64,000 nt of DNA from a phage, in assembly GCA_019338205.1 (NCBI GenBank), contig GCA_019338205.1_4761.1; one strand, written 5' to 3'. A program made the translations under genes and the position numbers. The notes beneath the pieces were generated by a model that saw nothing but the letters and a program-made list of their open reading frames with translations, was not told the DNA's origin and did no database searches. This document shows, one piece after another, positions 1 through 64,000 of this stretch. Position 1 is the first letter of the stretch. The number at the start of each line of letters is the position of its first letter.

Positions 1-26
1 AATTTATACAAAGATTAAGATAGTAG

Positions 27-55
27 TTGACAATAAGAAATGGGAGTAGTAAAAT
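27..55 (+). promoter_or_regulatory. sigma70-type early promoter with embedded stem-loop (PeSL-like)
   Basis: TTGACA 27-32, 17-nt spacer, TAAAAT 50-55; inverted repeat GGGAGTA 42-48 / TACTCCC 55-61 spans the -10. Confidence 0.55.
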
Positions 56-86
56 ACTCCCATCTAATCAAGAAGGAGAATCAACA

Positions 87-359
87 ATGCGTAAGATGTT
101 TAAATCCGGTGTGGCCTATGTTTTTAAATCTGAGCAAGCACGTAAAGACTTCCTAGAGGATGACTACGAAGGATTGAAAGATACCTACGAAGTCATCAAG
201 AATGGGTTTACTGTTCTTAAAGTGTCACCTATTGGTTATGTAAGTGAAATCTCGGTTGATGGGAAAACATATACCGCTAAAGACTTTGATCCGCGTTGGG
301 AATTTATGCTTCTTCCGTGTGACCGCATTCTGTTTCGTGCTGTTCAATTAGTGAAATGA
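87..359 (+). CDS. hypothetical protein, repeat-domain family member A1 (GFxVLKV...DG.xYT motif)
   Basis: ATG at 87 preceded by AAGGAGAATCAA leader; track ORF 27..359 trimmed to first ATG; paralogous to 374..934, 998..2176, 2231..2725. Confidence 0.65.
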   Translation: MRKMFKSGVAYVFKSEQARKDFLEDDYEGLKDTYEVIKNGFTVLKVSPIGYVSEISVDGKTYTAKDFDPRWEFMLLPCDRILFRAVQLVK

Positions 360-373
360 TAGAGGATTATATT

Positions 374-934
374 ATGGTACAGAAAACATACAAAGTATAT
401 TCGGTTAAGTCACCCAATGACGCTGTTTTTGAACGAGGTCGTTACTATACTTTCCGTAGTGCAGAAACAGTCGCAGAATTTATCAAACGATGTCCGCAAC
501 ATAATAAGTTCTTGTATGACGTGCTTTGTAACGGCTTTAAAGTTCTCACTGTTGATGCGATGGGGCGTGTGTATCTGGTAGAAACTCATGAGTATGAAGG
601 TGCATCTGTTCTGATTGCTGCAAACGAGCGAAAATACTTTAAACGCATCACTAAAAAGCAGTTTGAAGAAATGAAACCAATTAAGAAAGAAGAATCTCTG
701 GAAGATCTGATTAACTTGTTTGCGAAGTCTTCTTTGGTATCATTGACGCTGGAAGATTTTAGCTTTGATAATCAGCTATACTTTAAAAATGCCGATGACT
801 TGAAAGATTTTCTGATTGAGAATAAACCTAAGCTAGAAACCTATATCAAAGGTGAGATTAAGCGCATGGAACATCAAGCAAAATATAGCGCAGATAAAGT
901 AGCTGAACTGAAAGAGATCCAAAGGTCACTTTAA
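374..934 (+). CDS. hypothetical protein, repeat-domain family A2 (domain ends NERKYFKRI, Lys/Glu-rich C-terminal tail)
   Basis: ATG 374 after GAGGATTATATT leader; shares NERKYFKRI and GFKVL motifs with 998..2176. Confidence 0.65.
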   Translation: MVQKTYKVYSVKSPNDAVFERGRYYTFRSAETVAEFIKRCPQHNKFLYDVLCNGFKVLTVDAMGRVYLVETHEYEGASVLIAANERKYFKRITKKQFEEMKPIKKEESLEDLINLFAKSSLVSLTLEDFSFDNQLYFKNADDLKDFLIENKPKLETYIKGEIKRMEHQAKYSADKVAELKEIQRSL

Positions 935-937
935 CGC

Positions 938-966
938 TTGACATGATGAAACGGGAGTAGTAAGAT
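938..966 (+). promoter_or_regulatory. PeSL-like early promoter
   Basis: TTGACA 938-943, TAAGAT 961-966, GGGAGTA/TACTCCC inverted repeat around the -10. Confidence 0.55.
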
Positions 967-997
967 ACTCCCATCTAAACAACGAGAGGATTATATT

Positions 998-2176
998 ATG
1001 GCTAAATTCTTTGAAGGGCATTACTACGCATTCCGTGAAGGCGGTAAAGATGAGTTTCTAGACTTTTCTCGCTATTCAATTACTCTGACCGATACTTCGC
1101 GCCGTGGTCATATTCGGGTTGCTGAAATTGTAGAAAAGGGCTTTAAAGTATTAGAAAAAGATGACCACGGTCATGTTGTTACTATTGAAGCTGGAGATGT
1201 AGTTTATTCCGCTGAGGATATCGTTTATTATTGGGCTACTATGATTATGCACAATGAGCGCAAATACTTTAAACGCATCTCAAAAGAGGCATACGAAGCG
1301 ATGAACAAGAAAGAGGATGCAATGCCGACTTACTTTGAAAAAGGTAAATGTTATTCGTTTACCCCGGAAGGTTTGCAAGAATTTAAGCGATTCTGGGGAG
1401 AGCATGATCCAGAGCACAAAGAAGCCATGAAACTTGTTGATTTTGTCGAATATGGCTTTTTAGTTGAAGAAGAATTGCACGGATCGGCTACCATGATCAC
1501 CGCGAAAGGTGAAACTGTTAAGGCGGATCGTTTTTGTGACCAATGGAATTGCTTGTTTGACGGTAGCGAATTTGAATACTTCGCGGAAATCACGCGAGTT
1601 GAATATGTCCGTATGCAAGAGCGTGGTCAGAGATTTAAAGTAGGCGAACGATACAAGCCAAATCCACATAATTTGCCTCATTGGTTTAATACTGAAACCG
1701 TATCCAGTCATGTTATTGAAATTATTAAAACGCTGGAACATGGATTTAAGGTAACTAAAGTAGATTCTTTCGGAAGTGTTGACGCTGTTGAAGTTGATGG
1801 TGTAGAATATACTCCTAAATCTTTCGGGCTTTGCTGGTATCACCTGATCAGCAATGATGAACGTTATTACTTTGTTGAACTGCCATCTGAACCGGAAGAA
1901 GCACTAGAAGATCATGATCATCTGTCTGAACTGGTTAAGCTGTTTGGTGATCTGCCGGATGGTGTAGGGGTGGCGGTAATGGGTGAAGGTGCTGTTATCC
2001 GAAACCTGAAAGACTTTAAAAAGTTCTTGATTGACATGCTGCCTAAACTTGATGATAATCTCGATAAAGATATTCAGAATCGCAAAGAAATTGTTAAAGA
2101 TACTGAAAAAGAGATCGAAGAGATTCGAGCAATTCGCCAGAAGGTGAAAGCAGTAAAGAAAAAAGTTAGTTCTTGA
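998..2176 (+). CDS. hypothetical protein with three tandem copies of the family repeat domain plus coiled-coil tail
   Basis: 392 aa; internal repeats ending NERKYFKRI / NDERYYFVEL; GFKVLEKDDHG, GFKVTKVDSFG motifs; GAGGATTATATTATG leader. Confidence 0.7.
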   Translation: MAKFFEGHYYAFREGGKDEFLDFSRYSITLTDTSRRGHIRVAEIVEKGFKVLEKDDHGHVVTIEAGDVVYSAEDIVYYWATMIMHNERKYFKRISKEAYEAMNKKEDAMPTYFEKGKCYSFTPEGLQEFKRFWGEHDPEHKEAMKLVDFVEYGFLVEEELHGSATMITAKGETVKADRFCDQWNCLFDGSEFEYFAEITRVEYVRMQERGQRFKVGERYKPNPHNLPHWFNTETVSSHVIEIIKTLEHGFKVTKVDSFGSVDAVEVDGVEYTPKSFGLCWYHLISNDERYYFVELPSEPEEALEDHDHLSELVKLFGDLPDGVGVAVMGEGAVIRNLKDFKKFLIDMLPKLDDNLDKDIQNRKEIVKDTEKEIEEIRAIRQKVKAVKKKVSS

Positions 2177-2200
2177 CATGCGAAGGGAGTATGCTATAAT
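2173..2200 (+). promoter_or_regulatory. PeSL-like early promoter
   Basis: TTGACA 2173-2178, 16-nt spacer, TATAAT 2195-2200, flanked by GGGAGTA/TACTCCC. Confidence 0.6.
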
Positions 2201-2230
2201 ACTCCCACTTAACAACGAGAGGATTATATT

Positions 2231-2725
2231 ATGTGGGTACAAGATGTTTGGTATACTGTAACTAAAGAAAACCTTGACGCATTCAGCGACCAATCTTGCG
2301 CTAATAGCTCAATTGCTGATATTCTTGAAGATGTGTTTGGTGGTGTAGATAAAATTCGTTTTAAAGTTGTTGTTAATTCTATGGGGTGTGTAAAAGACCT
2401 ATATACCGATGATAAAGACCTTGATCTTAAACTTCATCTTCGTATTGATAATGCAAGTCTAGGTTATTGGTTTGAAGATAACGAGTATGAATACTTCACA
2501 CCAGCAATTAAAGTTTTTGCAACTAAACTGGAAGCTGTACTAAATCTCCGACCAATTAATGTTGACGGTTACATTATCAAAAATATTCAGGAGTGGGATT
2601 CATATCTAGATCAGATTATCCGAAATAGTAAGCAGGAAGCCGCTAATAAGAAGCGACAAGAGATCAAACAACTGAAAGCTGAACTGGAAGCGGCGGAAAA
2701 AGAATTAGCAGAACTGGTAAAATAA
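2231..2725 (+). CDS. hypothetical protein, repeat-domain family A4 with coiled-coil C-terminus
   Basis: 164 aa; GAGGATTATATTATG leader; C-terminal KQLKAELEAAEKELAELVK. Confidence 0.65.
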   Translation: MWVQDVWYTVTKENLDAFSDQSCANSSIADILEDVFGGVDKIRFKVVVNSMGCVKDLYTDDKDLDLKLHLRIDNASLGYWFEDNEYEYFTPAIKVFATKLEAVLNLRPINVDGYIIKNIQEWDSYLDQIIRNSKQEAANKKRQEIKQLKAELEAAEKELAELVK

Positions 2726-2733
2726 CTATCAAC

Positions 2734-2758
2734 GAGCGGGAGAAATCCCGCTTTTTCA
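2734..2758 (+). terminator. rho-independent terminator-like hairpin
   Basis: GAGCGGGA-GAAA-TCCCGCT stem-loop followed by TTTTTC. Confidence 0.55.
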
Positions 2759-2769
2759 TAGGTGATACA

Positions 2770-4632
2770 ATGGAAAAACTAATCAAAGACATTACAGAGA
2801 TCGCAACGGGTAAAGAAAACGAAGTAAGCAAAGAGAACGCGAACAAAGACGCGCGAACATTCCCGACACGTCGAGATCTGATTGCTGGTGCTGTGTCTAA
2901 ACAGATTGCTAAAACCGTGTTACCTGAGCACATCTATAAAGCGCATGTAGACGGTGATATTCATTATCATGATATGGATTATGCACCCGCTATGCCGTTT
3001 ACTAACTGCTGTCTTGTTAATCTAAAAGACATGTTAGAGAATGGTTTTAAATTGGGTAGCGCACAAATCGAAAGTCCGAAATCAATCGGCGTTGCTTGTG
3101 CTGTAACCGCTCAAATTATCGCACAGGTGGCAAGTCATCAATATGGCGGGACCACAATTGCAAATATCGATCAGGTGTTAGCGCCGTATGTTGAGAAAAC
3201 ATATCATAAACACCTTGCTGATGCCGAAACCTACGGAATCAAAGCTAATACTCTCTATGCACAAGAGAAGACAGAAAAAGAAACGCTAGACGGATATCAG
3301 GCGTTGGAATATGAGATCAACACTTTGTTCTCTACCAACGGTCAAACACCTTTTGTGACTTTAACCTTTGGTATGGGTACTAGCTGGGAAGAAAAACTGA
3401 TTCAGAAAGCGATCTTGAAAGTTAGAATTAAAGGTTTAGGTAAAGATGGTATAACTCCGGTGTTTCCTAAGCTGGTGATGTTCTTAGAAGAAGGATTAAA
3501 CCTTAAACCGGAAGATCCGAACTACGACATTAAGCAACTTGCATTGGAATGTTCTAGTAAGCGTCTTTACCCTGATTATATCTCTGCGAAGAATAACCGT
3601 AGTATCACCGGATCTAGTGTTCCGGTTAGCCCGATGGGTTGTCGTAGCTTCCTGGGTGTGTGGCATAATGAGAAAGACGAGGAAGTATTAGACGGACGTA
3701 ATAACTTAGGTGTTGTGACTCTGAATCTTCCGCGTATTGCCCTTATTGCCTCGCGTCGTGCTGGTAAAGCGTCTGTAATGCGCAGAATTGAGCTATTCGA
3801 ACAAGAGCTAGCTAATCGTATGCCTATTTGCTTTGATGCGCTCATGAGTCGCGTAGACGCTTTAAAAGGGGCTAAAGCCAATGTTGCTCCGGTGCTGTAT
3901 ACAGAAGGTGCATTTTTCCGTATTCATCAAAACGATGAAATTTTGGAAGTGCTGAAAGATGGTCGCGCTAGTATCTCTCTTGGATATATTGGTTTACATG
4001 AGGTATTGAGCGTCCTGTTTGGTGTTCATCCGTTTGATTCGGAAGATGCGCAGCGATACGGTAAACATATTCTTAAGATCTTGCGTCATTATACTGAAAA
4101 ATGGAAGGATGAAACCGGACTTGGGTTTAGTCTTTACGGTACGCCAGCCGAGAGCCTTTGCTATCGATTTAATCGACTGGATCGAGAGCAATTTGGTATT
4201 GTTAAGGGTGCTACCGATAAAGACTGGTACACTAACTCATTCCACCTTGACGTAGACCGGAAAGTCACACCATTTGAGAAAATCGACTTTGAGAAAGATT
4301 ATCACTGGCTGGCGTCCGGTGGCATGATCTCTTATGTTGAGTTCCCAGACATGAAAAACAACCTGAAAGGTCTTGAAACTGTAGTAGACTATGCAATGGA
4401 TAAATTGCACTACTTCGGTGTTAATACTCCTTCTGATGTATGTCATGTATGCGGATCTAATAAGGAAATGAGAGCGACCGAGTCTGGTTTTGTTTGCCCT
4501 GATTGCGGCAATGACAATCTGGAAAAGATGAATGTTATCCGTCGCGTTAGTGGATATCTTGGATCTGTTGATCTGCGTCCATTTAACCACGGGAAACATT
4601 CCGAGATGGTAAACCGCGTTAAGCACATGTAA
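2770..4632 (+). CDS. nrdD: anaerobic ribonucleoside-triphosphate reductase (class III RNR), uninterrupted
   Basis: 620 aa; C-terminal glycyl-radical motif RVSGYLG and CxxC zinc ribbon (CHVCGS...CPDCG); same position as T4 nrdD. Confidence 0.93.
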   Translation: MEKLIKDITEIATGKENEVSKENANKDARTFPTRRDLIAGAVSKQIAKTVLPEHIYKAHVDGDIHYHDMDYAPAMPFTNCCLVNLKDMLENGFKLGSAQIESPKSIGVACAVTAQIIAQVASHQYGGTTIANIDQVLAPYVEKTYHKHLADAETYGIKANTLYAQEKTEKETLDGYQALEYEINTLFSTNGQTPFVTLTFGMGTSWEEKLIQKAILKVRIKGLGKDGITPVFPKLVMFLEEGLNLKPEDPNYDIKQLALECSSKRLYPDYISAKNNRSITGSSVPVSPMGCRSFLGVWHNEKDEEVLDGRNNLGVVTLNLPRIALIASRRAGKASVMRRIELFEQELANRMPICFDALMSRVDALKGAKANVAPVLYTEGAFFRIHQNDEILEVLKDGRASISLGYIGLHEVLSVLFGVHPFDSEDAQRYGKHILKILRHYTEKWKDETGLGFSLYGTPAESLCYRFNRLDREQFGIVKGATDKDWYTNSFHLDVDRKVTPFEKIDFEKDYHWLASGGMISYVEFPDMKNNLKGLETVVDYAMDKLHYFGVNTPSDVCHVCGSNKEMRATESGFVCPDCGNDNLEKMNVIRRVSGYLGSVDLRPFNHGKHSEMVNRVKHM

Positions 4633-4637
4633 TTTTC

Positions 4638-4669
4638 AGCCGATCCGAAAGGGTCGGCTTTTTCGTTTT
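4638..4669 (+). terminator. rho-independent terminator
   Basis: AGCCGATCCGAAAGGGTCGGCT hairpin followed by TTTTTCGTTTT directly after the nrdD stop. Confidence 0.7.
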
Positions 4670-4675
4670 GGGGTG

Positions 4676-4703
4676 TTGACAACCTGATTAGCTAATGTAT
4701 AAT
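4676..4703 (+). promoter_or_regulatory. sigma70-type early promoter
   Basis: TTGACA 4676-4681, 16-nt spacer, TATAAT 4698-4703. Confidence 0.6.
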
Positions 4704-4732
4704 GCTCACATCGAAAACAACGAGAGGACAAC

Positions 4733-5275
4733 ATGATGATGATGTTTTGTGTACTGAGCAAAGAAGTTAAACTTCGTAAACTGGAAATTGGCGATGGTGT
4801 TGTTGTTAAAATGCACGCTAGCACATTGGCTAGTTTTAATTTAAAGGAAAGTTTTTTTATTAGAGGAACGGTGGTTAATATCTGCTGGAGTCAATGCGAA
4901 GGAATCCGTAGCTTTTGCGTAATTGACGATGATAATAACCTGTATGTGATTCGCTATCATAATAATTCTGTATTGGTCTATACCGACAATTCACGAGAAT
5001 TATATACTCTTGAATTTGTTAAGCGTACTGATTGCGACCTATTTGTTCGTGCTTATGAAGAAGATGGCTGTTTTGCGACTGAAACAGAAACAAATGAATA
5101 TGTTCCTATGGAAGTAGGGGCAGAAATTAAACACAAGATCACGGATCGTATTTTTAAGGTTGTGGCGGTTGCTCATACTCAATTTGTAGCGCAAGCGCCG
5201 GATGAAGAATTTATTATCTACAATATTGGTAATGCAAGTTCTCATTTTCATAATGTACTATATCGCGACCTTTGA
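4733..5275 (+). CDS. hypothetical protein
   Basis: 180-aa ORF with GAGAGGACAAC leader; no recognisable motif. Confidence 0.6.
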   Translation: MMMMFCVLSKEVKLRKLEIGDGVVVKMHASTLASFNLKESFFIRGTVVNICWSQCEGIRSFCVIDDDNNLYVIRYHNNSVLVYTDNSRELYTLEFVKRTDCDLFVRAYEEDGCFATETETNEYVPMEVGAEIKHKITDRIFKVVAVAHTQFVAQAPDEEFIIYNIGNASSHFHNVLYRDL

Positions 5276-5292
5276 TAATGTGTGAGGTGAAT

Positions 5293-5814
5293 ATGAAATC
5301 ATTAAACCGTAAGCGTAAAGCACAACGACACAAAGAACGAGCTAAAAAGATTGCTATTGAACTCTGTGAGCGTGAGGATAGCTATTTGTCTACTGGTCGT
5401 TTGTATACATTCCATGCATTGATTGATGGTAAGCCAGTGTTGCATAATCATGATTGCTTGGCACTGTTTCACGAGATCGAACCAATCCATCGTGAATGTG
5501 ATGACAACAAAGCAAAAGGTCAATATTTCCTTACGTGTTCGTGTGGTCATGCTGGTTGTGCTGGATATTGGGAACCTGTTACTATCCGTGAGAAAAATGA
5601 TACCATTCAATGGGTCGCCCGTACCCGCGATGGTTATGATAAAGGTGCTGATGGTACTGGCGATAACGTAGTTTACTTTAATCGTGATTGGTATTATATG
5701 GCGCGATGTATGATCCTGTTTTATCTTGACTCGATGCCGTATGAATATTTCAGTTTCCAGAATGGGACCGAACTGACAGGGAAGGAATGGTCTGAATACA
5801 TTCGAAAAATTTAA
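5293..5814 (+). CDS. hypothetical Cys/His-rich protein
   Basis: track ORF 5272..5814 trimmed to ATG 5293 after GAGGTGA; contains CSCGHAGCAGYW. Confidence 0.55.
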   Translation: MKSLNRKRKAQRHKERAKKIAIELCEREDSYLSTGRLYTFHALIDGKPVLHNHDCLALFHEIEPIHRECDDNKAKGQYFLTCSCGHAGCAGYWEPVTIREKNDTIQWVARTRDGYDKGADGTGDNVVYFNRDWYYMARCMILFYLDSMPYEYFSFQNGTELTGKEWSEYIRKI

Positions 5815-5823
5815 AATAAATGC

Positions 5824-5852
5824 TTGACGGGGATCGCGAGATCCCCTATACT
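5824..5852 (+). promoter_or_regulatory. PeSL-like early promoter
   Basis: TTGACG 5824-5829, palindrome GGGGATC-GCGA-GATCCCC in the spacer, TATACT 5847-5852. Confidence 0.55.
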
Positions 5853-5894
5853 ATATTCATCAAGACGAGATACAACTTTACAGGAGAATCAAAT

Positions 5895-6047
5895 ATGTGG
5901 ACTTTACTGATTTGGGAAACTGAAAACGCACAAGTAGAAATCCGTGAATACGAATACCTAAGCCCAGCTTATCTATTAGCATCTCGCGGTGGTTACTATA
6001 AAGCGCAGATTGTAAACGAGTTCGGGGTGATTGAATATGAGTTCTGA
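5895..6047 (+). CDS. small hypothetical protein (50 aa)
   Basis: ATG 5895 after AGGAGAATCAAAT leader; track ORF 5820..6047 trimmed; overlaps the nrdG start. Confidence 0.5.
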   Translation: MWTLLIWETENAQVEIREYEYLSPAYLLASRGGYYKAQIVNEFGVIEYEF

Positions 6048-6540
6048 TACATACGGCAAACTACGCTATGCCGATATTAAAGATTGTGATATGGTTAACG
6101 GTGAGGGAGTGAGAGTCTCCCTTTACGTTACCGGATGTTCACACGCATGTGATGGTTGCTTTAATGCTAGCCTACTCAATCCTAAGAACGGGGAACCATT
6201 CACCGATGATACAATGGGATTGATTCTGGATCTGCTTAGACCTGATTTTATTCAGGGGCTAACATTCTTAGGTGGCGATCCACTGTATAAACGCAATTTA
6301 AAGGGTGTACAGCGGATCATCGATGAAGTAAAATCATGGATGCCAAATAAAGATATTTGGCTATGGTCTGGTTATACCCTTGACCAATTGAATGATGAGC
6401 AAAGAAAAATTGTAGAATCAGTTGACATGTTCATTGATGGGCGTTATATTAAAGATATGCCAACGAAGAAGCCGTGGCGGGGGTCTGACAATCAAGTACA
6501 ATACAAGATTGTTAATAGTATTCCAGTGAAAATTATTTGA
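6037..6540 (+). CDS. nrdG: anaerobic RNR activating protein (radical SAM)
   Basis: CxxxCxxC motif CSHACDGC near the N-terminus; about 167 aa; follows nrdD as in T4. Confidence 0.88.
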   Translation: MSSDTYGKLRYADIKDCDMVNGEGVRVSLYVTGCSHACDGCFNASLLNPKNGEPFTDDTMGLILDLLRPDFIQGLTFLGGDPLYKRNLKGVQRIIDEVKSWMPNKDIWLWSGYTLDQLNDEQRKIVESVDMFIDGRYIKDMPTKKPWRGSDNQVQYKIVNSIPVKII

Positions 6541-6550
6541 GGTGATTATT

Positions 6551-7078
6551 ATGAAATGGGAAGTTGGTAAAACTTACAAGATTGAATGCGAAGCGTCGAA
6601 AGCCGAACTAACTAAATTTTCGTCGTCTATTAACAGATGTATTGTTGACTTGTTGGCTGGTCGCCCGTTTAGGGTAGAAGACCTTGACGATGATGGTGAT
6701 GTTAGAGAAATTACTGTTATTGGTAGTAATTTCGACTCTATGACGTTAAAAGAATCCCCTATTGGCTGTTCCGGCGTGTGGTTTTGGTCGGGTGAGCGTC
6801 GTTTCTTTACCGAAGTTACTATTGAACCTAAGATTCCAGATTCGGAAGAAAAAGAAGAAGACCTAACTTTAGAACGCCTGGGTCTGCTTATGGAAGCCTA
6901 CGACATTCAGTTGATCGATAAGATGGGGTTACATAATAGCATTGCCAAAATTACTACCCTAGAAGGTATTAAGAGCGTACTGGATGGTATGCCTAGCCGG
7001 ATCGGTGCTATCCGAGAATACAAACAAACGCGCGACCGTATGATCCAATTAGAATCACGTATCAAAAATGAGAGATGA
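6551..7078 (+). CDS. hypothetical protein, repeat-domain family B1 (MKWEVGKTY... start)
   Basis: ATG 6551; N-terminal MKWEVGKTY shared with 7083 and 7560 ORFs; RPF...DG...W(F)...ERRFF motif; C-terminal coiled coil. Confidence 0.65.
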   Translation: MKWEVGKTYKIECEASKAELTKFSSSINRCIVDLLAGRPFRVEDLDDDGDVREITVIGSNFDSMTLKESPIGCSGVWFWSGERRFFTEVTIEPKIPDSEEKEEDLTLERLGLLMEAYDIQLIDKMGLHNSIAKITTLEGIKSVLDGMPSRIGAIREYKQTRDRMIQLESRIKNER

Positions 7079-7082
7079 TATT

Positions 7083-7547
7083 ATGAAATGGGAAGTTGGT
7101 AAAACCTATGCGTGGAAAGATGTAAAAGATGCAAACCAATTTTTTAAATGGTATGATGTTGATTATTTGAAATATCTGAGATTACCGTTTAAAGTTGCGT
7201 CGGTTGATGCGAAAAAAGGATACGTGCGGTCTGTATATCTTCATGATGGAACTTATATGAGTTCAACCGATGTAGGTCTATCTTGTTGGTTTCTGGATCA
7301 TGACCGTAGCAGATTTGAAGAAATTATTATTCCAGAAGAATCTAAATTAATTGATCTTCTCAAGTTGGCGATGGATAATTATAAAATCCGCTTTGAATGC
7401 AAATCACATGCGGCTATCGGTGCTAACGCATTGCGTCATATCTCCAGTTTTGAAGAGTTGAAAGATTTTCTTGACAAAATGCCGGAAAGAGTGCAAGCTA
7501 TACAGGAAGCAGAGAAAGCATTAAACGAACTTGATAAAATCGGTTAA
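7083..7547 (+). CDS. hypothetical protein, repeat-domain family B2
   Basis: MKWEVGKTYAWKD N-terminus; C-terminal KDFLDKMPERVQAIQEAEKALNELDKIG tail. Confidence 0.65.
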   Translation: MKWEVGKTYAWKDVKDANQFFKWYDVDYLKYLRLPFKVASVDAKKGYVRSVYLHDGTYMSSTDVGLSCWFLDHDRSRFEEIIIPEESKLIDLLKLAMDNYKIRFECKSHAAIGANALRHISSFEELKDFLDKMPERVQAIQEAEKALNELDKIG

Positions 7548-7559
7548 GGGGAATATATT

Positions 7560-8384
7560 ATGAAATGGGAAATTGGTAAAACTTACACCTGGAAAGACGA
7601 AAACGCTAAAACTGAGTTTATTACTAACGGAGAAGGTGTTCTTTCTCCACTTAACAGCGATATTAGTGCAGCTATTGGTGACAAGCCATTTACCATCATC
7701 GAGATCGAGGGTAACGGTTGGATTGATGCAATAGAGCTAGACGGTGTTTATCATACGGCGAAAACTGCTACAGGAAAAGACATTTGGACTGCAACATATT
7801 TCTTTAGTCCATTCGATAGAAAATTCTTTCGTGAAGTTGAAGAAGTTCCCCAGAAATGGGAAGTTGGTAAAACTTATACTTGGAAAGATGTGAATGCTAT
7901 GACAGACTTCTGCCATTATGCTGAAAACGCATCTAACCTTAATTATGTTATTGCACGAGCAATAAATTATAGACCTTTTACTGTTAAAAATGTTCGTCCA
8001 TGTGGGCAAATTGATGTAATTGAAATTGATGGTAAAGACCATACTCTAATGAGCGCAACCGAAGATAGAGACCATAAAGGAACTAGCTGGTTTATTGATT
8101 CTGATAGAAAATTCTTTCGTGAAGTAGAAGAATTGGAAGTTATAACCACTGATTCTAAGATCGTTGGACAGTTGAAACGTCTGTTTAGTAGTCGTTACGG
8201 CCTGACAATGGTTAAATTTGGCGAAGCAAATGAAGGTAAAACCTTTGAACGTTTCGATGATTTCATTGCGGCACTTGACAAGATGGATGAAATCATGCAA
8301 GATCGCCAGAAGATTAAAGACCTTCAAGAAGACATTAAACGTCGTGAAGTTGAATTTTTGATTGGTAAAGAGCGAGGTTGGTAA
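7560..8384 (+). CDS. hypothetical protein with two tandem copies of the family domain
   Basis: MKWEIGKTYTWKD...RKFFREVEEV then QKWEVGKTYTWKD...RKFFREVEEL internal duplication; 274 aa. Confidence 0.7.
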   Translation: MKWEIGKTYTWKDENAKTEFITNGEGVLSPLNSDISAAIGDKPFTIIEIEGNGWIDAIELDGVYHTAKTATGKDIWTATYFFSPFDRKFFREVEEVPQKWEVGKTYTWKDVNAMTDFCHYAENASNLNYVIARAINYRPFTVKNVRPCGQIDVIEIDGKDHTLMSATEDRDHKGTSWFIDSDRKFFREVEELEVITTDSKIVGQLKRLFSSRYGLTMVKFGEANEGKTFERFDDFIAALDKMDEIMQDRQKIKDLQEDIKRREVEFLIGKERGW

Positions 8385-8385
8385 T

Positions 8386-8868
8386 ATGTTTGTTGCTGGC
8401 GTGACCTATCAGTGGAAAGATAAGAAAACGAGAGAAGATTTTGCAAACTTTAGCGTTGCAAATGATGCAATAGCAGAGTTTATAGGCGACCGTCCATTTA
8501 AAGTTATCGCATTTGATCACCATGCATCGGATGTTGATTATGTTTCTGCGATTGAAATTGATGGCACGGTATACACCTGCTGCAATGTTGATGATGTACG
8601 GGAATACGCGCACAACTGGTTTTTGCAATCAGAAGAACGTCATTTTAAAGTGGTATCGGCAGAACTGACCACTGATGCAATGTTGGAACAATTTTTCAAC
8701 AACTACGAAGTTTCTGTACGTCGATACGGTGAAGAGGAAGTATTTAAAATTGATGACTATAATCAGTTTAAACGAGTATTCGCCACTAAGATCCAACGTG
8801 ATATTGAACGCGAGAAGCGCATTAAGGAACTGGAAGAAGAACTAGAAAGATTAAAGGCTGAGAAATGA
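8386..8868 (+). CDS. hypothetical protein, repeat-domain family B4
   Basis: track ORF 8362..8868 trimmed to internal ATG; VTYQWKD...RPFKV...IEIDG.VYT...WF..EERHFKVV; C-terminal ELEEELERLKAEK. Confidence 0.6.
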   Translation: MFVAGVTYQWKDKKTREDFANFSVANDAIAEFIGDRPFKVIAFDHHASDVDYVSAIEIDGTVYTCCNVDDVREYAHNWFLQSEERHFKVVSAELTTDAMLEQFFNNYEVSVRRYGEEEVFKIDDYNQFKRVFATKIQRDIEREKRIKELEEELERLKAEK

Positions 8869-9134
8869 TCGAGATATACGGTATACCGAAAGAGGCTTAT
8901 CATTGTTATGGTTGTATTAGTGCAATGAAGCTACTGGATGATCTGGGTATTCCGTATACACTTAAACCAGTATTCAAGCCGGTCGGGGTTGACATTATTC
9001 CCGACCGTGATATGATTGAAGAACTGGCGGGGAGGCTAAACTCAAAGAGCCTCCGGTTTGTATACCCCCAGATATTCATTGACAACGAGCACATTGGAGG
9101 CTATAAAGAACTGAGGGCGATTTATGATTATTGA
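8865..9134 (+). CDS. glutaredoxin/NrdH-like redoxin
   Basis: 89 aa; CxxC (HCYGC) near the N-terminus; sits between nrdG and gp55 where T4-type phages carry a glutaredoxin. Confidence 0.6.
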   Translation: MIEIYGIPKEAYHCYGCISAMKLLDDLGIPYTLKPVFKPVGVDIIPDRDMIEELAGRLNSKSLRFVYPQIFIDNEHIGGYKELRAIYDY

Positions 9135-9282
9135 GAATTTAGTTTCGGTGTTCATTATTGCTTTATTTGCTATAATGACTTTACCGTTGAAGAAGTGTAA
9201 GCACTGTAACGGAACAGGATTGCGTGGTGATGGGTGTTGCGCTCATTGTCATGGATCTGGTAAAGTAAGTATCATTAAGTAA
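9124..9282 (+). CDS. small membrane-anchored DnaJ-type zinc-finger peptide (about 52 aa), not on the ORF track
   Basis: hand translation MIIENLVSVFIIALFAIMTLPLKKCKHCNGTGLRGDGCCAHCHGSGKVSIIK: hydrophobic N-terminus plus two CxxCxGxG repeats; coordinates approximate. Confidence 0.4.
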   Translation: MIIENLVSVFIIALFAIMTLPLKKCKHCNGTGLRGDGCCAHCHGSGKVSIIK

Positions 9283-9303
9283 TTCTTGAGTGAGGAATAT
9301 ATT

Positions 9304-9591
9304 ATGTTAGTACACAATGCAATCGCACACATGGTTTATTCTCGATTTGGGCGCATGGAAGAAATCAATATTACCGACGCAGATTTAGATCTGATGCAAG
9401 TCGAAGGCCAGACATATCTGAAAAATAACGGCGTGAATATCGGTAAAGCGCGTGTGCGTGAATTGTTAGTTGAATATATTCTCTCTGAATTTGGCATTAG
9501 TGCTTTCGGTGTGAAAGAGATTGCACCTAAGCGCGAAATTTCTGATAAAATGATCAAGAAATGCCAGAAAGCACGACGTAAGGGTTTCTAA
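9304..9591 (+). CDS. hypothetical protein
   Basis: ATG 9304 after GAGGAATATATT; track ORF 9286..9591 trimmed. Confidence 0.55.
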   Translation: MLVHNAIAHMVYSRFGRMEEINITDADLDLMQVEGQTYLKNNGVNIGKARVRELLVEYILSEFGISAFGVKEIAPKREISDKMIKKCQKARRKGF

Positions 9592-11060
9592 TGAAGATTG
9601 AAACATTAATTGCATTGCCAGCGGCGGGGAAAACTGATGCTATACTTTCCCACGTCCTAGAGACAAAAGAAAAAGCGGTTATTGCTTCGCCATCTCGTGT
9701 TTTAAGTGAACAATCTTACAATAAGTTTAAAAGAATGGGCGGTCGTGCTGTCTTGATTGATAGCACAAGACTAAGAAGCCTTAAGACAGTGCAAGCGTCG
9801 ATAATGCAATCAGTTAAAGACGGTGCTGATGTGATATTCATTACACATACAGCGTTATCTAATATGGAACGTTCAAAAATGTTTGGTGAATATGCTCTTT
9901 ACATTGATGAAGTTCCTCAACTGGTTGAATTTAATGAGTATCCGTTTAAGTCTAATCTTGAACTTATCACGAAGCATTGCGAACCAATCGCCGACGAATC
10001 GGAATGCCTACAGAACTTAGTTCTAAAAGACTCTGAGAAGGCCGTTATCAAAGAAAAGATAGAAAGTGCAAAGGATGGTACTGATATGATCGATTCTTCT
10101 CTTAGAGGGCTTTATGAGGCGTTATTAGAGAAGAAAATCAACGTTATGGTAAAACATAACGAAGGACACCGGAAGAATGGGTCGAAAATTGTTTTCTTGA
10201 ACGATAACAAACACGGTACGTGGGGAGACTTTAAAAAGGTTACGATAGCATGTGCAAATCTCTTTGATACATATAGCGGGAAGTATCTACGATACTATGC
10301 AAATTGCGATTTTGTTCCGAGTGCGCTAGAATCCAGACTATATTTCAAAGAGTATAAAAATACAGATAGAGTTAATATCATCCTTATGACGGACTCTGAA
10401 CGATGGTCGCGTCACCAGTCAGAAACAAACAATACCTTTGAACGTCTTGTTGATATGGTTAAAAATGAATGTGGCGATGACTTCATTTATACCGTGAATC
10501 GGGACCGAGAAGCGTGTACAAATGGTATTGGTGAGCGGATACCTTACGGATCTTATGGTCTTAACTCTTACATTCATCATAAAAATGTTGCTGTGATGTT
10601 CAGCTTTAACCCGCAACGATGGGAGATTGATATTTTAAAAGGTCTTGCTAATAGTTGTGATCTCCCGACAAACGAGTTTTTGAAAGCGCGTCATGTGTCT
10701 GATTATCTGGAACCAGCATTTCAATTATGTTTGCGTTGTAACCTGAGAGACAACGAGAGCAAGGAGAATGTTAATCTATATGTTCCTGATTTGGCGTTGG
10801 TAGATTATCTAAAAACGTTTCTACCTGATGCCAATGTAATAACAGACCGAATGATTCCGCTAGAATGTGGTGAGCGTAAAGGGCGAAAATCATTTAAAAA
10901 GATGTTCGATTTTAACGAGCAAGAGAATGCAAGATTTAACGGATTTAAGTACCGCATGAAGAAAAAGGGAAAAACTCTTGATCCGTCTGACGGTGAATCT
11001 GTAGAGATGGTTAGAGTGTGGATAACTAAGCAAAGAAAGTATAATGGTAATGGGGAATAG
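9591..11060 (+). CDS. P-loop NTPase of unknown function (helicase/ATPase-like)
   Basis: 489 aa; Walker A-like ALPAAGKT at residues 9-16 and Walker B-like ALYIDEVPQ about 100 aa later. Confidence 0.7.
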   Translation: MKIETLIALPAAGKTDAILSHVLETKEKAVIASPSRVLSEQSYNKFKRMGGRAVLIDSTRLRSLKTVQASIMQSVKDGADVIFITHTALSNMERSKMFGEYALYIDEVPQLVEFNEYPFKSNLELITKHCEPIADESECLQNLVLKDSEKAVIKEKIESAKDGTDMIDSSLRGLYEALLEKKINVMVKHNEGHRKNGSKIVFLNDNKHGTWGDFKKVTIACANLFDTYSGKYLRYYANCDFVPSALESRLYFKEYKNTDRVNIILMTDSERWSRHQSETNNTFERLVDMVKNECGDDFIYTVNRDREACTNGIGERIPYGSYGLNSYIHHKNVAVMFSFNPQRWEIDILKGLANSCDLPTNEFLKARHVSDYLEPAFQLCLRCNLRDNESKENVNLYVPDLALVDYLKTFLPDANVITDRMIPLECGERKGRKSFKKMFDFNEQENARFNGFKYRMKKKGKTLDPSDGESVEMVRVWITKQRKYNGNGE

Positions 11061-11100
11061 CCCGAAAGGGTTATTTCCTAAATAATAGCGAGGGTGCGAA

Positions 11101-11634
11101 GTGTCTGATTATGTAAACAATAAAGAGCTTTACGAAGAAATTTGCCGTTGGAAACAACAAATTGCAGCAGAAGGTCGGCAAGTTCCAATGAGCGATCAAA
11201 TCGGCCTAGCAATTATGCAAATCTCTAAAAATCTATCACGTCGTTTTAACTTTTCTGGTTATAGTCAAACATGGCGCGAAGAAATGATCGACGACGGAAT
11301 CGAAGCGGCGGTCAAGGGTTTGATTAATTTTGACGAGACAAAGTATAAAAATCCTCATGCTTACATCACGCAAGCGTGCTTTAATGCTTTTGTACAGCGC
11401 ATTAAAAAAGAGAGAACAGCGACAGCCGCAAAATACAAATATTTTGTGCATCATGTATATGACGAACGCGACGCTGATATGTGCCAGATTGCTGATGAGG
11501 CATTCATACAGGACATTTACGATAAAATCAACAACTACGAGGAATCGGTCAATAAACCGAAAGCGCCAAAGGTTGAAGATGTATTGACCGAGGAATTGCC
11601 TAGCCTGGACCAATTTTATGAGATTGAAAATTAA
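11101..11634 (+). CDS. 55: late-transcription sigma factor gp55
   Basis: GTG start; [44 protein letters not shown] match remembered T4 gp55. Confidence 0.92.
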
Positions 11635-11851
11635 CATTTCCCGTTTGCTGGAAGAAGCAGAGTTTGAAACTGACCTTGTGCCGTATTTCGCCAAATTATT
11701 TTTGAGAGATTGCGGCGTTCCGGTGATTATCGATCCGTGCAATATCAAATCACCGGATCTTGAGGTCTTTACGGGTACAATCTCACATAGCTATAATGTA
11801 TCAGAAGATGAATTTTCTTTAATAATTGATTATATCCCAGAAGGAAAATAA
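11618..11851 (+). CDS. hypothetical protein
   Basis: 77-aa ORF overlapping the gp55 3' end. Confidence 0.45.
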
Positions 11852-11852
11852 C

Positions 11853-12140
11853 ATGACTTACGATGAACAGCATGACCAGATTGCAGTGAATGAAGTAGAC
11901 AAAGTACAAGCAGAACTAGAGGCTAAAGCCGCTAAGAAAGCGGAAAAGATCTTGCGTAAGAACTCGCGAGAGATTGCACGCCTTAAGCGGTGGGCTGAAC
12001 AAGCTATCATCGATGATAACCGTGATGCGTATATCTACGCTATCGGAAAGTTACGTGATATCTATAAACAGCCACACACGCCAGAACTGCTTTCTGCTAT
12101 GTGGATTAGTACACGGCAAACGGTATTAAGTATGCTGTAA
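11853..12140 (+). CDS. hypothetical protein
   Basis: ATG 11853 after AAGGAAAATAAC; track ORF 11826..12140 trimmed. Confidence 0.5.
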   Translation: MTYDEQHDQIAVNEVDKVQAELEAKAAKKAEKILRKNSREIARLKRWAEQAIIDDNRDAYIYAIGKLRDIYKQPHTPELLSAMWISTRQTVLSML

Positions 12141-12149
12141 TGGCTTTAT

Positions 12150-12187
12150 AAGGGAGACTCCGAAAGGGGTTTCCCTTTTTATTTTTC
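12150..12187 (+). terminator. possible terminator hairpin
   Basis: imperfect GC stem (AAGGGA...TCCCTT) followed by TTTTTATTTTTC. Confidence 0.4.
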
Positions 12188-12230
12188 TATGATATAGTGA
12201 GAGCATCGAAAACGAAGAGAGGAAGAGACT

Positions 12231-13256
12231 ATGAAAATTTTGCTTTTAGGTGATCTGCATACTGGCATCGGTGGCGATGATCCGTGGGTGCATGAATATA
12301 TTTTAGACACGATCAAGAAAGCGGTTGATTATTCTAAAGAAAACGGTATTAAGATATGGATTCAAACAGGGGATTGGTTTGATTGTCGCAAGGCTATCAC
12401 ACATGAAACCATGAAATTTAACCGTACTAAGGTCATCCCATTACTGGAAGAGGCAGGAATCACCTGTTATATCACGGTCGGGAATCATGATATGTTTAAG
12501 CGCAATAAGATCCAGCCTAACTCGCCGCGTGAAGTGTTAAGCCAGTATGATTGCATTAAGGTTATTGATAAGCCGGAAACAGTTACCTTTGATGGGGTAT
12601 CATTCGACCTGTTCCCGTGGTTTTGTGATGACAATAAATCCGAGGTTTTAGAGTTTATTCAAAATTCATTCAGCGAATATTGTGTAGGCCATTGGGAGTT
12701 GTCCGGCTACTATTTCTATAAAGGGTTAAAATCCGAAGGTTATAGCGCGGACTTCCTCAAGAAATACCGTGAAGTGTTTTCCGGTCACTTTCATACTATC
12801 AGTGATGGCGGTAACGTAACGTATATAGGTACACCATACACACTAACGGCGGGTGACGAAAACGATCCGCGTGGTTTTTGGGTATTCGATACAGATACAC
12901 ACAAAAAGGAGTTTATCCAGAATGACAAAACTTATCATGTGCGTATCACTTACCCGTCAGATGATAAAATCGATGTAGAACGCTTTAAAGGGCTTAGTGT
13001 GCGCCTAATTGCAACGGTCGCTGATAATGGGTTAACTAAGTTAGAAAGCGCGTTAGAGGCCGTTGTACACAAGCTAAAAGTGGTCCATAAGCTGGAGAGT
13101 AGCGCATCACAGGAAACAGGTGTTATTGAAGTTAAAAGCACTATTCAGATGGTCTATGAATATCTGGAAGAACAAAACCTAGAACCGGAAGAACTTGCGG
13201 CAGTTAAGCGTATCTCTGATGAACTTTTAGCCGAAGTAAATAGCGCAAAAAGTTAG
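12231..13256 (+). CDS. 47: recombination nuclease subunit gp47 (Mre11/SbcD-like)
   Basis: MKILLLGDLH, VGNHDM, GHFH phosphoesterase motifs; 341 aa; matches remembered T4 gp47. Confidence 0.92.
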   Translation: MKILLLGDLHTGIGGDDPWVHEYILDTIKKAVDYSKENGIKIWIQTGDWFDCRKAITHETMKFNRTKVIPLLEEAGITCYITVGNHDMFKRNKIQPNSPREVLSQYDCIKVIDKPETVTFDGVSFDLFPWFCDDNKSEVLEFIQNSFSEYCVGHWELSGYYFYKGLKSEGYSADFLKKYREVFSGHFHTISDGGNVTYIGTPYTLTAGDENDPRGFWVFDTDTHKKEFIQNDKTYHVRITYPSDDKIDVERFKGLSVRLIATVADNGLTKLESALEAVVHKLKVVHKLESSASQETGVIEVKSTIQMVYEYLEEQNLEPEELAAVKRISDELLAEVNSAKS

Positions 13257-13285
13257 TTGACGCGGGGAGAAATCCCCGTTATACT
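13257..13285 (+). promoter_or_regulatory. PeSL-like early promoter
   Basis: TTGACG 13257-13262, palindrome CGGGGA-GAAA-TCCCCG in the spacer, TATACT about 13280-13285. Confidence 0.55.
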
Positions 13286-13310
13286 CTCTAAAAATTGATG
13301 GGAGGTTATT

Positions 13311-13562
13311 ATGATTACTGACACACTGAAAGAATTTAACGCAAGTTTAGAGAAGTTTACTAAGATCCGAGTTTTTGAGGTTGTTCGGAATGGTCAACAT
13401 ATGCTATCCTTCCGTTCTAATTACGGGATGTGGACACATGATGAAATTCCTTTCGACCGAGACAATATCACTAGACTGGAACTAGCAACCATCGTATCCC
13501 GTAAGGTTGCTGATATTACCCAGAATGTTATTGCTCGTGGGTCTATGGAGTCTGTACGATGA
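13311..13562 (+). CDS. hypothetical protein
   Basis: 83-aa ORF with GGGAGG RBS. Confidence 0.6.
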   Translation: MITDTLKEFNASLEKFTKIRVFEVVRNGQHMLSFRSNYGMWTHDEIPFDRDNITRLELATIVSRKVADITQNVIARGSMESVR

Positions 13563-13876
13563 AAACACTTGCACAAAAAGTAATGGAATTTAATGCAGCG
13601 TTGCCTATGTTTGCTCGCCGTAAGGGGATCTCCGTTGATGTATGGTATTCCAAAGAGCATGAAGAAGTTCGGATGATGCTCGAAAAGCGACTCACTGACA
13701 CTACCGTTAAGTGTAAGTTTCGCTCTATTCCTCGCGATGAAATAGAATTTGATGAAAGCTATTACTTTACGCTGCGTCATGTGCTGAAACAAGCAATGGA
13801 TGAACTTTTAGAAGACCTGAAACAATATGAGATTGAAGGGGGAACATATTATGAATACGACTATGGTCGCGGCTGA
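13559..13876 (+). CDS. hypothetical protein
   Basis: 105-aa ORF, start overlaps the upstream stop (ATGA). Confidence 0.6.
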   Translation: MKTLAQKVMEFNAALPMFARRKGISVDVWYSKEHEEVRMMLEKRLTDTTVKCKFRSIPRDEIEFDESYYFTLRHVLKQAMDELLEDLKQYEIEGGTYYEYDYGRG

Positions 13877-14423
13877 TCCAGATAAATTGGTAATGCAACA
13901 TTTTATTACGCTGTTGCATAACTACACGATAAAACAATCACATTACAAGAATCCGATTTATGGTTATCTGAAAGCGAATATTTCATCTACGTGGGGTCAG
14001 CCAGTGGTTAAGCTGTATTATGATGATGGTTATCATCGTTATCTTAAAGTGATACATCCACAAGAATTGATGATCAATATGGATATGGGCGTATTTGTAA
14101 AAGACAAAGTAGAATCCATTATTAAGAGTGTGGTTGGTGAATATAATCCGATTGTATATGGTGCTTTCGTACAGTGGAAACAATCCAGCAAGTATTATTT
14201 TCCGAATACTCCATTGACGTTAACAGGTTGGATCTCTGTCATGCATAGTGGGGTATTCCTGGAAGCGTCAGAGACAATGTATAAAGGGTATATTCTCCCA
14301 CATCGACTGGTGAAGTGTGATTATCGCTTGACTGTAGGTGAATTTCGCGATATTCTGGAACAACAAGCGGAAGACCTGCAAGGTGAAATTGAAGAATTTT
14401 TAGAGGAACATAAACTAAAATGA
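13851..14423 (+). CDS. hypothetical protein
   Basis: track ORF 13827..14423 trimmed to ATG after GAAGGGGGAA. Confidence 0.55.
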   Translation: MNTTMVAADPDKLVMQHFITLLHNYTIKQSHYKNPIYGYLKANISSTWGQPVVKLYYDDGYHRYLKVIHPQELMINMDMGVFVKDKVESIIKSVVGEYNPIVYGAFVQWKQSSKYYFPNTPLTLTGWISVMHSGVFLEASETMYKGYILPHRLVKCDYRLTVGEFRDILEQQAEDLQGEIEEFLEEHKLK

Positions 14424-14683
14424 TTCTATCGATGACCTACCTTAGACACAGGGTTATAGAAGGTCTTCGCGAATATCTGGCATTGAATAAAGGGATTTAT
14501 GTTGATCCCTTTATGACATATGATCCTGCGACACTGGATTATGTGATCATGTTGCCAGATCGCAGAGACACATTAGTTAAAGTGAAGGCGGCAAGTGTTT
14601 ACAACATTGATGAAGATGTGTTAGCATTTAATATTATGGAATGTGTGATTGCGGAGTGGATTAATGGCAAAGTTAAATTTTAA
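14420..14683 (+). CDS. hypothetical protein
   Basis: 87-aa ORF with ATGA overlap. Confidence 0.55.
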   Translation: MILSMTYLRHRVIEGLREYLALNKGIYVDPFMTYDPATLDYVIMLPDRRDTLVKVKAASVYNIDEDVLAFNIMECVIAEWINGKVKF

Positions 14684-16346
14684 AACCTTGCGCTATCAAA
14701 ATATAATGAGCGTTGGTGCTGAACCTGTAGAGATTCAGCTAGACGGATTCAAAAAGACACTAATCACTGGCGTTAACGGTGCTGGTAAATCAACAATGAT
14801 CGAGGCGCTTTGCTTTGTGTTGTTCGGTAAACCGTTTCGTAGTATCAAGAAAGGCCAATTGATTAACAGCGTCAACAAAAAGAAACTGTTAGTCGAAGTC
14901 TGGTTTGAACTGGACGGGAAAGAGTTTTATATCAAACGTGGTCAAAAGCCGGAAGTATTCGAAGTGCATCGCGACGGTCAAAAGATCGACGAGAGCGCAA
15001 GCACCAAAGACTTTCAGGAATATTTTGAAGGTATCATAGGCATGAACCTAGCCAGCTTCAAACAGATCGTTGTTTTAGGCACTGCTGGTTATGTTCCGTT
15101 TATGAGTCTTCCGGCAGCGGGTCGCCGTAAACTGGTCGAGGATTTGCTTGATATTGCTACGCTAGGCGAAATGGATAAACTGAATAAAGCGTATGTGCGC
15201 GAGATTACCCAGAATATCCAAATGCAGGAAATGAAAGCTAATCACGTTCAGCAACAAATCAACACTCATAAAAAGTACATAGAAGACGCTAGCAAGGCGA
15301 GTGCCGAGAATCTCCAGCGTTTACAGAATATGTATGATAAAGAGGTGGAATCGGCTAAAGCATTTAAAGCCGAAGAAACTCGCTTGACCGATGAGCTATT
15401 GGCTGTTGTTATGCCGGAAGATCCTAGCGCGGCATTGGCTAAAATTAATACGGCTATCGCACAGATTGGTGCGCAGATCCAGAACTTTGACCGTGTTATT
15501 CATATGCATGAGAAAGGAGGGATCTGTCCTACGTGCACACAACCGATCATTCAGGGTAATGATCAAGCGGTGCGCGAGCAAAAAGCACAAGCAGAACATA
15601 AGCTGTCTCTGATTGACGAGAAGCGCGTAGAATACGCAGAGAAAGCCAATTCTTTCCAGACAGCACAAACTAAGGTCTTGGAAATTAAACGCGCTATAGA
15701 GTCACAGAGAGCTAATTTAACGGCATCTGTAGGTCGGGCTAAACAGATCCAGAAAGCAATTCAGGAATTACAAAAAGAAAGGGTTGACAATTCCGAAGAA
15801 CTTGCTAAACTGGAACACGAACTGGTAGAGATCACTAATGAAAAATCAAAACTAGTTCTTGAAAAATATCACCGTGGATTTGTAACAGAAATGTTGAAGG
15901 ATTCCGGTGTTAAGGCGTCTATCGTCAAGAAATATATTCCATATTTCAATGATCGGATTGCGTATTATCTTGATATCATGGAAGCGGATTATATCTTTAC
16001 GCTAGATGAAGAGTTTAACGAAACAATCAAATCACGGGGGCGTGAATCGTTTTCGTATACATCGTTCAGTCAAGGCGAAAAGGCACGTATTGACCTTGCG
16101 ATGCTCTTTACATGGCGTGATGTTGCTGGTAAAGTATCTGGTACTAATATTTCTTTGTTGGTACTCGACGAAATTTATGATGGGGCTACTGACGTTCAGG
16201 GCGTAAAAGCACTTGATTCCATCATTGACAAGTTAGATGATAACGTGTATATTATCAGCCATCGTGACCATAACCCTGATGATTTTAGCCGTCATCTCAA
16301 GATGGTTAAACGTGGGCGATTCACTGAAATGAATGTTAACATTTGA
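14664..16346 (+). CDS. 46: recombination endonuclease subunit gp46 (Rad50/SbcC-like ATPase)
   Basis: Walker A GVNGAGKST, coiled-coil middle, C-terminal LLVLDE signature; matches remembered T4 gp46; ATG 14664. Confidence 0.92.
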   Translation: MAKLNFKTLRYQNIMSVGAEPVEIQLDGFKKTLITGVNGAGKSTMIEALCFVLFGKPFRSIKKGQLINSVNKKKLLVEVWFELDGKEFYIKRGQKPEVFEVHRDGQKIDESASTKDFQEYFEGIIGMNLASFKQIVVLGTAGYVPFMSLPAAGRRKLVEDLLDIATLGEMDKLNKAYVREITQNIQMQEMKANHVQQQINTHKKYIEDASKASAENLQRLQNMYDKEVESAKAFKAEETRLTDELLAVVMPEDPSAALAKINTAIAQIGAQIQNFDRVIHMHEKGGICPTCTQPIIQGNDQAVREQKAQAEHKLSLIDEKRVEYAEKANSFQTAQTKVLEIKRAIESQRANLTASVGRAKQIQKAIQELQKERVDNSEELAKLEHELVEITNEKSKLVLEKYHRGFVTEMLKDSGVKASIVKKYIPYFNDRIAYYLDIMEADYIFTLDEEFNETIKSRGRESFSYTSFSQGEKARIDLAMLFTWRDVAGKVSGTNISLLVLDEIYDGATDVQGVKALDSIIDKLDDNVYIISHRDHNPDDFSRHLKMVKRGRFTEMNVNI

Positions 16347-16563
16347 CAGAGTAACGCAGCCGGAGTTAGAATTGTATACCTTAATCAATCTATATTCCGG
16401 TGAAGAATATGTAGTTAGTATGGGGGATATGAAAAACAGCATATACAGCGATGCAGACATAACAAAAATGTTGTCTTGTCGTCATCATGAGTTTATGCTG
16501 GTCCCCAACTTTGATAAACTCGATTACCCTGATGCTGGGGTTGCAACAAACTTTAGAACGTGA
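16333..16563 (+). CDS. hypothetical protein
   Basis: 76-aa ORF overlapping the gp46 end; start uncertain. Confidence 0.4.
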   Translation: MLTFDRVTQPELELYTLINLYSGEEYVVSMGDMKNSIYSDADITKMLSCRHHEFMLVPNFDKLDYPDAGVATNFRT

Positions 16564-16569
16564 TATACT
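16541..16569 (+). promoter_or_regulatory. sigma70-type early promoter
   Basis: TTGCAA 16541-16546, 17-nt spacer, TATACT 16564-16569. Confidence 0.5.
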
Positions 16570-16593
16570 GATTTTATTTTGGAGATTAATATT

Positions 16594-16971
16594 ATGACTA
16601 CTTCCGCAAACCTGGCTAAAATTACTGTAGCAGACATTCAGAACAAGAAAACCAGTCTCGAATTTGACCGAGCAATGAACAAGATCCGTAAAGCGTGGGT
16701 ACTACAAATGCCGGAAAGCGAGAAAGCTAAAATGAAGGTTATCCCACAGCAAGCACGCTTTGAACTGTACGCGCATATTGATGATATGGTGCAAAAAGAA
16801 TGGATCGCGGCAATGCGCAAGTATTACGATGATTCAATTGCTAAAGGTGCTAAAACTATTCGAGGTAAAGATATTCTCGAAAAAGGTTATCAGATTGACA
16901 CTGATGAACTGCTGATTGAAGCCGCTAGCGTAGTAGTAACTCGTCTGATCGCAATTGCTGATGGGAAGTGA
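16594..16971 (+). CDS. hypothetical protein at the position of T4 rpbA
   Basis: 125 aa between gp46 and gp45; identity rests on synteny only. Confidence 0.55.
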   Translation: MTTSANLAKITVADIQNKKTSLEFDRAMNKIRKAWVLQMPESEKAKMKVIPQQARFELYAHIDDMVQKEWIAAMRKYYDDSIAKGAKTIRGKDILEKGYQIDTDELLIEAASVVVTRLIAIADGK

Positions 16972-16975
16972 TAGA

Positions 16976-17353
16976 ATGAAACGTATGAGCTTAAAAGAAC
17001 AAATGCTATTCATCCTACAAAATAGTAAATTATGTCATATTCCGTTTGACTATATCAAAGATAATGATGTAATGAACTACCGTCACAGGATAGAGTGTAT
17101 TGAGTGGTATTTTGTCCTAGATAAATTTGTTGATGATGTGATTCGTCGTAAACTTGCGTTTGATGTTCGTGGTGATCTGGTATATCTCGACGGAAAAAAG
17201 ACCGCAAAGAATCCTGTTACTGTCTATGCTCTGCAACAATACTTGACAGCTTACATTGGATTGAAGTATACTCACTCATCCGATAAGGAAGCCGAGAAAA
17301 AATTTATCGAAAGAATGCTAAAGATTCAAAATGAGCACGAAGTAAACCCATAA
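16976..17353 (+). CDS. hypothetical protein
   Basis: track ORF 16955..17353 trimmed to ATG 16976. Confidence 0.55.
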   Translation: MKRMSLKEQMLFILQNSKLCHIPFDYIKDNDVMNYRHRIECIEWYFVLDKFVDDVIRRKLAFDVRGDLVYLDGKKTAKNPVTVYALQQYLTAYIGLKYTHSSDKEAEKKFIERMLKIQNEHEVNP

Positions 17354-17383
17354 TTAATTGATTAACATGATAAAGGTGATTTG

Positions 17384-18070
17384 ATGAAACTGACTAAAGA
17401 AACCATTGCTACCCTGAAAAACTTTTCCGCTATTAACCCAGGTATCATCCTGAAAAAAGGAAACGTCCTGATCACCAAAAACATGACAAACGTTGTATAT
17501 GGTGAAGCGACTCTGAATCAAGAACTGGAACACGAAATTGGGATCTATGATCTTAACTCTTTCTTGGGTATTCTGAATCTGGTAGGCGATGAAGCAGATA
17601 TTACGGTTGATGACCGCACCGGAAACATTCGTGTGTCTAATGATCGTCTGAAAATTAATTATCCTGGTGCTAGTGCTGCCGCCATCGTATCACCGAAAGG
17701 CCGAGTTACTCCACCTGCAAGCGATGTAGATTACGAACTGAGCAACGACGATCTGAAACAGCTTATGAAAATGAGCAATCAGCTTAAAGTGGATCGCCTT
17801 GAATTTCTTCCGATTGATGGTCGTCTGATGATCAAAGGCTGGGAAGAGATTGACAAAAATAATCCGAATGAGATGTTTTGTCTTGATATGGGCGAATATA
17901 CCGGAACCGCAGACTTCCATTTCTTTATTCGTAAAGATAACATGAAACTGGTTGCTACTGACTTCGGCGATTACAAACTTAGCTTCACTCGCCGTAAGGC
18001 TGTATGGCTGGCAAGTGAAACCGTATCTTATATGATCGCGTGTGACCTTGACTCCAGCTACACCGACTAA
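17384..18070 (+). CDS. 45: sliding clamp gp45
   Basis: MKLTKETIATLKNFSAINPGIILK...IYDLNSFLGIL closely matches remembered T4 gp45; 228 aa. Confidence 0.93.
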   Translation: MKLTKETIATLKNFSAINPGIILKKGNVLITKNMTNVVYGEATLNQELEHEIGIYDLNSFLGILNLVGDEADITVDDRTGNIRVSNDRLKINYPGASAAAIVSPKGRVTPPASDVDYELSNDDLKQLMKMSNQLKVDRLEFLPIDGRLMIKGWEEIDKNNPNEMFCLDMGEYTGTADFHFFIRKDNMKLVATDFGDYKLSFTRRKAVWLASETVSYMIACDLDSSYTD

Positions 18071-18082
18071 TATAATGATTGT

Positions 18083-18108
18083 GGGGAGTGTAAATACTCC
18101 CCGTTTTA
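18083..18108 (+). promoter_or_regulatory. PeSL-like stem-loop with T-run (possible terminator/promoter element)
   Basis: GGGGAGT-GTAAAT-ACTCCCC followed by GTTTTA; TATAAT at 18071-18076 just upstream. Confidence 0.4.
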
Positions 18109-18135
18109 ATGATGTAATTTGTGAGAGGTGATTAT

Positions 18136-19110
18136 ATGCTGAGTGTTAATGAAAATGAGTTTCAGTGGGAACAGAAATACCGTCCGAAATCAATTTCTGA
18201 ATGTATTCTGCCGGAAGCAGATAAAAAGATCTTCGCGCAGATTGTTAAGCAAGGCCGAATCCCTTCTATGATCCTGCATAGCCCATCGCCAGGTACTGGT
18301 AAAACAACCGTTGCTAAGGCGCTTTGCGAAGATGTGGGTGTTGATTATCTGTTTGTTAACGGCGCAGATTGTAAGATTGATTTTATCCGCGATGAGATTA
18401 CACGCTTTGCGCAGAGTGTATCACTCGATGAAGAAAAAAGAGAAAAAGGCAAAGTTGTTATTATCGATGAGTATGACCGAGCGGGGCTAGCTGATGCTCA
18501 AAGACACTTGCGTAGTTTCTCTGAGGCATACTCAAACAACGTGACATTCATTATCACAGCAAACGATCTAGAAGGTATTATCCCAGCGTTACGATCTCGA
18601 TTTGACCCCATCACGTTTGGATCTCCGACTAAAGATGATCAGCTTCGCATGATGAAAGAAATGATCGTCCGGTGTAAAGCAATTCTTGATAAAGAAGGTG
18701 TACCAGTAGAAGAAATGCGCGTATTAGCGGAATTGGTTAAGCAGAACTTCCCAGACTTCCGGCGCGTAATGAAACTTTTGGACCGCTACGCTAAACACGG
18801 TAAAATTGATGCTGGCGTATTGAGTATGGTTATCGAAAGTAGCAATACCGAAGTAACCGATGTGGTGGAAGCACTTAAAACTAAACAGTTTGCTAATGTG
18901 CGTAAACTTGCACCACGCTATACCAATACATACGCTCAATTTGTCAAGAAACTTTATAATGAGTTGTATACTCAAGTTAAGCCAGCTTCTATTATTCGTC
19001 TGACCGAGATTATCGGTGAAAATAATCAGATGTTTGCGCACGCGGCTGATAAAGAGATTCACATTGTCTTTTTGTTAATGCAATTAATGGTTGAATTGGA
19101 GTTCGTATAA
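18136..19110 (+). CDS. 44: clamp loader large subunit gp44 (AAA+)
   Basis: EQKYRP, Walker A SPSPGTGKTT, VVIIDEYD; matches remembered T4 gp44. Confidence 0.93.
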   Translation: MLSVNENEFQWEQKYRPKSISECILPEADKKIFAQIVKQGRIPSMILHSPSPGTGKTTVAKALCEDVGVDYLFVNGADCKIDFIRDEITRFAQSVSLDEEKREKGKVVIIDEYDRAGLADAQRHLRSFSEAYSNNVTFIITANDLEGIIPALRSRFDPITFGSPTKDDQLRMMKEMIVRCKAILDKEGVPVEEMRVLAELVKQNFPDFRRVMKLLDRYAKHGKIDAGVLSMVIESSNTEVTDVVEALKTKQFANVRKLAPRYTNTYAQFVKKLYNELYTQVKPASIIRLTEIIGENNQMFAHAADKEIHIVFLLMQLMVELEFV

Positions 19111-19688
19111 TGTTAGGTCAATTTTTCGGTGAAGATGATACACAATTAAACGAGCATGAAATTGCATGGCGCTCTCGTGATTGGGAAAAGGTGTCTGAAT
19201 TAGCGGATACATTCACCGAGAAAACCGACAATGCATTATTTGCTCTGATGGATCATATCACCTTAGATAAACAGCGCGTTAATGTTGGGAACAATTCTGC
19301 ATACAATCAGAGATGGATTAATACCGCTCTTTCCCAGCACGCAGATTGTCTATATAGCGCGTATGTGATGAATTTAATCGGTCATGGCCTCCCAGATCAA
19401 ATGCATTTTGATTATCTCTTACAGAGTATTTCTAAGGGGAAACGATACGGTAAATGGGCTAAAATAACAGAAGAATTGGACCAAAAATTGGTTTTAATGG
19501 CAGTGGCGAAAGCATATTGTGTAAATATGGATGACGCCCGGTTTTATCTCGATTTGGCTAATGAAAAGGGATATATGGACAAGTTATTGAAGCACATTAA
19601 ACCGTATGCGACCGATGAACTTTTGGCGGGTGTTACTAAGAATCAGACAGAAAGGAAACGACTTAAAAAGATTATAGAAAGGTGGTAA
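19110..19688 (+). CDS. 62: clamp loader small subunit gp62
   Basis: DDTQLNEHEIAWRSRDW and GKRYGKWAK match remembered T4 gp62; ATG overlaps the gp44 stop. Confidence 0.9.
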   Translation: MLGQFFGEDDTQLNEHEIAWRSRDWEKVSELADTFTEKTDNALFALMDHITLDKQRVNVGNNSAYNQRWINTALSQHADCLYSAYVMNLIGHGLPDQMHFDYLLQSISKGKRYGKWAKITEELDQKLVLMAVAKAYCVNMDDARFYLDLANEKGYMDKLLKHIKPYATDELLAGVTKNQTERKRLKKIIERW

Positions 19689-19689
19689 A

Positions 19690-20052
19690 ATGATTGAAAT
19701 TAATTTGATTAGTCCTGAAAACTTCCTTAAAATTAAGGAAACTTTAACCCGCTGCGGCATTGCCAACAATCGTGACAAGACACTGTATCAGTCTTGTCAT
19801 ATTCTCCAGAAGAAAGGGCGCTATTACATCGTTCATTTCAAGGAGTTGTTGAAATTAGATGGTCGTAGTGTTAAAATGACGTGGGAAGATGAATTGCGCC
19901 GTAATAACATTGCAAAACTTCTTGCGCAGTGGAATCTATGCACCCTGATTGATAGTGATTTTGAAACTACCGAAGTTAATAATTTCCGTGTACTGTCTTT
20001 TAAACAGAAAGAAGAGTGGACGCTGATCGAGAAATATCAGATCGGGCGATAA
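19690..20052 (+). CDS. regA: translational repressor RegA
   Basis: MIEINLISPENFLKIKETLTRCGIANNRDKTLYQSCHILQKKG nearly identical in pattern to remembered T4 RegA. Confidence 0.93.
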   Translation: MIEINLISPENFLKIKETLTRCGIANNRDKTLYQSCHILQKKGRYYIVHFKELLKLDGRSVKMTWEDELRRNNIAKLLAQWNLCTLIDSDFETTEVNNFRVLSFKQKEEWTLIEKYQIGR

Positions 20053-20073
20053 GATACTGATGGGATAGGGGTA

Positions 20074-20102
20074 TTGACAAACTAAGTCGATTCCCCTATA
20101 AT
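20074..20102 (+). promoter_or_regulatory. sigma70-type early promoter with the -35 inside a stem-loop
   Basis: TTGACA 20074-20079, 17-nt spacer, TATAAT 20097-20102; TAGGGG...CCCCTA inverted repeat flanks the -35. Confidence 0.55.
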
Positions 20103-20134
20103 GAGTGTCTTTCGTAAGTGAAGGAGTTTATATT

Positions 20135-22813
20135 ATGTATTTTCTGTCATGTGAGCGAGTAGGTGATAAGATCTACGAGCGTTATATTGATTATGCTGGA
20201 CAAGAACAAGAGCGTTACGTTGAATATACGCCAACATTATTTCATCATGCCGCGCCTGGTATGGTTACGAATTATAAAGATATCTATGGCAAGCCTTGCA
20301 TTGCTAAAAAATTCCCATCTATGAACGAGGCCAACAAATGGCGTAAAAAGATGGGAGAAATGGGGCAAGAGGCACTAGGGATGGATGATTTTATCATCTC
20401 CTATCTGTCCGATACATATAAAGGCGAGATTCGATATGACCGAAATAAAATCCGTGTAGCGTGGGTTGATATTGAGGTCACTGCCCCAGAATTTCCTAAA
20501 CCAGAAGAAGCGAAATATCCTATCGATGCAATTACGCATTATGATTCCGTACATGATCGTTTCTTTGTATTTGATTTGAAAGGAAAAAACGGTGAAATCT
20601 GGGAAGCAAGCAAGTCTATTCTTCGACCTGATATTGTGGAGCGCGTTGTTTATAACGTTTATGACACAGAAGATGAATTGCTGTTAGAATACATCCGATT
20701 CTTTGAGGAAAACCGACCCGTTGGTTTCACTGGCTGGAACACAGAAACATTCGATATTCCATATATCATTAAGCGTATCAGCAATAAGTTTGGAAGTCGA
20801 ACGGCAAACCGTTTAAGCCCGTGCGGTAAGATTAAATCCCGAATCTCACAGGATGATTTTGGCAACGAGCGTGAAGCATTTACGATCATGGGGATCGAAA
20901 GCCTTGATTATATTGACCTGTACAAGAAATTTAGCTTTACGACTCAACCAACATATGCGTTAGATTATGTTGCTGAATATGAGACAGGAATCGGTAAGGT
21001 TGATTATGATGGTCCGTTAAAGAAATTGCGTGATGACAATCATCAACTTTACATCGATTATAACATCGGCGACGTTGATCGTGTGCTGGCGATTGATAAA
21101 AAGCGTGGATTTATCGATCTTGTGTATAGTCTATGTTTCTATGCAAAGATTAAATTTAACCATGTTTATAACCCGATGAAAGTATGGGATGCTATCATCT
21201 TCGGATCTCTGAAAGCTGAGGGTAAAGTAGTACCGGAAAATAAGATACAGCCTAAGCAGACTTATCCGGGCGCATTCGTAAAAGAACCTGTGCCGAATGC
21301 TTACCGTTGGATGATGAGCTTTGACTTAACAAGTCTGTACCCATCTATTATTCGACAGGTTAATATTTCTCCTGAAACAATCGCTGGATCTTTTGATGCT
21401 GCACCGATGCACGAGTATATCAATAAAACTGCACCACGTCCGAGTGATGAGTATTCTTGCTCGCCTAACGGATGGATGTATAGAAAAGATATTCATGGTA
21501 TCGTACCGATTGAGATTAAAAAGGTATTCGATCAGCGTAAGCAGTACAAAAACATGATGTTGGCATGTGATCGCAATGCTGAACTATGTAAAGCGATTCT
21601 ACACGATGAAAATCATGTTTATGGGGGAACCATTAGCTATAGCGTTGAAGTGCGTCACGACTTTGATGAAGCGTTTAAATCGATGCTTTCTGAATTAAGT
21701 AAAGATGCCTTAGAGAAATTGCTGGAAGAATGTAAAGACGAGTCGATCTTGTGCAATACAAACCAGCTTTCTCGAAAAGTTTTGATTAACTCCCTTTATG
21801 GTGCGTTGGGGAATCCTAAATTCCGTTTTTATGATCTCCGTAACGCTAGTGCGATCACCTTGTTTGGTCAGCTTGCAATTCAGTGGATTGAGCGTAAGAT
21901 TAACGAATACTTAAACGAGCTTTGCGGAACAACCGATTTTGCATATGTTCGTTATTGTGATACTGACTCCGTTTATGTGCTGGTTAACAATGTTGTTGAT
22001 AAGGTTGGCGGGGAAGACCGTTTCGACGATACCGAAAAACTTGTTGACTTCCTTGATAATTTCGGTAAACATCGAATGGAACCGATTATCGACAAAGGAT
22101 ATCGCGAGTTATGCGAGTACATGAACAACTACGAGCACTTGATGTTTATGGACCGCGAGGCAATTGCTGGTCCTCCGTTGAAATCTGCGGGTATCGGTGG
22201 ATTCTGGACTGGTAAAAAGCGTTATGCTCTTAATGTTTGGGATATGGAAGGAACGCGCTTTGCTGAACCTAAGCTAAAAATCATGGGCTTGGAAACGCAA
22301 CGTAGCTCTACACCTAAAGCATGTCAGAAATCACTGAAAGAATGTATTCGCCGTATGTTGCAGGAAGGGGAAGAATCGCTACAGAAATACTACGGTATTT
22401 TTGAGCAAGAATTTAGAAAACTTGACTATCTTGAGGTTGCTGCGGTATCATCTGCAAACAACCTACAGAAATACAGCGATTCAAACGGGTATCCGATTAA
22501 GGGTTGTCCGTATGCGGTTAAGAGTGTATTGTGTTATAATCGTAATGCTCGAAAATTCGGACTAGATCCGATTCGTGAAGGCGAGAAGGTTATGATTGTA
22601 CCGCTTAAAGATCGAAATCCGTTTGGAGAAATCTGTTTTGGTTGGTTGTCTGGTACTCGTATTCCTCCAGAAATTGAATCAGAGGTGTTGAAGTGGTTGG
22701 ACTGGCCTTTGTTGTTTAATAAGACTTTCGTCAAACCACTGGAGAACATTACCACGGCTGCAAAGCTGCAATATGAAAAGGTGGCATCGCTCACGGACCT
22801 GTTTGACATTTAA
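20135..22813 (+). CDS. 43: DNA polymerase gp43 (family B)
   Basis: ATG 20135 after GAAGGAG; exonuclease and polymerase motifs (FDIETT-like DIEVT, SLYPSII, YCDTDS); matches remembered T4 gp43. Confidence 0.95.
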   Translation: MYFLSCERVGDKIYERYIDYAGQEQERYVEYTPTLFHHAAPGMVTNYKDIYGKPCIAKKFPSMNEANKWRKKMGEMGQEALGMDDFIISYLSDTYKGEIRYDRNKIRVAWVDIEVTAPEFPKPEEAKYPIDAITHYDSVHDRFFVFDLKGKNGEIWEASKSILRPDIVERVVYNVYDTEDELLLEYIRFFEENRPVGFTGWNTETFDIPYIIKRISNKFGSRTANRLSPCGKIKSRISQDDFGNEREAFTIMGIESLDYIDLYKKFSFTTQPTYALDYVAEYETGIGKVDYDGPLKKLRDDNHQLYIDYNIGDVDRVLAIDKKRGFIDLVYSLCFYAKIKFNHVYNPMKVWDAIIFGSLKAEGKVVPENKIQPKQTYPGAFVKEPVPNAYRWMMSFDLTSLYPSIIRQVNISPETIAGSFDAAPMHEYINKTAPRPSDEYSCSPNGWMYRKDIHGIVPIEIKKVFDQRKQYKNMMLACDRNAELCKAILHDENHVYGGTISYSVEVRHDFDEAFKSMLSELSKDALEKLLEECKDESILCNTNQLSRKVLINSLYGALGNPKFRFYDLRNASAITLFGQLAIQWIERKINEYLNELCGTTDFAYVRYCDTDSVYVLVNNVVDKVGGEDRFDDTEKLVDFLDNFGKHRMEPIIDKGYRELCEYMNNYEHLMFMDREAIAGPPLKSAGIGGFWTGKKRYALNVWDMEGTRFAEPKLKIMGLETQRSSTPKACQKSLKECIRRMLQEGEESLQKYYGIFEQEFRKLDYLEVAAVSSANNLQKYSDSNGYPIKGCPYAVKSVLCYNRNARKFGLDPIREGEKVMIVPLKDRNPFGEICFGWLSGTRIPPEIESEVLKWLDWPLLFNKTFVKPLENITTAAKLQYEKVASLTDLFDI

Positions 22814-22830
22814 GATAAAGTGTGTATAAT
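22803..22830 (+). promoter_or_regulatory. sigma70-type early promoter overlapping the gp43 3' end
   Basis: TTGACA 22803-22808, 16-nt spacer, TATAAT 22825-22830. Confidence 0.55.
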
Positions 22831-22874
22831 GGCGGGTGTTGGGTTACGATACCCACCAATGTGAGAAATATATT

Positions 22875-23063
22875 ATGAGAGACATTGAAAAGATTAAACG
22901 TGAACGTGAGGAAGGCATAGAGCATTTCAAGAAAGTTCACGGAAATCACAGCAACGAAGTATTTGTGACGATCAATGTTGATGCGATGAAAAAGTTAATT
23001 CAAGAGCACTACAAAGATCGAATAACAATGAAGCAATTAAAGTATTACGGATTAACTGAATAG
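22875..23063 (+). CDS. small hypothetical protein (62 aa)
   Basis: ATG 22875; the only ORF between gp43 and uvsX. Confidence 0.5.
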   Translation: MRDIEKIKREREEGIEHFKKVHGNHSNEVFVTINVDAMKKLIQEHYKDRITMKQLKYYGLTE

Positions 23064-23074
23064 AGGTATTAATA

Positions 23075-24145
23075 ATGTCTGTACTGGAAAAACTGAAAAA
23101 GAACTCTACCCTGAAAACTACTGCGGTACTGTCTAAATCCAGCTTCTTTAACGAAAAAACAAATACTCGCACTAAGATCCCGATGCTGAATATTGCGTTT
23201 TCAGGTGATCTTAAAAAGGGCTTTCAATCTGGTCTGATTTTCTTTGCTGGTCCGTCTAAGCACTTTAAATCAAACATGGGATTAACTTGTGTTAGTGCAT
23301 ACATGAAACAGAATCCTGATGCGGCGTGTTTGTTCTTTGATTCTGAGTTCGGTATTACACCCGCTTATCTTGAATCTATGGGTGTAGATCCTGATCGCGT
23401 GGTGCATGTTCCAATCAAGAACATCGAAGAACTTAAATTTGAAATCATGAACCAGCTTGAGCAAATTACCCGTGAAGATAAAGTGATCATCTTTATTGAC
23501 TCAATCGGTAACTTAGCAAGTAAAAAAGAAGTTGAAGACGCGATTAATGAGAAATCCGCACAGGATATGACGCGAGCGAAAGCACTTAAAGGCTTGTTCC
23601 GTATGGTTACGCCGTATCTGACTATGAATGATATCCCGTGCATCGCTATTAACCACACTTACGAAACGCAAGAAATGTTTAGTAAGACCGTTATGTCCGG
23701 CGGTACGGGCGCGATGTATTCAGCCAATGAAGTTTTCATTATTGGTCGTCGTCAGCAGAAAGAAGGAACCGAAATTACTGGTTATGATTTTATCCTGAAT
23801 GCGGAAAAATCACGAACCGTTAAAGAAAAATCGAAGTTCCCGATTAGCGTAACATTTAGCGGTGGCATCGATCCTTATTCTGGCTTGCTGGAATTGGCTG
23901 TAGAGTTAGGTTGGGTAGTGAAACCGTCAAACGGCTGGTATTCTCGTTCCATCCTGAATACTGAGACCGGAGAGATGGAAACCGAAGAACGCAAGTTCCG
24001 TGCTAAAGAAACCAATAGCATTGAGTTCTGGAAACCACTTCTGACAAACGATAAGTTTAACGAAGCAATCAACGATCATTATAAGCTGGGGCAAGTGATC
24101 AGCGACGAAGCAGTTGACAAAGAAATCGAAGATATGTTAGCATAA
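23075..24145 (+). CDS. uvsX: RecA-like recombinase UvsX
   Basis: Walker A GPSKHFKS-like loop, FDSEFG, and overall match to remembered T4 UvsX. Confidence 0.93.
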   Translation: MSVLEKLKKNSTLKTTAVLSKSSFFNEKTNTRTKIPMLNIAFSGDLKKGFQSGLIFFAGPSKHFKSNMGLTCVSAYMKQNPDAACLFFDSEFGITPAYLESMGVDPDRVVHVPIKNIEELKFEIMNQLEQITREDKVIIFIDSIGNLASKKEVEDAINEKSAQDMTRAKALKGLFRMVTPYLTMNDIPCIAINHTYETQEMFSKTVMSGGTGAMYSANEVFIIGRRQQKEGTEITGYDFILNAEKSRTVKEKSKFPISVTFSGGIDPYSGLLELAVELGWVVKPSNGWYSRSILNTETGEMETEERKFRAKETNSIEFWKPLLTNDKFNEAINDHYKLGQVISDEAVDKEIEDMLA

Positions 24146-24157
24146 CAATGGTAGTAA

Positions 24158-24180
24158 AGGGGCTACGTGCCCCTTTTTCA
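24158..24180 (+). terminator. rho-independent terminator
   Basis: AGGGGC-TACGT-GCCCCT hairpin followed by TTTTTC after the uvsX stop. Confidence 0.65.
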
Positions 24181-24200
24181 TATCTAGAGAGGATTATATT

Positions 24201-24518
24201 ATGGATAAGAAACCAACAAGTTTAGAAGAAGCACACAGCTTGATTCAAGAAGCAATGAAGACAGTTATTCAGGAATTGATAATTGTTGATGAAGAGGGAG
24301 AACATCATATTGTCTATATTCATAATGTTGAATACGATCCAGACACTAAAGGTATTATGGTCGACTACTCCACGCCGTCAGATCGTGATGTGGTATATCC
24401 ACACGTCATTAAGGCGTTAACCGCGCAGATCAAAGAAGCAGAAGAAAAGTTGAAAAAAGAAACTTTCTGGTATAAACTCAAGACCTTTGTTATGCGTGTA
24501 GTTGGGGGCTATGTATGA
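24201..24518 (+). CDS. hypothetical protein at the position of T4 gene 40
   Basis: 105 aa between uvsX and gp41; hydrophobic C-terminus; identity by synteny only. Confidence 0.6.
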   Translation: MDKKPTSLEEAHSLIQEAMKTVIQELIIVDEEGEHHIVYIHNVEYDPDTKGIMVDYSTPSDRDVVYPHVIKALTAQIKEAEEKLKKETFWYKLKTFVMRVVGGYV

Positions 24519-25927
24519 TTAAAACTATCTTTTCACAGTTGATTTACAATGGCGCATTCTTTACGAATGTATGGCCTCACCTTAAAGCGGACTACTTCAC
24601 CGAAGACGAAGAAAAACTGATTTATAAGCTGATTAAAAAGCACGTAGACGAATATTCCAATATTCCTACGCCAACTGCATTACAGATTGCTTTAGACAAG
24701 GAGAGAGGCAATCAGACAACATATGAAGGGGCTAAAACTCTTCTTGATTCGCTTGAGAATACACCGGAAGACCTTGATTGGTTAATGAAGGAAACCGAAA
24801 AATTTATTCGTGACCGCGCTATGTATAATGCAATGTCACGGGCGCTAGAGATTCAGGCGAACGCACAACTACCAAAAGAGAAACAGAATAAGAAATTGCC
24901 GAGTGAGGGTGCTATCCCTGAGATCATGCAGGAAGCACTATCCATTACGTTTGATTCTGATGTAGGTCATGACTGGTTTAATGACTTTGAAAAACGATTC
25001 TTGCTATATCAGACTAAGGCGAATAAGATCCCGTTTAAGCTGCCGATGTTGAATAAAATCACGAAAGGAGGGGCGGAAAGAAAAACGCTAAATGTGTTGC
25101 TTGCTGGTGTAAACGTTGGTAAATCGCTTGGCTTGTGTTCTCTTGCTGCGGATTATATGGAATGTGGTTATGATGTATTGTATATCTCAATGGAGATGGC
25201 AGAGCATGTCGTAGCCAAACGTATCGACGCAAACTTGCTTGACATTACATTAGATGAATTGGATAATGGTAATGTTTCTTTTGCGGAATATTCCGCACGT
25301 ATGAAGCGTGTTAAGAATAAGAAGATCGGGGATCGTCCGGTTGGAAAATTGATGATCAAGCAGTATCCGACTGGTGGCGCAAACTCCAATCACTTTGAGG
25401 CGTTAATGAATGAATTGCGACTCAAGAAACAGTTTAAACCTGATGTTGTGATTGTTGACTATCTGGGGATTTGCGCATCGTCTCGCTTGCGTGTATACTC
25501 TGAAAATAGTTACACACTAGTTAAGGCGATTGCGGAAGAACTGCGAGGATTTTTTGTTAAGTGGGATGTTGTTGGTTGGACTGCGGCACAGACTACCCGC
25601 GAGGGTTGGGATGCTTCCGACCTTAACATGAGTGATACCGCTGAATCAGCAGGTCTTCCGGCTACTGCCGACTTTATGTTGGGTGTTATCGAAACCGAAG
25701 ACCTGGCTAAAATGGGCGTCCAACTCATGAAGCAGATCAAGTCTCGTTACGGTGATAAGAACTATTATTCACGGTTTAACGTTGGTGTGAAGAAAGGCAA
25801 TCAGCGTTGGTATGAAGTACCAAACCAGATCGCAGATCAGGAGAATGCACAAGTTAAACCACAAAGCGCACAGCAAGCCGAGAAACGAGAAAAACTCGAC
25901 GAGCTAGCAAATAACATGACTTTCTAA
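24515..25927 (+). CDS. 41: replicative DNA helicase gp41 (DnaB-like)
   Basis: Walker A LLAGVNVGKS, Walker B VVIVDYLG; 470 aa. Confidence 0.92.
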   Translation: MIKTIFSQLIYNGAFFTNVWPHLKADYFTEDEEKLIYKLIKKHVDEYSNIPTPTALQIALDKERGNQTTYEGAKTLLDSLENTPEDLDWLMKETEKFIRDRAMYNAMSRALEIQANAQLPKEKQNKKLPSEGAIPEIMQEALSITFDSDVGHDWFNDFEKRFLLYQTKANKIPFKLPMLNKITKGGAERKTLNVLLAGVNVGKSLGLCSLAADYMECGYDVLYISMEMAEHVVAKRIDANLLDITLDELDNGNVSFAEYSARMKRVKNKKIGDRPVGKLMIKQYPTGGANSNHFEALMNELRLKKQFKPDVVIVDYLGICASSRLRVYSENSYTLVKAIAEELRGFFVKWDVVGWTAAQTTREGWDASDLNMSDTAESAGLPATADFMLGVIETEDLAKMGVQLMKQIKSRYGDKNYYSRFNVGVKKGNQRWYEVPNQIADQENAQVKPQSAQQAEKREKLDELANNMTF

Positions 25928-25933
25928 TAAAAT

Positions 25934-25949
25934 GCGCCCTACGGGGCGC
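25934..25949. terminator. GC-rich stem-loop after gp41 (T-run only on the minus strand)
   Basis: GCGCCC-TACG-GGGCGC perfect hairpin; A-rich upstream on the plus strand. Confidence 0.35.
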
Positions 25950-25977
25950 TGGTGAATGATTTGATAGGAGATATAAC

Positions 25978-26613
25978 ATGATCGCTAATGCTTTACCGCC
26001 AAAATGGATCGTAAGTCGCTTTTATACTCTCAAGGAAGGTAACGCACCTGATGGTCGTCCGATCCGAGATCTGTTTCTGGAGATGACTACAGCCGAAGCA
26101 CAGTTTTATAATGATCTGACAGACGATAAGCCATTTCTCGTAAATTCGGTGGACCTTGATGGCAATGTCACATCAATCATCACACATGGTGGGGGAGTGA
26201 AAAATATTACTTCTCTGCGTGATCACGGTTGGGAAATTGCTTGTGTATTTCCTGCGGATGTACGCGGATTCTTTGATGAGGTATCTGATATTAAAGTAAA
26301 TGCACTGGAACCATATGACGAGATCCCACCACTGAAAGAAGAAAAAGAGTTGACACCGGAAGATGTAGATAGTACACTACACCCCGACCTATTTAAGAAG
26401 ATTAGCGGTTTATGGACTGTTACCCTGTATCCAACCGCATTAGGTCTAGAATTGGGTATGCCAACTTATTCTGATATTGATAACTGGAATAAGAGCATTG
26501 ATAAAGATGTTGAAAAACAGCGAAATAATGCTAAAATGCAACTTAAAGAGAAACGCAAAGATCTTGAACGACAACTGAAAGAAACAAAACATTTGCTTTC
26601 TACATTCGCTTGA
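25978..26613 (+). CDS. hypothetical protein
   Basis: 211-aa ORF with C-terminal Lys/Glu-rich region. Confidence 0.6.
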   Translation: MIANALPPKWIVSRFYTLKEGNAPDGRPIRDLFLEMTTAEAQFYNDLTDDKPFLVNSVDLDGNVTSIITHGGGVKNITSLRDHGWEIACVFPADVRGFFDEVSDIKVNALEPYDEIPPLKEEKELTPEDVDSTLHPDLFKKISGLWTVTLYPTALGLELGMPTYSDIDNWNKSIDKDVEKQRNNAKMQLKEKRKDLERQLKETKHLLSTFA

Positions 26614-26643
26614 TCTATAATGAAACTCTAAGGAGACTATATT

Positions 26644-27021
26644 ATGAAAAATATGATTACGCCGGAAGATGTAGCATTCAAAACCGCATTCAACGGAGAT
26701 ATTCTTATTTTTATCGACGGTAAACACGCCGGAATGATTGAACCGGAAGGTCGCTGGGGTGTTGCTGAACTATATAACGTGGCGGGTGTAGAAGGTCATA
26801 AAACAGCACTTGTTTTCTTGTCAGATAAAGATCAAATGCGTCGAAAAATTGCTGCGCTCTATAATGAAGCAGTATATTTCTACGAACCGTTTCATCGTAT
26901 TAAAACGATCTCCCGCGTGACTCGAAAAGATGTTAATGCTTGTGTTATCAAGATTGTAGAGAATCAGGATAAACTGACGAAAGACCAGATTGTTGACTTA
27001 CTGAAAGAGATTATTCTATGA
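26644..27021 (+). CDS. hypothetical protein
   Basis: 125-aa ORF with AAGGAGACTATATT leader. Confidence 0.6.
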   Translation: MKNMITPEDVAFKTAFNGDILIFIDGKHAGMIEPEGRWGVAELYNVAGVEGHKTALVFLSDKDQMRRKIAALYNEAVYFYEPFHRIKTISRVTRKDVNACVIKIVENQDKLTKDQIVDLLKEIIL

Positions 27022-27194
27022 TTGGATTTAAACAGTTTGTTGAAGAAAATAAACTCAAAGAAGATATGACCGCTGGCGATGCTGGCGGCAATCCTGAGAA
27101 GATCGCAGCAGGTGAAACGAGCGGATCTATTACCAATCGTGGACCTAGTGTAGCGGGTAAAGAAAAACGCAAAAAGGAGAAAGACGGTGCTTAG
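27018..27194 (+). CDS. small hypothetical protein (58 aa, Gly/Lys-rich), not on the ORF track
   Basis: hand translation MIGFKQFVEENKLKEDMTAGDAGGNPEKIAAGETSGS...; ATGA overlap with the upstream stop. Confidence 0.4.
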   Translation: MIGFKQFVEENKLKEDMTAGDAGGNPEKIAAGETSGSITNRGPSVAGKEKRKKEKDGA

Positions 27195-27201
27195 TATCAT
27201 C

Positions 27202-27345
27202 ATGTTTATCGTTGGCTTGCTGTCCGCTATTGTCGGTGTTGTTGTTTTCGGATTATCTGGACACAAAACAAAAACAGAAAAGTTATCCGAGATCACAATG
27301 TATGTTGGTGTAGTTCTCATTCTGTTGTCGGTGGCGCTTAAATGA
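27202..27345 (+). CDS. small two-helix membrane peptide (47 aa), not on the ORF track
   Basis: hand translation MFIVGLLSAIVGVVVFGLSGHKTKTEKLSEITMYVGVVLILLSVALK; two hydrophobic segments. Confidence 0.45.
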   Translation: MFIVGLLSAIVGVVVFGLSGHKTKTEKLSEITMYVGVVLILLSVALK

Positions 27346-27545
27346 TTACGATGAAATGTCTTAAAAGCACATATGCACTTTTTGAAGCCGGAAAAGAATA
27401 TGAATTTACAGAACTTGATTCGGTAGGCCGTTTTCGTGTATTCTCTTACACATCGCCAGATGGTAGTGTCTACAAATTTGGCTTAGATGAAAACGGAGAG
27501 AATGAAAATGAAAGTGTAGGAACTTTCATGAAATTTGAGCTATAA
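27342..27545 (+). CDS. hypothetical protein
   Basis: 67-aa ORF immediately upstream of gp61. Confidence 0.5.
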   Translation: MITMKCLKSTYALFEAGKEYEFTELDSVGRFRVFSYTSPDGSVYKFGLDENGENENESVGTFMKFEL

Positions 27546-27554
27546 GAGGTTATT

Positions 27555-28583
27555 ATGATTTACTACGCAGATTATGAAATAGCGGAAAAAGCCATATACG
27601 GCGAACGAAATTTTAAACGGTTGCATACTAGCTCATTTACGCTGGTCTGTAGTTGTCCGATCTGCGGTGACTCAAAGAAAAATCATACTCAAGCGCGATT
27701 CCGTATCTATACCTATAAGGATAGTTTGCGTTGCGGCTGTTTCAACTGTAACTACAATCAGCCATTAGGTGAATTTCTCAAACAGTATAAGCCGGACCTA
27801 TTCAGGGAATGGCTTATGGAACGACGGAAGGAACAAGGCGACCACAAGAACACCACGTTCAAGCCACTGAAAAAGGTAGAAAAGCCGGAGATTAAGAAAG
27901 TGCAAACATTGCCTTTCTGCGAGAGATTAGATACTCTTCCGGCTAATCATCCTATAATAAAGTATGTCAGTGATCGCTGTATTCCTCACGATAAATGGGA
28001 TCTTCTGTATTTCACGAGAGAATGGCAAAAGGTAGCAAATCACATTAAGGCTGATACTTTCAAGAATCCACAACCTGAACCGCGTTTAGTGATTCCTATC
28101 TTTAACCGCGAGAACAAGATAGAATCCATTCAGGGGCGAGCATTGAGAAAGGATTACGGAAAGACCAAATATATGACGATTAAAACTCATGAGTTAGCGA
28201 GTAAGGTCTATGGTCTTGAACGCGCCGATCCGAGTAAACCAGTGTATTTCTTAGAAGGTCCGATCGATTCATTGTTTATTGATAACGGGTGTGCAATTAC
28301 TGGCGGTACTTTGGGATTAGATGAAATCCCTTTCCCAGACCAGCGAGTGTTTGTACTTGATGCGGAACCACGGTCTGCCGATACAATGCACCGACTGGAA
28401 AAGTTTATCAATGCAGGGGAAAAGATTGTATTGTGGGACCGTTGCCCGTGGCATTCTAAAGACGTTAACGCCATGATTCAGGACGAGGGCGCTACACGCG
28501 ACCAGATCATGGAATATATCAAAGAGAACACCGTACAAGGTCTGATGGCTAAAATGCGGTTTATGAAATATTGTAAATTTTAA
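27555..28583 (+). CDS. 61: DNA primase gp61
   Basis: 342 aa; N-terminal zinc ribbon CPICGDS...CGCFNC; TOPRIM-like FLEGPIDSLF; same length as T4 gp61. Confidence 0.9.
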   Translation: MIYYADYEIAEKAIYGERNFKRLHTSSFTLVCSCPICGDSKKNHTQARFRIYTYKDSLRCGCFNCNYNQPLGEFLKQYKPDLFREWLMERRKEQGDHKNTTFKPLKKVEKPEIKKVQTLPFCERLDTLPANHPIIKYVSDRCIPHDKWDLLYFTREWQKVANHIKADTFKNPQPEPRLVIPIFNRENKIESIQGRALRKDYGKTKYMTIKTHELASKVYGLERADPSKPVYFLEGPIDSLFIDNGCAITGGTLGLDEIPFPDQRVFVLDAEPRSADTMHRLEKFINAGEKIVLWDRCPWHSKDVNAMIQDEGATRDQIMEYIKENTVQGLMAKMRFMKYCKF

Positions 28584-28597
28584 TTAATGAGGTGAAT

Positions 28598-29116
28598 ATG
28601 TCAGAATTTAATTCTTGTGCTGGTCTGGTTAACGAAAAAGATATTAACGCGGCTATCGCCGCATATCATCACGCGATTGCAGAAGGTAAAGATCCGTTTC
28701 AGGTGATGCTAGAAATGCAAACTGGTTTGCAGGTTGCATTATCCGAAAAATTTGATTGGGTCCCAAATCCAACTAAGCTAGAGACTTGCGGTGAAATGCT
28801 GGATTGGATGCAACGGATGGATGACGCTATCGCAGACGAAACACGAGAGCTTTACACATCGCTGGGTGGAATGTCCAATGGTAAAGATGCAAGTGCAATC
28901 TGGAAAATGTGGAAAAAGAACCACGGAGAAGCGCGAGCGCGTAAATTCTCTGAACTGTCACCGGAAGATCAGCTTGAAGTGAAATTTGAATTTGTGGACG
29001 CGATCCACTTCATTCTGTCAAAGATGATCCCGCTGGGTATTGACGCTCAAGAACTCTTTATTCTGTACTATCTGAAAAATGCTGAAAACTTCGCCCGTCA
29101 AGAACGCGGCTACTAA
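28598..29116 (+). CDS. all-alpha NTP pyrophosphatase (MazG / gp56 dCTPase-dUTPase-like)
   Basis: about 172 aa; acidic motifs ETCGEM...ADETRELY; position downstream of gp61 matches T4 gene 56; family assignment tentative. Confidence 0.5.
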   Translation: MSEFNSCAGLVNEKDINAAIAAYHHAIAEGKDPFQVMLEMQTGLQVALSEKFDWVPNPTKLETCGEMLDWMQRMDDAIADETRELYTSLGGMSNGKDASAIWKMWKKNHGEARARKFSELSPEDQLEVKFEFVDAIHFILSKMIPLGIDAQELFILYYLKNAENFARQERGY

Positions 29117-29123
29117 AAATTAG

Positions 29124-29152
29124 TTGACACTACTCTATAATGGTTTTATTAT
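29124..29152 (+). promoter_or_regulatory. sigma70-type promoter
   Basis: TTGACA 29124-29129, 17-nt spacer, TATTAT 29147-29152. Confidence 0.45.
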
Positions 29153-29153
29153 G

Positions 29154-29185
29154 CCTCCCGTCGAAAGATTGGAGGCTTTTTTATT
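29154..29185 (+). promoter_or_regulatory. leader hairpin that sequesters the RBS, terminator-like
   Basis: GCCTCC...GGAGGC stem whose 3' arm is the Shine-Dalgarno, followed by TTTTTTATT and then ATG 29186. Confidence 0.45.
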
Positions 29186-29689
29186 ATGCAATTTACACCA
29201 GAAGAACTTAACATCATTGATGAAGTGATGAACTCTAAAGAAAATATCGATATGTCGATCCTTAATGGATTGATCGAAAAGACTGAGCGGTTAGTGCATC
29301 ATGAAGCCTTGTATCGCGGTGTGAGCAAAAGAGAAGGCCGTAAGCTGGATACCTTAATTGTTGGTGATTCTTTCGTTGTAGAGCGTCCTATGAGCTTTAC
29401 GCCACTGCAATCAACAGCAGAGGACTTTGCAACCGATGTTTATGCAACAGGAAAGATTATTGCAATAAAACCTACCAAGCCTTGCATGAATTATTACGAA
29501 CATGCTATTGACCGAGTGGTGTCTAAAGAGTATGACAATCCGACTACTCGACTGTCTTTGTATGCTATGTTGGCAGATGAGCGCGAGTGCATATACAAGA
29601 CAGGGACGACCATGATCCTTGATGAGATCGAGGAAGTTTACGCGTGTAATGGCGATCTGATAGAGATTTACAAATTTTCTTTAATTTAA
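29186..29689 (+). CDS. hypothetical protein, possible ADP-ribosyltransferase (ModA/ModB position)
   Basis: 167 aa; YRG ... STA ... EIEE spaced like R-S-E ART motifs; syntenic with T4 modA/modB; weak. Confidence 0.55.
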   Translation: MQFTPEELNIIDEVMNSKENIDMSILNGLIEKTERLVHHEALYRGVSKREGRKLDTLIVGDSFVVERPMSFTPLQSTAEDFATDVYATGKIIAIKPTKPCMNYYEHAIDRVVSKEYDNPTTRLSLYAMLADERECIYKTGTTMILDEIEEVYACNGDLIEIYKFSLI

Positions 29690-29692
29690 GTG

Positions 29693-29721
29693 TTGACAGC
29701 ACAAACCAGATAGACAATAAT
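29693..29721 (+). promoter_or_regulatory. sigma70-type early promoter with conserved ATAATACAC.CATACCAA leader
   Basis: TTGACA 29693-29698, -10 around 29715-29721; leader almost identical to the one at 43039-43075. Confidence 0.5.
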
Positions 29722-29750
29722 ACACCCATACCAACTAAGGAGAATCAATT

Positions 29751-30506
29751 ATGAAACTGTTTGCTTTTAAATCTAACGAAGAATTGGCGCTGGTTGTTTT
29801 CCGTCTGAACTCTATCATGGCTGGCGCTTCACGTCGCAACAAAGACTTCTCTATGAGCTTAGTCACTGTGCGTAACATTTACCGTCAGACTCATTGCGCA
29901 TATTCAGGTGAAGCGTTCGGTGAAGGTGATGATGGACTCTCCTTAGAGCGCATTGATTGCAATCTAGGATATGTTGATGGCAATGTAATTCCGGTTAAAC
30001 TGAAATACAATTCTTTCCGTGGCAATCACACTATCGAATCTCTTAAAGAGATCCAGGAACTAGGAACTAACGGTAAACTTTCTGATGATGAAATTGCCCT
30101 ACGTGCGAAGTACATCGAGTGGATCGAACTTAACGAGAATCGCATCAAAAATCAGGAAATAGCAATCGAAGAAAAGAAGTTAGCAATCGAGCGCCACAAA
30201 AAGCACAACGAACCGGAGAAAGCAGAGGCAGCCGAGCGAGCGATTAAAAATACTCTCTTCCGTATGGAAGAACGTTATCAGAAAATTACAGATCTCAAGC
30301 AAGCCCTTAGCGAAATCAACAAGAAAGAAGAAAAACTTAAGGCTATTGCAAACAATACCGAAGTCGTGCTAAAATATACCAGCGTTTTGATTGAATCTCT
30401 TTCTAAGTATGAGAACTTAACGCCAGCACAAAAAGAACGCGTGAAATACGGGCTTCCGATTGATGCGTCGTGGATTGAATTGATGAAAGCGAAGGTAGGT
30501 TTATAA
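29751..30506 (+). CDS. hypothetical protein with degenerate HNH-like N-terminal region and coiled-coil C-terminus (position of T4 srd)
   Basis: 251 aa; CAYSGEAF...LERIDCNLGYVDGNVIPV...YNSFRG resembles an HNH motif lacking the catalytic His; AAGGAGAATCAATT leader. Confidence 0.6.
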   Translation: MKLFAFKSNEELALVVFRLNSIMAGASRRNKDFSMSLVTVRNIYRQTHCAYSGEAFGEGDDGLSLERIDCNLGYVDGNVIPVKLKYNSFRGNHTIESLKEIQELGTNGKLSDDEIALRAKYIEWIELNENRIKNQEIAIEEKKLAIERHKKHNEPEKAEAAERAIKNTLFRMEERYQKITDLKQALSEINKKEEKLKAIANNTEVVLKYTSVLIESLSKYENLTPAQKERVKYGLPIDASWIELMKAKVGL

Positions 30507-30820
30507 TGCATGTATTTGCTGTATGTTATCGTGATAAAGACGGATTCTTTCAATACTCAGTGGACGCGAAGGGTCGCGTCCTAACTTGCGAAACACATGA
30601 TGCTGCGTTAGCGTCAATGTGTGATCAGATAGATTATTGTGAGAGTCTATTGGCAGGTGAACCGAAATACAAGGTTGTACCTAAACGAAAATTTGGCATA
30701 ATCCGGTCTTCTGAAATTGTTCGGGATGGTATCGAATATAAAATTCCTGAATATGAAAAAGAACGGGTACGGCGAGAACTCAATACTATCTGTGTTCGCA
30801 AGGTGAGGATTTTAGGATAA
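30506..30820 (+). CDS. hypothetical protein
   Basis: 104-aa ORF directly upstream of dda. Confidence 0.55.
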   Translation: MHVFAVCYRDKDGFFQYSVDAKGRVLTCETHDAALASMCDQIDYCESLLAGEPKYKVVPKRKFGIIRSSEIVRDGIEYKIPEYEKERVRRELNTICVRKVRILG

Positions 30821-32211
30821 TGAGCAGAGTATTAACTTTCGATATGTTAACAGACGGACAAAAACATGCTTTTGATGTTCTAATGAAACGCATTGAACAA
30901 AAGAAGCATACAACTGTCCGTGGTGCGGCGGGTACTGGTAAAACCGCAATGATGAAATTCATTGTTCAGGAAATGGTCCGTCGTGGTGTAACTGGTGTGG
31001 TTTTGGCAACGCCTACCCACCAGGCTAAAAAAGTTTTGAGTAAAGCGGTAGGTCGTCAAGCATTTACTTTACATGCACTACTGCGACTAAACCCGACCAA
31101 CTATGAAGATACTCAAGTATTTGAGCAAAAAGATACTCCTAAGCTAGATGATGTTCAGATCATCATTGTTGATGAAGCGAGTATGGTCGATAAGAAACTA
31201 TTTGATATTCTCATGAAGAGTATCAACGGTCGAATTGTTATTATTGCCGTGGGTGATCTGTACCAGTTACGACCAGTTGATCCGAGCGGTGCAACGTCGA
31301 TCTCTCCTTTCTTCACCGATGAAAGGTTTCAGAATGTAGAACTTACAGAGATTAAACGATCTAATGCGCCAATAATTGATGTGGCGACCGCTGTCCGTAA
31401 TGGTAAATGGGTATTCGAAAAGCAGTGCGGTAACGAGGGTGTATTCCATAGCTCAACTCTGCCGGAGTTTATGAAGCATTATTTCGAAACCGTTAAAACG
31501 CCGGAAGACCTTCTAGAAAACCGTATTCTGGCCTACACTAACAAGAGCGTCGAAAAACTCAATGAAATTGTACGTAAGCGCGTTTATAACACCGATGAAC
31601 CAGTGATTGTAGATGAAATTCTGGTTACTCAGGAACCATTGATCGAATATCTGCGAGATGAACGCGGGAAGAAGATTCCCAATGTTATTTTTAACAATGG
31701 TGAGATGATCCGAGTTAAAGAGGTCATCCCGCGTGAATTTACATTACGTTGCACGGGGGTAGATCCGCAACCAGTTTTAGGCTATACTCTGAAAGTGGAA
31801 AGCGTCGATGATGACGAAGACAAAGAAATCCTAAATCAGAAAGTTGGTTTAGATGCAGTCGGAATCACTACAGATAAACCGGATTTAGTAGAAATCAACA
31901 TTCTGACAGAACAACGCCAGAAGAACATTTTCTCTATCTATCTGAATACGGTCGCCGGACAATATCGCGAAATGAAGAAAGAGAATCCAAAATTTAAACC
32001 AGATTGGGATTCCTTCTGGACGATGAAACGTATGTTCTTGAATGTAAAAGCATTACCAGCTTGCACCATTCATAAGTCACAAGGGATCAGCGTAGACCGC
32101 GTGTTCCTGTATACTCCTTGCATGTGTACAGACAATGTTGACTTTGAATTGGCAATGCAGTTATTATATGTGGGTGTTACCCGTGCGCGGTATCGAGTAG
32201 ACTATATTTGA
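30820..32211 (+). CDS. dda: SF1 DNA helicase Dda
   Basis: Walker A GAAGTGKT, IIIVDEASM, FNNGEMIRV, and TPCMCTDNVDFELAMQLLYVGVTRARYRVDYI closely match remembered T4 Dda. Confidence 0.93.
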   Translation: MSRVLTFDMLTDGQKHAFDVLMKRIEQKKHTTVRGAAGTGKTAMMKFIVQEMVRRGVTGVVLATPTHQAKKVLSKAVGRQAFTLHALLRLNPTNYEDTQVFEQKDTPKLDDVQIIIVDEASMVDKKLFDILMKSINGRIVIIAVGDLYQLRPVDPSGATSISPFFTDERFQNVELTEIKRSNAPIIDVATAVRNGKWVFEKQCGNEGVFHSSTLPEFMKHYFETVKTPEDLLENRILAYTNKSVEKLNEIVRKRVYNTDEPVIVDEILVTQEPLIEYLRDERGKKIPNVIFNNGEMIRVKEVIPREFTLRCTGVDPQPVLGYTLKVESVDDDEDKEILNQKVGLDAVGITTDKPDLVEINILTEQRQKNIFSIYLNTVAGQYREMKKENPKFKPDWDSFWTMKRMFLNVKALPACTIHKSQGISVDRVFLYTPCMCTDNVDFELAMQLLYVGVTRARYRVDYI

Positions 32212-32221
32212 GGAAATTATT

Positions 32222-32389
32222 ATGATTATGCGAAGTATCCCAGAATTTGACGAAGTGACGGTACGCCGTCACAATGGAACTGTTACCATGTGTTTTAGTT
32301 GGGGTCATTATGGATGGAACGTATCCGGCGACAGTGAAGCTGAATGTATCAATAAAATGATCGAATATTTCACTAAGCGAGGGTTTTGA
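32222..32389 (+). CDS. small hypothetical protein (55 aa), not on the ORF track
   Basis: hand translation MIMRSIPEFDEVTVRRHNGT...ECINKMIEYFTKRGF; C-terminus lies in the direct repeat. Confidence 0.4.
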   Translation: MIMRSIPEFDEVTVRRHNGTVTMCFSWGHYGWNVSGDSEAECINKMIEYFTKRGF

Positions 32390-32400
32390 TATGGCTAATG
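32343..32400 (+). repeat. direct repeat copy 1 (about 58 bp)
   Basis: TGTATCAATAAAATGATCGAATATTTCACTAAGCGAGGGTTTTGATATGGCTAATG, about 85 percent identical to copy 2. Confidence 0.6.
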
Positions 32401-32567
32401 AAGCCAGAAGAACGAAGAGTTTAGATACGCGGTGTAAGCCAAAAATGACAAACGAACAGTTACAGGATTTTTTGGCTGTAGCTCTTAATTCGTCAAAAAA
32501 ATCTCGTGACTACCAAGCTGTATGTATCAATAAAATACCAGAACATTTCATTAAGCGAGGGTTTTGA
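32391..32567 (+). CDS. small hypothetical protein (58 aa), not on the ORF track
   Basis: hand translation MANEARRTKSLDTRCKPKMTNEQLQDF...VCINKIPEHFIKRGF; C-terminal tail paralogous to the previous ORF. Confidence 0.4.
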   Translation: MANEARRTKSLDTRCKPKMTNEQLQDFLAVALNSSKKSRDYQAVCINKIPEHFIKRGF

Positions 32568-32596
32568 TATGGTTGTTATTAATGATATGGCTAATG
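32519..32596 (+). repeat. direct repeat copy 2
   Basis: TGTATCAATAAAATACCAGAACATTTCATTAAGCGAGGGTTTTGATATGG...ATGGCTAATG. Confidence 0.6.
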
Positions 32597-32811
32597 TAAT
32601 ACATCTACAATCAATTGTCGCGTGGAACCGTCAAAAGATTCATTGTGACTATGCACAACATGTAATTAATTTTAACAACAAAGTACGCGCATACATGGCA
32701 ACGGACCGACTGTTAACCGATAATTACGGTAACGGGATTATTGATTGTAGCGGTTTCATTCTGGATAAAAACGATCTGGAGTTGTTCCGGCATATCGCGG
32801 AGGATATTTAA
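32569..32811 (+). CDS. hypothetical protein
   Basis: track ORF 32506..32811 trimmed to ATG 32569 (MVVINDMANV...). Confidence 0.5.
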   Translation: MVVINDMANVIHLQSIVAWNRQKIHCDYAQHVINFNNKVRAYMATDRLLTDNYGNGIIDCSGFILDKNDLELFRHIAEDI

Positions 32812-32812
32812 A

Positions 32813-33481
32813 ATGCTTCCAGTGGATTTAATGATTGACTTTGAAAGTTTAGGTTATCCGCCTGATGGGGCGGTTATCAATATGGCGGCAATCGGATTTA
32901 AAGAAGATCCGCACAATCCACCTACATTTAAAGAACTGATTGACAATTCCTTTCTGGTAAAATTTGATATTCCTTCCCAGAAAGGTGTAAGGGTGTTTGA
33001 TCATGGTGTGGTTGAATGGTGGAAGAATACCGCCTCAGAAGGCATGAGAAAGCAATTAATCACAAATGGTACGGAAGTATCAACTAAAGAAGGTTTAGCG
33101 CGTTTTAACGCATTCTGTGAAGCCGTAGGAGTAGATCCGGTTAAATCCGTATTGTGGTCACGCGGTAATGCGTTTGATATTCCGTTACTAGTTGATATGA
33201 TCCGCCGTGCACACAATACACGAGAGACGTTCAGCCTTGAGCCTGTGCGATTCTGGAATATCCGAGATGTTCGCACCGCCATTGAGCGTACATTGATGCA
33301 TCGCGGGATGTGTGAGTGTCCGTTACCAATGGGTACGCTAGATGGTTTTATCGCACATGATGCAATTCATGATTGCGCTCGCGATATTCTTATGCTAATC
33401 TATGCACAACGTTATGCTATGGGTCTGGAAGACCTACCAGAAAATCCAGATCCAAATTCAGTTAAGAAACAAAGGGGATAA
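32813..33481 (+). CDS. dexA: exonuclease A (DEDD family)
   Basis: DFESLGYP, WSRGNAFDIPLL, GTLDGFIAHDAIHDCARDILM, YAMGLED match remembered T4 DexA; ATG 32813. Confidence 0.92.
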   Translation: MLPVDLMIDFESLGYPPDGAVINMAAIGFKEDPHNPPTFKELIDNSFLVKFDIPSQKGVRVFDHGVVEWWKNTASEGMRKQLITNGTEVSTKEGLARFNAFCEAVGVDPVKSVLWSRGNAFDIPLLVDMIRRAHNTRETFSLEPVRFWNIRDVRTAIERTLMHRGMCECPLPMGTLDGFIAHDAIHDCARDILMLIYAQRYAMGLEDLPENPDPNSVKKQRG

Positions 33482-33482
33482 T

Positions 33483-33656
33483 ATGCCATTATACGATTAT
33501 TCTTGTGAAGAACACGGTCAATTTCAGAAAATCCGCAAAATTTCCGAGCGTGAAAAGGCAGAATGCCCTGAATGTGGTAAAGAATGCAAACAGGGATTAA
33601 CTGCCCCGCGCGGGATTAATGGCGGGTACTATGATAAAAATGTGCGCGTGTCATGA
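33483..33656 (+). CDS. FmdB-type zinc-ribbon protein (57 aa)
   Basis: MPLYDYSCEEHGQF...CPECGKECKQ; track ORF 33402..33656 trimmed to ATG. Confidence 0.5.
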   Translation: MPLYDYSCEEHGQFQKIRKISEREKAECPECGKECKQGLTAPRGINGGYYDKNVRVS

Positions 33657-33665
33657 GTCATATAC

Positions 33666-33694
33666 TTGACAATCACTCAATTTTTAATATGATT
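33666..33694 (+). promoter_or_regulatory. possible sigma70-type promoter upstream of gp39
   Basis: TTGACA 33666-33671, weak -10 (TATGAT) about 17 nt downstream. Confidence 0.3.
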
Positions 33695-33755
33695 GTTGCA
33701 GCCGTCTTTGTGGCGGTTGCAGTAAGTTATGGTTATGTTATGAAGAGGTTTAATA

Positions 33756-35579
33756 ATGAGTGAGTTCCGCATTTTATCGGATCGTGAACATGTTCTTAAG
33801 CGTGCAGGAATGTACATAGGATCAACAACTTACGAAGAACATCAACGTTTCCTGTTCGGTAAATGGACAAAAATTTCATATGTTCCTGGACTGGTTAAAA
33901 TCATTGATGAGATCATCGACAACTCTGTAGACGAGGCGATTCGCACTAATTTTGAATTTGCCAATGTGATTAGCGTCGATATCCAAAACAATATTGTTAC
34001 GGTAACAGACAATGGTCGCGGTATTCCTCAACATATGGTTACTACCCCAGAGGGCACGCAGATTCCGCAACCTGTAGCCGCATGGACACGAACAAAAGCA
34101 GGGTCTAACTTTGATGATACCAATCGATTAACGCAAGGGATGAACGGTGTGGGGTCGTCGTTGTCAAATTTCTTTAGCGATTGGTTTACTGGTGTGACCT
34201 GTGACGGCGAAACAGAAATGACCGTTCAATGTACAAACGGTGCTGAAAATATCACATGGTCATCGAAACCATCAAAATTGAAGGGAACAAAGGTTACATT
34301 TTGCCCAGACTTCGACCACTTCGAAGGTTATATGATGGACAACTCTGTTTTAGATATTGTTCATGATCGTCTGCAATCATTGAGCGTAATATTTCCTAAG
34401 ATCACGTTTAAGTTTAATGGTAAACGTATTGTTAGTAAGTTCAAGGATTATGCTAAACTATACAATGATGATCCGTTTGTCATTGAAGATAAAAACTTTT
34501 CACTTGCCCTAGTTCCGGCGGTCGAGGGAGAAGGTTTTAAATCAGTATCCTTTGCTAACGGTCTGTTTACCAAAAACGGGGGAACACACGTTGATTATGT
34601 GACAGATGATCTTTGTGAAGAGATTGTAAAACGAATCAAGAAAGAATATAAGGTTGATGTTACTAAAGCTGCGGTTAAATCTGGATTGACCTGTATTCTT
34701 ATTGTTCGTGAATTGCCTAACCTTCGTTTTGATTCACAGACAAAAGAACGCTTGACTAACCCGACTGGTGATATCAAGCGTCATATTGATCTTGATTTTA
34801 AAAAGCTGGCTAAAGTCATTGCTAAGAAAGAAAACATTATCATGCCTATTATTGCTGTAGTCCTGGCACGCAAAGAGGCAGCAGATAAAGCGGCAGCGAC
34901 TAAAGCAGCAAAGGCAGCAAAACGGGCTAAGGTAGCAAAACACGTTAAAGCTAACCTTATTGGAACTGACGCAGAAACTACCCTGTTTTTGACGGAAGGT
35001 GATTCCGCGATCAACTATCTGATCTCTGTACGTGATCAAGATTTACATGGCGGTTTCCCGTTGCGAGGTAAAACTCTTACAACGTGGGAACAACCGGAGG
35101 CAAAGATCGTTAAGAACGCCGAAATTTTTAACATCATGGCGATCACTGGCTTGCAATTTGGTGTTGATGCATTGGAAGTTATGCAATACAAAAATATTGC
35201 GATTATGACCGACGCTGATACTGACGGGATCGGGTCTATTAAACCTAGTCTGATCTCTTTCTTTGCACGTTGGCCTGAATTGTTCGAAGATGGACGAATC
35301 CGGTTTATCAAAACACCTATTATCATTGCTGAACCAAAGAAAGGTGGTGATGTTCGATGGTATTATGACCTAGAAGATTTCGAGAACGACCGAGATAATA
35401 TCAAAGGTTACAACATTCGATATATCAAAGGTTTAGCATCGCTCACAGAATCAGACTATCATCGCGTGATCAACGATCCTGTCATGGAGATCATCACGTT
35501 ACCGGAAAACTATAAAGAGCTATTCGATTTGCTCTATAGTGAAGATGCAGATCAGCGCAAAATTTGGATGCAATCATAA
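33756..35579 (+). CDS. 39: DNA topoisomerase II large subunit, unsplit gp39+gp60 (GyrB-like)
   Basis: 607 aa; GHKL ATPase motifs (DNGRGIP, GMNGVGSS) and TOPRIM (LTEGDSA, MTDADTDG); the C-terminal 150 aa correspond to T4 gp60. Confidence 0.93.
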   Translation: MSEFRILSDREHVLKRAGMYIGSTTYEEHQRFLFGKWTKISYVPGLVKIIDEIIDNSVDEAIRTNFEFANVISVDIQNNIVTVTDNGRGIPQHMVTTPEGTQIPQPVAAWTRTKAGSNFDDTNRLTQGMNGVGSSLSNFFSDWFTGVTCDGETEMTVQCTNGAENITWSSKPSKLKGTKVTFCPDFDHFEGYMMDNSVLDIVHDRLQSLSVIFPKITFKFNGKRIVSKFKDYAKLYNDDPFVIEDKNFSLALVPAVEGEGFKSVSFANGLFTKNGGTHVDYVTDDLCEEIVKRIKKEYKVDVTKAAVKSGLTCILIVRELPNLRFDSQTKERLTNPTGDIKRHIDLDFKKLAKVIAKKENIIMPIIAVVLARKEAADKAAATKAAKAAKRAKVAKHVKANLIGTDAETTLFLTEGDSAINYLISVRDQDLHGGFPLRGKTLTTWEQPEAKIVKNAEIFNIMAITGLQFGVDALEVMQYKNIAIMTDADTDGIGSIKPSLISFFARWPELFEDGRIRFIKTPIIIAEPKKGGDVRWYYDLEDFENDRDNIKGYNIRYIKGLASLTESDYHRVINDPVMEIITLPENYKELFDLLYSEDADQRKIWMQS

Positions 35580-35582
35580 CAC

Positions 35583-35630
35583 TTGACATACAAGGGAGAT
35601 TCTCTATAATGGGAGTCTCCCTTTTCTTTT
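35583..35630 (+). promoter_or_regulatory. PeSL-like early promoter with terminator-like T-run
   Basis: TTGACA 35583-35588, TATAAT 35605-35610 inside the loop of GGGAGA...TCTCCC, followed by TTTTCTTTT. Confidence 0.55.
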
Positions 35631-35644
35631 ATGAGGATTTAATA

Positions 35645-35944
35645 ATGAGCAAAAAGAATAACATGATGATGAGTATGGCAAAGTTCATGGAAGCAGACCT
35701 GATCAAAAATACAGTACAGCATGAACGCCAGCGCGAAGCCGCAGTGATTGCAGAACAAGGTTTTCAGGTTATTCACAATCCACCTAAAGATACGATTAAA
35801 TCGAAATACAGAGACGATCTGAAAGACCATGAAGTACGGGAACTGGTTAATGATCTGCATGACATTGCCATCAAATATCATGGTTATCAGTGCTTACGAG
35901 AACTGATCGCAGAGCGAGTAATGGATGCATTGAAAAAAGATTAA
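35645..35944 (+). CDS. hypothetical protein
   Basis: track ORF 35564..35944 trimmed to ATG after GAGGATTTAATA. Confidence 0.55.
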   Translation: MSKKNNMMMSMAKFMEADLIKNTVQHERQREAAVIAEQGFQVIHNPPKDTIKSKYRDDLKDHEVRELVNDLHDIAIKYHGYQCLRELIAERVMDALKKD

Positions 35945-35951
35945 AAATCTG

Positions 35952-35980
35952 TTGACACTGGACCGGGGATATATCATAAT
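35952..35980 (+). promoter_or_regulatory. PeSL-like early promoter
   Basis: TTGACA 35952-35957, CATAAT 35975-35980 inside the GGGGA...TCCCC inverted repeat. Confidence 0.55.
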
Positions 35981-36010
35981 GTCCCCATCGAAAACAAAAG
36001 GTTGACTTAT

Positions 36011-36205
36011 ATGAAACCGTTTAAGAATGAAGAAACTCAAAAATTTTGTGAAAAAATTGCAGAAATCTACTTGACAGGGGAGAAGGAAAAAGCTAATATT
36101 ATGTTCAATAAGTCAGTTTCCATGATGAAAGTAGCACGCTGGGAACTGATCGCAATGCAAGACCAAATTCGTTATCTAGTAACAAAGGAGAATCAAAATG
36201 CGTAA
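36011..36205 (+). CDS. small hypothetical protein
   Basis: ATG 36011; 64 aa. Confidence 0.5.
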   Translation: MKPFKNEETQKFCEKIAEIYLTGEKEKANIMFNKSVSMMKVARWELIAMQDQIRYLVTKENQNA

Positions 36206-36392
36206 CCATTACATCGAACTGGCAAGCCGTAAAGTTTCAGACCTGAAAGGCGTAATTGCTTACTATGAAGAAGTCCTGAAAAACAAAATTGCTGATTGGG
36301 AACGTAAAGAATACAGCAAGTGCTTAGAGAAAAGCCGCGCTGAACTGGTTGACGCAGAAGCCCATCTGCAATGGGTGATTGAAAATGTATAA
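36198..36392 (+). CDS. small hypothetical protein
   Basis: 64 aa; AAGGAGAATCAAA leader. Confidence 0.55.
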   Translation: MRNHYIELASRKVSDLKGVIAYYEEVLKNKIADWERKEYSKCLEKSRAELVDAEAHLQWVIENV

Positions 36393-36402
36393 GGAGTAGA
36401 AA

Positions 36403-36660
36403 ATGAGTCGAAGTTTTGATTTTCTGATCGCCAAGTGTCATCGAGAAAAGAAATCGATGGACCTGTTTATGGAGTGTTTGAGGTATGAATATGCGCATCT
36501 TCGTAAACACAAAATTGACCCGCAGGTTTCCTACGAAAACATCAAGAAATATGCGAAAGAAGTGATTGACAACGATTGCACCGTGACATATAATGCGTTT
36601 ATTGATTTATGGGCTTGGGATGTAATCTACGCAGAGATGGACAAAGAAGATTTTAATTAA
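36403..36660 (+). CDS. small hypothetical protein
   Basis: 85 aa; AAGGAGTAGAAA leader. Confidence 0.55.
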   Translation: MSRSFDFLIAKCHREKKSMDLFMECLRYEYAHLRKHKIDPQVSYENIKKYAKEVIDNDCTVTYNAFIDLWAWDVIYAEMDKEDFN

Positions 36661-36674
36661 GTGAGGATCATATT

Positions 36675-38783
36675 ATGAAAATGCATATTGATAATGAAGA
36701 AGTATTTGGCAGTGACTTGAGCGGTGCGGTTGATTTTTCACTGAAAGCAAGTAGCAAGGCTTTTATGGTGCTTTCTAAGAACACTTATCAATATTGTGAG
36801 CGTGCTTGCGTCCGTGAGTATTCGTGCAATGCTACCGACACTCACAAAGAAGCCGGAACCTTAGATCGTCCGTTTGATATTCATTTACCGACTGCAATCG
36901 AACCGTATTTTTCTGTGCGTGATTATGGTACGGGTATTCCGTCTAAGAAAGAATTAGAACAACTGTTTACGGTTTACTTTGAATCAACAAAAGACCAGAC
37001 TAATGATTATATCGGATCTTTTGGTTTAGGTGCGAAGTCTGCTTATAGCTATACTGACAACTTTACAATCGTAAACTACTACAATGGTCGCGCTTATGGC
37101 TTTACTGCATTTGTGCAAAACTCTATGCCGAAAATGGTGCAGATTTTCGACGAACCGACCTATGAAGACAACGGTCTGAAAATCACTATTCCGGTGAAAG
37201 AAAAAGACATTCAGACATGGCATCGAGAAGCACAATTTGTACTTCGTCATTTTGGGGAACACAAACCTAATATCAATGCAATCGAAATTAATTATTTCCC
37301 TAGCTTTGATAATTATTATGTTTGCAATGGGCGTGATAACGATTCCTATGTAGTATATGCAATCATGGGTAAGATCCAGTATCCGATCCCGTATGAATAT
37401 GTTCGCGGAACATGGTTAGAAGCTGTAAACCGCCAGCACCAGACCATTTACATTAATTTTGAGTTGGGTGATCTGGACCTGATGCCATCGCGTGAAGAAG
37501 TTCACTTGTCAATTGAGACTAAAGCGAACATCGAAAAACGCATTGCAGAAATCAATGAAATGATGTTGGAAAAGGTTAAAGAAAAGATCGCCAACATTAA
37601 AACAGAGCGTAAACTTGCTCAATTTATGAGCGAGTATTCATCGACGCAACGCAATATTATTAGCAAGATGGGTAAGATCGGACAATGGGACGATCCGGTA
37701 GCAATCTATAATAAGTTTGTGAATGCGGGTAAAGATTCGCCTAATGACGTAGAAGGTCAGGTGTATACTCTGTATCGTACTCGTCACACAATCAGTAAAT
37801 TGCGCCCTGCTTTCGTTAGCAGTCAATACAACATTACGCATTTTGTATGGATGCATAAAGAAGATATTATGTGTCTTATTGATGATACCGATAAACCGAA
37901 ACTGCGTGCACTGACTCTTAACGGCATGGTCCAGGAATACGGCATCAATAAAAAGGTACTTGTGTTCCGTCAGCGCAACGAAAAACATATGGAGACTTTC
38001 GAGTACATCAAACAGTATTATGATGATTCTGAAATGACCGTGATTAAAGTGTCTGAGGCCGATGATCTGCGTGCTAAAGCAGTTAAACCGGAGAAGACCG
38101 AGCGTACACAACGTGAAGCGACTCCTAAGCTGCCTAACGTGTATATTATGGAAAAGATTGGTGACAGTTGGCATAAAACCAGCCATCACATGAAAGCGGC
38201 AGAGATTCGCGAGTTATCAGGCTTGCACATGTTCCGCGTGGGTGATGCATTCGAAAGCCGTAGCCGTCAATCGATCTATAATGAAAATACATTACACACG
38301 GCGCTTGACTACTTCGGGGTAACAAAGTATATTATTACACGTAACGAGACACAAAAATATCTCGTTGACGAACAATTGGAATGTGCGCTAGAATTTGTTC
38401 GCGGTAAGCTGGCTGGTCTGGCTAAGAAGGTTAAGACCAATCATCTGGGGTATGGCGAATATCTGGGTGTGATCACTATGTTGTTTCATGACGATGAATT
38501 AGAACGCTGTATTCCAGAATTTATTGACAGACTGTACGGTCGTCATTATAATAAAGAGGTTTCCAAGTTACTCCTTCGTACTCGTTGGATTATGGACGAA
38601 GAAACTAAAAAGATCTGTGATGAAAAATTCACGGCAGCAAACGAACGAATTAAAGCAGTTTGTGCGAAGTTTAAAGAGAATAGCCCGTTACTGTATGATA
38701 TTGTAGATAACTGGTATCGTATTCTGCATAACGACAAACGCGCACAAGACTTTATGAAACTGGTTAAGAATGTTAAATTTTAA
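36675..38783 (+). CDS. rIIA: RIIA protein (GHKL ATPase-like, lysis inhibition / membrane integrity)
   Basis: 702 aa; DYGTGIP and DYIGSFGLGAKSAYSYTDNFTIVNYYNG match the remembered T4 RIIA ATPase-like core. Confidence 0.88.
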   Translation: MKMHIDNEEVFGSDLSGAVDFSLKASSKAFMVLSKNTYQYCERACVREYSCNATDTHKEAGTLDRPFDIHLPTAIEPYFSVRDYGTGIPSKKELEQLFTVYFESTKDQTNDYIGSFGLGAKSAYSYTDNFTIVNYYNGRAYGFTAFVQNSMPKMVQIFDEPTYEDNGLKITIPVKEKDIQTWHREAQFVLRHFGEHKPNINAIEINYFPSFDNYYVCNGRDNDSYVVYAIMGKIQYPIPYEYVRGTWLEAVNRQHQTIYINFELGDLDLMPSREEVHLSIETKANIEKRIAEINEMMLEKVKEKIANIKTERKLAQFMSEYSSTQRNIISKMGKIGQWDDPVAIYNKFVNAGKDSPNDVEGQVYTLYRTRHTISKLRPAFVSSQYNITHFVWMHKEDIMCLIDDTDKPKLRALTLNGMVQEYGINKKVLVFRQRNEKHMETFEYIKQYYDDSEMTVIKVSEADDLRAKAVKPEKTERTQREATPKLPNVYIMEKIGDSWHKTSHHMKAAEIRELSGLHMFRVGDAFESRSRQSIYNENTLHTALDYFGVTKYIITRNETQKYLVDEQLECALEFVRGKLAGLAKKVKTNHLGYGEYLGVITMLFHDDELERCIPEFIDRLYGRHYNKEVSKLLLRTRWIMDEETKKICDEKFTAANERIKAVCAKFKENSPLLYDIVDNWYRILHNDKRAQDFMKLVKNVKF

Positions 38784-38793
38784 GAGGTGATAT

Positions 38794-38919
38794 TATGACT
38801 AAACTGACCGCTATCCAGAAAGAAACCATCCGTAAACAATACGCTCGCGGCTTGACTAAAGGCGAACTGGCACGAATCTATAATGTATCAGACCGCACAA
38901 TCCGCAAGGTTGTCGAAGC
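38794..38919 (+). CDS. small helix-turn-helix protein (about 41 aa) paralogous to the RIIB N-terminus, not on the ORF track
   Basis: hand translation MTKLTAIQKETIRKQYARGLTKGELARIYNVSDRTIRKVVEAK; strong RBS AAGAGGTGATATT; coordinates approximate. Confidence 0.45.
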
Positions 38920-38988
38920 AAAATAATTCTGGTATAATGATGTGAATCGGGCGGCGATAGTCGCCCAACTAATAGAGGAATGAATACT

Positions 38989-39981
38989 ATGACTAAAGCA
39001 AAAATCACCGTCTCTGACCGTAACGTTCAATGCCTGGATTCTGAAAAACAAATCAAACTGGCTAAACAGTGGGGCGAAGGTAAGTTTACTACCCGCGAAG
39101 CACTTGCGGCAGCATTTGGGGTATCTCGTCGTACTGCCTCCCGTGTATTACTGATTCAGAAAGACGCAGTAGCGGAAGGTCGCAAGGCACTAGAAAAACG
39201 TAAAGCACGCCGTAAAACCAGTAAAGGAAAAGGCGGTGAACGCGCAAAAAAGCCCGTGACTACTTCCTCAAAAATCGTAGCAATAGCCTCAACTAAGTTT
39301 ATTACTATTACATGTGGTGACATTGTTTATACTGCTGATCCGTCGCATGTTAACTTTAATGAAGCACTGGAAGCGATTAAACATAATGATTTCATCAAAG
39401 CTATTACGCTGATTGACATTAAGAAAGCGGTTGAAGTATATTATCACGGCGCTTTCCGTATCGAAAATGGTATTGTGTATTATCATAATATTGTTCTTGA
39501 TAATAATCTGACTCGTCGAGTTGTGGAGTCGATTAAAGAGAATAAGCCATATACGCACTATCTGAACTTCTTTGAGAAGTGCAAGAAAAACCCTAGCCGT
39601 AAGGCCGTAGATCGTCTATTTGACTTCTTAGAGCACAACGACATTGAGATCGTGGAAGATGGTTGTTTCTATGCATGGAAACGTGTTGATGTTGATTATA
39701 AAGATTTCTTTACGCATACGTTTGATAATAGCCCAGGTCGCACGGTTAAAATGAAGCGTAAAGACGTGGACCCAGATGATGATCGCACTTGCTCTAATGG
39801 CCTCCACGTTGCAGCGAAACACTATATTCCGCACTATGGCGGTGGACGAGGCCGAATCATTAAATGTAAAGTTGATCCGCGTCACGTTGTAAGTATCCCG
39901 AAAGATTATGCGAATGCCAAAATGCGCTGTCATCGTTACTATGTGGTTGAAGATGTAACCGAAGGTTTTAGCCATTACTAA
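38989..39981 (+). CDS. rIIB: RIIB protein
   Basis: RLFDFLEHNDIEIVEDGCFYAWKRV...CSNGLHV...KVDPRHVVSIPKDYANAKMRCHRYYVVEDVTEGF matches remembered T4 RIIB; start taken at second ATG. Confidence 0.9.
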   Translation: MTKAKITVSDRNVQCLDSEKQIKLAKQWGEGKFTTREALAAAFGVSRRTASRVLLIQKDAVAEGRKALEKRKARRKTSKGKGGERAKKPVTTSSKIVAIASTKFITITCGDIVYTADPSHVNFNEALEAIKHNDFIKAITLIDIKKAVEVYYHGAFRIENGIVYYHNIVLDNNLTRRVVESIKENKPYTHYLNFFEKCKKNPSRKAVDRLFDFLEHNDIEIVEDGCFYAWKRVDVDYKDFFTHTFDNSPGRTVKMKRKDVDPDDDRTCSNGLHVAAKHYIPHYGGGRGRIIKCKVDPRHVVSIPKDYANAKMRCHRYYVVEDVTEGFSHY

Positions 39982-39995
39982 CAGAGGAATTAATT

Positions 39996-40313
39996 ATGGT
40001 TGATATGAAAGTTACTTGCGAAAGTGCACATGTTGAAGTAGAACAGGTAGCATATCCATCTCGACGCGTTACGGTGACTTTAGACGATGTGGATCTGGCT
40101 AATAATGTTACCGTTGAAGATATCGTTAATGAGTATGATCATAGCGAACTGCTAGATGCAATCCCTGAACATGTTGTTATTCAGCACGTAGTAAGCAATA
40201 ATGATCCATCGACTTTCATTAAAGAATATGGCGCTGATGAAATGCTCGATGAAATTGGTGAAAAGATTGTTATTGCATGGCTTGAAAACAACGGCTATAC
40301 TGTAGAACAATAA
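39996..40313 (+). CDS. hypothetical acidic protein
   Basis: 105 aa, strongly acidic; AGAGGAATTAATT leader. Confidence 0.6.
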   Translation: MVDMKVTCESAHVEVEQVAYPSRRVTVTLDDVDLANNVTVEDIVNEYDHSELLDAIPEHVVIQHVVSNNDPSTFIKEYGADEMLDEIGEKIVIAWLENNGYTVEQ

Positions 40314-40318
40314 TAAAC

Positions 40319-40343
40319 ATAGGCCGCGCAAAGCGGCCTTTCT
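40319..40343 (+). terminator. rho-independent terminator
   Basis: AGGCCGC-GCAAA-GCGGCCT hairpin followed by TTCTT. Confidence 0.6.
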
Positions 40344-40358
40344 TAGAGGGAATACATT

Positions 40359-40652
40359 ATGACGGTCACGATTATTACCAAATACGACGACGAAAATGTG
40401 ATTTACGGTGATGTGGTTGTTGTTCACGGTCGTAGCATGAAAGTTACTGGTAATTGTAAAGATGGTGCTATTATTTGCGGTGAATTGGTGAGAACCGTCA
40501 ATCCTATCACCGACGAACAAAAGCGAGTCATTATCAGAAAACTTAAAGACAGTGGATATTGTAACGTTGTGGTGATTCAGGAAAAATTTGAAGTAGGCCA
40601 CTTATACACAAATCAGAAAACAATTCCGGTATCAATGGTTAAAGGCGGTTAA
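40359..40652 (+). CDS. hypothetical protein
   Basis: 97 aa; GAGGGAATACATT leader. Confidence 0.6.
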   Translation: MTVTIITKYDDENVIYGDVVVVHGRSMKVTGNCKDGAIICGELVRTVNPITDEQKRVIIRKLKDSGYCNVVVIQEKFEVGHLYTNQKTIPVSMVKGG

Positions 40653-40654
40653 TA

Positions 40655-41017
40655 ATGCTAGGTCATTCTAAAATAGAAGATTGCTCATTCAGAGCAATGA
40701 AAGATGATTTTTCGGTCCTGTACGCGTCTATCCGAGAGTTGTTTGTAGATTTTAAGCAATTCAGAGAATACAAAGGCGTTAAGATGCGGGAGTGGGTATT
40801 CTGGCCTTTCTATATCATTACTCTGTTTTCTATGGTATTTTGTTTTGTCGGGATCACTATCGCTAGCTTTGTTACTTGCGTTTTCTTGATTATCCGGTGT
40901 ATCATGTTTGCTTTGATTGCTGCCCCGTTTATTGTGTCAATCCTTCCGTTAAAATGGCTATTGGATTGGGCTGATAAATCTGATAAAGTAAAGAATGTGA
41001 TTTGTAAGCGTGTATGA
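40655..41017 (+). CDS. predicted integral membrane protein
   Basis: 120 aa with two or three hydrophobic helices (FYIITLFSMVFCFVGITIASFV, IMFALIAAPFIVSILPL); adjacent to gp52. Confidence 0.6.
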   Translation: MLGHSKIEDCSFRAMKDDFSVLYASIRELFVDFKQFREYKGVKMREWVFWPFYIITLFSMVFCFVGITIASFVTCVFLIIRCIMFALIAAPFIVSILPLKWLLDWADKSDKVKNVICKRV

Positions 41018-41024
41018 GGTGAAG

Positions 41025-42371
41025 ATGAATAAATCAGTTACTTACCGCAGCCTTGAAAGCATTGTACATAATGAAGCTAAGGAATATGCGATCTATTCCG
41101 CCGAGGAACGCGGTATTCCTCAATTAGTAGATGGTCTTAAACCAGTGCAACGCTTTGTTATGGAATGCGCTTTGCAAAAGAGTAAAGGCGACCGTAAGAA
41201 ATTCCGTAAGATGGCAGATATTGGATCTGGTGTTGCTGAGTTGGGTTATCACCACGGGGAAACTAATGCCGTAGAAGCCGGATCACTCATGGCGAATACA
41301 TGGAGCAATAATACTCCACTGCTTGACGGTCAAGGTAACTTCGGATCGCGTTTAGTCCAGAAAGCGGGTGCGGCACGTTATATTTTTGCTCGTGTGCATG
41401 AAAACTTCTTTAAAATCTATAAAGATATGAATTGCGCACCTAAGCACGAAGATCTGGAACACATCCCGCCAGCGTTCTACTTGCCAGTTGTGCCAATGGT
41501 ATTGGCTAATGGTATTAGTGGTATTGCTACAGGGTATAAAACTGACATTTTACCGCATTCACTGGAAAGCCTCATTGAATGCACAGAGCTAGCACTTGCC
41601 GGAAAACTGGATAAAGAACCTAGTGTTCAATTCCCGAAATTCACGGGTAAAGTTATCCCGCGAGATGATCGCGATGGTGTGATTCTTGAGGGTACATATG
41701 AACTAAACGGCAAGACTAAGCTGACAATATCAGAAGTTCCTTATAAGTTCGACCGTGAAGAATATGTAGCGGTACTGGATGCACTGGAAGAAAAAGATCT
41801 GATTGTATCGTATAATGACCGTTGCTCTAAGGATGGATTCAGATTTGAAGTAACACTGAAACGCGATTATTTCAAAAGCGAAGATGAATCCGCTCGACAT
41901 GAGCAAATCATGAAGGATTTTAAACTAACACAGTTAGTAGCCCAGAATATCGTAGTGGTTAATGAACGTGGTTTAGTAGAAGTATTCGAGAAAGCGAGCG
42001 ATCTGATCCGTCGATTCGTCGAAATCCGATTAGGGTATGTCGATAAGCGCATTGAATTGATGCAAGCGGAAACGCTGGAAGCATACAATTATGCAATGGC
42101 TAAAGCCGAATTTATCGATCGCGTAATTAAGGGCGAAATCGAGCTACAGGGAAAGAAAAAGGCCGAGGTAATGCAATCCATCAATGGACATGAAAAACTG
42201 CGTCCATACGCCGATAAGCTAGTTTCTATGCCATTGTATAGCGTTACTCAAGAAGAGTATGATCGACTGGTCAAAGATGCCGAGAAACATCATAGTGAAT
42301 ATGAGTATTGGACAAAGACGACCGCAATGAAGGAATATAAGAAAGATCTTAAAGAACTTAAGAAGGGTTGA
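41025..42371 (+). CDS. 52: DNA topoisomerase II medium subunit gp52 (GyrA-like)
   Basis: PVQRFV, GYHHGE, DGQGNFGS, RYIFAR with active-site Tyr region; matches remembered T4 gp52. Confidence 0.93.
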   Translation: MNKSVTYRSLESIVHNEAKEYAIYSAEERGIPQLVDGLKPVQRFVMECALQKSKGDRKKFRKMADIGSGVAELGYHHGETNAVEAGSLMANTWSNNTPLLDGQGNFGSRLVQKAGAARYIFARVHENFFKIYKDMNCAPKHEDLEHIPPAFYLPVVPMVLANGISGIATGYKTDILPHSLESLIECTELALAGKLDKEPSVQFPKFTGKVIPRDDRDGVILEGTYELNGKTKLTISEVPYKFDREEYVAVLDALEEKDLIVSYNDRCSKDGFRFEVTLKRDYFKSEDESARHEQIMKDFKLTQLVAQNIVVVNERGLVEVFEKASDLIRRFVEIRLGYVDKRIELMQAETLEAYNYAMAKAEFIDRVIKGEIELQGKKKAEVMQSINGHEKLRPYADKLVSMPLYSVTQEEYDRLVKDAEKHHSEYEYWTKTTAMKEYKKDLKELKKG

Positions 42372-42577
42372 TTATGAAAGAATATCCAGAAGGCGGTTAT
42401 GTGGCTTTCGTGTACAACAATAAAAAGATTGTGCCAATGGTCGTTGAGACTATGGAAGAAGCCAACCGGATCACTATTGAATCTCTGAATAAGTTAGCAG
42501 AGATAACAAACACACCAGAACACAGAGCAACGATAGACTATTTGATGAAAGAATTTTTGGAGGGAAAGTATGACTGA
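42368..42577 (+). CDS. hypothetical protein
   Basis: 69 aa; ATGA overlap with gp52. Confidence 0.55.
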   Translation: MIMKEYPEGGYVAFVYNNKKIVPMVVETMEEANRITIESLNKLAEITNTPEHRATIDYLMKEFLEGKYD

Positions 42578-42965
42578 ACGACGCATTACTTCAAATGGTT
42601 TGGGTACTCATCATGCCTGGATGGTTGACCCAGACAAAAATCCTTATAAACTTTACGATACAACGATTAAACCGTGGAATAATGGCGTATGGAAAACACC
42701 ACCCACAACAGCACCTATTATGACTGATCCGCAACCGATTAGCCCTATGGCGGAACCAGTACAGATTAAGCCGTTACCTTACCAGATAACAACGAATAGC
42801 ATCGCCAACAAACAAGAAAATGATATTGATATGATCTACGAGATGATTAAACTTTGGCGTGATGTTTATCTGGGCGTTCTCTGCAACACAGATAAAAGTG
42901 CACATGCGGCAGCGGTACTGGCATCTCATGCGGTAGACGAAGCCAAAAAGAAATTTAGTAAGTAA
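42570..42965 (+). CDS. hypothetical protein
   Basis: 131 aa. Confidence 0.55.
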   Translation: MTERRITSNGLGTHHAWMVDPDKNPYKLYDTTIKPWNNGVWKTPPTTAPIMTDPQPISPMAEPVQIKPLPYQITTNSIANKQENDIDMIYEMIKLWRDVYLGVLCNTDKSAHAAAVLASHAVDEAKKKFSK

Positions 42966-42974
42966 CTGATTATT

Positions 42975-43006
42975 AAGCCGATCCTTGTGGTCGGCTTTTT
43001 TATTTT
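42975..43006 (+). terminator. rho-independent terminator
   Basis: AAGCCGATCCTTGTGGTCGGCTT hairpin followed by TTTTTTATTTT. Confidence 0.75.
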
Positions 43007-43015
43007 AAAAAGTTG

Positions 43016-43044
43016 TTGACTTCACGAATCCAGCCTCGCATAAT
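43016..43044 (+). promoter_or_regulatory. sigma70-type early promoter with conserved ATAATACAC.CATACCAA leader
   Basis: TTGACT 43016-43021, 17-nt spacer, CATAAT 43039-43044. Confidence 0.55.
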
Positions 43045-43075
43045 ACACACATACCAAACAAAAGGAGAATCAAAG

Positions 43076-43348
43076 ATGAGCAACGAAAACAGCAAAGTGT
43101 TAGCAATTGCAAATAAAGTAGGTTACTGGAAATGCTGGGATGATATGGAGAAATTAGGCGGTCGCTATCTCGATAACTTAGAGTTGCATTATTGCCAAGC
43201 GCGTAATGCAGAAGTTGCGGGAGTAGCAATCGAAGATATTCCGTCTAAGGTCTTCGGATTCTCTAAAGATGATACTTTAGAATATGTTTTCAAGGCTGTT
43301 ATGGATCAAGCATGGGAAGACGCAGAGACACGCGCTCTTGATTGGTGA
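43076..43348 (+). CDS. hypothetical protein
   Basis: ATG 43076 after AAAGGAGAATCAAAG; 90 aa. Confidence 0.6.
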   Translation: MSNENSKVLAIANKVGYWKCWDDMEKLGGRYLDNLELHYCQARNAEVAGVAIEDIPSKVFGFSKDDTLEYVFKAVMDQAWEDAETRALDW

Positions 43349-43352
43349 TAAT

Positions 43353-43514
43353 ATGAACTGGTATAAAATTTGGAAAAATCAGGTGGAGGCTTATCTAGGG
43401 TATAAGCCCACCGACGAAGAATTACTTGAAGCAATGTACGAAGACGGACTAAATCCGAAAGTAGCCGCGCAAGAATACGCGGAATGGGTGAAGGTCGAAA
43501 ATAATTTAAAATAG
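43353..43514 (+). CDS. small hypothetical protein (53 aa)
   Basis: track ORF 43284..43514 trimmed to ATG 43353. Confidence 0.45.
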   Translation: MNWYKIWKNQVEAYLGYKPTDEELLEAMYEDGLNPKVAAQEYAEWVKVENNLK

Positions 43515-43517
43515 TTG

Positions 43518-43546
43518 TTGACGTAAAGAAACGGGAGTAGTAATAT
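43518..43546 (+). promoter_or_regulatory. PeSL-like early promoter
   Basis: TTGACG 43518-43523, TAATAT 43541-43546, GGGAGTA/TACTCCC inverted repeat. Confidence 0.55.
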
Positions 43547-43578
43547 ACTCCCATACCAAACGAAAGAAGGAGAATCAC

Positions 43579-43791
43579 ATGAAATCTAGTGAGCAAGTAG
43601 TGACTGAATTTATGAGCTACGAAGGAAACCGCATCTTTGGACGTTCTCAAGTTCGCGAGATCGTAGAAGAAGTTGCGGGAGAGTTTGCGGAATCTGGTCA
43701 CGTTATCACGCAAGAACGTAAAGAAGAAGCAGTAAGCCAGATCATGGCTATGCAGAAAATGCGTATTAATGCACGAGCGGGTAAAAATTAA
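43579..43791 (+). CDS. hypothetical protein
   Basis: 70 aa; GAAGGAGAATCAC leader. Confidence 0.6.
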   Translation: MKSSEQVVTEFMSYEGNRIFGRSQVREIVEEVAGEFAESGHVITQERKEEAVSQIMAMQKMRINARAGKN

Positions 43792-43801
43792 AAAATAGTT
43801 G

Positions 43802-43830
43802 TTGACAGGGGATCGGCGATCCCCTATACT
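43802..43830 (+). promoter_or_regulatory. PeSL-like early promoter
   Basis: TTGACA 43802-43807, palindrome GGGGATC-GGC-GATCCCC in the spacer, TATACT 43825-43830. Confidence 0.55.
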
Positions 43831-43861
43831 AAACTCATCAAGACAACGAAGGAGAATCAAA

Positions 43862-44017
43862 ATGAAACATACTCACAAATTAATGGTTAAATTTTAAGGC
43901 GCTAAAGGATATGAACGTTACGGTGTATTCTTCTCTGAGGATGATGCATGGAATGCTGGTCTGGCAACGTTCGCCGAGCACAACAACATTGAAGACTTTA
44001 CTGTAGAAGAAATTTAA
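43862..44017 (+). pseudogene. small ORF interrupted by an in-frame TAA after codon 11 (nonsense allele or readthrough candidate)
   Basis: ATG 43862 with AAGGAGAATCAAA RBS; MKHTHKLMVKF, then TAA at about 43895-43897, then 39 further in-frame sense codons to a stop at about 44015-44017. Confidence 0.4.
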
Positions 44018-44024
44018 AAAGTAG

Positions 44025-44053
44025 TTGACACCGGATTAAGGGAGTAGTAAGAT
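44025..44053 (+). promoter_or_regulatory. PeSL-like early promoter
   Basis: TTGACA 44025-44030, TAAGAT 44048-44053, GGGAGTA/TACTCCC inverted repeat. Confidence 0.55.
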
Positions 44054-44087
44054 ACTCCCATCAAGACAAAACACTGAGGAATATATT

Positions 44088-44846
44088 ATGAAAAACATTA
44101 TCGCTGCTATCGTTCTTTCTGCTACTGCTTTCGGTGCTAACGCTGCGTCCTTTGATTGCGCTAAAGCTACTACCAAATCAGAGAAGTTTATTTGTGCTAA
44201 TGAGTCTATCTCCGCACTGGACTCTAAACTTCATGAAGTGTATGTTAAGGCTGTTAAGATTGATCCGTCTCTGAAACAAGAGCAACGAAACTGGAATAAA
44301 ACTGTTCGTGATACAATGATCAATATCGGGCAGATTCAGCCACTGGAGGCTGTATACAACGCTCAAATCCAAAACTTGATGAATGTATTACCTAAAGAAG
44401 AAACCGCGTCAGAAAGCGATTCAGAGACTTCTGCGAAGGTTGAAGAAGAACAACCGAAACAGGAAGCAAAAGTGGTAGAAGAACCGAAGGTCGAAACTTT
44501 TACCTATCAATGCACTGTTCGCTATGAGTGGAGTATTAAAGATGGAATTTCTACCAAAATTAAAGAAGCGCCACTGTATGCCAAATATGGAAATCAACCA
44601 GGAGATCTTAAAGTAACCATTAAAAATGGGAAGATGGTTGATTTTGTATACATTGATGAATACAACGTACACAAAGCAAACGTACAAGAAACCGTTATGA
44701 CTAAAGGCGGGTTTTATAAGAATGTTGGCAAGAAAGATCTATATGAATACTCCGTTTTCGAACCAAACGACGGAACTATTCGATTTGAAAAACGTCATCC
44801 TACATTCGGTGGAGCAATTGATGTAGATCAATACGTTTGCAAGTAA
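44088..44846 (+). CDS. secreted protein with LprI/DUF1311-like N-terminal domain
   Basis: signal peptide MKNIIAAIVLSATAFGANA; SFDCAKATTKSEKFIC...LDSKL..VY...QRNW...RD pattern typical of DUF1311; acidic linker; 252 aa. Confidence 0.7.
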   Translation: MKNIIAAIVLSATAFGANAASFDCAKATTKSEKFICANESISALDSKLHEVYVKAVKIDPSLKQEQRNWNKTVRDTMINIGQIQPLEAVYNAQIQNLMNVLPKEETASESDSETSAKVEEEQPKQEAKVVEEPKVETFTYQCTVRYEWSIKDGISTKIKEAPLYAKYGNQPGDLKVTIKNGKMVDFVYIDEYNVHKANVQETVMTKGGFYKNVGKKDLYEYSVFEPNDGTIRFEKRHPTFGGAIDVDQYVCK

Positions 44847-44857
44847 GAGGTTAAATT

Positions 44858-45145
44858 ATGCAATTCAATAACATGAAGATTACAAAAGATTGGTGGAAGG
44901 CGATGCAAGATACTCCAGAAACCAAATTGAATGAGACCACAACAACAATACAAGTTGATTACGAAGATCCGAAAGACATATACAGAGAGATTTTAATCAG
45001 AGAGCTTATAAAAGCTGGAAACTATCAAACACCAGATGGCCTTATTGACATGATGGTTAAAGGTCTGTATAGTGGTAAAAATCCAGATATTTTACCGTGG
45101 TACGAGGGATATTTTAAAACATATCGTGACCACAACCGAAAATAA
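44858..45145 (+). CDS. hypothetical protein
   Basis: 95 aa. Confidence 0.55.
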   Translation: MQFNNMKITKDWWKAMQDTPETKLNETTTTIQVDYEDPKDIYREILIRELIKAGNYQTPDGLIDMMVKGLYSGKNPDILPWYEGYFKTYRDHNRK

Positions 45146-45168
45146 GTTGTTGACGTGAGGATTATATT

Positions 45169-45360
45169 ATGGTAATTTTTAATCGTGATGGTATCATAGT
45201 TCGGCAACATCCATTCCTTGAATACTATCAGGTTGAACAATGGGGATATGGGGATTGCTCGCGCTCATACGGTCAAAGCTGGGGATACCGTACAGTTTTT
45301 GAATCAACTAATATTGACAAAATACGACAGAAAGTTTTAGAACTTCTGAACGATAAGTGA
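45169..45360 (+). CDS. hypothetical protein
   Basis: 63 aa; GAGGATTATATTATG leader directly after a TTGACG remnant. Confidence 0.5.
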   Translation: MVIFNRDGIIVRQHPFLEYYQVEQWGYGDCSRSYGQSWGYRTVFESTNIDKIRQKVLELLNDK

Positions 45361-45370
45361 GGATTGCATC

Positions 45371-45739
45371 ATGGAAATTCAAAACAATTACGAAAAATGT
45401 GTTATTATCAATGATCTGCAACGTCAATTGCATCATTACGAAACCGATTATAAAACATCAACAAAAACCGGAAAGTTGAAAGTGTGGGAAGTCTGGTATA
45501 ACCGAAACTATCTGGGAAGCATCCACAAACTTGATCGCAGTGATGTTTATACAATGCATGTAGGCGCTTGTGGTGAATCGGATGTAGCATCTAATTTCAT
45601 GGAAGCACTTGCATTCTATGTAGAATATCTGGTAGACTATATCGAGTTGGAAGAGGAAGTGGTAGAATTGCTTCCTCCACCGGAAGAAGCGCCGGAAGCA
45701 ACGATCCTGAAAGCATTAAAGAAAATCTTTGTTAAGTGA
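45371..45739 (+). CDS. hypothetical protein
   Basis: 122 aa. Confidence 0.55.
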   Translation: MEIQNNYEKCVIINDLQRQLHHYETDYKTSTKTGKLKVWEVWYNRNYLGSIHKLDRSDVYTMHVGACGESDVASNFMEALAFYVEYLVDYIELEEEVVELLPPPEEAPEATILKALKKIFVK

Positions 45740-45747
45740 GGTGAACT

Positions 45748-46080
45748 ATGAAAAATGTACTGATTGTGTGGGAACTGATTCCAGAAACTACTGAATTATA
45801 CATGGTACAGGTTGATAATAAAGAATTTGAAATTCTGAAACGCGTCAACTGCAAATATATTAACATTGATGACATAACCCCAGAAATGGACTATGTAAAC
45901 TATGCTCTCATGCAGCCTAGTTGGATTATGGATGAAACTAAAGCAGACGCCGAATCGCTGGGTGTACCGGAAGAAGTATTAGCGAAATGGCATCAATTCA
46001 AAGTTGAAATAAAGGAGGGCGAACCGTTTATTCCTAGCGGTATGATCGATGCGGTGATCGTAACAGGTTTTCATCTGTAA
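45748..46080 (+). CDS. hypothetical protein
   Basis: 110 aa. Confidence 0.55.
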   Translation: MKNVLIVWELIPETTELYMVQVDNKEFEILKRVNCKYINIDDITPEMDYVNYALMQPSWIMDETKADAESLGVPEEVLAKWHQFKVEIKEGEPFIPSGMIDAVIVTGFHL

Positions 46081-46092
46081 GGAGATTATACA

Positions 46093-46425
46093 ATGTTTAA
46101 CTATGACAAATATGAATCATGGAAAGCGACCGAATTGAAAGAGGCAGCGCGGTTAATCACACCGCGTCTTTATCCGGTGCTGTTTAGCGCCGATAAAGTA
46201 ACAAGGGAAGTCAACGAGGCGCTATCGGTTTTAGGCTATCTGATCGATAAAGTAGAGAAAACATCGGTATTCACAAATAGCGTAGAATATACACGGTATC
46301 GAGTGTTTTTAGATTCCTTGCTCGTTGTCATTAAGGCACTAAATGATCATAACTACACCATGAACATGACGAAAATAATCGACGAAGCAAGAATTATGAC
46401 AGAGAATATTTTCGGTAAATTTTGA
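46093..46425 (+). CDS. hypothetical protein, paralog of 46540..46863
   Basis: 110 aa; C-terminus ...ARIMTENIFGKF versus ...ARKLAENVYGKF in the next gene. Confidence 0.55.
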   Translation: MFNYDKYESWKATELKEAARLITPRLYPVLFSADKVTREVNEALSVLGYLIDKVEKTSVFTNSVEYTRYRVFLDSLLVVIKALNDHNYTMNMTKIIDEARIMTENIFGKF

Positions 46426-46428
46426 TTA

Positions 46429-46554
46429 TGAAAGATGATGAATCATTGAAAATTGCACTGGTTATGTTATTACACTGTATAGAATTAGCAAACCACGAAA
46501 AAATGTTGAAACAACAGCGTGAAATTATGAGAGGTGATTATGATCGAGTTTGAA
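46429..46554 (+). CDS. possible small ORF (about 41 aa), not on the ORF track
   Basis: hand translation MKDDESLKIALVMLLHCIELANHEKMLKQQREIMRGDYDRV; coordinates approximate. Confidence 0.3.
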
Positions 46555-46863
46555 ATTGACAACTTTCACGAAAAAGCAGAAGACATAACCAAAATTTTGA
46601 TTAGTCGAGGTGCATATAATACTAAAGATATTATAAAAGAAGTTAATGTAGCGATGGACGCGATCCGAAATGAATTTAAACATATTTCAGAGATTGGAGA
46701 AAATGGTCATCTTGAAGATGTTGAGCTGGTAGCACTGCGACGCTATTACTTCTTTGTTGATTGCATCATTGATCTAGCTAAAAATTATAGTCATTACATG
46801 AAAGATATTGTAAAAGATGCACGTAAGCTGGCAGAGAATGTTTACGGGAAGTTTCCAGAATGA
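46540..46863 (+). CDS. hypothetical protein, paralog of 46093..46425
   Basis: track ORF 46534..46863 trimmed to ATG. Confidence 0.55.
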   Translation: MIEFEIDNFHEKAEDITKILISRGAYNTKDIIKEVNVAMDAIRNEFKHISEIGENGHLEDVELVALRRYYFFVDCIIDLAKNYSHYMKDIVKDARKLAENVYGKFPE

Positions 46864-47108
46864 AATTAGAACAAGCGATTGTATACTTTGAGATGGGCTA
46901 TGATATTGCTCGTGTAGAGTGGGAAGATGGTGATTTTGTCCGATTGATTGATCTTCCAGAAACAGCTATTGCACTGGTCAAAGTAGAAAACGGCATACAA
47001 CGCAATTACGCGTTTTCTGACGAAGACAAACAAGCCGATGACTGGTACGCTACATGTTTTCATCATACAGCGTCAAAATGCGATTCAGGCGCGTCTATGC
47101 GTCAATAA
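46860..47108 (+). CDS. DUF2829-like small protein (candidate Tad2-type anti-defence sponge)
   Basis: 82 aa; N-terminal MKLEQAIVYFEMGYDIARVEW and C-terminal YAFSDEDKQADDWY fit my recollection of the DUF2829 pattern. Confidence 0.5.
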   Translation: MKLEQAIVYFEMGYDIARVEWEDGDFVRLIDLPETAIALVKVENGIQRNYAFSDEDKQADDWYATCFHHTASKCDSGASMRQ

Positions 47109-47140
47109 AAAAGAAGGGGAGGCCGAAAGGCTTCCCCTTT
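47106..47140. terminator. bidirectional terminator at the convergence of the plus-strand early cluster and the minus-strand late operon
   Basis: AAGGGGAGGCCGAAAGGCTTCCCCTT hairpin; A-run upstream gives a T-run on the minus strand directly after holin t. Confidence 0.7.
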
Positions 47141-47143
47141 AAG

Positions 47144-47800
47144 TTATCTAATCCTTCCGAGGATTCTGGCAGATTGATTGCAAAGAGTATCTAAATTCTC
47201 AATGTCAATATCCGGTTTATTCTTCCATGCAATGGAGATACTACCAGAATAGACATTGTCGAGATTGAATATAGGACAAGAATACATAACCCCTATATCG
47301 ATACTCTCTAATTTCTTTTCTCTTGATGGAATATACTGGAAATCTTTATCGGTAAAATAGGATTTACCTAAAAGATGCCTACGATATTCTTCACTCGTTT
47401 TATTGATAGGGAATCCGCCTAAATTCTTTTCGTCGATCGTATGAGGTAGCTTTCCTTCATATGCCACCAAATCAACAAAATAGTTTAGGTTTTTCGGACG
47501 AAAACTAAAAACAGCAGAAAAATCGGCATCAGCCGACACATGAACTATCTGTAACTGCTCCTGTGCTGCATTATCAAAATTGCGGTCTTTCTCTACCTGG
47601 AGAACGTGAGCATAAGTCTCATAACGAGTCTCTTTATAAAGCGCAAATAACTCGTTTTTACTATAAACGACAAATGCTAATATAGACAACACGACGGCAG
47701 CAAAAACACGAAGTACGAGCAACTCCGTGCTTTTAGTTGTGAAAATAGCGCGCAGGACATTTGAGATAGCAAAGTCTTTCCCTTTTTCAGAAACTTGCAT
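47144..47800 (-). CDS. t: holin T
   Basis: 218 aa, same length as T4 T; LEQLQIVHVSADADFSAVFSFRPKNLNYFVDLVAYEGKLP and CNQSARILGR match remembered T4 holin; N-terminal transmembrane segment. Confidence 0.93.
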   Translation of the reverse strand: MQVSEKGKDFAISNVLRAIFTTKSTELLVLRVFAAVVLSILAFVVYSKNELFALYKETRYETYAHVLQVEKDRNFDNAAQEQLQIVHVSADADFSAVFSFRPKNLNYFVDLVAYEGKLPHTIDEKNLGGFPINKTSEEYRRHLLGKSYFTDKDFQYIPSREKKLESIDIGVMYSCPIFNLDNVYSGSISIAWKNKPDIDIENLDTLCNQSARILGRIR

Positions 47801-47833
47801 ATAATGCCCTAAGATAACTATGACAGTGTACTC

Positions 47834-48073
47834 TTATTTAGGTACTTGACTATCACTAGGTTTATCTTGCTCGTTGCTATCTTCTGACTGATCTTTATTA
47901 AACTCCTTATAAAGTTCTTCCACAAAACGATCATCAATTGGCGTATTGGTATAAGCCGCAAGACGACGAGCGCAATAGAAGAAAATTTTAGTGAGCATCT
48001 TTTCACTAATTAACTTTGACAATAGTTTCATTCCGAAATTAGACAAAGCACCAATGACGATATTATAGACCAT
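47834..48073 (-). CDS. hypothetical protein with hydrophobic N-terminus
   Basis: 79 aa; strong RBS AAGGAGAAACGGCT before the ATG; between the Gly-rich ORFs and holin. Confidence 0.6.
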   Translation of the reverse strand: MVYNIVIGALSNFGMKLLSKLISEKMLTKIFFYCARRLAAYTNTPIDDRFVEELYKEFNKDQSEDSNEQDKPSDSQVPK

Positions 48074-48126
48074 AGCCGTTTCTCCTTAGTAGTTCCCTTC
48101 CCTGGGAGTTTTCCTTAATTCTTTTT

Positions 48127-48429
48127 TTAACGGTTGCTCAAGCGTCTATAACGAAGATGGGAAATACCCCTGTTTGTAGTTACCGTGATCGTTACTCCCT
48201 GCGGCACAATACAAGAATGGATCTGTCCCCAATCATGACCCTTATGACTTCCAGACACACAGAAGCCATGCAAAAGCAATTCTGAGTCACCACCGCCACC
48301 ACCAGAAGAACTAGCACCAAATGAAACCGTACCGAAAGCGTCGGCTGTCCAACCGTTAGGAATATCAAACCATCCCTGATTCGCTTTACCGGCTTTATTG
48401 TCTAAAACTCCATACACCCAATATCCCAT
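48127..48429 (-). CDS. glycine-rich small protein, paralog 3 of 3
   Basis: 100 aa; W.DIPNGW motif and GGGGG run; tightly packed with its paralogs. Confidence 0.6.
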   Translation of the reverse strand: MGYWVYGVLDNKAGKANQGWFDIPNGWTADAFGTVSFGASSSGGGGGDSELLLHGFCVSGSHKGHDWGQIHSCIVPQGVTITVTTNRGISHLRYRRLSNR

Positions 48430-48734
48430 TAATGCATTCTCCTAAATTGGAAGTGGTTTAAACTTCCTTTACCAATACTAAAACTGACAGTAGCGCCAGC
48501 ACCAACTAAAGAACTTGCTCCCCAACTTCCTGCATTACCAGCGTGATGACCTGATTCGAGAGTACCGTTTACATATAATTCTGCGTCCAGGTCACCACCG
48601 CCACCAACGGCTTCGGCATGAACAGACACAATACCGCATGAATCAGCCACCCAACCATTAGGGATACCAAACCACCCACCATTAGCATAAATGCTAATAG
48701 CATTAGCCATTCTTCCCGCAACCCATCCAGCCAT
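48429..48734 (-). CDS. glycine-rich small protein, paralog 2 of 3
   Basis: 101 aa; GGWFGIPNGWVADSCG, GGGGD. Confidence 0.6.
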   Translation of the reverse strand: MAGWVAGRMANAISIYANGGWFGIPNGWVADSCGIVSVHAEAVGGGGDLDAELYVNGTLESGHHAGNAGSWGASSLVGAGATVSFSIGKGSLNHFQFRRMH

Positions 48735-48736
48735 AA

Positions 48737-49033
48737 TTAAAACTCCATAAATTTAAAGTATTCAATACCACCGCCACCACCATGACCAAAGGTGACAGTA
48801 CATCCAGCAGGAACAAACGCATTAACCGTAAATCCCCAATCCCCACCACCACGACGACGCGCGGCGACCACACCGTCAACGGAAATATGAATATCACCCC
48901 AAACATCACGAGCGGTATGCCGCAAAACGGCAACACCAGCACGACCGGGGACATATCCATTAGGAATGTCAAATACATGCCATTTTACAGCATCGATTTT
49001 AGTTCCTTGTTCATTACTTACCCAATAGCCCAT
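48737..49033 (-). CDS. glycine-rich small protein, paralog 1 of 3
   Basis: 98 aa; FDIPNGYVP, GGGGG near the C-terminus; immediately downstream of gp37. Confidence 0.6.
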   Translation of the reverse strand: MGYWVSNEQGTKIDAVKWHVFDIPNGYVPGRAGVAVLRHTARDVWGDIHISVDGVVAARRRGGGDWGFTVNAFVPAGCTVTFGHGGGGGIEYFKFMEF

Positions 49034-49039
49034 TTAAAA

Positions 49040-49062
49040 TCCTTAGCGGGGATTTCTCCCCG
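49040..49062 (-). promoter_or_regulatory. intercistronic stem-loop
   Basis: perfect inverted repeat AGCGGGGA-N-TCCCCGCT between gp37 and the first Gly-rich ORF. Confidence 0.5.
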
Positions 49063-49071
49063 CTATTTAAA

Positions 49072-52000
49072 TTAACCAAATAATTTTGCTTCAATTGCAG
49101 CAAGACGATCATGAAGAATTTTATTTTCTTCTTTCAGACGGTTATTTTCTTCTTTAAGAAGTGCGATTTCTTCGGTGTGTTCGTTGATTGCCGCAGTATT
49201 TAAACCAATTACACCGTTATAGTTCAAACGAAGTAGAGCTTCGCCATCAGGGTCACCTTCAACTAATTCTGGTAAAATAGCTTGAACTTCTTGAGCAATT
49301 AAACCGGCGTTAGGTTCCCATTTCTGATTGCCTTCTTCATCTAGGCCTCGCTTCTGCATATAAGTGTAACCATTAATTTTGGAAAGCCTCTCAGAAGCAT
49401 TTTCAAATTTAACAAGGTCTTTTTTAACACGAATATCAGAACGAACATAAACATCGCGGACATATGTGGAATAGGAATCGCTTTGTTGGATTAAATGACC
49501 AAAAGAAATAATAGCTCTTCCGTGTTCAGTCCACAGAGCACCAGTGGTATCCCAAAGACCTTCATGGAGATGGTAAGCGGACGACCATGAAGCAATATGC
49601 ATTCCATTTGCAACCATATTGATTCGGCCGTCACCACCATGAACTAATCCAGTATCATTATCACCAATAACAACACATGCGCCTGTCCATACAGGGTCAC
49701 CTCCACCAGCTGATACTCTTACTCCAGCTTTAACCATGTCAGGAACGTACATGTTTCCATTATGGTGGAATTCGAAGACAGCTTGCGGATCAGAACCATT
49801 TTCCTGGTTACCTACACGAATAATACCTTGTGCCCAGTTATTAGGAATGCGTCGCATACCAAAATCAACGCCAGAAAAATATCCTTCGTTAGTAATACCA
49901 GATTTTCCTTTAATAATAGGGTAATAGCAGTCATTACCGACATAACCAAAATCCACAAATATAGGAGCTTCTTGACGCCATTGATTTCCCCAATCGCCGG
50001 CCTGGTGTGCGATCCATTGTGTACCGTTTATATGAAGGCGGTCTCTATTAAAATTAAATGTTCCTTGTCCTTGAGGAGAAAGCGATATTTCGCCGTTATT
50101 TGTTATGTATACAGCGCCTTGTGTAATGTAACTGTAAAAGCCTAGACCATTGTCACCACCGCCTTTGCCTATATACCAGTTACCTGTACCGTCTATGTCA
50201 CCACGAATATGCAAAGAATTACTAGCAGTTGTTGATAATACAATAGAATCACCCGGACGTTTAATAATCAATCTACCTTCGGATTCAACTTCACCAAAAA
50301 ATTTAGTCTTAATTGCACCAGTCGCTAAAGTACGTTCAGTGGAAAAATGAACGCCTTTGCTATCTTCTAACTGGATGATGTTATCACGAGCATTATTACT
50401 ATCACCCCAATGGTTAAATTTAAAATAATCTCGTGATCCTAAACGTCCGGCGTCAAAAATCATCAAGCCTTTCATGTTAATATCACCACCAAAAAATGCG
50501 GTGAGAGAATCACATTTTAATTTTAAAACGTTAGCACGACTAGTACCACCTAAAGAAACATCACCAGTGCTAAATTCATAACTGAAAGGTCTATTTGTAT
50601 TAAAGTTTCCATCTTTATCATTTTCGTCGGTGGAAAGAATATAAAGACGCGAGCTATCAGCACGGAAAATTGTACCAAAATTTCCGCCATACATACGGAA
50701 AGCATTAGCTGGGCGGAATTTAACTTCTGCGTTAAAAGTTGTAGTTGATTTAAACGTGGTTGCAGCACCGAAGTTAACTGCACCATTAAAATCTTGTTGA
50801 GCTGTCCATGTATGGCGACCATCTTCAAGAACAACACGACGAACTCTGCAACTTCTATTTCCCGGATTACCAGCAACACGAACGACAAAATAACGGTAGT
50901 TATTTTGTGTCACAGTACCGCGCCAAACCTGAACAGTACGCCCTGTGCTAGTGTGTTCGCTAGGACCGACGGAAAACAGAATCAAGTTTTCATCAATCGT
51001 GCCCCAATCCATATTTTCTGGCATGTTCTTTATTTTGTTCAAAGGAACGCTAAACATACTACCGGGGACAAAATCAAAAGTTTGCCAATCTAACTCTGTT
51101 AATTTAGATTTAACACCACCCATACCCAAAGTAATTGGCATAGAATAGGACGTATATACTTCGTACCAATTGCCCCAGATGTTATTTGTCATCGCACGTT
51201 CAAACACGCGAGATCGCGTAGTTTCACCCGTTCCTGCGGTAGTGAAACGTTGGAAAATAGCGCCGCCGGAAGCACGCTGTTTAACCTCAAGCAATCCGGT
51301 CATCTCAACCGGAACACCTTCTGCAACTGGACGGTTAATAACGGCATCAGTGCCTAAAATATTATATAAGCCAGGAGAACGAAAATTATTAAGATCCCCG
51401 TCATAAAATGTGCTGGGAGTAACCATGCCTACTTGTTGCCACGGTCCCCAATTCGGAGCTTCTGGATCCCATGCACCAGCAAGACAACGAACATATACAA
51501 CACCCATTCGGGTAGTATAACGTTGCGTGCGAGAATAGTTACCACCTTCATAAATTTCTAAAAGACCTTGCGCGAGACCACCTTCTTCTGGGTAATTTCG
51601 AGAAAATGATGCAATGGAACTTGAACTATTTCGCCATAACCCAAAATGAGAAGCATCACCTAAAGTATTCAAGTCTAGTGTAGTTGATAGTGGACGTGTG
51701 CCAGTTTGAATATTGCGCCACGGACCCCATGGACCATCTACGCCATTCCATTTCGCGGACAAAGAACGGATATAAACGTTACCAGACCGAACCGTATAAC
51801 GCTGAGTGCCAGCAAATTGACCAGCCACAAATACTTCTAATACACCTACAGCATTCTCTTCTGGGAATTTATTTGCTGGCTGCGCATTTGTTGAAGTTGA
51901 TTTAGACCAAACGCCAGTAAATTTACCAGTAGGTCCATAATTATCTAAATTTGCATCAGATGGCAACTCACCGCGAAAGTGTCCCAAAGTAATTACATTA

Positions 52001-52134
52001 TTGCTGTCATCTTTTGTATATAGTTCTCGATCCGCTAGGTTAATAGCAAGTTCACCCGGAGTTAGAATATTCGCATCCGGCTTGCGACCTGCCGTACTTG
52101 TTCTTTTAAATTGGATTCTCTGTAAATCTGCCAT
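49072..52134 (-). CDS. 37: long tail fibre distal subunit gp37 with C-terminal intramolecular chaperone domain
   Basis: N-terminus MADLQRIQFKRTSTAGRKP...GELAINL...TKDDS matches remembered T4 gp37; C-terminal 150 aa look like the self-cleaving chaperone of tailspike/endosialidase proteins (SDIRVKKDL...NAGLIAQEVQAILPELV...). Confidence 0.9.
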   Translation of the reverse strand: MADLQRIQFKRTSTAGRKPDANILTPGELAINLADRELYTKDDSNNVITLGHFRGELPSDANLDNYGPTGKFTGVWSKSTSTNAQPANKFPEENAVGVLEVFVAGQFAGTQRYTVRSGNVYIRSLSAKWNGVDGPWGPWRNIQTGTRPLSTTLDLNTLGDASHFGLWRNSSSSIASFSRNYPEEGGLAQGLLEIYEGGNYSRTQRYTTRMGVVYVRCLAGAWDPEAPNWGPWQQVGMVTPSTFYDGDLNNFRSPGLYNILGTDAVINRPVAEGVPVEMTGLLEVKQRASGGAIFQRFTTAGTGETTRSRVFERAMTNNIWGNWYEVYTSYSMPITLGMGGVKSKLTELDWQTFDFVPGSMFSVPLNKIKNMPENMDWGTIDENLILFSVGPSEHTSTGRTVQVWRGTVTQNNYRYFVVRVAGNPGNRSCRVRRVVLEDGRHTWTAQQDFNGAVNFGAATTFKSTTTFNAEVKFRPANAFRMYGGNFGTIFRADSSRLYILSTDENDKDGNFNTNRPFSYEFSTGDVSLGGTSRANVLKLKCDSLTAFFGGDINMKGLMIFDAGRLGSRDYFKFNHWGDSNNARDNIIQLEDSKGVHFSTERTLATGAIKTKFFGEVESEGRLIIKRPGDSIVLSTTASNSLHIRGDIDGTGNWYIGKGGGDNGLGFYSYITQGAVYITNNGEISLSPQGQGTFNFNRDRLHINGTQWIAHQAGDWGNQWRQEAPIFVDFGYVGNDCYYPIIKGKSGITNEGYFSGVDFGMRRIPNNWAQGIIRVGNQENGSDPQAVFEFHHNGNMYVPDMVKAGVRVSAGGGDPVWTGACVVIGDNDTGLVHGGDGRINMVANGMHIASWSSAYHLHEGLWDTTGALWTEHGRAIISFGHLIQQSDSYSTYVRDVYVRSDIRVKKDLVKFENASERLSKINGYTYMQKRGLDEEGNQKWEPNAGLIAQEVQAILPELVEGDPDGEALLRLNYNGVIGLNTAAINEHTEEIALLKEENNRLKEENKILHDRLAAIEAKLFG

Positions 52135-52171
52135 TTTATAAAATCCTTAACGGTTGTTAGAATAATATTAT

Positions 52172-52196
52172 TTAGAAAAGCGGGGATTATCCCCGC
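52172..52196 (-). terminator. stem-loop with T-run between gp36 and gp37
   Basis: AGCGGGGA-TAA-TCCCCGCT hairpin followed by TTTTCT on the minus strand; TAAATAAT late-promoter-like motif downstream. Confidence 0.45.
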
Positions 52197-52201
52197 TAGA
52201 A

Positions 52202-53692
52202 TTAGAAAGTACCAAAATCAATTACCGCATTAAGCGGAACCGCGCCAACTTCGGCAGGGGTAGGTTTGTGTCCTTCGTGGTATAATTCAAATGTATCGGT
52301 GTCCTGAGTATTGTTGCGTGATTTAACGAAAATAATTTTAGAATCATGTGTGATGCCTAGTTTCTCGTGCGCTTTAATATCACTAACACGATGAATCATT
52401 GCTGTGCCATCTAAGCTATTAAGTCCAGCGTAGCAATTATCACCATTATAGTTAGCTTTTGCGGTACGAACGCCGTTTGCAGCGGGAACTGTCAAAGCAC
52501 CTCTCATGGTATCGCCAGTAACATTAACATAGCGAGCATCAGCCAATTTACGGTTATCTACATAGTTCCATGCAGTCCATGATTCATTAGAACAAGAACG
52601 CCAGCACATCGGATGATCAATAGATTCAGGATAGTATACCTGAACAATTCGACGAGTACCGACCGCATCTTCTGGGCGATATACCATCAAAACGCCGTTA
52701 TAATAGCTATCAGACGGTTTATTAGTACCTGATCCAGCATTTTCCACACGATAGATACCGCGATTAATAAGAGTGTTCCAATCAACGTTTCCAATGATTG
52801 TTGGATTTGCTACCATTGATTTTTTCTCAAAGTAGCTCAAACGAACCAATTCATTAGGACCAGCAGGATCGTTTGTCGCCAACATTCTAGGCGCTTGCAA
52901 GTTACCTTCCATAATATCACCAGCACGTTTAACCTGTGCATCATTGGTGACATTGCCTAGCCCAACATCGGCTTTAGTTGGTTTATTGTTGGTGTGATAA
53001 AAACGACCTTCTCTGCCATTAACAAAAATGGTAGGCTCATCTTTACTTCGGAAGACCAACGTATCAAGAACGTTACCATAATAGATCTTAGTCGCATCAA
53101 AATTAATTAAATCACGTTCCCTTGCAATTAATTTCGAATCAACCGATAGTTTAACAGTGACAGTGTTTAAATTATATGTTCCTGTGAGAGTATCACCGCG
53201 ACGAGACACCAAATCTAAATCATTATTCGTTGGTTTATTAACAGGGCTATAGACGCGTTGACCTGTGTCTTTAATGGTTGTCCCTTCGATAGTCCCTTTA
53301 GACTTAAATTCGCCCGTTGTGGTGTCAATATACGCCATAATAACGCCATCACGGGCATTAACAAAGCCGATTGACTTCCATGAATGCAAACCCCAGCTTA
53401 CGCCGTCAAAATTAGCAGCGTCGCTCTGACCTTTAAAGATACCATTCTTTTTGGTTTCTCCAGCCGATGCGCTACCTACGCTTAAACCTTCCTCGAAATG
53501 AACTTGCTTTTGAAATGTGCCACCTTCGGATGCACTAACAGCATCAAAATCGGTAGCCGAAGGTCTATCAAAAGCGGTATAGATTTTATGACCTTTGTAG
53601 AAAAGCTGATCCCCCGCTGGCTGGATCGTCAAGTTTCCTTGCGTCCAAATGGGAGATCCACCTACAGTAGATCCATATTTCAAATCTGCCAT
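52202..53692 (-). CDS. 36: long tail fibre subunit gp36 (enlarged relative to T4)
   Basis: N-terminus MADLKYGSTVGGSPIWTQGN matches remembered T4 gp36; 496 aa. Confidence 0.85.
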   Translation of the reverse strand: MADLKYGSTVGGSPIWTQGNLTIQPAGDQLFYKGHKIYTAFDRPSATDFDAVSASEGGTFQKQVHFEEGLSVGSASAGETKKNGIFKGQSDAANFDGVSWGLHSWKSIGFVNARDGVIMAYIDTTTGEFKSKGTIEGTTIKDTGQRVYSPVNKPTNNDLDLVSRRGDTLTGTYNLNTVTVKLSVDSKLIARERDLINFDATKIYYGNVLDTLVFRSKDEPTIFVNGREGRFYHTNNKPTKADVGLGNVTNDAQVKRAGDIMEGNLQAPRMLATNDPAGPNELVRLSYFEKKSMVANPTIIGNVDWNTLINRGIYRVENAGSGTNKPSDSYYNGVLMVYRPEDAVGTRRIVQVYYPESIDHPMCWRSCSNESWTAWNYVDNRKLADARYVNVTGDTMRGALTVPAANGVRTAKANYNGDNCYAGLNSLDGTAMIHRVSDIKAHEKLGITHDSKIIFVKSRNNTQDTDTFELYHEGHKPTPAEVGAVPLNAVIDFGTF

Positions 53693-53725
53693 AAAGTAAC
53701 CTCAAAAATTAGTTATAGTTCCGAG

Positions 53726-53733
53726 TATTTATA
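53726..53733 (-). promoter_or_regulatory. T4-type late promoter (TATAAATA)
   Basis: TATAAATA on the minus strand about 33 nt upstream of the gp36 ATG. Confidence 0.6.
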
Positions 53734-53849
53734 GAATGTTAACAAAATATCGCTTCGCGACGTGCCGTAGGCACTGACTAATTTTTAACCGAAACAAACT
53801 TTTCTATATTCTAAAGATCTTTCTTCGTTTTGGTTACATTTTAACCAAC

Positions 53850-53884
53850 TGTATAAAAATAAAGCCGACCACATGGATCGGCTT
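53850..53884 (-). terminator. rho-independent terminator after gp35
   Basis: AAGCCGA(T)CCATGTGGTCGGCTT hairpin followed by TATTTTTAT on the minus strand. Confidence 0.6.
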
Positions 53885-53894
53885 GTTAAAAATG

Positions 53895-55034
53895 TTAATC
53901 AACATCGAACTCTTTAAAGTTGTTGGATGTGATGTGTTTATTATCTCTAGGAAGTTTAAGAAGACTCATTACAGGGTTAGTAAAATCACCGTTATCCTGA
54001 ATATGAGTTGTTCTAACACCATTAACACCAAATGAAGTAGGACCAGTAGTTTTGACGACTCCACTGATCGGCGTTATTAGTATGTTTCTAATTTTAACAA
54101 TACCTTCATTTGAGTTGGTTGGATATCTGATACAACCAGTTACTACACTATCGACACCTTCCGGCACGGTATAGACGGCTTCAAACTTTTCCCATTGGTC
54201 TTTTTTGCTGGCATTGTATCGAACACCAGTTTTATATTGTCCATCGGTGAAGTAGTTGTGATAGAAACGCGCTGTTACGTTGGCTGCGGCTGCGGCACTA
54301 TCACGGAACAATTCAAATGATAATGATAGTTTGTCACCTGCCTTTATGTTAAAATATTCAAGTGGTGCGCTGATCTCATCATGAGGCCATTGTATTAGCT
54401 CGAAATGTTCGGCATCTTCACTAACATACTCAACCGGATAATCTAAAAATCGTTGTGGTGTTCCTGTTATAGCAAGATCATCTATAGTATCATAGACTTT
54501 CTCAATTTGTATAGATGAATCTTGTCCTTCCCCGTGGGTCGCTTGCATCCCTTCGCACACAATTTTACCCATTTTAGTAGAATAAATTGCTGCATAGGAT
54601 ACACGAGGCATTTGCTGTAGCAAAATGTGATTCGGGAATGATACAGATCCCATCTTAGAAAATACAACATCACTTATCGGATCTGCAAACAATTCTCCAT
54701 GCGTTGCCATCGCAATGATATAGTCACCTTTCAGCAAAGAAAGATAATCACGCATTGCCAAAACAGCACCGCGACCATAGAATACCTTTTCTTCGTGTAG
54801 TTGTCCAGTTGGAGTAAGAACTTTAAAATTTAGGCCATTTTCATAGCCAGTGCCAACGATCTCCACTCCATTAAATCTAATCCTTGCTGGTTTGGTAGAA
54901 TCCGCATTAGATCCGCGAACTTCCAGCTTATACATCACAGAGTTATTTTCTGAAATGCTGGTAAATGTCGCAGAGTCTTCGTCGAAATGCGCAAACCTAA
55001 TTCCAGTGTTGCGTAATTCTATATCTTGTGTCAT
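53895..55034 (-). CDS. 35: long tail fibre hinge protein at the gp35 position
   Basis: 379 aa between gp34 and gp36; assignment by synteny and size. Confidence 0.7.
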   Translation of the reverse strand: MTQDIELRNTGIRFAHFDEDSATFTSISENNSVMYKLEVRGSNADSTKPARIRFNGVEIVGTGYENGLNFKVLTPTGQLHEEKVFYGRGAVLAMRDYLSLLKGDYIIAMATHGELFADPISDVVFSKMGSVSFPNHILLQQMPRVSYAAIYSTKMGKIVCEGMQATHGEGQDSSIQIEKVYDTIDDLAITGTPQRFLDYPVEYVSEDAEHFELIQWPHDEISAPLEYFNIKAGDKLSLSFELFRDSAAAAANVTARFYHNYFTDGQYKTGVRYNASKKDQWEKFEAVYTVPEGVDSVVTGCIRYPTNSNEGIVKIRNILITPISGVVKTTGPTSFGVNGVRTTHIQDNGDFTNPVMSLLKLPRDNKHITSNNFKEFDVD

Positions 55035-55068
55035 AATAACCCCATAGGGGGACTTTCGCCCCCTTTAA

Positions 55069-58000
55069 TTAGTCTTCCCAGATAAAGTCTACGGTACGAG
55101 TCAGATTATTGGCGATGATTTTAACATTACCAACTTTGATCCAATCACGAACCGTCATAGAGTTCATTAAACCACCTTCTGCAACTACTGCCCCGATTTC
55201 CTGAGCGGTAGGCTTATTCTGTTTGGTGTAAATTTCACCCCATGCGGTCCATTGACCACCAGTACCGGAACGGATATAATGTTTATGAGTACCATCGGGG
55301 GACCAAAGCTGGGTAAGCCCGTCCGCGTCAGTACCCCATTGCATCAGAGTACCGTTTTTCTTCTCTGGATAAGTTTCTTTGATGTTCTGGGTAGAAACGC
55401 GCATATTCCAGAAACCGATGTTACCAATTGCTGGTGCAGTAGTAGCGATCGCTTCATGCTTAACTGATACAATAGACGCATTATCCATAATCAATTTACC
55501 AGTCATTGTATCACCAGCATTCTTAACAAACTGACGATTAAGAACTTCGTCTGCGTTTCCTGCGTGGACGATCTGATATTTCTGTCCGGCAATCTCTGTA
55601 GTAAGCGTCTGATAACCTGCTTTGATGTTAACACTTCCACCGTGACCGATATTCAGCATACCATCTGGGGAACGAGTCATTGCCGGATTAGACTGGTCAA
55701 CAATGTATAAACCGCCTTGTTTCGCATACAGGTTGCGACCTGCAATAAAGTCTCTATATGCTGTCGCGTCGCCATTGTGTTTCATAGCAAAGGCGTAATG
55801 CTCAACGACTCCACCATCATTGATTTTACCGAAAGCGATAGCATCACTATCAACAACTTGCGCTGTTCCAGTACCACCAACGATAATAGACCATGAGTTT
55901 TTCATGCCTTCCGATGCGGTTGTGCCATGCAGAGTAATTCCGGTGTGTCCGTCAACTCCACGCTCACCCAACACCAGATGACCATTACTCGGATCATCAG
56001 TAGAGTTCTTAGTCACAGACAGAGTTTCAAAGGAACCAGATTTTAAACAATCTAAATCGCCCTTCACGTTAACGTTTTTATTAAACGTGTAATTGCTCTC
56101 AATGGTCTGGTCAATGTCTCTACGCGCCCATTTAGCGGCCTCTACGTCACCCAATTTCAAACTATTCTGAGCGGTTGCCATCTTAGGTAAGAAATTAGCA
56201 AGTGCGTAGTTTAATCCTTTAGGGGTAACAGCAATTCCGTCATGCTGGTAGTTTCCTAGTTCTTGAGTAGAACCTTGCAGATTGTCACCAACAAAACAGT
56301 TTTCCTGAGTAGCAACTTTCAAGAAACCACGACGAGCTTCGGTTGCTTTCCATGTATCCTCTGTCTGAACAACATATTTGAAGTTCTTCGGAGAAATTGC
56401 TACATTAGCCAGTGTACCAGCCACGGTTTCGGCTTGAGTACCAACGCGGATAATACCTTCTTTACCTTCGGTGGCCTTTTTGCCTTGCAGCTTTTTAGGA
56501 GTGATGATTGTAGTATCATCTTGACCAACATCCGTAAGCTGAGTAGTAGCAACTTTAGCGACACCTTTTGTGTCTTCGGTTGCATCAAGACCTCTGATCA
56601 TGATACCTTGCCACAAGTCACCAGTAAGGTTAAGCCCCTGAGTCGGGTCTACTTTCAAACGCTGTGCATTCTCAAAGAAGGTTTTAATCTTCAATGGGGT
56701 AGAAATGCGAGCATCGTCACGACCTGCGTCAAACTCTTCTTGAGTTGCAATTTCTGCTAAACCATGTAAAGTTTCCGTTGCGCGGCGAGTATGCAGCTTT
56801 TTAGGCGTGATGATATGGTTATCACTTTGACCTAAGTTTGTTTCTTCCTGAGTTGCAATTTCAGCGATACCAGTACGCGATTCGGTAGCAGTACGTTTCG
56901 TTAGCGTGCGAGTCGTGATTAGTAAAGCATCTTGCGGGGTTGATTCTGTAGCCCCTTGCACTTCCGCGTCAGTTGCCAGATACCCAACACCACGGGAAGT
57001 TTCGGTCGCCTTAACTTCGTTGATGTTTTGCGGAGTAACGATTTTAGCGTGGTCATTGATGTTATAGATCCCTGTACCAGCTTCACCCCTTAGAGCGGCA
57101 GCATTACCGCCTACCTGAACAATTTCAGCGATACCAGCAAGATCCTCTGACGCTCGACGCTCTTCTAACTTCTTAGGAGTGATTGCGCGGGTATCGTCTA
57201 AACCTTCGTTGGTTTCATGTTGAGTTGCAATTTCCATCACACCACGACGGTCTTCGGTAGCAACACAGTCATTTAACTTTTTAGGTGTAACGATAACATC
57301 ATCCAGGAAGCTGGAACCAGTATCTTGATGCGTTTCCGCTTGAGTTGCAATGCGAGCAATACCGCGTCGAGTTTCGTTGGCTGTTTTATTAGCCAGAACC
57401 TTTGGAGTCACCGCAACTTCGTCGCTAGGATTCTCTTCATGGTTTTTATTCGTTTCAGTCTGGGTAGCCAGTGCAATTACACCAACACGATCTTTACGAG
57501 TCGGATCTACTCGTTCTACAATCGGGTGAGCATGTGCCACCAACCAGTATTTCTTACCATCATCACCTTCTGAATAAGAGAACTCCAGATAAGGTACATA
57601 ATCATTTGCAGCGTTGAAAGACAATTCAGATACTCCCGTCCATGTATCGGTCCCATTGAATGGGTACTCGCTACGCTTAGGAAACTGAACCGTGTTTTTC
57701 TGCATAAGGATTTTTGTATCCTCTTCTGAGGTAATGATTCGGCAAGTCTGGTTTCCGCGCATATACTGCATAGAAACTTGAATACGATCACCCGGCTCGA
57801 CATTGGTCGGTAAAGTCAAGGTAACATCACGATCACCAAATACTGCAACATAGCTATTAGGGGATAAGCGAGTATCACTAATGATAGGATTCAAGCGAAC
57901 AGACTGATCACCATCCCACAAACGCCATAAGTTTTCCGGTTTGTCAAATATGAATACACCATGACCGCTACGCTTACCAACAATTTCTTTTACCCCGAAA

Positions 58001-58809
58001 GTACCGATCGATTGTTCTTGCGCACCTTCATGCACTTTTACCGTAACATGGTTGGTTGCAGTCAATCCGTCAAGATCGGTAGTCTGGATCATATCACCGT
58101 TATTAGCAAACTTAGGAAGCATCAAAACAATGTTACCCAAAGAACTACGGCGGAATACCTGATCACCGTTTTGCATCTGGATCGGGTCGATAGATGGTTG
58201 TGCATATACCCCGCGTGGCTCCGTTCCCGTCTGGTAAACGTGCCAGCGATTGCGAACAAAAATGAAGTAGTTCATTGCATAAGGGGTAGTACAGTACCAT
58301 TTGCGGTTGTTTACCACACCATTATGATAGAACTCATGACCAACCGAAAGGAACGATAACTCATTAACACCGCACTTGCCACCGATATCTTTTACTGTTA
58401 TAGTGTCGCCCTCTACAGGATTAGTAGGCATTGAGAATGTCAAGTTTGCAAACTGACAGTCCGCTGCGATATAGTCACCGGACTTTAAAGGAGTATCGCC
58501 GGAAGTTGCTGCAACATAATCCCAACGTGGGTCCGTGCGCAGTGCTTGCCATTTAGTCGGGTCAAAGTCACCTGCTGGTTTTGCGATATCTTCTTTTGCA
58601 TAATACGGACGGTTTTGATAGATTGTAGTGCCGTATTGATCATAACCGCGAGTTGTGTCATACTGAGTAATACCATTATGGTAATTGAAAAATTCAACGT
58701 TGACCGCATCCGTTGATGTGTTTTTATCTGCGTATGCTACATTGACGACCTTTTCATTACCAGCGTCAAAGCCAAAGGTGGCCTTGAAATGTTGAGAAAA
58801 ATCTGCCAT
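55069..58809 (-). CDS. 34: long tail fibre proximal subunit gp34
   Basis: 1246 aa; repeated ...ETRRGIARIATQAE... / ...TPKKL... modules and FPKRSEYP...YVPYLEFSY match remembered T4 gp34. Confidence 0.93.
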   Translation of the reverse strand: MADFSQHFKATFGFDAGNEKVVNVAYADKNTSTDAVNVEFFNYHNGITQYDTTRGYDQYGTTIYQNRPYYAKEDIAKPAGDFDPTKWQALRTDPRWDYVAATSGDTPLKSGDYIAADCQFANLTFSMPTNPVEGDTITVKDIGGKCGVNELSFLSVGHEFYHNGVVNNRKWYCTTPYAMNYFIFVRNRWHVYQTGTEPRGVYAQPSIDPIQMQNGDQVFRRSSLGNIVLMLPKFANNGDMIQTTDLDGLTATNHVTVKVHEGAQEQSIGTFGVKEIVGKRSGHGVFIFDKPENLWRLWDGDQSVRLNPIISDTRLSPNSYVAVFGDRDVTLTLPTNVEPGDRIQVSMQYMRGNQTCRIITSEEDTKILMQKNTVQFPKRSEYPFNGTDTWTGVSELSFNAANDYVPYLEFSYSEGDDGKKYWLVAHAHPIVERVDPTRKDRVGVIALATQTETNKNHEENPSDEVAVTPKVLANKTANETRRGIARIATQAETHQDTGSSFLDDVIVTPKKLNDCVATEDRRGVMEIATQHETNEGLDDTRAITPKKLEERRASEDLAGIAEIVQVGGNAAALRGEAGTGIYNINDHAKIVTPQNINEVKATETSRGVGYLATDAEVQGATESTPQDALLITTRTLTKRTATESRTGIAEIATQEETNLGQSDNHIITPKKLHTRRATETLHGLAEIATQEEFDAGRDDARISTPLKIKTFFENAQRLKVDPTQGLNLTGDLWQGIMIRGLDATEDTKGVAKVATTQLTDVGQDDTTIITPKKLQGKKATEGKEGIIRVGTQAETVAGTLANVAISPKNFKYVVQTEDTWKATEARRGFLKVATQENCFVGDNLQGSTQELGNYQHDGIAVTPKGLNYALANFLPKMATAQNSLKLGDVEAAKWARRDIDQTIESNYTFNKNVNVKGDLDCLKSGSFETLSVTKNSTDDPSNGHLVLGERGVDGHTGITLHGTTASEGMKNSWSIIVGGTGTAQVVDSDAIAFGKINDGGVVEHYAFAMKHNGDATAYRDFIAGRNLYAKQGGLYIVDQSNPAMTRSPDGMLNIGHGGSVNIKAGYQTLTTEIAGQKYQIVHAGNADEVLNRQFVKNAGDTMTGKLIMDNASIVSVKHEAIATTAPAIGNIGFWNMRVSTQNIKETYPEKKNGTLMQWGTDADGLTQLWSPDGTHKHYIRSGTGGQWTAWGEIYTKQNKPTAQEIGAVVAEGGLMNSMTVRDWIKVGNVKIIANNLTRTVDFIWED

Positions 58810-58843
58810 TATTGGGTCTCCTGTTATAATATGAAATTATTTA

Positions 58844-59425
58844 TTGTGTGAGGTGTTTGTTGTGGCAAAAACAAAATTTTGGGATATCGAGACACAGAAA
58901 GCGATAAAAGGTAGATTCTATCATGTCGATGGAATATTATACCATTTAAAGGATTCTGTAGCTGCTGGATTCCGAAAAGAAGGGTCCATATACAAAAAAG
59001 GTGATGTGGTAAGGGTATGTCTCCATAAAGAAGGATATTTATACTTTACATTTTACAACAATGATCATAAACTTAATCTGTTTGTACATAGAGTTGTCTG
59101 GTTTTTAGAGTATGGTACTCAGGTTGAACGAATAGATCACATAGACCAAGACAAAACTAACAATAGACCGTCAAACATGAGAGAAGCAACCGAACAGCAA
59201 AATCAGTTTAACGTCTCAAAGAAAAAGGCTTGCCATAGCAAATATAAAGGTGTATCATTATCACCAAGCAAGAAAAAGCCGTGGAAGGCGTATATTGTTA
59301 TCAATCGAAAGAATATACATCTAGGATACTTTGAGACAGAAGTTGAGGCGGCTAAGGCTTATGACCGTGCAGCACATGAAATAGTTGGCGAGTATGCTTA
59401 TTTAAATTTTCCAAAAAGAGGATGA
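58844..59425 (+). mobile_element. free-standing HNH homing endonuclease with C-terminal AP2 DNA-binding domain
   Basis: HNH motif HRVVWFLEYGTQVERIDHIDQDKTNNRPSNM; AP2 motif YKGVSLSPSKKKPWKAYIVINRKNIHLGYFETEVEAAKAYDRAA; TTG/GTG start, exact start uncertain. Confidence 0.85.
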
Positions 59426-59431
59426 TATATT

Positions 59432-59617
59432 ATGGTTAAAGTTGATTTGTCGGACGGTGCAAAATGGGTAGTTGACAGAATCCCTGATAGGGATTATAAT
59501 TATTTCCGTGCCGAATTAAACAATGCAATTCTGCGAGTTATGGAGAAGTACGGGTATGATCGTGAAGTATCTAACTCGTTTGGCGAATATGTTGTTGTGA
59601 GAGTGGAGAGAACTTAA
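59432..59617 (+). CDS. small hypothetical protein
   Basis: 61 aa; AAGAGGATGATATATT leader. Confidence 0.55.
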   Translation: MVKVDLSDGAKWVVDRIPDRDYNYFRAELNNAILRVMEKYGYDREVSNSFGEYVVVRVERT

Positions 59618-59619
59618 TT

Positions 59620-60567
59620 ATGACGTATAACCCGTTTACAAAAACTACCGCTACACTTAATGATTTCTTTGATGATCCAGAAGATAAACTACCGGAAGGT
59701 GTGCATTTGATTGATATGTCGCAGCTTATGATTGCTACTATCTCGCATACCTTTAAACCGGAAGATCCTATTAATGAAGGCATGATCCGTCATCTTATCC
59801 TTGACACCATGCGTTATAATATGACAAAATTCAAAGAGCAATACCCAATTACGGTACTTGCCTTTGATTCAAGTAAAGGTTACTGGCGACGTGATATCGC
59901 CCCTTACTATAAACGCAACCGTAAGGAAAAACGAGACGCAGATCCGCGTGATTGGGAGATGATCTTTGCTGCGATCAATAAGATCACCGAAGAGTTTAAA
60001 GAGAACATGCCTTATCACGTTATTAAGGTTGACAAAGTTGAAGCAGATGATATAATCGCTGTATTAACTAAAAAGTTTTCTGTCGAAGGTCGCCAGGTGC
60101 TGATCAACTCAGGTGATGGTGACTACACACAGTTGCACAAATACAAAAACGTGAAACAGTGGTCGCCAGTACAGAAAGCGTGGAAGAAATGCAAATATGG
60201 TAGCCCTTACAAAGACCTTATGGTAAAATGTGTTAAGGGTGACGCAAAAGACGGTGTAGCTTCTATCAAGTGCCGTAGTGATTTCATTATCTCACGACTG
60301 GAAGGGGAACGAGCTAAACCAATTGCAACCAAATGGTTAGAGCAAATTTTCGATGCCGAAGATCCAAAGTCTTTGATGACAGAGGAAGAAGCAAGACGTT
60401 TTGACGAAAACCGAGAACTTATTGATTTCGAATTTATTCCCGATAACATCGAATATGAAATTTTGTTAGCATGGGAAAAATCTAAACCAGCACCACGCGG
60501 TAAAATTTATAACTATTTTGTAACAAATGCGTTAGTTAAAATGTTGCAGAAAATTGGTGAGTTCTAA
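59620..60567 (+). CDS. rnh: RNase H (5'-3' flap exonuclease)
   Basis: GYWRRD, FSVEGRQVLINSGDGDYTQLHKYKNVKQWSP, GDAKDGVASIK, LIDFEFIPDNI match remembered T4 RNase H. Confidence 0.93.
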   Translation: MTYNPFTKTTATLNDFFDDPEDKLPEGVHLIDMSQLMIATISHTFKPEDPINEGMIRHLILDTMRYNMTKFKEQYPITVLAFDSSKGYWRRDIAPYYKRNRKEKRDADPRDWEMIFAAINKITEEFKENMPYHVIKVDKVEADDIIAVLTKKFSVEGRQVLINSGDGDYTQLHKYKNVKQWSPVQKAWKKCKYGSPYKDLMVKCVKGDAKDGVASIKCRSDFIISRLEGERAKPIATKWLEQIFDAEDPKSLMTEEEARRFDENRELIDFEFIPDNIEYEILLAWEKSKPAPRGKIYNYFVTNALVKMLQKIGEF

Positions 60568-60577
60568 GGGTTGACAT

Positions 60578-61174
60578 ATGAAAGAACTTGAATTAAAATA
60601 CTATGCACACTCACAAATTGGCGTCGAAACAATCTGTGATTTGTGGGTAGCAATGTATGACGGGTACAATCTAGTAGATCGTGCTAACACTCTAAAACAC
60701 GAATTTTATTATGATACCGAAGATCATGCACTACGTCGAAAAGGAATTTATGCTCGACTTGACGTTAATAGATCATTGATCATGGTCAAAATAGGTGATA
60801 GTGAATCTGGACTCTTCAACCGAGAAGAAATTACTTTTTCAACAACGGATGATTTCTATCACTATGTTGATAGTCTAGGCGTAAACTACGACCTTATCGT
60901 TCCTTTACTTCAAGTAATGACATACCGCAAGTCATTGACACTTGACCTTGAGGGTGCTATAGTGGAAATGTGCAAAGACACTTTCTATTATTGCAAAGTC
61001 GGCGAAAGAATGGGAGAGGCTCACTATGAACTTGAGTTCGAGTTAAAATCAGGTGATGAAAAAGCACTTGACATTATCCGAGAAATGATGCTAGAATATG
61101 TTGGTGACGATTTAAGTCCTAGCGAAATTTCAAAAGCTGAACGTGGTTTTCAATTAATGACGAAAGAGGGTTAA
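60578..61174 (+). CDS. CYTH-like (triphosphate tunnel metalloenzyme) domain protein
   Basis: N-terminal ExExK (MKELELKYY), Arg-rich strand LRRKGIYARLD, C-terminal YELEFELK; 198 aa; family assignment from motifs only. Confidence 0.7.
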   Translation: MKELELKYYAHSQIGVETICDLWVAMYDGYNLVDRANTLKHEFYYDTEDHALRRKGIYARLDVNRSLIMVKIGDSESGLFNREEITFSTTDDFYHYVDSLGVNYDLIVPLLQVMTYRKSLTLDLEGAIVEMCKDTFYYCKVGERMGEAHYELEFELKSGDEKALDIIREMMLEYVGDDLSPSEISKAERGFQLMTKEG

Positions 61175-61178
61175 TATT

Positions 61179-61454
61179 ATGACTGAACAGAAAAAAGAAA
61201 AAGTAGTATTTGACGAAGCAGTGCACGGAAATACCCTGGCACAACTGATTAAAGAAGCCAGCGATCAGAAAACCATTCAAGAAGCATACGGCGATAAGAT
61301 CAAAGAGATCAAACAGCGTGCTAAAGAAGAATTAGGCGTAGATGGTAAAATGTGGGGCATTCTGTTTAAACTGTATCACCAGCAACAGCGCGAAACCTTC
61401 GAAGCAGAACGCGATGAAGCTGTAGAACTCTATGATCGGGTGTTCAATGCTTAA
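61179..61454 (+). CDS. hypothetical protein at the position of T4 dsbA
   Basis: 91 aa between rnh and gp33; assignment by synteny and size. Confidence 0.6.
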   Translation: MTEQKKEKVVFDEAVHGNTLAQLIKEASDQKTIQEAYGDKIKEIKQRAKEELGVDGKMWGILFKLYHQQQRETFEAERDEAVELYDRVFNA

Positions 61455-61701
61455 TGAACATGCGGTAAAAGCCGCGAACAAAACAGCAAACGGTCTTGCA
61501 ATAGAAAAACTGGTTGTTGAAGAGGGATTGACTTATCTTGAAGCGACAACGCAGTTTGTAGAGGAAAACTCTATCGAATATGGTCACTATCAGAAGTATA
61601 TTCCGGTGTCCATTATTGACAAGATCACACAAGAATGTATAGTAAATAGAACGCTCAGGAAGGGAGTGATCGACGAACCGACCAACACTCTCGATATTTA
61701 A
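61447..61701 (+). CDS. 33: late transcription co-activator gp33
   Basis: IEKLVVEEGLTYLEATTQFVEENSIE matches remembered T4 gp33 (EKMVEEFGMSYLEATTAFLEENSIP). Confidence 0.85.
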   Translation: MLNEHAVKAANKTANGLAIEKLVVEEGLTYLEATTQFVEENSIEYGHYQKYIPVSIIDKITQECIVNRTLRKGVIDEPTNTLDI

Positions 61702-61710
61702 GGGGTATGT

Positions 61711-62391
61711 ATGATCAGAAACCGTCTTCCTCCAGATCCAGATATGCGAATTAATGCTAAATCTGTGTATATGTTATATTGCATGATGAAAGCTCACATG
61801 AACGGGCGTTATGATTGCGTAAAATACAATTGGAGGATGCGGTTGTCTGATGCCGCATTCAATAAACGCAGAGATAAGTATTATTTCGCAAAATTAGCGG
61901 AAAAGTACAATCTAAGAGAATTATACTTCCTATTCCTAAGCAATCTGGTAGCTAATACCGATGCATGGGTAGGTGAAATCACTGATGTTGACGCATACGG
62001 CTTTTATATGGAATACATAGGAAAGATAACCGATGCAGCAACACGATTTGACGATGACATTAAAAGTCTGGTATACTTCTCCGAGAAACGCGGGGTTACT
62101 CTTAAAGAGCTAATTACATACAATCCCGCAACCGAAACTAGCGGTATCTTTAAACTACTGCAAAATCGGATTATATCGTTTGAGTCGTTTATGTTGTTGG
62201 ATAGCTTTCTAAATATAATCGATGAACACGACAAGGTAGCCAAAGACTTGATTTGGCAAACTTATAGTGTTAAAATGAAGGCGTACAAGAAACTACTTGT
62301 TATTGACGCCGCAAAAGCAAGAGCATTATTTGTTAAAGTAGTTAAAGAGTGTAAAGAAATATCTCAATTAAAAGCCGAAACAAATAGTTGA
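61711..62391 (+). CDS. 59: helicase loader gp59
   Basis: YMLYCMMKAHMNGRYDCVKYNW...YYFAKLAEKYNLRELYFLF matches remembered T4 gp59. Confidence 0.9.
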   Translation: MIRNRLPPDPDMRINAKSVYMLYCMMKAHMNGRYDCVKYNWRMRLSDAAFNKRRDKYYFAKLAEKYNLRELYFLFLSNLVANTDAWVGEITDVDAYGFYMEYIGKITDAATRFDDDIKSLVYFSEKRGVTLKELITYNPATETSGIFKLLQNRIISFESFMLLDSFLNIIDEHDKVAKDLIWQTYSVKMKAYKKLLVIDAAKARALFVKVVKECKEISQLKAETNS

Positions 62392-62415
62392 CAAGTAAAC
62401 TTAAATCTGTATAAT
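62388..62415 (+). promoter_or_regulatory. sigma70-type promoter upstream of gene 32
   Basis: TTGACA 62388-62393, 16-nt spacer, TATAAT 62410-62415. Confidence 0.6.
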
Positions 62416-62451
62416 AGTCTAGTAAATTAATCAAAAGAAGGAATAGTGAAT

Positions 62452-63420
62452 ATGTTTAAACGCCAAGATTCTTCCAAACTGCAAGCTCAACTGGCCGCAC
62501 TGAAAGGTGGCAACGGTTTCTCCAAAGAAGATCCGAAAGAGTGGAAGATTAAGACTGATGCAGCAGGTAACGGTGAAGCCCTGATTCGCTTCCTGCCGTC
62601 TAAGACAGAAGACGGTCTGCCGATTGTGAAACTGGTAAACCATTCCTTCAAAGTTAATGGTAAATGGTATTGGGAAAACTGCTCCAGCACCCACGGTGAT
62701 TTTGATTCTTGCCCTGTGTGCAAATATATTAACGAAAAAGATCTGTACAATACCGATAAAACAGAATGGCAACTGATTAAGCGTAAAGCCTCTTACTACG
62801 CAAATATTCTGGTACTGAAAGATCCTCAAGCACCAGAAAATGAAGGTAAGGTATTCAAATTCCGCTTCGGTCAGAAAATTTATGATAAGATCGTTGCAAT
62901 GGTGAACGTGAATACCGACATGGGCGAAGTTCCGGTAGATGTAACTTGTGTGTTCTCCGGTGCTAACTTCCTCCTGAAAGCTAAGAAGGTTGATAAACAC
63001 CAGAACTATGATGATTCTCGTTTCATGCAGCAATCACAGCTTCCGAAAATTGAAGACGAAGCATATCAGAAATATCTGATGGAAAACATGGTTGATCTGA
63101 GTGAGATTGTAGCGCCTAGCCAGTTTAAACCGTTCGATGAACTGGAAACCAAATTTAAGAAAACTATGGGCGTTTCTATGGTAGCTGGTGCTGCGGCTTC
63201 CAGTGCTGCGGCAGCGATTAACAGCCAGCTTGACGATTTTGACGCACAGATGAATGCATTCGATTCTGGTATGACCGCAGCTAGCACTGTAGTTGGTATT
63301 AACGCAGCTAGCACGGCGTTAGATTCTTCCGCTGATGACCTGATGGCATCTCTGGACCTGGGTGGCGGTACTTCCTCCGCTTCTGATCTGGATGATCTTG
63401 ACGCTCTGTTAGGGATGTAA
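62452..63420 (+). CDS. 32: single-stranded DNA-binding protein gp32
   Basis: MFKRQDSS...[10 protein letters not shown]...[20 protein letters not shown]...[12 protein letters not shown] and acidic C-terminus match remembered T4 gp32; ATG 62452. Confidence 0.95.
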
Positions 63421-63430
63421 TGAATTTTAC

Positions 63431-63458
63431 AGCCTCCCTCCGGGGAGGCTTTTTTATT
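63431..63458 (+). terminator. rho-independent terminator after gene 32
   Basis: AGCCTCCC-TCCG-GGGAGGCT hairpin followed by TTTTTTATT. Confidence 0.75.
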
Positions 63459-63481
63459 GCCTAAAATTTTATGAAAAGGTG

Positions 63482-63509
63482 TTGACATGCTTATGTGGTA
63501 ATGTATAAT
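63482..63509 (+). promoter_or_regulatory. sigma70-type early promoter
   Basis: TTGACA 63482-63487, 16-nt spacer, TATAAT 63504-63509. Confidence 0.6.
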
Positions 63510-63539
63510 GCACACATCGAAACAATGGAGGATAAAAAT

Positions 63540-64000
63540 ATGTTAGTACGTCAAGCGCATGAAATTGAATGGACTAAGGAGAAACATAATTGTAGAGCGA
63601 AAAGCCCAACAGATTTTTATGGTAAAATTTTAGAAATATGTAAAACAGAAAATTTAGTTTTTGTCGGCTTTGTTGGTGAGTGGAAAGGATGCCGCACAAA
63701 AATAAAACTTAGCTGCAAACACGGTCATGAATGGATATCTTCCATATTACATTTTGTGTATCAAAATACTCGCTGTCCTGTATGTGTTGGTAGATTGTCT
63801 ATCGACGATAGAATGATACAGATTAATCAAGTTTGCAATTCTTTAGGTTATGTAATAATTAAGATCCACGAAGAATGGAAAAACACAGAAACTAAAATTG
63901 ATGTTAAATGTTTATGTGATTATATATGGACAACAACAATACATAGAGTCATACATGGGACTACAGGTTGCAGAAAGTGTGCTACATATGGATACAATAC
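63540..64000 (+). CDS. Cys/His-rich repeat protein, partial (runs off the window end); possible free-standing endonuclease
   Basis: ATG about 63540 after GGAGGATAAAAAT; two repeated modules C.HGHEW...CPVCVG and KCLCDYIW...GCRKC; 3' end not in window. Confidence 0.45.
   Translation, partial: MLVRQAHEIEWTKEKHNCRAKSPTDFYGKILEICKTENLVFVGFVGEWKGCRTKIKLSCKHGHEWISSILHFVYQNTRCPVCVGRLSIDDRMIQINQVCNSLGYVIIKIHEEWKNTETKIDVKCLCDYIWTTTIHRVIHGTTGCRKCATYGYN

Follow-up and report, generated by a model that had tools for sequence, protein, structure and literature searches.

A probable Tad2-fold protein with an acidic, remodelled pocket ends an early-promoter gene array in RB49-like coliphages

Phage sponges have repeatedly exposed new bacterial immune signals, as with 3'cADPR through Tad1 and His-ADPR through ModTad2. 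SPO1 Tad2 is a type I Thoeris sponge for 1''-3' gcADPR. Tad2 sponges of the gcADPR type are homotetramers with pockets at the protomer interfaces, and the gcADPR site was found to be conserved in ~99% of homologues in a published analysis. In SPO1 Tad2 the ligand is contacted by W25 and W73 (van der Waals), by N26 and D79 (phosphates and hydroxyls), by T78, and through a water network of S76, H71 and D67, while in HgmTad2 both protomers contribute N22 and G23 to diphosphate binding. The SPO1 insertion (residues 36-59, helix alpha2) builds a V-shaped dimer; in HgmTad2 the insertion is the cyclic-dinucleotide site. The fold readily changes ligand: ModTad2 is a sponge for His-ADPR (type II Thoeris) and for cUMP and cCMP (Pycsar), Tad2_71 captures N7-cADPR, and HgmTad2 takes up cyclic dinucleotides as well as gcADPR. 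The ligand pockets of known sponges lie at oligomer interfaces and are positively charged (10.1101/2025.07.12.664507).

Hadary et al. (bioRxiv 10.1101/2025.08.24.671296) challenged seven systems with 84 sponge homologues. Of the 84, 19 (about a quarter) inhibited none of the seven, for which the authors suggest undiscovered signals. Tad2_80 was inactive against Thoeris of types I, II and IV and against two systems each of CBASS and Pycsar. Five of the six tested homologues lacking the WNG motif were likewise inactive; the exception, Tad2_79 (W-S-K), inhibited Thoeris of types I and IV, demonstrating that a non-canonical loop can still make a working sponge. E. coli carries type IV Thoeris, which restricts T-even phages and which T4 counters with Vs.3/TadIV-1, described by its authors as structurally distinct from all known sponges (PMC13243611). 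Coliphages often carry canonical Tad2 genes (64 Escherichia phage records), and a literature search returned no paper tying Tad2 or Thoeris to RB49 or Krischvirus.

The window analysed here (the whole 64,000-nucleotide stretch of phage DNA) shares, in the region under study, 98% identity with Escherichia phage RB49 and 58 other Krischvirus genomes (Straboviridae; RB49-like T4-type coliphages). As originally predicted, it contains an 82-codon ORF at 46860..47108 on the plus strand (stop codon included), with an ATG start and a TAA stop. The product is 100% identical to RB49p255 (NP_891826.1) and is encoded in 59 Krischvirus records at 97.6-100% protein identity; the call rests on the ORF list, the identity to RB49, a PF11195 match and pN/pS. 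Among eight alleles, picked among the most divergent, pN/pS was 0.08 (pS 0.156, pN 0.013). Residues W21, E22, D23, Y50, S53, D56, D61 and W62 had zero amino-acid changes across these alleles, and synonymous changes were present at the codons for E20, G24 and Y50. We conclude that the ORF is a real gene under strong purifying selection. When 1.84 billion representatives were searched exhaustively with HMMER, no more than two divergent relatives of full length emerged, P0004 (59% identity) and P0005 (49%). P0005 occupies the syntenic slot in a more distant T4-type contig, as the last early-array gene convergent to holin t, with a gp38 adhesin gene past the holin. Scanning IMG/VR with the subfamily alignment matched two Krischvirus contigs and nothing further. 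In the Krischvirus records listed, the protein is annotated as "hypothetical" or "Phage protein" (two records carry no annotation), and assignment to the Tad2 family is therefore a useful correction.

The gene is located in a hyperplastic region between a topoisomerase subunit gene and holin t. The gp52-type topoisomerase subunit gene (41010-42371) lies upstream of the small-ORF block, and holin gene t (47144..47800, minus strand; PF11031, 203.8 bits) is convergent with the 82-aa gene. T4-type early promoters with a common AAAAAGTTGTTGAC motif were identified at 43016, 43518, 43802 and 44025. Several of them carry embedded G-rich/C-rich stems, with G-rich stem-loops inside the promoters at 43802-43830 and 44025-44053. 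The PeSL cassette, described for phages RB49 and phi1, consists of an AT-rich tract, a sigma-70 consensus early promoter and a G-rich/C-rich stem-loop (Arbiol et al. 2010, PMC2839356), and all of these elements are present at 43788-43830 and at 44011-44059. The former (43788..43830, plus strand) has the AT-rich tract, TTGACA, a GGGGATCG..GATCCCC stem in the spacer and TATACT, matching the promoter consensus at 11 of 12 positions. The latter (44011..44059, plus strand) is the nearest convincing PeSL-like early promoter upstream of the gene and has the AT-rich tract, TTGACA at 44025-44030, TAAGAT at 44048-44053 and a GGGAGTA/TACTCCC stem.

Past the 44025 promoter, nine ORFs are tightly packed head to tail in one direction from 44088 to 47108, and the 82-aa gene is the ninth. 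The other eight (44088..46863, plus strand) are at 44088-44846, 44858-45145, 45169-45360, 45371-45739, 45748-46080, 46093-46425, 46422-46553 and 46534-46863, and each matches a PHROG family of unknown function. The ATG of the 82-aa gene overlaps the stop codon of the last of these (ATGA, 46860-46863). No PeSL was found between 44088 and 46860, and no TATAAATA late promoter within the array. The sole other sigma-70-like site in the array, at 45045, is inside an ORF and does not have the AT-rich extended motif; it was set aside as a probable chance match. Between the convergent 82-aa gene and holin t is a 12-bp GGGG...CCCC hairpin with a GAAA loop (47113..47140; -23.2 kcal/mol, z = -5.61). The same hairpin is labelled "terminator" in the annotation of phage G2248, and it is probably a bidirectional terminator. 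An Rfam scan of 43500-48200 gave no match, and no T4 Acb2-like gene was present in the window. The original prediction described the gene as the final member of a PeSL-driven array of small ORFs, and the PeSL promoters, the packing of the nine ORFs to 47108, the lack of TATAAATA and the terminal hairpin indicate that this description is correct. The 82-aa gene is most probably an early gene.

A profile search verified the predicted DUF2829 pattern: PF11195 (DUF2829, now named "Tad2-like") scored 27.9 bits, above its gathering cutoff of 25 (E = 3.4e-6), with aa 1-63 aligned to profile positions 1-71 of 73. The two motifs on which that prediction was built are present, the N-terminal F..MGYDIARVEW as F10-EMGYDIARVE-W21 and the C-terminal motif as Y50-AFSDEDKQADD-W62. 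PF11195 is also the precomputed annotation for P0001. Scores across the subfamily are 20.7-27.9 bits (20.7-26.5 for the relatives of the 82-aa protein), and PHROG 1048, of unknown function, is matched at 5e-19. No match was found in NCBIfam, nor among PDB sequences by phmmer or with the subfamily profile. Comparison with known Tad2 sequences succeeded in part. An HMM of canonical members only (110 sequences) scored the protein at 10.3 bits (E = 2.6e-5, for a single comparison) with both ends in register, but BLASTP against SPO1 Tad2 gave no alignment, and hhalign of the subfamily against it gave the correct register but E = 0.01 and a probability of 4%. Judged by these comparisons, sequence similarity to validated Tad2 proteins is marginal. 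The SPO1 Tad2 used here was recovered from the SPO1 genome as gp34.65, whose residues fit the published numbering and accession; the 89-aa gp0.9, also considered as SPO1 Tad2, was rejected.

Structure prediction bore out the proposed relationship. In the AF2 model (pLDDT ~85 for residues 1-67) alpha1 is followed by five strands, with a short helix ahead of the last, and this arrangement is the N-terminal helix, five-stranded antiparallel sheet and pre-terminal short helix of the Tad2 fold. The folded core, aa 1-65 (46860..47054, plus strand), is composed of alpha1 (3-11), beta1 (14-18), beta2 (26-32), beta3 (36-43), beta4 (46-50), the short helix (54-58) and beta5 (62-67). In a Foldseek search of BFVD, ranks 2-18 after the self-hit had probabilities of at least 0.99; eight of these, from unrelated phages, bear the name "Thoeris anti-defense 2-like", and no other family is named among those ranks. 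Foldseek against the PDB gave no significant match. The framework residues A6, R18 and D61-W62 (SPO1 A10, R22 and D84-W85) are invariant in the joint alignment and occur in 110 of 110 canonical members. We consider homology to the Tad2/DUF2829 fold very likely. The C-terminal tail, aa 66-82 (47055..47105, plus strand), is predicted to be disordered from about residue 68, with pLDDT below 50 at residues 70-73 and 75-82. It has a similar length and a different sequence in the T4-type orthologues and is absent from Klebsiella homologues. A Zn site in the tail (C66, H68, H69, C74) was considered and rejected: these residues are not conserved, C74 being Y or F in other alleles, the orthologue tails being unrelated and the Klebsiella homologues tailless.

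Residue equivalences between the 82-aa protein and canonical Tad2 agree in the hhalign, MAFFT and HMMER alignments. The canonical set of 110 members was collected by words shared with SPO1 Tad2 and ModTad2 and is for that reason a biased sample. In this word-biased sample W-N-G, W73, D79 and D-W occur in all 110 members, and the K following W-N-G in 89. The counterpart of the canonical W-N-G-K phosphate-binding loop, between beta1 and beta2, is W21-E22-D23-G24-D25 (46920..46934, plus strand). The ligand-stacking Trp is kept (SPO1 W25 to W21), and N26, G27 and K28 are replaced by E22, D23 and G24, so that the Asn-Gly diphosphate contact is not kept. The C-terminal pocket segment, Y50-A-F-S53-D-E55-D56-K-Q-A-D-D61-W62 (47007..47045, plus strand), corresponds to SPO1 W73..S76..T78-D79..D84-W85 with spacing equal to that of the canonical motif. 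Here S76 and D79, which serve the ribose hydroxyl and water network, are matched in register by S53 and D56, and D84-W85 by D61-W62. The second Trp that sandwiches the ligand, W73, is replaced by Y50, which is invariant in the subfamily and keeps the aromatic character. T78, which hydrogen-bonds the adenine and is a T, S or N in 107 of the 110 canonical members, is replaced by E55. W21, Y50, D56, D61 and W62 are all invariant in the subfamily, and the Krischvirus/Klebsiella variant can be written W-[EDVAG]-[DE] and Y-x-[FP]-[ST]-x-x-D. W21, S53, D56 and D61-W62 are invariant in the solved Tad2 proteins as well as in the subfamily, which suggests an interface or pocket still in use.

The protein also differs from canonical Tad2 in size and charge. 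The beta2-beta3 insertion is absent, with 41 residues from W to W versus 45-78 (median 61) in canonical members, where short forms with a spacing of 45-47 exist; the AF2 model has only a 3-residue turn at this site. Without the alpha2 insertion, the tetramer may not form. The pocket loop carries a charge of -3, where 84 of 109 canonical members have +1, and the charge of the C-terminal pocket segment is -4. The net charge is -8 (core -9), within a subfamily range of -5 to -12 versus a canonical mean of -1.3 (sd 2.6). By this sequence proxy for pocket charge (loop -3, net -8), the protein does not have the positive pocket of known sponges. The acidic loop and the net charge of -8, set against those positive pockets, therefore disfavour a nucleotide-type ligand and make a non-sponge function a serious possibility.

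These data bear on several explanations of the gene. The notion of a non-functional chance ORF with a spurious Pfam match could draw on a Pfam score just 2.9 bits over threshold and on the empty pairwise and PDB sequence searches. It is effectively refuted by conservation (pN/pS of 0.08, presence in 59 genomes, divergent syntenic orthologues) together with fold data, as the independent structural matches are to Tad2 only, and we regard it as having almost no chance of being true. A virion, tail or lysis-associated accessory protein, in place of an anti-defence factor, is a minor rival suggested by Klebsiella synteny. The Klebsiella homologues are directly 3' of tailspike genes, the N4-like phage VLCpiP4a has a homologue between two tail protein genes, and in prophages the homologue starts at the last base of the tailspike ORF with the lysis cassette just downstream; the Krischvirus gene itself adjoins holin t and the tail-fibre module. 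However, morons are typically found in the interval separating tailspike from lysis genes, the Krischvirus gene is on the strand opposite to the late genes, within an array that has early promoters and lacks a late one, and the fold resembles sponges rather than structural proteins, making such a role very improbable. The original prediction went further than the fold and proposed a Tad2-type anti-Thoeris sponge. While the DUF2829/Tad2 part of that proposal stands, the sponge part fits poorly with the E-D-G-D loop, Y50, E55, the missing insertion, the reversed charge and the inactivity of Tad2_80. A canonical sponge protecting the phage from a known Thoeris signal (1''-3' gcADPR, His-ADPR or N7-cADPR) would be consistent with the fold and PF11195 membership, with the kept W21, S53 and D56 and an aromatic Y50 in place of W73, with the activity reported for Tad2_79, with restriction of T-even phages by E. 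coli type IV Thoeris and with the canonical Tad2 genes of the Escherichia phages. Against it, the diphosphate-binding N26-G27 is Glu-Asp where the word-biased canonical sample has WNG and W73 throughout, the loop charge is reversed, and, in Hadary et al., most tested homologues without WNG were inactive and Tad2_80, the closest tested relative, inhibited no Thoeris, CBASS or Pycsar system. We consider this reading improbable.

The main rival is a Tad2 fold re-purposed as an acidic protein-binding inhibitor of a host or phage protein, for example a nucleic-acid mimic acting on a DNA-binding defence or a host factor. The net charge of the protein and its subfamily, the acidic pocket loop, the loss of the dimerisation insertion and the inactivity of Tad2_80 against seven signalling systems all favour it. 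The RB49 annotation likens ORF259, which belongs to this array, to a T4 protein from the AsiA-MotA region. We take the T4 equivalent, the asiA-motA region beside gene t, to encode small acidic protein-binding early proteins. However, the invariant W21, Y50 and D56 are positions that line the small-molecule pocket in Tad2, and the data of the present analysis point to no partner; a protein-binding role is a real but somewhat unlikely alternative. The reading we prefer, at a little under an even chance, is an early anti-defence protein of Tad2 fold in which the inter-protomer surface is still used, given that W21, Y50 and D56 stay invariant, and in which specificity has changed. The gene encodes a strongly conserved and most probably early-transcribed Krischvirus accessory protein, a minimal (~65-aa core) and very acidic Tad2/DUF2829 homologue. 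It would form a homo-oligomer and act early in infection as a stoichiometric binder, or sponge, neutralising a host immune component. The pocket is remodelled by the W-E-D-G-D loop, Tyr for W73, Glu for T78 and the absence of the beta2-beta3 insertion, and with such a pocket the protein most likely does not capture gcADPR as canonical sponges do. Its ligand would more probably be a different molecule, such as a cationic or metal-bridged small molecule.

We tentatively extend this reading to an acidic, insertion-less "mini-Tad2" clade comprising RB49p255, the T4-type orthologues, the Klebsiella phage and prophage homologues and Tad2_80. It is possible, if doubtful, that this clade, as an offshoot of the Tad2 fold, has a function distinct from it and either captures an undescribed Enterobacteriaceae signal (cationic or metal-bridged, not a free anionic nucleotide) or has switched to protein-binding inhibition. 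If the offshoot reading is true, RB49 is a tractable bait for a new E. coli defence pathway; if the protein is an ordinary Thoeris inhibitor, Krischvirus merely joins a long list of Tad2-carrying phages. An orphan Tad2-fold protein, strictly conserved under strong purifying selection in a well-studied and easily manipulated coliphage genus and with a pocket chemically opposite to those of known sponges, is a practical handle through which an undescribed signalling molecule or a further use for the fold could come to light.

Among known systems, SPO1 Tad2 (gp34.65, YP_002300464.1; PDB 8SME/8SMF/8SMG, 8WJE) shares with the 82-aa protein PF11195 membership, the order of secondary structure, the equivalents of A10, R22, W25, S76, D79 and D84-W85, and identical spacing of the C-terminal motif. 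The 82-aa protein differs from it in having E-D-G for N26-G27-K28, Y for W73, E for T78 and Q for L81, in the shrinking of the 24-residue beta2-beta3 insertion (residues 36-59) to a turn, in an extra 17-aa C-terminal tail predicted to be disordered, and in being much more acidic (-8 versus about -3, counted from the sequences). ModTad2 (Myroides odoratus prophage; PDB 8V3E, 9EIB), unlike the Krischvirus protein, keeps WNGK, the W..S..D motifs and the insertion. Of HgmTad2, or "AcrIIA7" (PDB 8KBI and related), the 41-residue cyclic-dinucleotide-binding insertion is wholly absent here and the W21-N22-G23 diphosphate site is not conserved. T4 Vs.3/TadIV-1 is a functional analogue, being a small early sponge of a Straboviridae coliphage against an E. 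coli TIR system; unlike the 82-aa protein it is not a DUF2829 member, and it forms a dimer with a pocket built from an N-terminal flexible loop (PMC13243611).

Among the homologues of Hadary et al., Tad2_79 and Tad2_71 (type IV Thoeris, N7-cADPR) belong to the same family, and Tad2_79 also has no WNG. However, Tad2_79 has no detectable specific similarity to the 82-aa protein, a net charge of 0 and a basic loop residue, and Tad2_71 has the canonical WNG. The Krischvirus sequence was not found in the supplements, of which Table S1 was available only in part, and this does not imply absence from the study. The closest experimentally tested relative is Tad2_80 (IMGVR_UViG_3300031873_000003, 73 aa, Table S2; hhalign probability 94.8%, E = 5.3e-8, 58 columns). 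It is likewise insertion-less, with an acidic loop (EWPDDG versus EWEDGD) and a net charge of -6, and it differs in sharing only ~24% identity, in having Leu at the W73 position and in having no C-terminal tail. As Tad2_80 was negative on all seven systems, no positive functional assignment follows from it. The 82-aa protein is an unreported member of a known family, in a divergent acidic mini-clade sampled once before (Tad2_80, no positive result). The family assignment is in itself unsurprising; what makes the protein a good orphan-sponge lead is that its inverted pocket chemistry is conserved and its phage a tractable model.

Three early promoters on the plus strand, at 43518-43546, 43802-43830 and 44025-44053, contain a stem-loop that lies inside or across the spacer between their -35 and -10 elements. 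The stem GGGGATCG..GATCCCC occupies 43808-43824 at the promoter of 43802-43830 (+), and the stem GGGAGTA..TACTCCC occupies 44040-44059 at that of 44025-44053 (+). Given these placements, the PeSL (the early promoter and stem-loop cassette) has a terminator part that physically overlaps its promoter part. A further sigma-70 consensus match of 11/12 (TTGACA-17-TATAGT) is located at 45045-45073 (+), within the ORF at 44858-45145, and lacks the AT-rich extended motif found in the other early promoters. The match could have arisen by chance, or the site could act as an internal promoter serving the last seven ORFs of the early array.

The first gene downstream of the 44025 promoter (44088-44846, plus strand) encodes a protein of 252 aa whose N-terminus resembles a signal sequence and which matches PF07007 (lysozyme inhibitor LprI) with 25.8 bits, the cutoff being 22. 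For an early phage protein, predicted export combined with an LprI-like domain is unusual. Near the other end of the array, two mutually paralogous ORFs, both on the plus strand, match the same PHROG family, phrog_9457: one of 110 aa at 46093-46425 (2.7e-43) and one of 109 aa at 46534-46863 (8.1e-56), the latter directly 5' of the mini-Tad2 gene. Between them lies a 43-aa ORF (phrog_17009).

Among the apparent homologues of mini-Tad2, P0002 (83 aa; from an ENA contig of 3785 bp) matches the protein up to approximately residue 58. Beyond this point it reads ...DKITVFPFYTSNIITHLKINNRLF, the sequence obtained by translating the 5' part of the mini-Tad2 gene itself on its antisense strand; for comparison, the mechanical antisense ORF of the window at 46866-47066 (-) reads ...DKITIFPLYTSNIIAHLKVYNRLF. 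P0002 has the appearance of a fold-back assembly chimera, not of a genuine variant.

Three tandem paralogous ORFs on the minus strand (48127-48429, 48429-48734 and 48737-49033) encode glycine-rich proteins of approximately 100 aa. Each begins with MGYWV or MAGWV, and all three contain the motif 'IPNGW' as well as a run of GGGG. The ORFs are flanked by a 1020-aa distal tail-fibre gene on one side and by a Dc5-like ORF and the holin gene on the other. Pfam and PHROG searches of the three ORFs returned no match, and the RB49 annotation lists no separate genes for this region, the DNA of which is carried by only three Krischvirus records, at 80-95% identity. The three ORFs may form a variable cassette for a tail-fibre tip, an adhesin or a chaperone.

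Two unrelated types of phage encode Klebsiella homologues of mini-Tad2 (68-72 aa; L002:2953-3159 and L008, L009, L010:8001-8216) immediately 3' of a gene for a tailspike or tail protein. In an N4-like Kaypoctavirus, the homologue is flanked by two tail protein genes, and in prophages the start of the homologue gene falls on the final base of the tailspike ORF, with holin genes just after. This recurring position in unrelated phages suggests that the small mini-Tad2 gene either co-travels with tailspike modules or sits in a moron site.

Follow-up and report, generated by a model that had tools for sequence, protein, structure and literature searches.

The window, that is, the whole stretch of 64,000 nucleotides of phage DNA that was analysed, derives from a T4-like phage of E. 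coli that is RB49-like (Krischvirus). Between the gene of gp37, the distal subunit of the long tail fibre, and a holin gene it carries three small genes, here called A, B, and C and collectively the trio, in a region that is 96.9% identical to Escherichia phage vB_EcoM_G2248. The following features were located:

47144..47800: holin T, downstream of the trio (Pfam, E = 3.4e-60)
downstream of gene C, before the holin: ORF of 79 aa (phrog_402)
48113..49695, minus strand: mobile cassette of fibre tip, chaperone domain, and trio, from blastn against Escherichia coli siphovirus prophages
48127..48429, minus strand: gene C, third, 100 aa, predicted N-terminal helix with MGYW and predicted jelly-roll body
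48429..48734, minus strand: gene B, second, 101 aa, N-terminus MAGWV
48737..49033, minus strand: gene A, first, 98 aa, predicted N-terminal helix with MGYW, predicted jelly-roll body, C-terminus ...FKFMEF
49044..49065, minus strand: GC-rich stem-loop between the gp37 stop codon and the ribosome-binding site of gene A
49072..52134, minus strand: gp37, long tail fibre distal subunit, 1020 aa (PHROG 1699, E = 2.7e-187; Pfam Gp34_trimer and Peptidase_S74)
49075..49440, minus strand: self-cleaving intramolecular chaperone domain of gp37, residues 899–1020 (Pfam PF13884)
49441..49683, minus strand: mature distal tip of gp37, residues 818–898 (GDNDTGL..GGDGRIN..)
53726..53733, minus strand: T4-type late promoter TATAAATA, upstream of gene 36, exact match

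The three minus-strand ORFs of 98, 101, and 100 aa are packed exactly as an earlier, sequence-only reading of the ORF list had described them, and the Pfam and PHROG matches agree with its placement of gp37 upstream and the holin downstream. Genes A and B are separated by 2 nt, the stop codon of B overlaps the start codon of C (TAATG), and a Shine-Dalgarno-like sequence lies ahead of each gene; by this arrangement A, B, and C are translationally coupled. Pairwise BLASTP confirmed the proposal that they are paralogs, with identities of 40% between B and C (E = 5e-15), 33% between A and B (E = 2e-7), and 28% between A and C (E = 2e-7). The shared motif reads HVFDIPNGY in A, GWFGIPNGW in B, and GWFDIPNGW in C. 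Nei-Gojobori dN/dS ratios ranged from 0.03 to 0.43 (0.06–0.43 for gene B) in eight pairwise comparisons per gene that included close and distant relatives, and the three are thus real protein-coding genes under selection. Exact late-promoter matches occur only twice in the window. One of them, TATAAATA at 53726..53733 on the minus strand, likely marks, judging from the match, the start of a late transcript running through genes 36 and 37 and the trio.

The trio constitutes an undescribed family, whose members appear in the databases as hypothetical proteins and whose genes are mentioned in none of the papers found on G2248, UPWr_E1, Krischvirus gp37/gp38, and C1q/TNF-like fibre caps. Neither A, B, and C nor any of 33 family members had a Pfam match at E ≤ 1, which covers the C1q (PF00386) and TNF (PF00229) signatures, and PHROG gave no meaningful match for A, B, and C; the tail fibre assembly families Tfa and Caudo_TAP were matched by the trio in neither database. 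A PDB sequence search with the family returned nothing below E = 0.048, and the match at this value (7EEA, a cyanophage tailspike) was discarded as a sum of weak fragments without significance. Whereas a word-indexed search for the family gave 34 clusters, only about 15 small proteins (97–129 aa) emerged when 1.84 billion representatives were searched exhaustively with an HMM. The large proteins obtained in the latter search (2552, 2715, 3591 aa, and others) were rejected as compositional artefacts because one of them, P0037, is an ankyrin-repeat protein and another, P0053, has a repetitive sequence. A scan of the GTDB representative genomes revealed no trio loci.

Conserved positions of the family comprise an N-terminal [GA]-x-W-[VIL], the motif (W/V)(F/Y)DIPNG(W/Y), and a few glycines at tight turns, and the C-termini are type-specific (..FKFMEF in A, ..F(K/Q)FRRM in B, ..RYRRL in C). 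In most members of all three types [GA]-x-W-[VIL] is found at a fixed spacing of about 17 residues ahead of FDIPNGW, and the spacing of the Trp to the core is kept even in members with an N-terminal extension; two distant C-type members have Met or Leu instead of the conserved Trp. The glycine runs, which had been listed as a second shared feature, do exist in the window (GGGGG in A and C, GGGG in B) but are local and not family-wide: they sit in loops, their position differs between A and B/C, and relatives have ANGNGG, NGAGD, SSKS, and similar sequences instead. They were thus rejected as a family signature, being absent from relatives in the alignments. As to the N-termini, A- and C-types usually begin right at M-x-x-W, and the B-types of L010/L011, L021, L027, and L031 (Salmonella and metagenomic loci) have an extension of 10–30 residues before the conserved Trp that often contains P-K/R-I-P, these extended B proteins being 105–125 aa long.

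AlphaFold2 models of gene C (pLDDT 83, pTM 0.74) and gene A (pLDDT 82.5, pTM 0.69) consist of an N-terminal helix at residues 2–12, which has lower confidence, followed by a seven- to eight-stranded sandwich. Structural matches of both models were dominated by C1q, TNF, BclA, and viral fibre knobs. A and C are therefore predicted to be compact C1q/TNF-like jelly rolls, a statement about fold and not about homology. Each subunit has one conserved Trp on its predicted N-terminal helix, which amounts to three per trio.

The upstream partner, gp37, matches Peptidase_S74 (PF13884) at residues 899–958 (E = 2.4e-12) and contains the cleavage motif VR|SDIRVKK at Ser899, where RSDIRVKK aligns with SSDRRIKK of S16 gp37. 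A phmmer comparison with PDB 6F45_A, the S16 gp37 construct, gave E = 1.1e-40, query positions 140–328 corresponding to gp37 residues 818–1006. By this match the gp37 tip in the window is a homologue of the gp38-docking tip of S16 gp37, and residues 818–898 are the presumed docking site of the trio. A C-terminal chaperone domain of gp37 had been set against the position of the trio in the gp38 slot. The domain is present, but it provides no contrast with gp38 users, as the gp37 proteins of RB49, G2494, and S16 carry it as well. Since RB49 gp37 has a self-cleaving chaperone domain and a gp38 monomer attaches once this domain is removed (PMC9569957), the domain does not distinguish the phage of the window from phages that use gp38. 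The trio accompanies three different pre-cleavage tip types, of which the window has type II; type I also occurs with gp38 (RB49), and so does type III (G2494, with the same tip as L013–L015). Because types I and III take either companion and type II is S16-like, gp38 and the trio behave as alternative companions of the same fibres. Trio alleles did not co-vary with tip type, and an identical A protein was found with types I and II.

A family HMM was run on the six-frame ORFs of all fetched loci. In each of 29 loci the number of tandem copies is exactly three, in the order A-B-C, barring two decayed copies, that of KFS-EC and that of a prophage in which B is truncated. The comparison for copy-number variation that had been suggested thus revealed none among intact loci. 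Orthology is position-specific, first genes scoring best against other first genes and second and third genes likewise, and this holds in metagenomic loci that are only 25–40% identical to the window, with L028_B as a marginal case. These observations bear on the possibility that the genes encode three alternative homotrimeric caps (A3, B3, C3), which would provide up to three receptor specificities per virion or population. C1q/TNF-like domains are often homotrimeric, as is established knowledge and is also reflected in the structural matches, each protein has a Trp-helix of its own, and phages with several receptor-binding proteins are common. Independent function would however predict gains, losses, and shuffling, whereas number and order are invariant among intact loci, orthology by position persists down to about 25–35% identity, and the overlapping stop and start codons suggest 1:1:1 synthesis, so that three separate caps are improbable. 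A single 1:1:1 complex, as assumed in the reading that we prefer, is suggested instead by the invariant gene number, order, and orthology together with the translational coupling, and such a stoichiometry would match the threefold symmetry of the fibre.

In all 28 loci in which it was readable, the upstream fibre ends in an S74 chaperone domain with the cleavage motif R-S-D-x-R-L/V-K. The fibres in question are of three kinds, found in a T4-like myovirus, in siphovirus-type prophages of E. coli and Salmonella, and as a 615-aa fibre with a Phage_T7_tail N-terminus. Twenty-four of 5426 complete E. coli genomes carry the trio, with every copy being chromosomal and annotated as three hypothetical proteins. 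The prophage genes run from portal and protease-capsid through three small genes to the fibre, the trio, the tail tube, the tape measure, the distal tail protein, and a J-like tip, which places the trio between the fibre and tail-tube genes, inside the virion operon and far from the lysis genes. The structural matches to XepA and YomS and the nearby holin in the window had offered a reading as lysis cassette, which was rejected because the prophage trio adjoins tail genes and not lysis genes. More generally, the trio could be accessory cargo that travels with the fibre gene and serves, for example, superinfection exclusion, anti-defence, or a lysis-related function of the XepA or YomS kind. 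Against such cargo speak, besides the position in the prophages, the linkage to S74 fibres in 28 of 28 cases across three phage morphotypes, the exclusion of gp38 described below, the lack of a signal peptide or membrane segment in the sequences of A, B, and C, and the lack of a detectable promoter of the trio itself in the window; we regard this explanation as hardly probable.

The locus is also mobile. By blastn, window positions 48113–49131, which comprise the trio and the last 60 nt of gp37, are approximately 92% identical to the E. coli siphovirus prophages L005, L007, and L008, and positions 48113–49695, which comprise the trio, the chaperone domain, and the distal tip, match L006 and L009 at 85–88% identity. 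For the trio region, the identity to the prophage of E. coli UTME-12 is 96.8%. Differences between the window and G2494 are confined to positions 48136–49756, and what was exchanged is hence a cassette of tip, chaperone domain, and one or more companion genes. Two of these prophages have insertions of their own: a gene with a NUMOD3 domain, which is typical of homing endonucleases, lies in the tail module of L009 (14094–14867) and is missing from sister prophages, and in the UTME-12 prophage (L032) the capsid and portal genes are separated by an IS1B element (24838–25535), so that this prophage may be defective.

Comparison of the segment from gp37 to the 79-aa ORF across 59 Krischvirus records showed the slot after gp37 to be empty in RB49, occupied by a gp38 adhesin in G2494, and occupied by a decayed trio in KFS-EC; the trio is found in it only in G2248, G37-3, and UPWr_E1. 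The earlier assignment of the trio to the gp38 slot is therefore correct, as it directly follows an S74-bearing gp37 where G2494 has gp38. No relationship of sequence was apparent. A, B, and C lack matches to Pfam GP38 (PF05268) and Gp38_N (PF21721), both of which are matched by the genuine gp38 of prophage L039, and the profile comparison with gp38 adhesins that the sequence-only reading had proposed assigned a probability of 0.2% to the alignment of the family with G2494 gp38 (hhalign), so that the trio was rejected as a gp38 homologue. The ground on which an adhesin had been suspected, the glycine motifs of T2-type gp38, also falls away, since the runs are not conserved and the predicted fold is not a polyglycine sandwich.

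gp38 and the trio nevertheless replace each other. Neither the complete G2248 genome (170,678 bp) nor the 64-kb window contained a gp38 detectable by tblastn at E ≤ 1 with both Krischvirus gp38 types as queries, for which positive controls worked. RB49-type phages have gene 38 at a remote site (AY343333 45367–46143), as has been noted previously (PMC9569957; bioRxiv 10.64898/2026.04.02.716166). Krischvirus gene 38 has two alternative positions, either between the homologues of ORF078 and ORF080, about 55 kb from gp37, or directly after gp37; in the phage analysed here the former falls about 6.5 kb beyond the window. The remote site is cleanly empty in 13 of the 59 Krischvirus records and precisely so in G2248 (MK327932 45250–45312), G37-3, and UPWr_E1. 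KFS-EC (L002, MH560358) still has gp38 at the remote site, with 98% identity to RB49 gp38, and its trio (locus 5950–6500, minus strand) is reduced to a single ORF of 107 aa after gp37, a chimera of A and C joined at the repeats that code for the glycine runs, with B deleted and a frameshift in the C part. The opposite replacement is seen in the prophages L039 and L040 (locus 3296–5213), where an S74 fibre is followed by the genuine gp38 with Gp38_N and GP38 domains. Past gp38 comes a stretch of 84 nt with 97.6% identity to Krischvirus sequence, namely the intergenic region and the beginning of the 79-aa ORF, and this stretch is fused to the last two thirds of gene C, forming a hybrid ORF of 70 aa (P0030). 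The Krischvirus-derived cassette inside these siphovirus prophages thus comprises gp37 tip, chaperone domain, gp38, and the 84 nt. Because Krischvirus sequence is fused to a remnant of C, a Krischvirus cassette must have overwritten A, B, and the 5′ part of C. Fibre-tip cassettes, as this shows, have passed in both directions between lytic and temperate phages. No gp38 was found in any trio-bearing locus. Judged from the gene content of these genomes, gp38 and the trio exclude each other, and this is seen in both directions.

Taken together, these comparisons establish the trio as a conserved unit under selection that is strictly linked to S74 fibres, mobile, and exclusive of gp38. The guess that the genes encode modular tip or adhesin proteins affecting host range thereby gains support from comparative genomics, since the trio and gp38 are mutually exclusive in the same slot in two unrelated phage backbones, even though the reasoning behind the guess fails. 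It had also been remarked that the proteins are much smaller than known gp38, which is explained if three subunits together make one cap. Only from the mutual exclusivity with gp38 do we infer that the trio caps the processed fibre tip. S16 gp38 binds gp37 via three conserved tryptophans (PMC6851490). The local Trp sequences in the trio family (AGWVAG, GYWVS, GHWVSE, VGWVHD) resemble those of the first gp38 Trp-helix (PGWIGSS, AGWVGSS, GPWVGSS), although the motif is too short to establish homology, and the trio might be an equivalent of the gp38 attachment domain that is split up, each subunit contributing one helix.

A different function in the same place would be that of non-structural assembly or maturation factors for S74 fibres that do not stay on the virion and that aid trimerisation, protect the tip, or control or follow the cleavage of the chaperone domain. 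Such a role would fit the strict linkage of the trio to the S74 domain and not to any one tip type, the minimal shared cassette, in which the trio is joined by only the terminal 60 nt that code for the chaperone domain, and a moderate sequence diversity, and T4 gp38 is an established assembly factor in the same slot (PMC6851490). We nonetheless consider it unlikely, given that many S74 fibres fold without the trio (RB49, G2494, S16), that in both backbones the trio is replaced by the adhesin type of gp38 and not by a chaperone, that C1q/TNF-like knobs are typical of distal binding domains and not of known fibre chaperones, and that a chaperone function would hardly account for three conserved paralogs that are not equivalent.

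The explanation that we prefer, with a probability of roughly 0.55, takes A, B, and C for the subunits of one heterotrimeric cap, which would dock on the processed tip of gp37 in the manner of gp38 and act as the adhesin. Presence on the virion, a 1:1:1 heterotrimer, docking by the tryptophans, and receptor binding are all elements that we infer. According to this model, gp37 would fold with the help of its C-terminal chaperone domain, which would then cleave itself off at Ser899 and thereby expose the trimeric fibre base. The Trp-helices of A, B, and C would plug three symmetry-equivalent hydrophobic pockets, as do the three Trp-helices of the S16 gp38 monomer, and the three jelly rolls, C1q/TNF-like in fold, would together build a heterotrimeric knob of pseudo-threefold symmetry, in which the loops at the far end, variable and locally glycine-rich, would contact the host receptor. 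More tentatively, and with the odds somewhat against it, the trio may represent a new type of adhesin, in which three separately encoded C1q/TNF-like paralogs cap a homotrimeric self-processed tip with one Trp-helix each, as a split and non-homologous equivalent of gp38 that moves between lytic T4-like phages, temperate siphoviruses, and T7-type fibres.

Among known systems, gp38 of the T2/T6/S16 type (PF21721 plus PF05268; PDB 6F45) comes closest. It occupies the same slot right after an S74-bearing gp37, serves the same kinds of fibre tip (the window having a homologue of the S16 tip), can take the place of the trio and vice versa in the Krischvirus and siphovirus-prophage backbones, and has docking helices that the Trp-bearing N-terminal helices of the trio resemble. 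It is, however, one monomer of 250–260 aa with three Trp-helices, a β-helix, and a polyglycine-II sandwich built from conserved glycine-rich motifs that alternate with hypervariable segments, whereas the trio consists of three proteins of about 100 aa, each with one helix and a predicted jelly roll and with glycine runs that are not conserved. C1q/TNF-like trimeric heads are found in the C1q A/B/C heterotrimer, lymphotoxin α1β2, BclA, collagen VIII NC1, and knobs of viral fibres such as PRD1 P5; compared with these, the trio proteins are smaller (about 85 sandwich residues versus 120–140), have no Pfam C1q/TNF match, and are encoded apart from the stalk to which those heads are fused. S74 fibres and spikes (endosialidase K1F, T5 pb1, S16 and RB49 gp37) share the domain and the Ser-Lys cleavage motif with the partner gp37, in which self-cleavage would expose the docking surface of the trio, but the trio itself lies outside the S74 family and most S74 fibres have no such companion genes. 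The Tfa proteins of Mu, P2, and lambda and the T4 gp38 chaperone, assembly proteins that remain on the tip, are, like the trio, small and encoded directly after the fibre gene, and they act on the tip as the trio would; they are single genes as opposed to a conserved trio, whose fibres already carry a chaperone domain of their own.

A separately encoded fibre-tip adhesin is already known as a kind, whereas a phage-fibre cap that combines three different C1q/TNF-like chains would be structurally new and, if true, an example of a symmetric trimeric fibre bearing a cap that is asymmetric and heterotrimeric. In T-even-like phages, receptor prediction and host-range engineering currently assume either a directly binding gp37 tip or a gp38 adhesin, to which the trio would add a third arrangement, one that moves between phage backbones of very different kinds. 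In the output of current annotation pipelines it amounts to no more than three hypothetical proteins, and receptor predictors based on gp38 miss it. The natural swaps of gp38 and trio provide ready-made experimental designs.

Two further elements of the window deserve mention. The stem-loop at 49044..49065 (RNA fold −22.6 kcal/mol, z = −3.95), which the G2248 record annotates as a putative terminator, falls within the segment common to the window and the prophages, whose cassette conserves it; its role may be attenuation or the stabilisation of RNA. If it attenuated transcription, it could, speculatively, set a ratio of gp37 to each cap subunit of 3:1. On the plus strand, positions 44088–44846 contain an ORF of 252 aa with an N-terminal signal-like sequence, MKNIIAAIVLSATAFGANAAS, and a Glu/Lys-rich linker, which matches RB49ORF260c by position and size (759 bp) and may encode a secreted or periplasmic phage protein.

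Follow-up and report, generated by a model that had tools for sequence, protein, structure and literature searches.

The 64,000-nucleotide stretch of phage DNA analysed here, hereafter referred to as the window, comes from an RB49-like coliphage of the Krischvirus group (RB49/JSE type) and contains, at the junction between gene 34 and the rnh cluster, a gene predicted to encode an HNH-AP2 homing endonuclease (HEG). In our estimation, with a probability of roughly 0.77, it is an active free-standing HNH(N)-AP2 homing endonuclease gene, which homes into the conserved empty intergenic site located between gene 34 and a 61-aa ORF. Judging from the sequence, the overall reading of a preliminary description of this DNA appears well founded in terms of domain content, free-standing position at the junction and recent mobility.

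The gene, its neighbours and its product

In the ORF list of the window, an intact plus-strand ORF spans 58844..59425, and the preliminary description took position 58844 as the start of the gene. A start at the GTG located at 58862 is better supported, in terms of the preceding GAGG, of existing annotations, of paralogues and of a deletion carried by one sublineage. The gene and its surroundings are organised as follows:

58862..59425, plus strand: coding sequence of the HNH-AP2 homing endonuclease (HEG), 187 aa, almost certain GTG start, TGA stop
58850..58853, plus strand: HEG Shine-Dalgarno GAGG, 8 nt before the GTG start, as read from the sequence
55069..58809, minus strand: gene 34, long tail fibre proximal subunit (phrog_972), the divergent left neighbour
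59432..59617, plus strand: 61-aa ORF (phrog_3594), conserved, between HEG and rnh, in genomes with and without HEG
59620..60567, plus strand: rnh (Pfam RNaseH_C and 5_3_exonuc_N)

The GTG at 58862 is the annotated HEG start in FL15, G37-3, PTE-Eco09, pEJ01 and ELT4, the start is likewise called there in metagenome contigs, and the N-termini of the paralogues align with it. Besides, a 1-nt deletion at 58856 present in an intact sublineage of the gene would break a frame started at the TTG. The TTG at 58844 was rejected as a start, since it is devoid of a Shine-Dalgarno, is not kept in the intact sublineage B, and corresponds to no paralogue start, the paralogues beginning at the equivalent of GTG 58862. 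Taken together, these sequence comparisons indicate that HEG almost certainly starts at GTG 58862.

HEG constitutes its own intergenic ORF, outside any intron or intein, and both flanking genes are intact in the genomes that carry it as well as in those that do not. The preliminary description had located a free-standing ORF at the divergent junction of gene 34 and the rnh cluster, which agrees with the flanking genes lying on opposite strands; as for its placement between gene 34 and rnh, the intergenic position and the divergent junction stand, but the 61-aa ORF separates HEG from rnh. Beyond rnh, a CYTH-domain ORF is followed by homologues of dsbA, gene 33 and gene 59. This CYTH-domain ORF (60578-61174, between rnh and dsbA) displays very divergent alleles among otherwise close relatives, the identity being ~54% for Skers, and ~80% at 60794-60994 for PTE-Eco09, FL04, G2248 and AV108. 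A tblastn search of the protein against the 64-kb window detected no other copy of HEG. Several recent GenBank records already name HEG orthologues 'homing endonuclease', and the gene is intact but unannotated in the KFS-EC records (L005, MH560358.1, 88514-89074). Two other roles were discarded, namely a terminase-associated HNH packaging factor, on the basis of the genomic context, and a CapR-AP2 anti-CRISPR repressor, given that no CapR domain was matched.

At the protein level, two domains follow one another:

59081..59206, plus strand: HNH_3 (His-Me finger) nuclease domain (Pfam; fold matches 1u3e)
59135-59140, plus strand: predicted catalytic D92-H93, invariant in the 40-sequence alignment
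59174-59176, plus strand: N105, invariant in the 40-sequence alignment
59201-59203, plus strand: N114, invariant in the 40-sequence alignment
59237..59389, plus strand: AP2 DNA-binding domain (Pfam; PDB sequence matches to WRI1, ERF096, TEM1 and AtERF1)

The HNH and AP2 motifs announced by the preliminary description are confirmed, both Pfam profiles scoring above their curated cutoffs (HNH_3, PF13392: E 1.6e-12, 47.3 bits for a cutoff of 24.8; AP2, PF00847: E 2.4e-8, 34.6 bits for a cutoff of 33.3) and the catalytic positions being conserved. In addition, the protein matches PHROG 99, 'HNH endonuclease', with an E-value of 2.6e-46, while a search of NCBIfam returned no match. Seven residues are invariant in the alignment of 40 homologues (D92, H93, N105, R107, N114, N117 and G130), and in the phmmer alignment with PDB 1u3e, D92, H93, N105 and N114 correspond to D74, H75, N87 and N96 of I-HmuI with identical spacing, these being the catalytic Asp-His pair, the structural Asn and the metal-binding Asn. 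CxxC zinc motifs are absent from the protein. The phage HNN-AP2 endonucleases having been described as an 'HNN' subtype (PMC2248197), the HEG product would, from its sequence, belong to this subtype, with an I-HmuI-type nuclease followed by a C-terminal AP2 domain.

The AlphaFold2 model built on the 40-homologue alignment (mean pLDDT 92.8, pTM 0.84) places strands at 91-93 and 106-108, then a helix at 111-116, corresponding to a beta-beta-alpha-metal fold, and, in the AP2 part, strands at 131-133, 141-147 and 150-157, then a helix at 160-174. Up to residue ~120, the best PDB match is I-HmuI 1u3e (109 columns, rmsd 2.7 A), and the C-terminus superposes on the AP2 domains of TEM1, WRI1 and AtERF1 with an rmsd of 1.2-1.7 A and 39-44% identity. 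From the conserved residues and the predicted fold, we infer that the protein would nick or cleave DNA in a metal-dependent manner.

Distribution, insertion and spread

The distribution of HEG was evaluated by megablast with positions 57800-60600 as query, which gave matches in 59 phage records. The whole query is covered in 9 of them (FL15, G37-3, two records of KFS-EC, PTE-Eco09, pEJ01, ELT4, PHB13 and FL20), and the 50 others give a two-piece match in which 548 bp are missing, so that HEG is absent from about 85% of the records. A second query, made of 105 bp across the empty junction of MIZ4, was found at full length in exactly those 50 records, RB49, Phi1 and JSE included, with 100% identity in 23, 99% in 19 and 97-98% in 8, that is, at least 99% in 42/50. 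The intact empty site itself, present in the same 50/59, is 74 bp long and highly conserved. Compared across relatives, the junction between gene 34 and rnh is hence polymorphic for presence and absence (9 records with HEG, 50 empty); far from occurring in all relatives with no empty site left, the ORF is missing from 50/59, where the site is conserved at 97-100%. Scans of IMG/VR for the junction yielded 0 contigs with HEG and 2 empty junctions. In a large protein database, one further cluster was identified (P0001, 96% identity), which occupies the same position relative to gene 34, the 61-aa ORF and rnh in metagenome contigs.

The alignment of 16 genomes, 8 with and 8 without HEG, delimits the insertion:

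58823..59413, strand not assigned: mobile cassette, 591 bp replacing 43 bp, the only stretch with fixed differences between genomes with and without HEG
59414..59425, plus strand: native pre-insertion sequence AAAAGAGGATGA, at the right junction, providing the last three HEG codons and the stop

The cassette consists of 6 substitutions at 58823-58837 and of 569 nt in place of 21 nt, the latter reading AAAATAAGGCTTGATAGAAAC in the empty allele. At the left junction, TATTTAT (58838-58844) is common to the alleles with HEG and to the empty ones, and the insertion leaves untouched the Shine-Dalgarno of the 61-aa ORF, which lies within the native AAAAGAGGATGA. As read from the sequence, the cassette sits exactly between the late-promoter core of gene 34 and the next ORF's ribosome-binding site, and we therefore propose that its cost to the host phage would be small. 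The locus illustrates how precisely a cassette can be accommodated with no damage to an essential tail-fibre gene. Rather than being a part of the cassette, the six substitutions at 58823-58837 could represent a co-converted donor flank.

The flanking genes contain no fixed difference, all of these being confined to 58823-59413. This bears on another way in which an active enzyme could spread, namely 'intronless homing', in which the cut would occur inside gene 34, the 61-aa ORF or rnh of HEG-less phages rather than at the insertion site. Such distant cutting is the rule for most of the characterised T4 free-standing endonucleases, for instance SegF, SegG and MobE (PMC2988022, Table 1), and close to the insertion, gene 34 has a strikingly dimorphic 5' end. 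Nevertheless, with no fixed position outside 58823-59413 in the 8 genomes with HEG versus the 8 without, there is no protective flanking polymorphism, and the gene 34 allele of the window is the same as in the HEG-less MIZ4, all of which makes cutting in a neighbouring gene decidedly improbable compared to homing into the empty intergenic site.

The dimorphism of gene 34 also documents the haplotypes on which the cassette resides. Across Krischvirus, the gene 34 5' end (57800-58600) falls into two allele classes, ~79-86% identical and separated by sharp recombination boundaries, the window belonging to the class of MIZ4 and phiS, unlike the other phages with HEG. At 58000-58400, the window is only ~80% identical to FL15, FL20, PHB13, L022 and L023, which all carry HEG, whereas it is 100% identical to the HEG-less MIZ4; the gene 34 allele of the other HEG carriers is common to the HEG-less JSE and AV108. 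Crossover points are located between 58630 and 58777 for the window and near 58400 for FL15, pEJ01 showing a patchwork across 58417-58498. The cassette itself is 99.5-100% identical among intact copies, which differ by 0-1 nt from the window across ~600 bp. According to these alignments, one and the same cassette is present on two or more deeply diverged haplotypes, and its co-converted flanks are short and variable.

A second cassette sublineage, 98% identical, differs by 10 substitutions and a 1-nt leader deletion. It is intact in the metagenome contigs L022 and L023, while in PHB13 and FL20 different single-A insertions break the frame independently, for which sequencing errors are possible. 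The dN/dS between the sublineages is ~0.38, calculated from only 10 substitutions, which are too few to interpret. Read in this way, the sequences follow the textbook pattern of homing endonuclease genes, with invasion, rapid horizontal spread and then decay. The recent mobile insertion claimed by the preliminary description finds its support in the presence of HEG in 9/59 records, in a near-identical cassette on gene 34 flanks that diverge by ~20%, and in the two copies that read as frameshifted.

Since HEG is found in only ~15% of the sequenced relatives, with two of its copies apparently broken, it may be past its active phase, and it could even be an inactive relic, a decaying former homing endonuclease gene that now moves as a passive indel through a high background of homologous recombination. 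Two of the nine database copies are frameshifted, the Shine-Dalgarno of KFS-EC is weakened (GAGG changed to GTGG), a minority of the relatives possess the gene, and the phage genomes of this genus are highly mosaic everywhere, beyond the HEG locus too. Ordinary recombination could therefore shuffle an indel such as the cassette, and one cassette could have reached different haplotypes by the recombination that is ordinary in T4-like phages. Against this relic explanation, the complete ORF, every catalytic residue included, is retained in at least 7 phage genomes and in two metagenome contigs, the copies differ by 0-1 nt over ~600 bp for flanks that differ by up to 20%, which implies very recent spread, and the frameshifts, as single A insertions, may be sequencing errors. 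A passive relic is consequently regarded as improbable, and an active gene as the better reading.

Another free-standing HNH_3 gene is polymorphic in these phages. It is 597 nt long, lies between genes 59 and 32, overlaps the end of gene 59, and was observed in MIZ4, G2494, Skers, pEJ01, ELT4, FL20 and a metagenome contig (L007, L008, L010, L011, L013, L015 and L022, at ~7430-8570). It is absent from the window, where the empty equivalent is at 62391-62446. The same intergenic position between 59 and 32 is the one where T4 carries segG.

Promoters at the junction and inside the gene

Three promoter-like elements are found around and within the cassette:

58822..58830, plus strand: putative extended -10 promoter TGTTATAAT (from scanning both the window and the empty allele for promoters)
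58838..58845, minus strand: gene 34 late promoter (window: AATAAATA; empty alleles: TATAAATA)
59036..59043, minus strand: perfect late-promoter octamer TATAAATA, antisense in HEG, 227 nt upstream of the gene 34 ATG

On the plus strand, the empty allele reads TTTTATAGT, which is turned into TGTTATAAT by two substitutions fixed in the genomes with HEG. This perfect extended -10 is probably the promoter of HEG, as far as the sequence tells; no other evident plus-strand promoter precedes the gene, because the DNA further upstream is gene 34, which is on the other strand. RB49-type phages are devoid of motA and of middle promoters (PMC1524935). A hairpin hiding the ribosome-binding site, as for I-TevI and Aeh1 mobE, was rejected, the fold of 58837-58920 being no better than those of shuffled sequences (z -1.19). 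AsiA has relatively little effect on extended -10 promoters. Such insensitivity might perhaps keep HEG expressed beyond the earliest minutes.

On the minus strand, the empty allele contains the octamer TATAAATA 29 nt upstream of the gene 34 ATG, and the left junction of the insert coincides with the exact upstream edge of this late promoter, leaving AATAAATA. In the late promoters of RB49 and of most other T4-like phages, A or T are equally common at -13 (Nolan et al., PMC1524935), and the core of the gene 34 promoter can therefore be considered as preserved. The idea that the insertion destroys this promoter was accordingly abandoned, the ATAAATA core being kept and an A at -13 being normal for the RB49 type (PMC1524935).

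Over the two strands of the 64-kb window, the octamer TATAAATA is found only 2 times and ATAAATA 3 times. For ATAAATA, 23.6 +/- 5 occurrences would be expected, which corresponds to a depletion of about 8-fold, and the three present are all on the minus strand, which is that of the late tail fibres, at 53726 (upstream of gene 36), 58838 (upstream of gene 34) and 59036 (in HEG). The internal TATAAATA is kept in both cassette sublineages and absent from three paralogues, and is therefore specific to this orthologue; this absence also rules it out as a feature of the family. The chance of finding the 8-mer on one strand of 569 nt is ~0.01-0.03 depending on the null, and that of the 7-mer ~0.1 under a shuffle null. 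As a functional late promoter, the internal octamer is suggestive only, on these sequence grounds. If active, it would fire late, add to the transcription of gene 34 and produce an antisense RNA over the 5' third of HEG.

From there, it may be imagined that the cassette rewires the divergent promoter region in such a way that it becomes hard to lose, with its own extended -10, which would also serve the downstream ORF, and with an antisense late promoter feeding the essential gene 34, the late antisense RNA shutting HEG off. We consider this proposal as rather unlikely. Promoters embedded in the T4 seg and mob genes, together with the idea that they favour retention, have already been described (PMC2988022); if true, the proposal would represent an antisense variant of the embedded-promoter retention known for T4 segG, segA, segE, mobB and mobC, and would involve no new principle.

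Downstream of HEG, inside the 61-aa ORF, a perfect sigma70 promoter is present on the plus strand at 59472-59500 (TTGACA-17-TATAAT, 12/12), the -10 of which is TACAAT in MIZ4. It is probably the early promoter of rnh. Its spacer contains the inverted repeat AATCCCT-GAT-AGGGATT (59479-59495), perfect in the window only, because G59490 is specific to the window.

The position of HEG in a promoter-dense junction leads to a further possibility, according to which the gene would be domesticated, either as an AP2-type regulator of the divergent promoters of gene 34 and rnh or as a nuclease directed against competitors or host DNA, its mobility being incidental. In both phages and plants, AP2 domains have been recruited for regulatory roles (bioRxiv 10.64898/2026.02.23.707548; PMC10448857), and the T4 intron endonucleases double as autorepressors (PMC2988022). 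Yet HEG is dispensable in ~85% of otherwise near-identical phages, its nuclease residues are intact, the gene appears to decay in some lineages, and it moves without any defence or accessory partner gene, so that a domesticated function seems very improbable indeed beside that of a homing endonuclease.

Proposed homing and comparison with known systems

In the reading that we favour, HEG would be expressed from the extended -10 promoter of the cassette, and its product would be a monomer, an I-HmuI-like nuclease of the His-Me-finger type whose AP2 domain anchors it to DNA. During a mixed infection with a HEG-less Krischvirus, the enzyme would recognise the conserved intergenic sequence between gene 34 and the 61-aa ORF of the empty allele; by analogy with known enzymes, the AP2 domain and the N-terminal region would bind this empty site and the HNN centre would cleave it. 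After the nick or cut in the empty allele, recombination-dependent repair by the phage would copy the 591-bp cassette, with variable lengths of flank, from the genome that carries HEG. The insertion would destroy the presumed target and thereby render the carriers immune. Enzymatic activity, the identity of the target, the choice between nick and double-strand cut and the timing of expression are all inferred.

As no fixed difference exists outside the cassette, the site of immunity would have to overlap the 43 bp that are replaced. The candidate target would thus extend over ~43 bp of the empty allele, around TTTTATAGTATGTTCATATTTATAAAATAAGGCTTGATAGAAAC. This target assignment is the least secure and weakest step of the proposal, because many T4 free-standing homing endonucleases cut inside a neighbouring gene. 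Regarding the type of cut, MobA, MobE, I-HmuI and I-HmuII produce a single-strand nick and nevertheless reach high frequencies of inheritance, possibly because a replication fork turns the nick into a break (PMC2988022); by analogy, our best guess is that the HEG protein makes a nick. The marker exclusion of neighbouring genes in co-infections, put forward by the preliminary description, would be a reasonable extrapolation from the T4 seg and mob genes (PMC2988022). In the literature, neither a biochemical nor a genetic test of cleavage or biased inheritance was found for any close homologue, and no HNH-AP2 enzyme of T4-like phages turned up whose biochemistry had been characterised.

HEG is sound but ordinary. 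Its class has been known for two decades, its enzymology is largely unexplored, and the scientific payoff would be modest, the value of the locus being practical. It constitutes an unusually clean natural system, with intact, empty and apparently decayed alleles in cultured coliphages, and it also offers a candidate target of ~43 bp and flanking markers able to show co-conversion directly.

Among known proteins, I-HmuI of SPO1 (PDB 1u3e) is the best match both in structure and in the sequence of the nuclease domain, its N-terminal beta region and its beta-beta-alpha-Me core aligning with those of the HEG protein. I-HmuI, a nicking enzyme, is however encoded in an intron and has a C-terminal helical/HTH DNA-binding region instead of an AP2 domain, and the two proteins are only 22% identical. 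In the same line, the C-terminal 60 residues of the HEG protein are 39-44% identical to the plant AP2/ERF proteins AtERF1, TEM1 and WRI1, with a near-identical fold, whereas these plant proteins are transcription factors without a nuclease domain.

As for the T4 mob (mobA-E) and seg genes, they are also intergenic cassettes which join the transcription programme of their host, sometimes with embedded promoters of the neighbours, and which spread with co-conversion of the flanks (PMC2988022). The promoters specific to the T4 genes are middle or late, whereas the sole candidate here is a sigma70 extended -10, the embedded late promoter being antisense. Within the His-Me classification, MobA-E belong to group 1 (PF01844-like), and HNH_3, I-HmuI and the AP2-linked homing endonucleases to group 2 (PMC5714182); similarly, 'mob-like HNH' and 'HNH-AP2' are separate categories in Table 5 of Petrov et al. 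(PMC2993671). Membership of the T4 Mob family was rejected for HEG, Pfam matching only HNH_3 and AP2, and the Mob proteins being in His-Me group 1.

The definition of HNH-AP2 endonuclease genes goes back to Magnani et al. 2004. In T4-related phages, such genes were reported as RB49ORF040c (Nolan et al. 2006, PMC1524935), then counted as 1 in RB49, 2 in JSE, 3 in RB43 and 6 in RB16 (Petrov et al. 2010, Table 5, PMC2993671). Further examples, from T4-related and other phages, are the RB16 'putative homing endonuclease 2' and the group I genes of Xp10, OP1 and Xop411 (PMC2248197). The nearest paralogues of the HEG product are ~52% identical, and T4-like phages carry them at other loci. In RB16 and related Klebsiella phages, the paralogue neighbours gene 46; in AV108, it is next to the tail-completion gene and upstream of gene 1, the phiS copy being equally similar; and in JSE, it adjoins the endolysin gene and vs.8, with an equally similar copy in RB49. 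In JSE (NC_012740.1; L019, 3215-3555), another annotated homing endonuclease gene is found ~1.1 kb downstream of the HNH-AP2 paralogue, past vs.8 and vs.6.

HEG resembles the known phage HNH-AP2 homing endonuclease genes in its two domains, in its HNN motif without CxxC, in its free-standing and intergenic nature, in its sporadic presence and, apparently, in its proneness to degeneration. It differs from them by its ~52% identity to paralogues found elsewhere and by its locus, between gene 34 and the rnh cluster. Since this locus is empty in RB49, Phi1 and JSE, the three genomes of this type covered by the 2010 survey, HEG represents a further member of the class at a position undescribed in the literature of 2004-2010.

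Follow-up and report, generated by a model that had tools for sequence, protein, structure and literature searches.

The window considered here is the whole stretch of phage DNA that was analysed, 64,000 nucleotides in length. Over 2.8 kb around the ORF of interest, its identity to 59 phages in GenBank is 96-98.7%; these phages all belong to Krischvirus (including RB49, JSE, KFS-EC, GEC-3S, ECD7 and Phi1), i.e., T4-like Straboviridae infecting E. coli and Shigella. The gene order in this part of the window is as follows.

55069-58809, minus strand: gene coding for gp34.
58844-59425, plus strand: gene coding for an HNH-AP2 endonuclease, between gp34 and a 61-aa ORF.
Between the HNH-AP2 endonuclease gene and rnh: the 61-aa ORF.
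59620-60567, plus strand: rnh, the T4 RNase H/5'-3' exonuclease gene (PF09293, E 2.6e-37; PF02739), left neighbour of the CYTH gene.
60578-61174, plus strand: CYTH/TTM gene, 198 aa, ATG start, ortholog of RB49p245/RB49ORF244c.
61179-61454, plus strand: dsbA (PF11126, E 5.4e-22), right neighbour of the CYTH gene.

Gene 33, gene 59 and gene 32 follow 3' of dsbA. The CYTH ORF is preceded by a Shine-Dalgarno-like AAGGG (60566-60570), 7 nt 5' of its ATG, and a longer N-terminus is excluded because an in-frame TGA lies two codons 5' of this start codon. Its product begins with MKELELKYY, in which ELELK occupies residues 3-7, and carries YELEFELK at residues 150-157 (ELEFELK at 151-157); its stop codon is only 4 nt away from the start codon of dsbA. 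A preliminary description of this DNA had reported a 198-aa ORF with the ELELK and ELEFELK motifs, and the ORF listing gives exactly those features at 60578-61174. The same description had placed this CYTH-like ORF between rnh and dsbA, in agreement with the Pfam identification of both neighbours, and had noted that T4 is not known to have a gene at this place. Comparison with the T4 genome bears this out: rnh and dsbA are there only 8 bp apart with no gene between them, which makes the CYTH gene an extra gene relative to T4.

The gene itself has been noticed before. RB49ORF244c/RB49p245 is the same gene at 97% identity; Nolan et al. (2006) listed it with Pfam CYTH (E 0.0026), and the RefSeq note on RB49p245 reads "similar to P45267, P30871, HI1598, ygiF." The 59 GenBank records mostly name the product "hypothetical protein," with "adenylate cyclase" in four and "inorganic triphosphatase" in two. 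The CYTH domain call is hence already known (2003-2006), in work that came without an activity class, a motif analysis or a population pattern. Full-text searches for functional literature on phage CYTH/TTM proteins, including the RB49/JSE/Krischvirus gene, found none. Iyer et al. (2021) described CYTH triphosphatases scattered among jumbo phages, which might degrade unmodified NTPs. What is new here is a YxRxD motif in the tunnel, a divergence island in which the tunnel lining is conserved, and synteny with dsbA that extends down to 31% identity.

Membership of the CYTH family is supported by both profile and fold searches. Pfam PF01928 (CYTH) matches residues 41-190 (E 5.5e-6) with 26.8 bits, a small margin above the gathering cutoff of 23.2 bits, and PHROG 14893, of unknown function, matches the protein end to end. 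Neither a scan of NCBIfam profiles nor the PADLOC models at E <= 10 gave a match. In a sequence search of the PDB, E. coli YgiF was the sole match (E 0.027 with the single protein, E 0.0032 with the family profile). The AlphaFold2 model, whose input was a shallow family alignment of 18 sequences (pLDDT 90.9, pTM 0.84), has eight long strands (residues 2-10, 31-46, 57-62, 67-76, 79-87, 108-123, 127-140, and 148-159) and a C-terminal plug helix (residues 186-195) that stops three residues before the end of the protein. The predicted fold is an eight-strand antiparallel beta-barrel closed by this helix. Foldseek against the PDB ranked YgiF first (E 3.5e-12, TMq 0.77, 24% identity), and all 46 matches at E <= 1e-3 share the TTM fold, including AtTTM3, HpAC1, BH2851, SaTTM, ThTPase, CyaB and viral/fungal capping triphosphatases, as well as the structurally related Mediator Med18 subunits. 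Since PF01928 scores above its gathering cutoff and the fold searches agree with it, the CYTH resemblance is more than a chance motif match. The triphosphate-tunnel identity put forward in the preliminary description is thus upheld by a significant CYTH profile and by a predicted eight-strand barrel, for which TTM enzymes, with YgiF in the lead, make up all the best matches.

The active site was mapped by aligning the phage family with its nearest relatives and YgiF, and by reading the alignment against the structures and mutagenesis of YgiF and AtTTM3 and the two-metal TTM mechanism (Martinez et al., 2015). Conservation was scored in two sets, one of 18 family members (45-96% identity) and one of the 148 nearest CYTH representatives from a library of 1.84 billion proteins. 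The mapped features are the following.

60584-60598, plus strand: ExExK hallmark E3-L-E5-L-K7 (YgiF E4/E6/K8), invariant in 18 of 18 family members.
60749-60763, plus strand: clade-specific tunnel motif Y58-A-R60-L-D62, from YgiF-based alignments and the motif rules of Vogt et al. (2021).
K71: YgiF K69, substrate binding.
R82 and E84: YgiF R81 and E83, conserved tunnel positions; E84 aligns by pattern with AtTTM3 E90.
R117: YgiF R126, conserved basic tunnel position.
E130 and D134: YgiF E139 and D143, conserved acidic positions.
61028-61048, plus strand: beta-8 acidic motif E151-L-E153-F-E155-L-K157, from alignment with YgiF.
61130-61147, plus strand: SKAERG, start of the C-terminal plug helix, from the AlphaFold2 helix 186-195 and the alignments.

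By alignment, E3 and E5 are predicted ligands of metal 2 and K7 a predicted phosphate ligand; these positions are E/E/K in 144-145 of the 148 relatives. E153 is the predicted metal-1 ligand, equivalent to YgiF E160, which is invariant in all TTMs, and E155 (YgiF E162) a predicted ligand of metal 2. K186 and R189 correspond to YgiF K191 and R194, and are conserved in 148/148 (Lys) and 132/148 (Arg) of the relatives. R60 aligns with YgiF R56, the catalytic Arg that is essential in both YgiF and AtTTM3 (Martinez et al., 2015), D62 stands in place of YgiF R58, the second tunnel Arg, and Y58 occupies the aromatic position of the W/YxRxR motif of ThTPases. HMMER pairwise and profile alignments placed YgiF R56 on phage Y58 instead, as if the catalytic Arg were missing. 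This pairing is shifted by two residues and was rejected because the gapless YYDT.D register and MAFFT alignments of 17 and 152 sequences, which put a 2-residue gap in the hairpin loop, give R60.

The mapped residues are invariant in the 18 family members, save for E130, which is Asp in one of them, and the same positions follow the superfamily consensus across the 148 representatives with the exception of D62, which takes the place of the second Arg. Judging from these alignments, all residues of the two-metal TTM mechanism are present and invariant in the phage family. Metal 2, held by E3, E5, and E155, would activate the attacking water, while E153 would hold metal 1. R60 would act as the catalytic Arg, with K7, K71, R82, R117, K186, and R189 as phosphate ligands.

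Which reaction this site supports can be approached from published motif rules. Vogt et al. (2021) described three determinants in the sequence by which class IV cyclases can be told apart from hydrolases: the HFxxxxExExK motif, the replacement of the first strand Arg by a small residue, and the replacement of the second beta-8 Glu by Ala. First, the HF motif four residues before ExExK is absent from the phage protein and could not be accommodated, since ExExK starts at residue 3 and the in-frame stop codon lies just upstream. Second, in place of a small residue, the first tunnel-strand Arg is kept as R60 and is invariant. Third, in place of Ala, the second beta-8 Glu is kept as E155 and is likewise invariant. 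The CYTH fold and ExExK are shared with CyaB-type enzymes (A. hydrophila CyaB and Y. pestis AC-IV; PDB 2FJT, 3N0Y), and this likeness is the source of the "adenylate cyclase" label found in four phage records; some plant TTMs are also reported to show a weak cyclase side activity. However, given that all three published determinants fail, it is barely credible that the protein is a class IV cyclase, for adenylate or other nucleotides, with which the phage would manipulate host signalling through cAMP or another cNMP. YgiF was itself long annotated as a cyclase, yet it lacks cyclase activity and acts specifically as a PPPase, without NTPase activity. With none of the three determinants present and a non-cyclase PPPase as closest characterised enzyme, the protein is expected to be a hydrolase of a triphosphate compound, not a cAMP-maker, and the cyclase label is unsupported and best regarded as a mis-annotation. 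The two activities entertained in the preliminary description hence part ways: the CyaB-type cyclase is abandoned, and the triphosphatase is what remains.

The identity of the substrate is a more delicate question. In ThTPases, the aromatic residue of W/YxRxR stacks on the thiamine ring, and the other clusters have a small residue at this position (Vogt et al., 2021). Position 58 is A, S, G, or T in 130 of the 148 relatives and aromatic in a single one; at position 62, Arg occurs in 142 relatives, and the only cases of D or N are those of two proteins encoded next to phage dsbA. As a result, the tunnel strand reads A/S/G/T-x-R-x-R in 127/148 relatives and YxRxD in the phage clade. The clade thus keeps every catalytic residue and yet departs from its relatives at two positions that published work associates with substrate recognition. 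The strand register of the predicted structure suggests that Y58 and D62 both point inward. Y58 would then offer an aromatic platform where ThTPases stack on thiamine, and D62 would drop one phosphate-binding Arg. We infer that substrate specificity has shifted, most simply towards a ring-bearing triphosphate. Because YxRxD adds the platform and removes the Arg, the preferred substrate is probably an organic triphosphate, e.g., NTP/dNTP-like or ThTP-like, rather than plain PPPi. The aromatic residue may not be essential, since Y58 is replaced by V and I in the two most distant dsbA-adjacent relatives.

Comparison with characterised enzymes helps to situate the phage protein. YgiF (PDB 5A60/5A61; CYTH cluster 1 of Vogt et al., 2021) is a 433-aa protein with a CHAD domain and a GxRxR tunnel strand, whereas the phage-encoded protein, only about 24% identical to it, carries YxRxD and ends at 198 aa with no match to CHAD (PF05235). 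A recent capture of host ygiF is ruled out by the 23-24% identity and the lack of a CHAD domain. The mammalian 25-kDa ThTPase (PDB 3BHD, 5A64) is a more distant structural match than YgiF, and its second Arg, R57, is Asp in the phage protein. Stand-alone TTMs such as NeuTTM, CthTTM, SaTTM, and BH2851 have a small residue followed by RxR, and the phage clade is separate from them and very narrow.

Plain PPPi is still a live candidate substrate, since the closest characterised enzyme is a specific PPPase. The protein could be a YgiF/NeuTTM-like inorganic triphosphatase (PPPi to PPi and Pi) devoid of CHAD, in which YxRxD would be neutral for specificity. YgiF is its best match in both sequence and fold, mutation of the second Arg in AtTTM3 caused no strong loss of PPPase activity (Martinez et al., 2015), and two GenBank records already use this name. 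However, the host pyrophosphatase accounts for most of the PPPase activity of E. coli extracts, in which YgiF is marginal, so that a plain PPPase role seems redundant and less compelling, and the clade departs from 96% of its relatives precisely at the positions linked to substrate choice. We regard this specialised PPPase as possible, although on balance unlikely. A further candidate activity is that of an RNA 5'-triphosphatase with Cet1-like chemistry, whose targets would be the transcripts or primers of host or phage. The fold is common to Cet1-type and giant-virus RNA triphosphatases, the gene adjoins that of RNase H, the remover of 5'-ppp RNA primers, and such an activity would fit the neighbours rnh, dsbA, and gp33. 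The Cet1-like RNA triphosphatase family (PF02940) is neither a profile match nor the closest fold match of the phage protein, and we consider this activity very unlikely.

Relatives of the gene were gathered by metagenome protein searches and contig look-ups. The clade is very narrow: a profile search of the 1.84 billion proteins returned 3 representatives at E about 1e-30 or better, beyond which the matches, at E >= 1e-15, are to ordinary CYTH and CYTH-CHAD proteins of cells (P0050, for instance, has CHAD). A scan of IMG/VR with the family alignment gave at least two loci among the matches listed, and in BFVD, CYTH proteins of other phages are only sporadic and distant. One protein, P0034 (130 aa), was considered as an independent truncation and dismissed, as scaffold Ns lie inside what is an intact gene on the contig. 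In another, P0048 (462 aa, E 1.1e-9), the N-terminal ~175 residues match the phage CYTH profile and are fused to an AAA_28 P-loop, Pfam CYTH itself giving no score.

Synteny is conserved throughout this narrow group. The gene rnh lies 5' of the CYTH gene in all relatives with a readable upstream flank (Skers and loci L004, L005-L007, and L015), and dsbA-gene 33 lies directly 3' in every relative with a readable downstream flank. In P0043, the CYTH protein is 44% identical to that of the window and the products of rnh, dsbA, and gene 33 78-80%; in P0044, the respective values are 37% for CYTH and 75% for DsbA; in P0045, they are 31% and 65%, with the C-terminus of rnh upstream. The CYTH gene is an old resident of the rnh-dsbA slot in a T4-like sublineage, as this synteny is kept in relatives down to 31% identity. 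In every case, it has diverged two to three times as fast as the neighbouring genes.

At shorter evolutionary distance, this divergence is confined to a sharply bounded part of the gene, as revealed by sliding DNA identity.

60605-61025, plus strand: hypervariable allelic cassette, codons ~10-148.
61026-61174, plus strand: 3' end of the gene, conserved like the backbone (among Krischvirus, 95-100% DNA identity).

Relative to the window, RNase H, DsbA, and gp33 are 93-99% identical in Skers and two metagenomic Krischvirus contigs, vs. 57-58% for CYTH. DNA identity to Skers, L005, and L007 remains at 95-100% through rnh, drops to 36-65% at about 60,605-61,025, then returns to 95-100% over the last 150 nt of the CYTH gene and beyond. 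The commoner ECD7/MIZ6/Phi1-type allele, found in 30 of the 59 genomes at about 83% protein identity, displays this island too, identity reaching its lowest values (72-75%) at 60,827-60,961; cassette DNA identity ranges from 72 to 92% against ECD7, MIZ6, and Brandy. Synonymous sites of the island are saturated between deep alleles (pS 0.75-0.79), whereas dS is only 0.03-0.24 in the gene's own 3' end, and dN/dS of the island, in those alleles with enough divergence for an estimate, is 0.27-0.44. Because of these saturated synonymous sites beside a low 3' dS, and of this dN/dS, the island alleles look like old lineages recombined into a young backbone rather than the product of a recent adaptive burst. 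Alleles and nearby markers reassort, given that PTE-Eco09 combines the HNH gene of the window, at 99.8% identity, with an ECD7-type CYTH allele. The GC content of the cassette (39.4% vs. 39.3-41.5% in the flanks) bears no compositional sign of foreign origin. A diversity-generating retroelement or targeted hypermutation was dismissed because the differences extend over 420 bp, with indels among them and synonymous sites at saturation, and no reverse-transcriptase-like product was seen among the ORFs scanned in 58.5-64 kb of the window.

Variation within the island is not evenly distributed over the protein. Mean pairwise identity is 0.75 at inward tunnel positions, 0.43 at outward strand positions, and 0.39 in helices (permutation p 5e-5), the inward/outward register being anchored on the catalytic residues mapped from YgiF and on the published DxY motif, independently of model coordinates. 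This pattern suggests that the chemistry of the CYTH protein is conserved while its exterior is free to change. Smaller mosaic patches occur elsewhere in the block. The 3' end of rnh (~60400-60490) has a second small one, with 65-78% DNA identity to RB49, GEC-3S, and Skers, >90% to L005, L007, ECD7, MIZ6, and Brandy, and 95-100% on both flanks. In gene 59, identity falls to 88-90% at 61948-62082, against ECD7 only, the rest of the gene being at 96-100%.

The block around the CYTH gene is also a hotspot for homing-endonuclease genes. The ORF at 58844-59425 (plus strand; HNH_3 and AP2; 193 aa as listed, with a TTG start) is found by megablast in only 9 of the 59 Krischvirus records (97.8-99.8% identity); RB49, Skers, ECD7, MIZ6, Brandy, and GEC-3S lack it, and in KFS-EC it is unannotated. 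A Krischvirus-like metagenome scaffold (ERZ28576423; L017, 711-1286) codes for a 191-aa HNH-AP2 protein 50% identical to that of the window, whose gene is inserted exactly between the rnh stop and the CYTH start, with the same TAAGGGTTGACATATG junction kept. This precise insertion marks the rnh/CYTH junction as a homing site. In Skers, an HNH gene lies between genes 59 and 32, and T4 has segG at the same place. Two readings of the island follow. On the one hand, the protein may interact with the host, and its surface be under balancing or diversifying selection. On the other hand, the island may be a by-product of homing-endonuclease traffic, because endonuclease-initiated repair would import the flanking alleles of the donor.

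Expression of the CYTH gene was considered from promoter and terminator signals. On the plus strand of 58700-63600, 24 matches to the sigma-70 consensus were counted, vs. 13.8 +/- 3.4 in shuffled sequences. Four sites (59472, 60029, 62388, and 63482), several of them falling within coding sequence, are perfect 12/12 TTGACA-N16/17-TATAAT matches, and the one at 62388 corresponds in position to the annotated RB49 early promoter before gene 32. Two matches flank or lie within the CYTH gene as follows.

60029-60056, plus strand: 12/12 sigma-70 match, candidate early promoter, inside rnh and 520 nt 5' of the CYTH start.
61068-61097: sigma-70-like promoter match within the conserved CYTH 3' end, upstream of dsbA.

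An 11/12 match (TTGACA-17-TAAAAT; 60571-60599, plus strand) also straddles the CYTH start codon; a transcript from this site would begin within the ORF, 3' of its ATG. The only strong terminator found lies after gene 32. Based on the consensus promoter matches and this sole strong terminator, the CYTH gene is likely co-transcribed early with dsbA, 33, and 59.

The CYTH ORF is intact in 58 of the 59 genomes. In phage vB_EcoM_G2494 (MK327935.1; L016, 601-1196), it has a 1-nt deletion at codon 59, inside YARLD, with several non-synonymous substitutions nearby, and is annotated as two ORFs of 66 and 130 aa. This copy may be a genuine pseudogene or else reflect an error in the sequence; if the frameshift is not a sequencing error, the gene would be dispensable for propagation. 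Together with the faster divergence relative to neighbours, the frameshift could be taken to mean that the protein has no catalytic activity and acts only as a binder or sponge, or that it is a remnant in decay. However, the predicted metal and phosphate ligands are invariant down to about 44-45% identity, most of them are also kept in the dsbA-adjacent relatives of 31-37% identity, tunnel-lining positions are selectively conserved, and the ORF is intact nearly everywhere, all of which makes loss of catalysis extremely unlikely.

Taken together, the explanation that we favour, and consider quite probable, is that of a stand-alone CYTH/TTM hydrolase with an altered pocket, coded by an early accessory gene and swapped as cassettes. 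The protein would be a stand-alone TTM whose closest characterised relative is the tunnel domain of the E. coli inorganic triphosphatase YgiF. It is likely an active Mg2+/Mn2+-dependent hydrolase, with no cyclase activity, that would cleave the terminal phosphate from a triphosphate-bearing substrate. The central two-thirds of the gene would circulate in the form of highly divergent cassettes, introduced by recombination into Krischvirus backbones that are themselves nearly identical, with the tunnel lining kept. Such a pattern would fit an accessory enzyme of which the surface, and not the chemistry, is free or pushed to change.

The preliminary description had also suggested that an enzyme acting on nucleoside triphosphates or signalling nucleotides could interfere with defence based on host signalling. 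This idea is speculative: its one indirect support is the hypervariability of the alleles, for which recombination driven by homing endonucleases could equally account. The enzyme might serve in counter-defence by destroying a triphosphate immune signal or a toxic nucleotide, e.g., the dITP of Kongming, the ddhNTPs of viperins or linear 5'-ppp oligonucleotide signals, the diversity of cassettes being then the trace of an arms race with host sensors. The accessory gene, likely early and dispensable, the localised divergence island in a conserved block with a kept active site and a variable exterior, and the altered pocket, which suggests an organic triphosphate, are all congruent with such a role, and triphosphate signals such as dITP are known in E. 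coli defence. Conversely, neither the PADLOC models nor our literature searches provided a link to defence, dN/dS in the island gives no positive-selection signal at gene scale, and a homing-endonuclease hotspot is able to generate mosaicism without any host arms race. Counter-defence is consequently an unlikely explanation. No greater weight goes to its most elaborate form, a counter-defence or host-takeover hydrolase specialised by Y-x-R-x-D for an organic triphosphate and whose cassettes are under balancing selection. If that were true, host systems would sense or inhibit the surface of the protein, ancient cassettes would be held by balancing selection, and the substrate could be dITP, ddhNTPs, 5'-ppp linear oligonucleotides or ThTP/AThTP.

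The favoured reading, a hydrolase with an altered pocket, bears on the annotation of these phages. Assignment of the CYTH domain alone, which is correct but already published, changes little. Correcting the recurrent "adenylate cyclase" mis-annotation of Krischvirus genomes matters more, as some of these genomes come from therapeutic or biocontrol phages, in which a label evoking a cAMP-making enzyme could raise needless safety flags. More modestly, the protein is an uncharacterised member of the CYTH/TTM enzymes with two notable features, its Y-x-R-x-D pocket and its cassette-like allelic diversity. In the pocket, the two residues that differ are precisely at the positions to which structural studies attribute substrate choice. 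Within a block of replication genes that otherwise hardly varies among about 60 phages, only the CYTH gene forms a strong divergence island, and it thereby offers a good natural system in which to address how such islands arise, be it through interaction with the host or as a by-product of homing.
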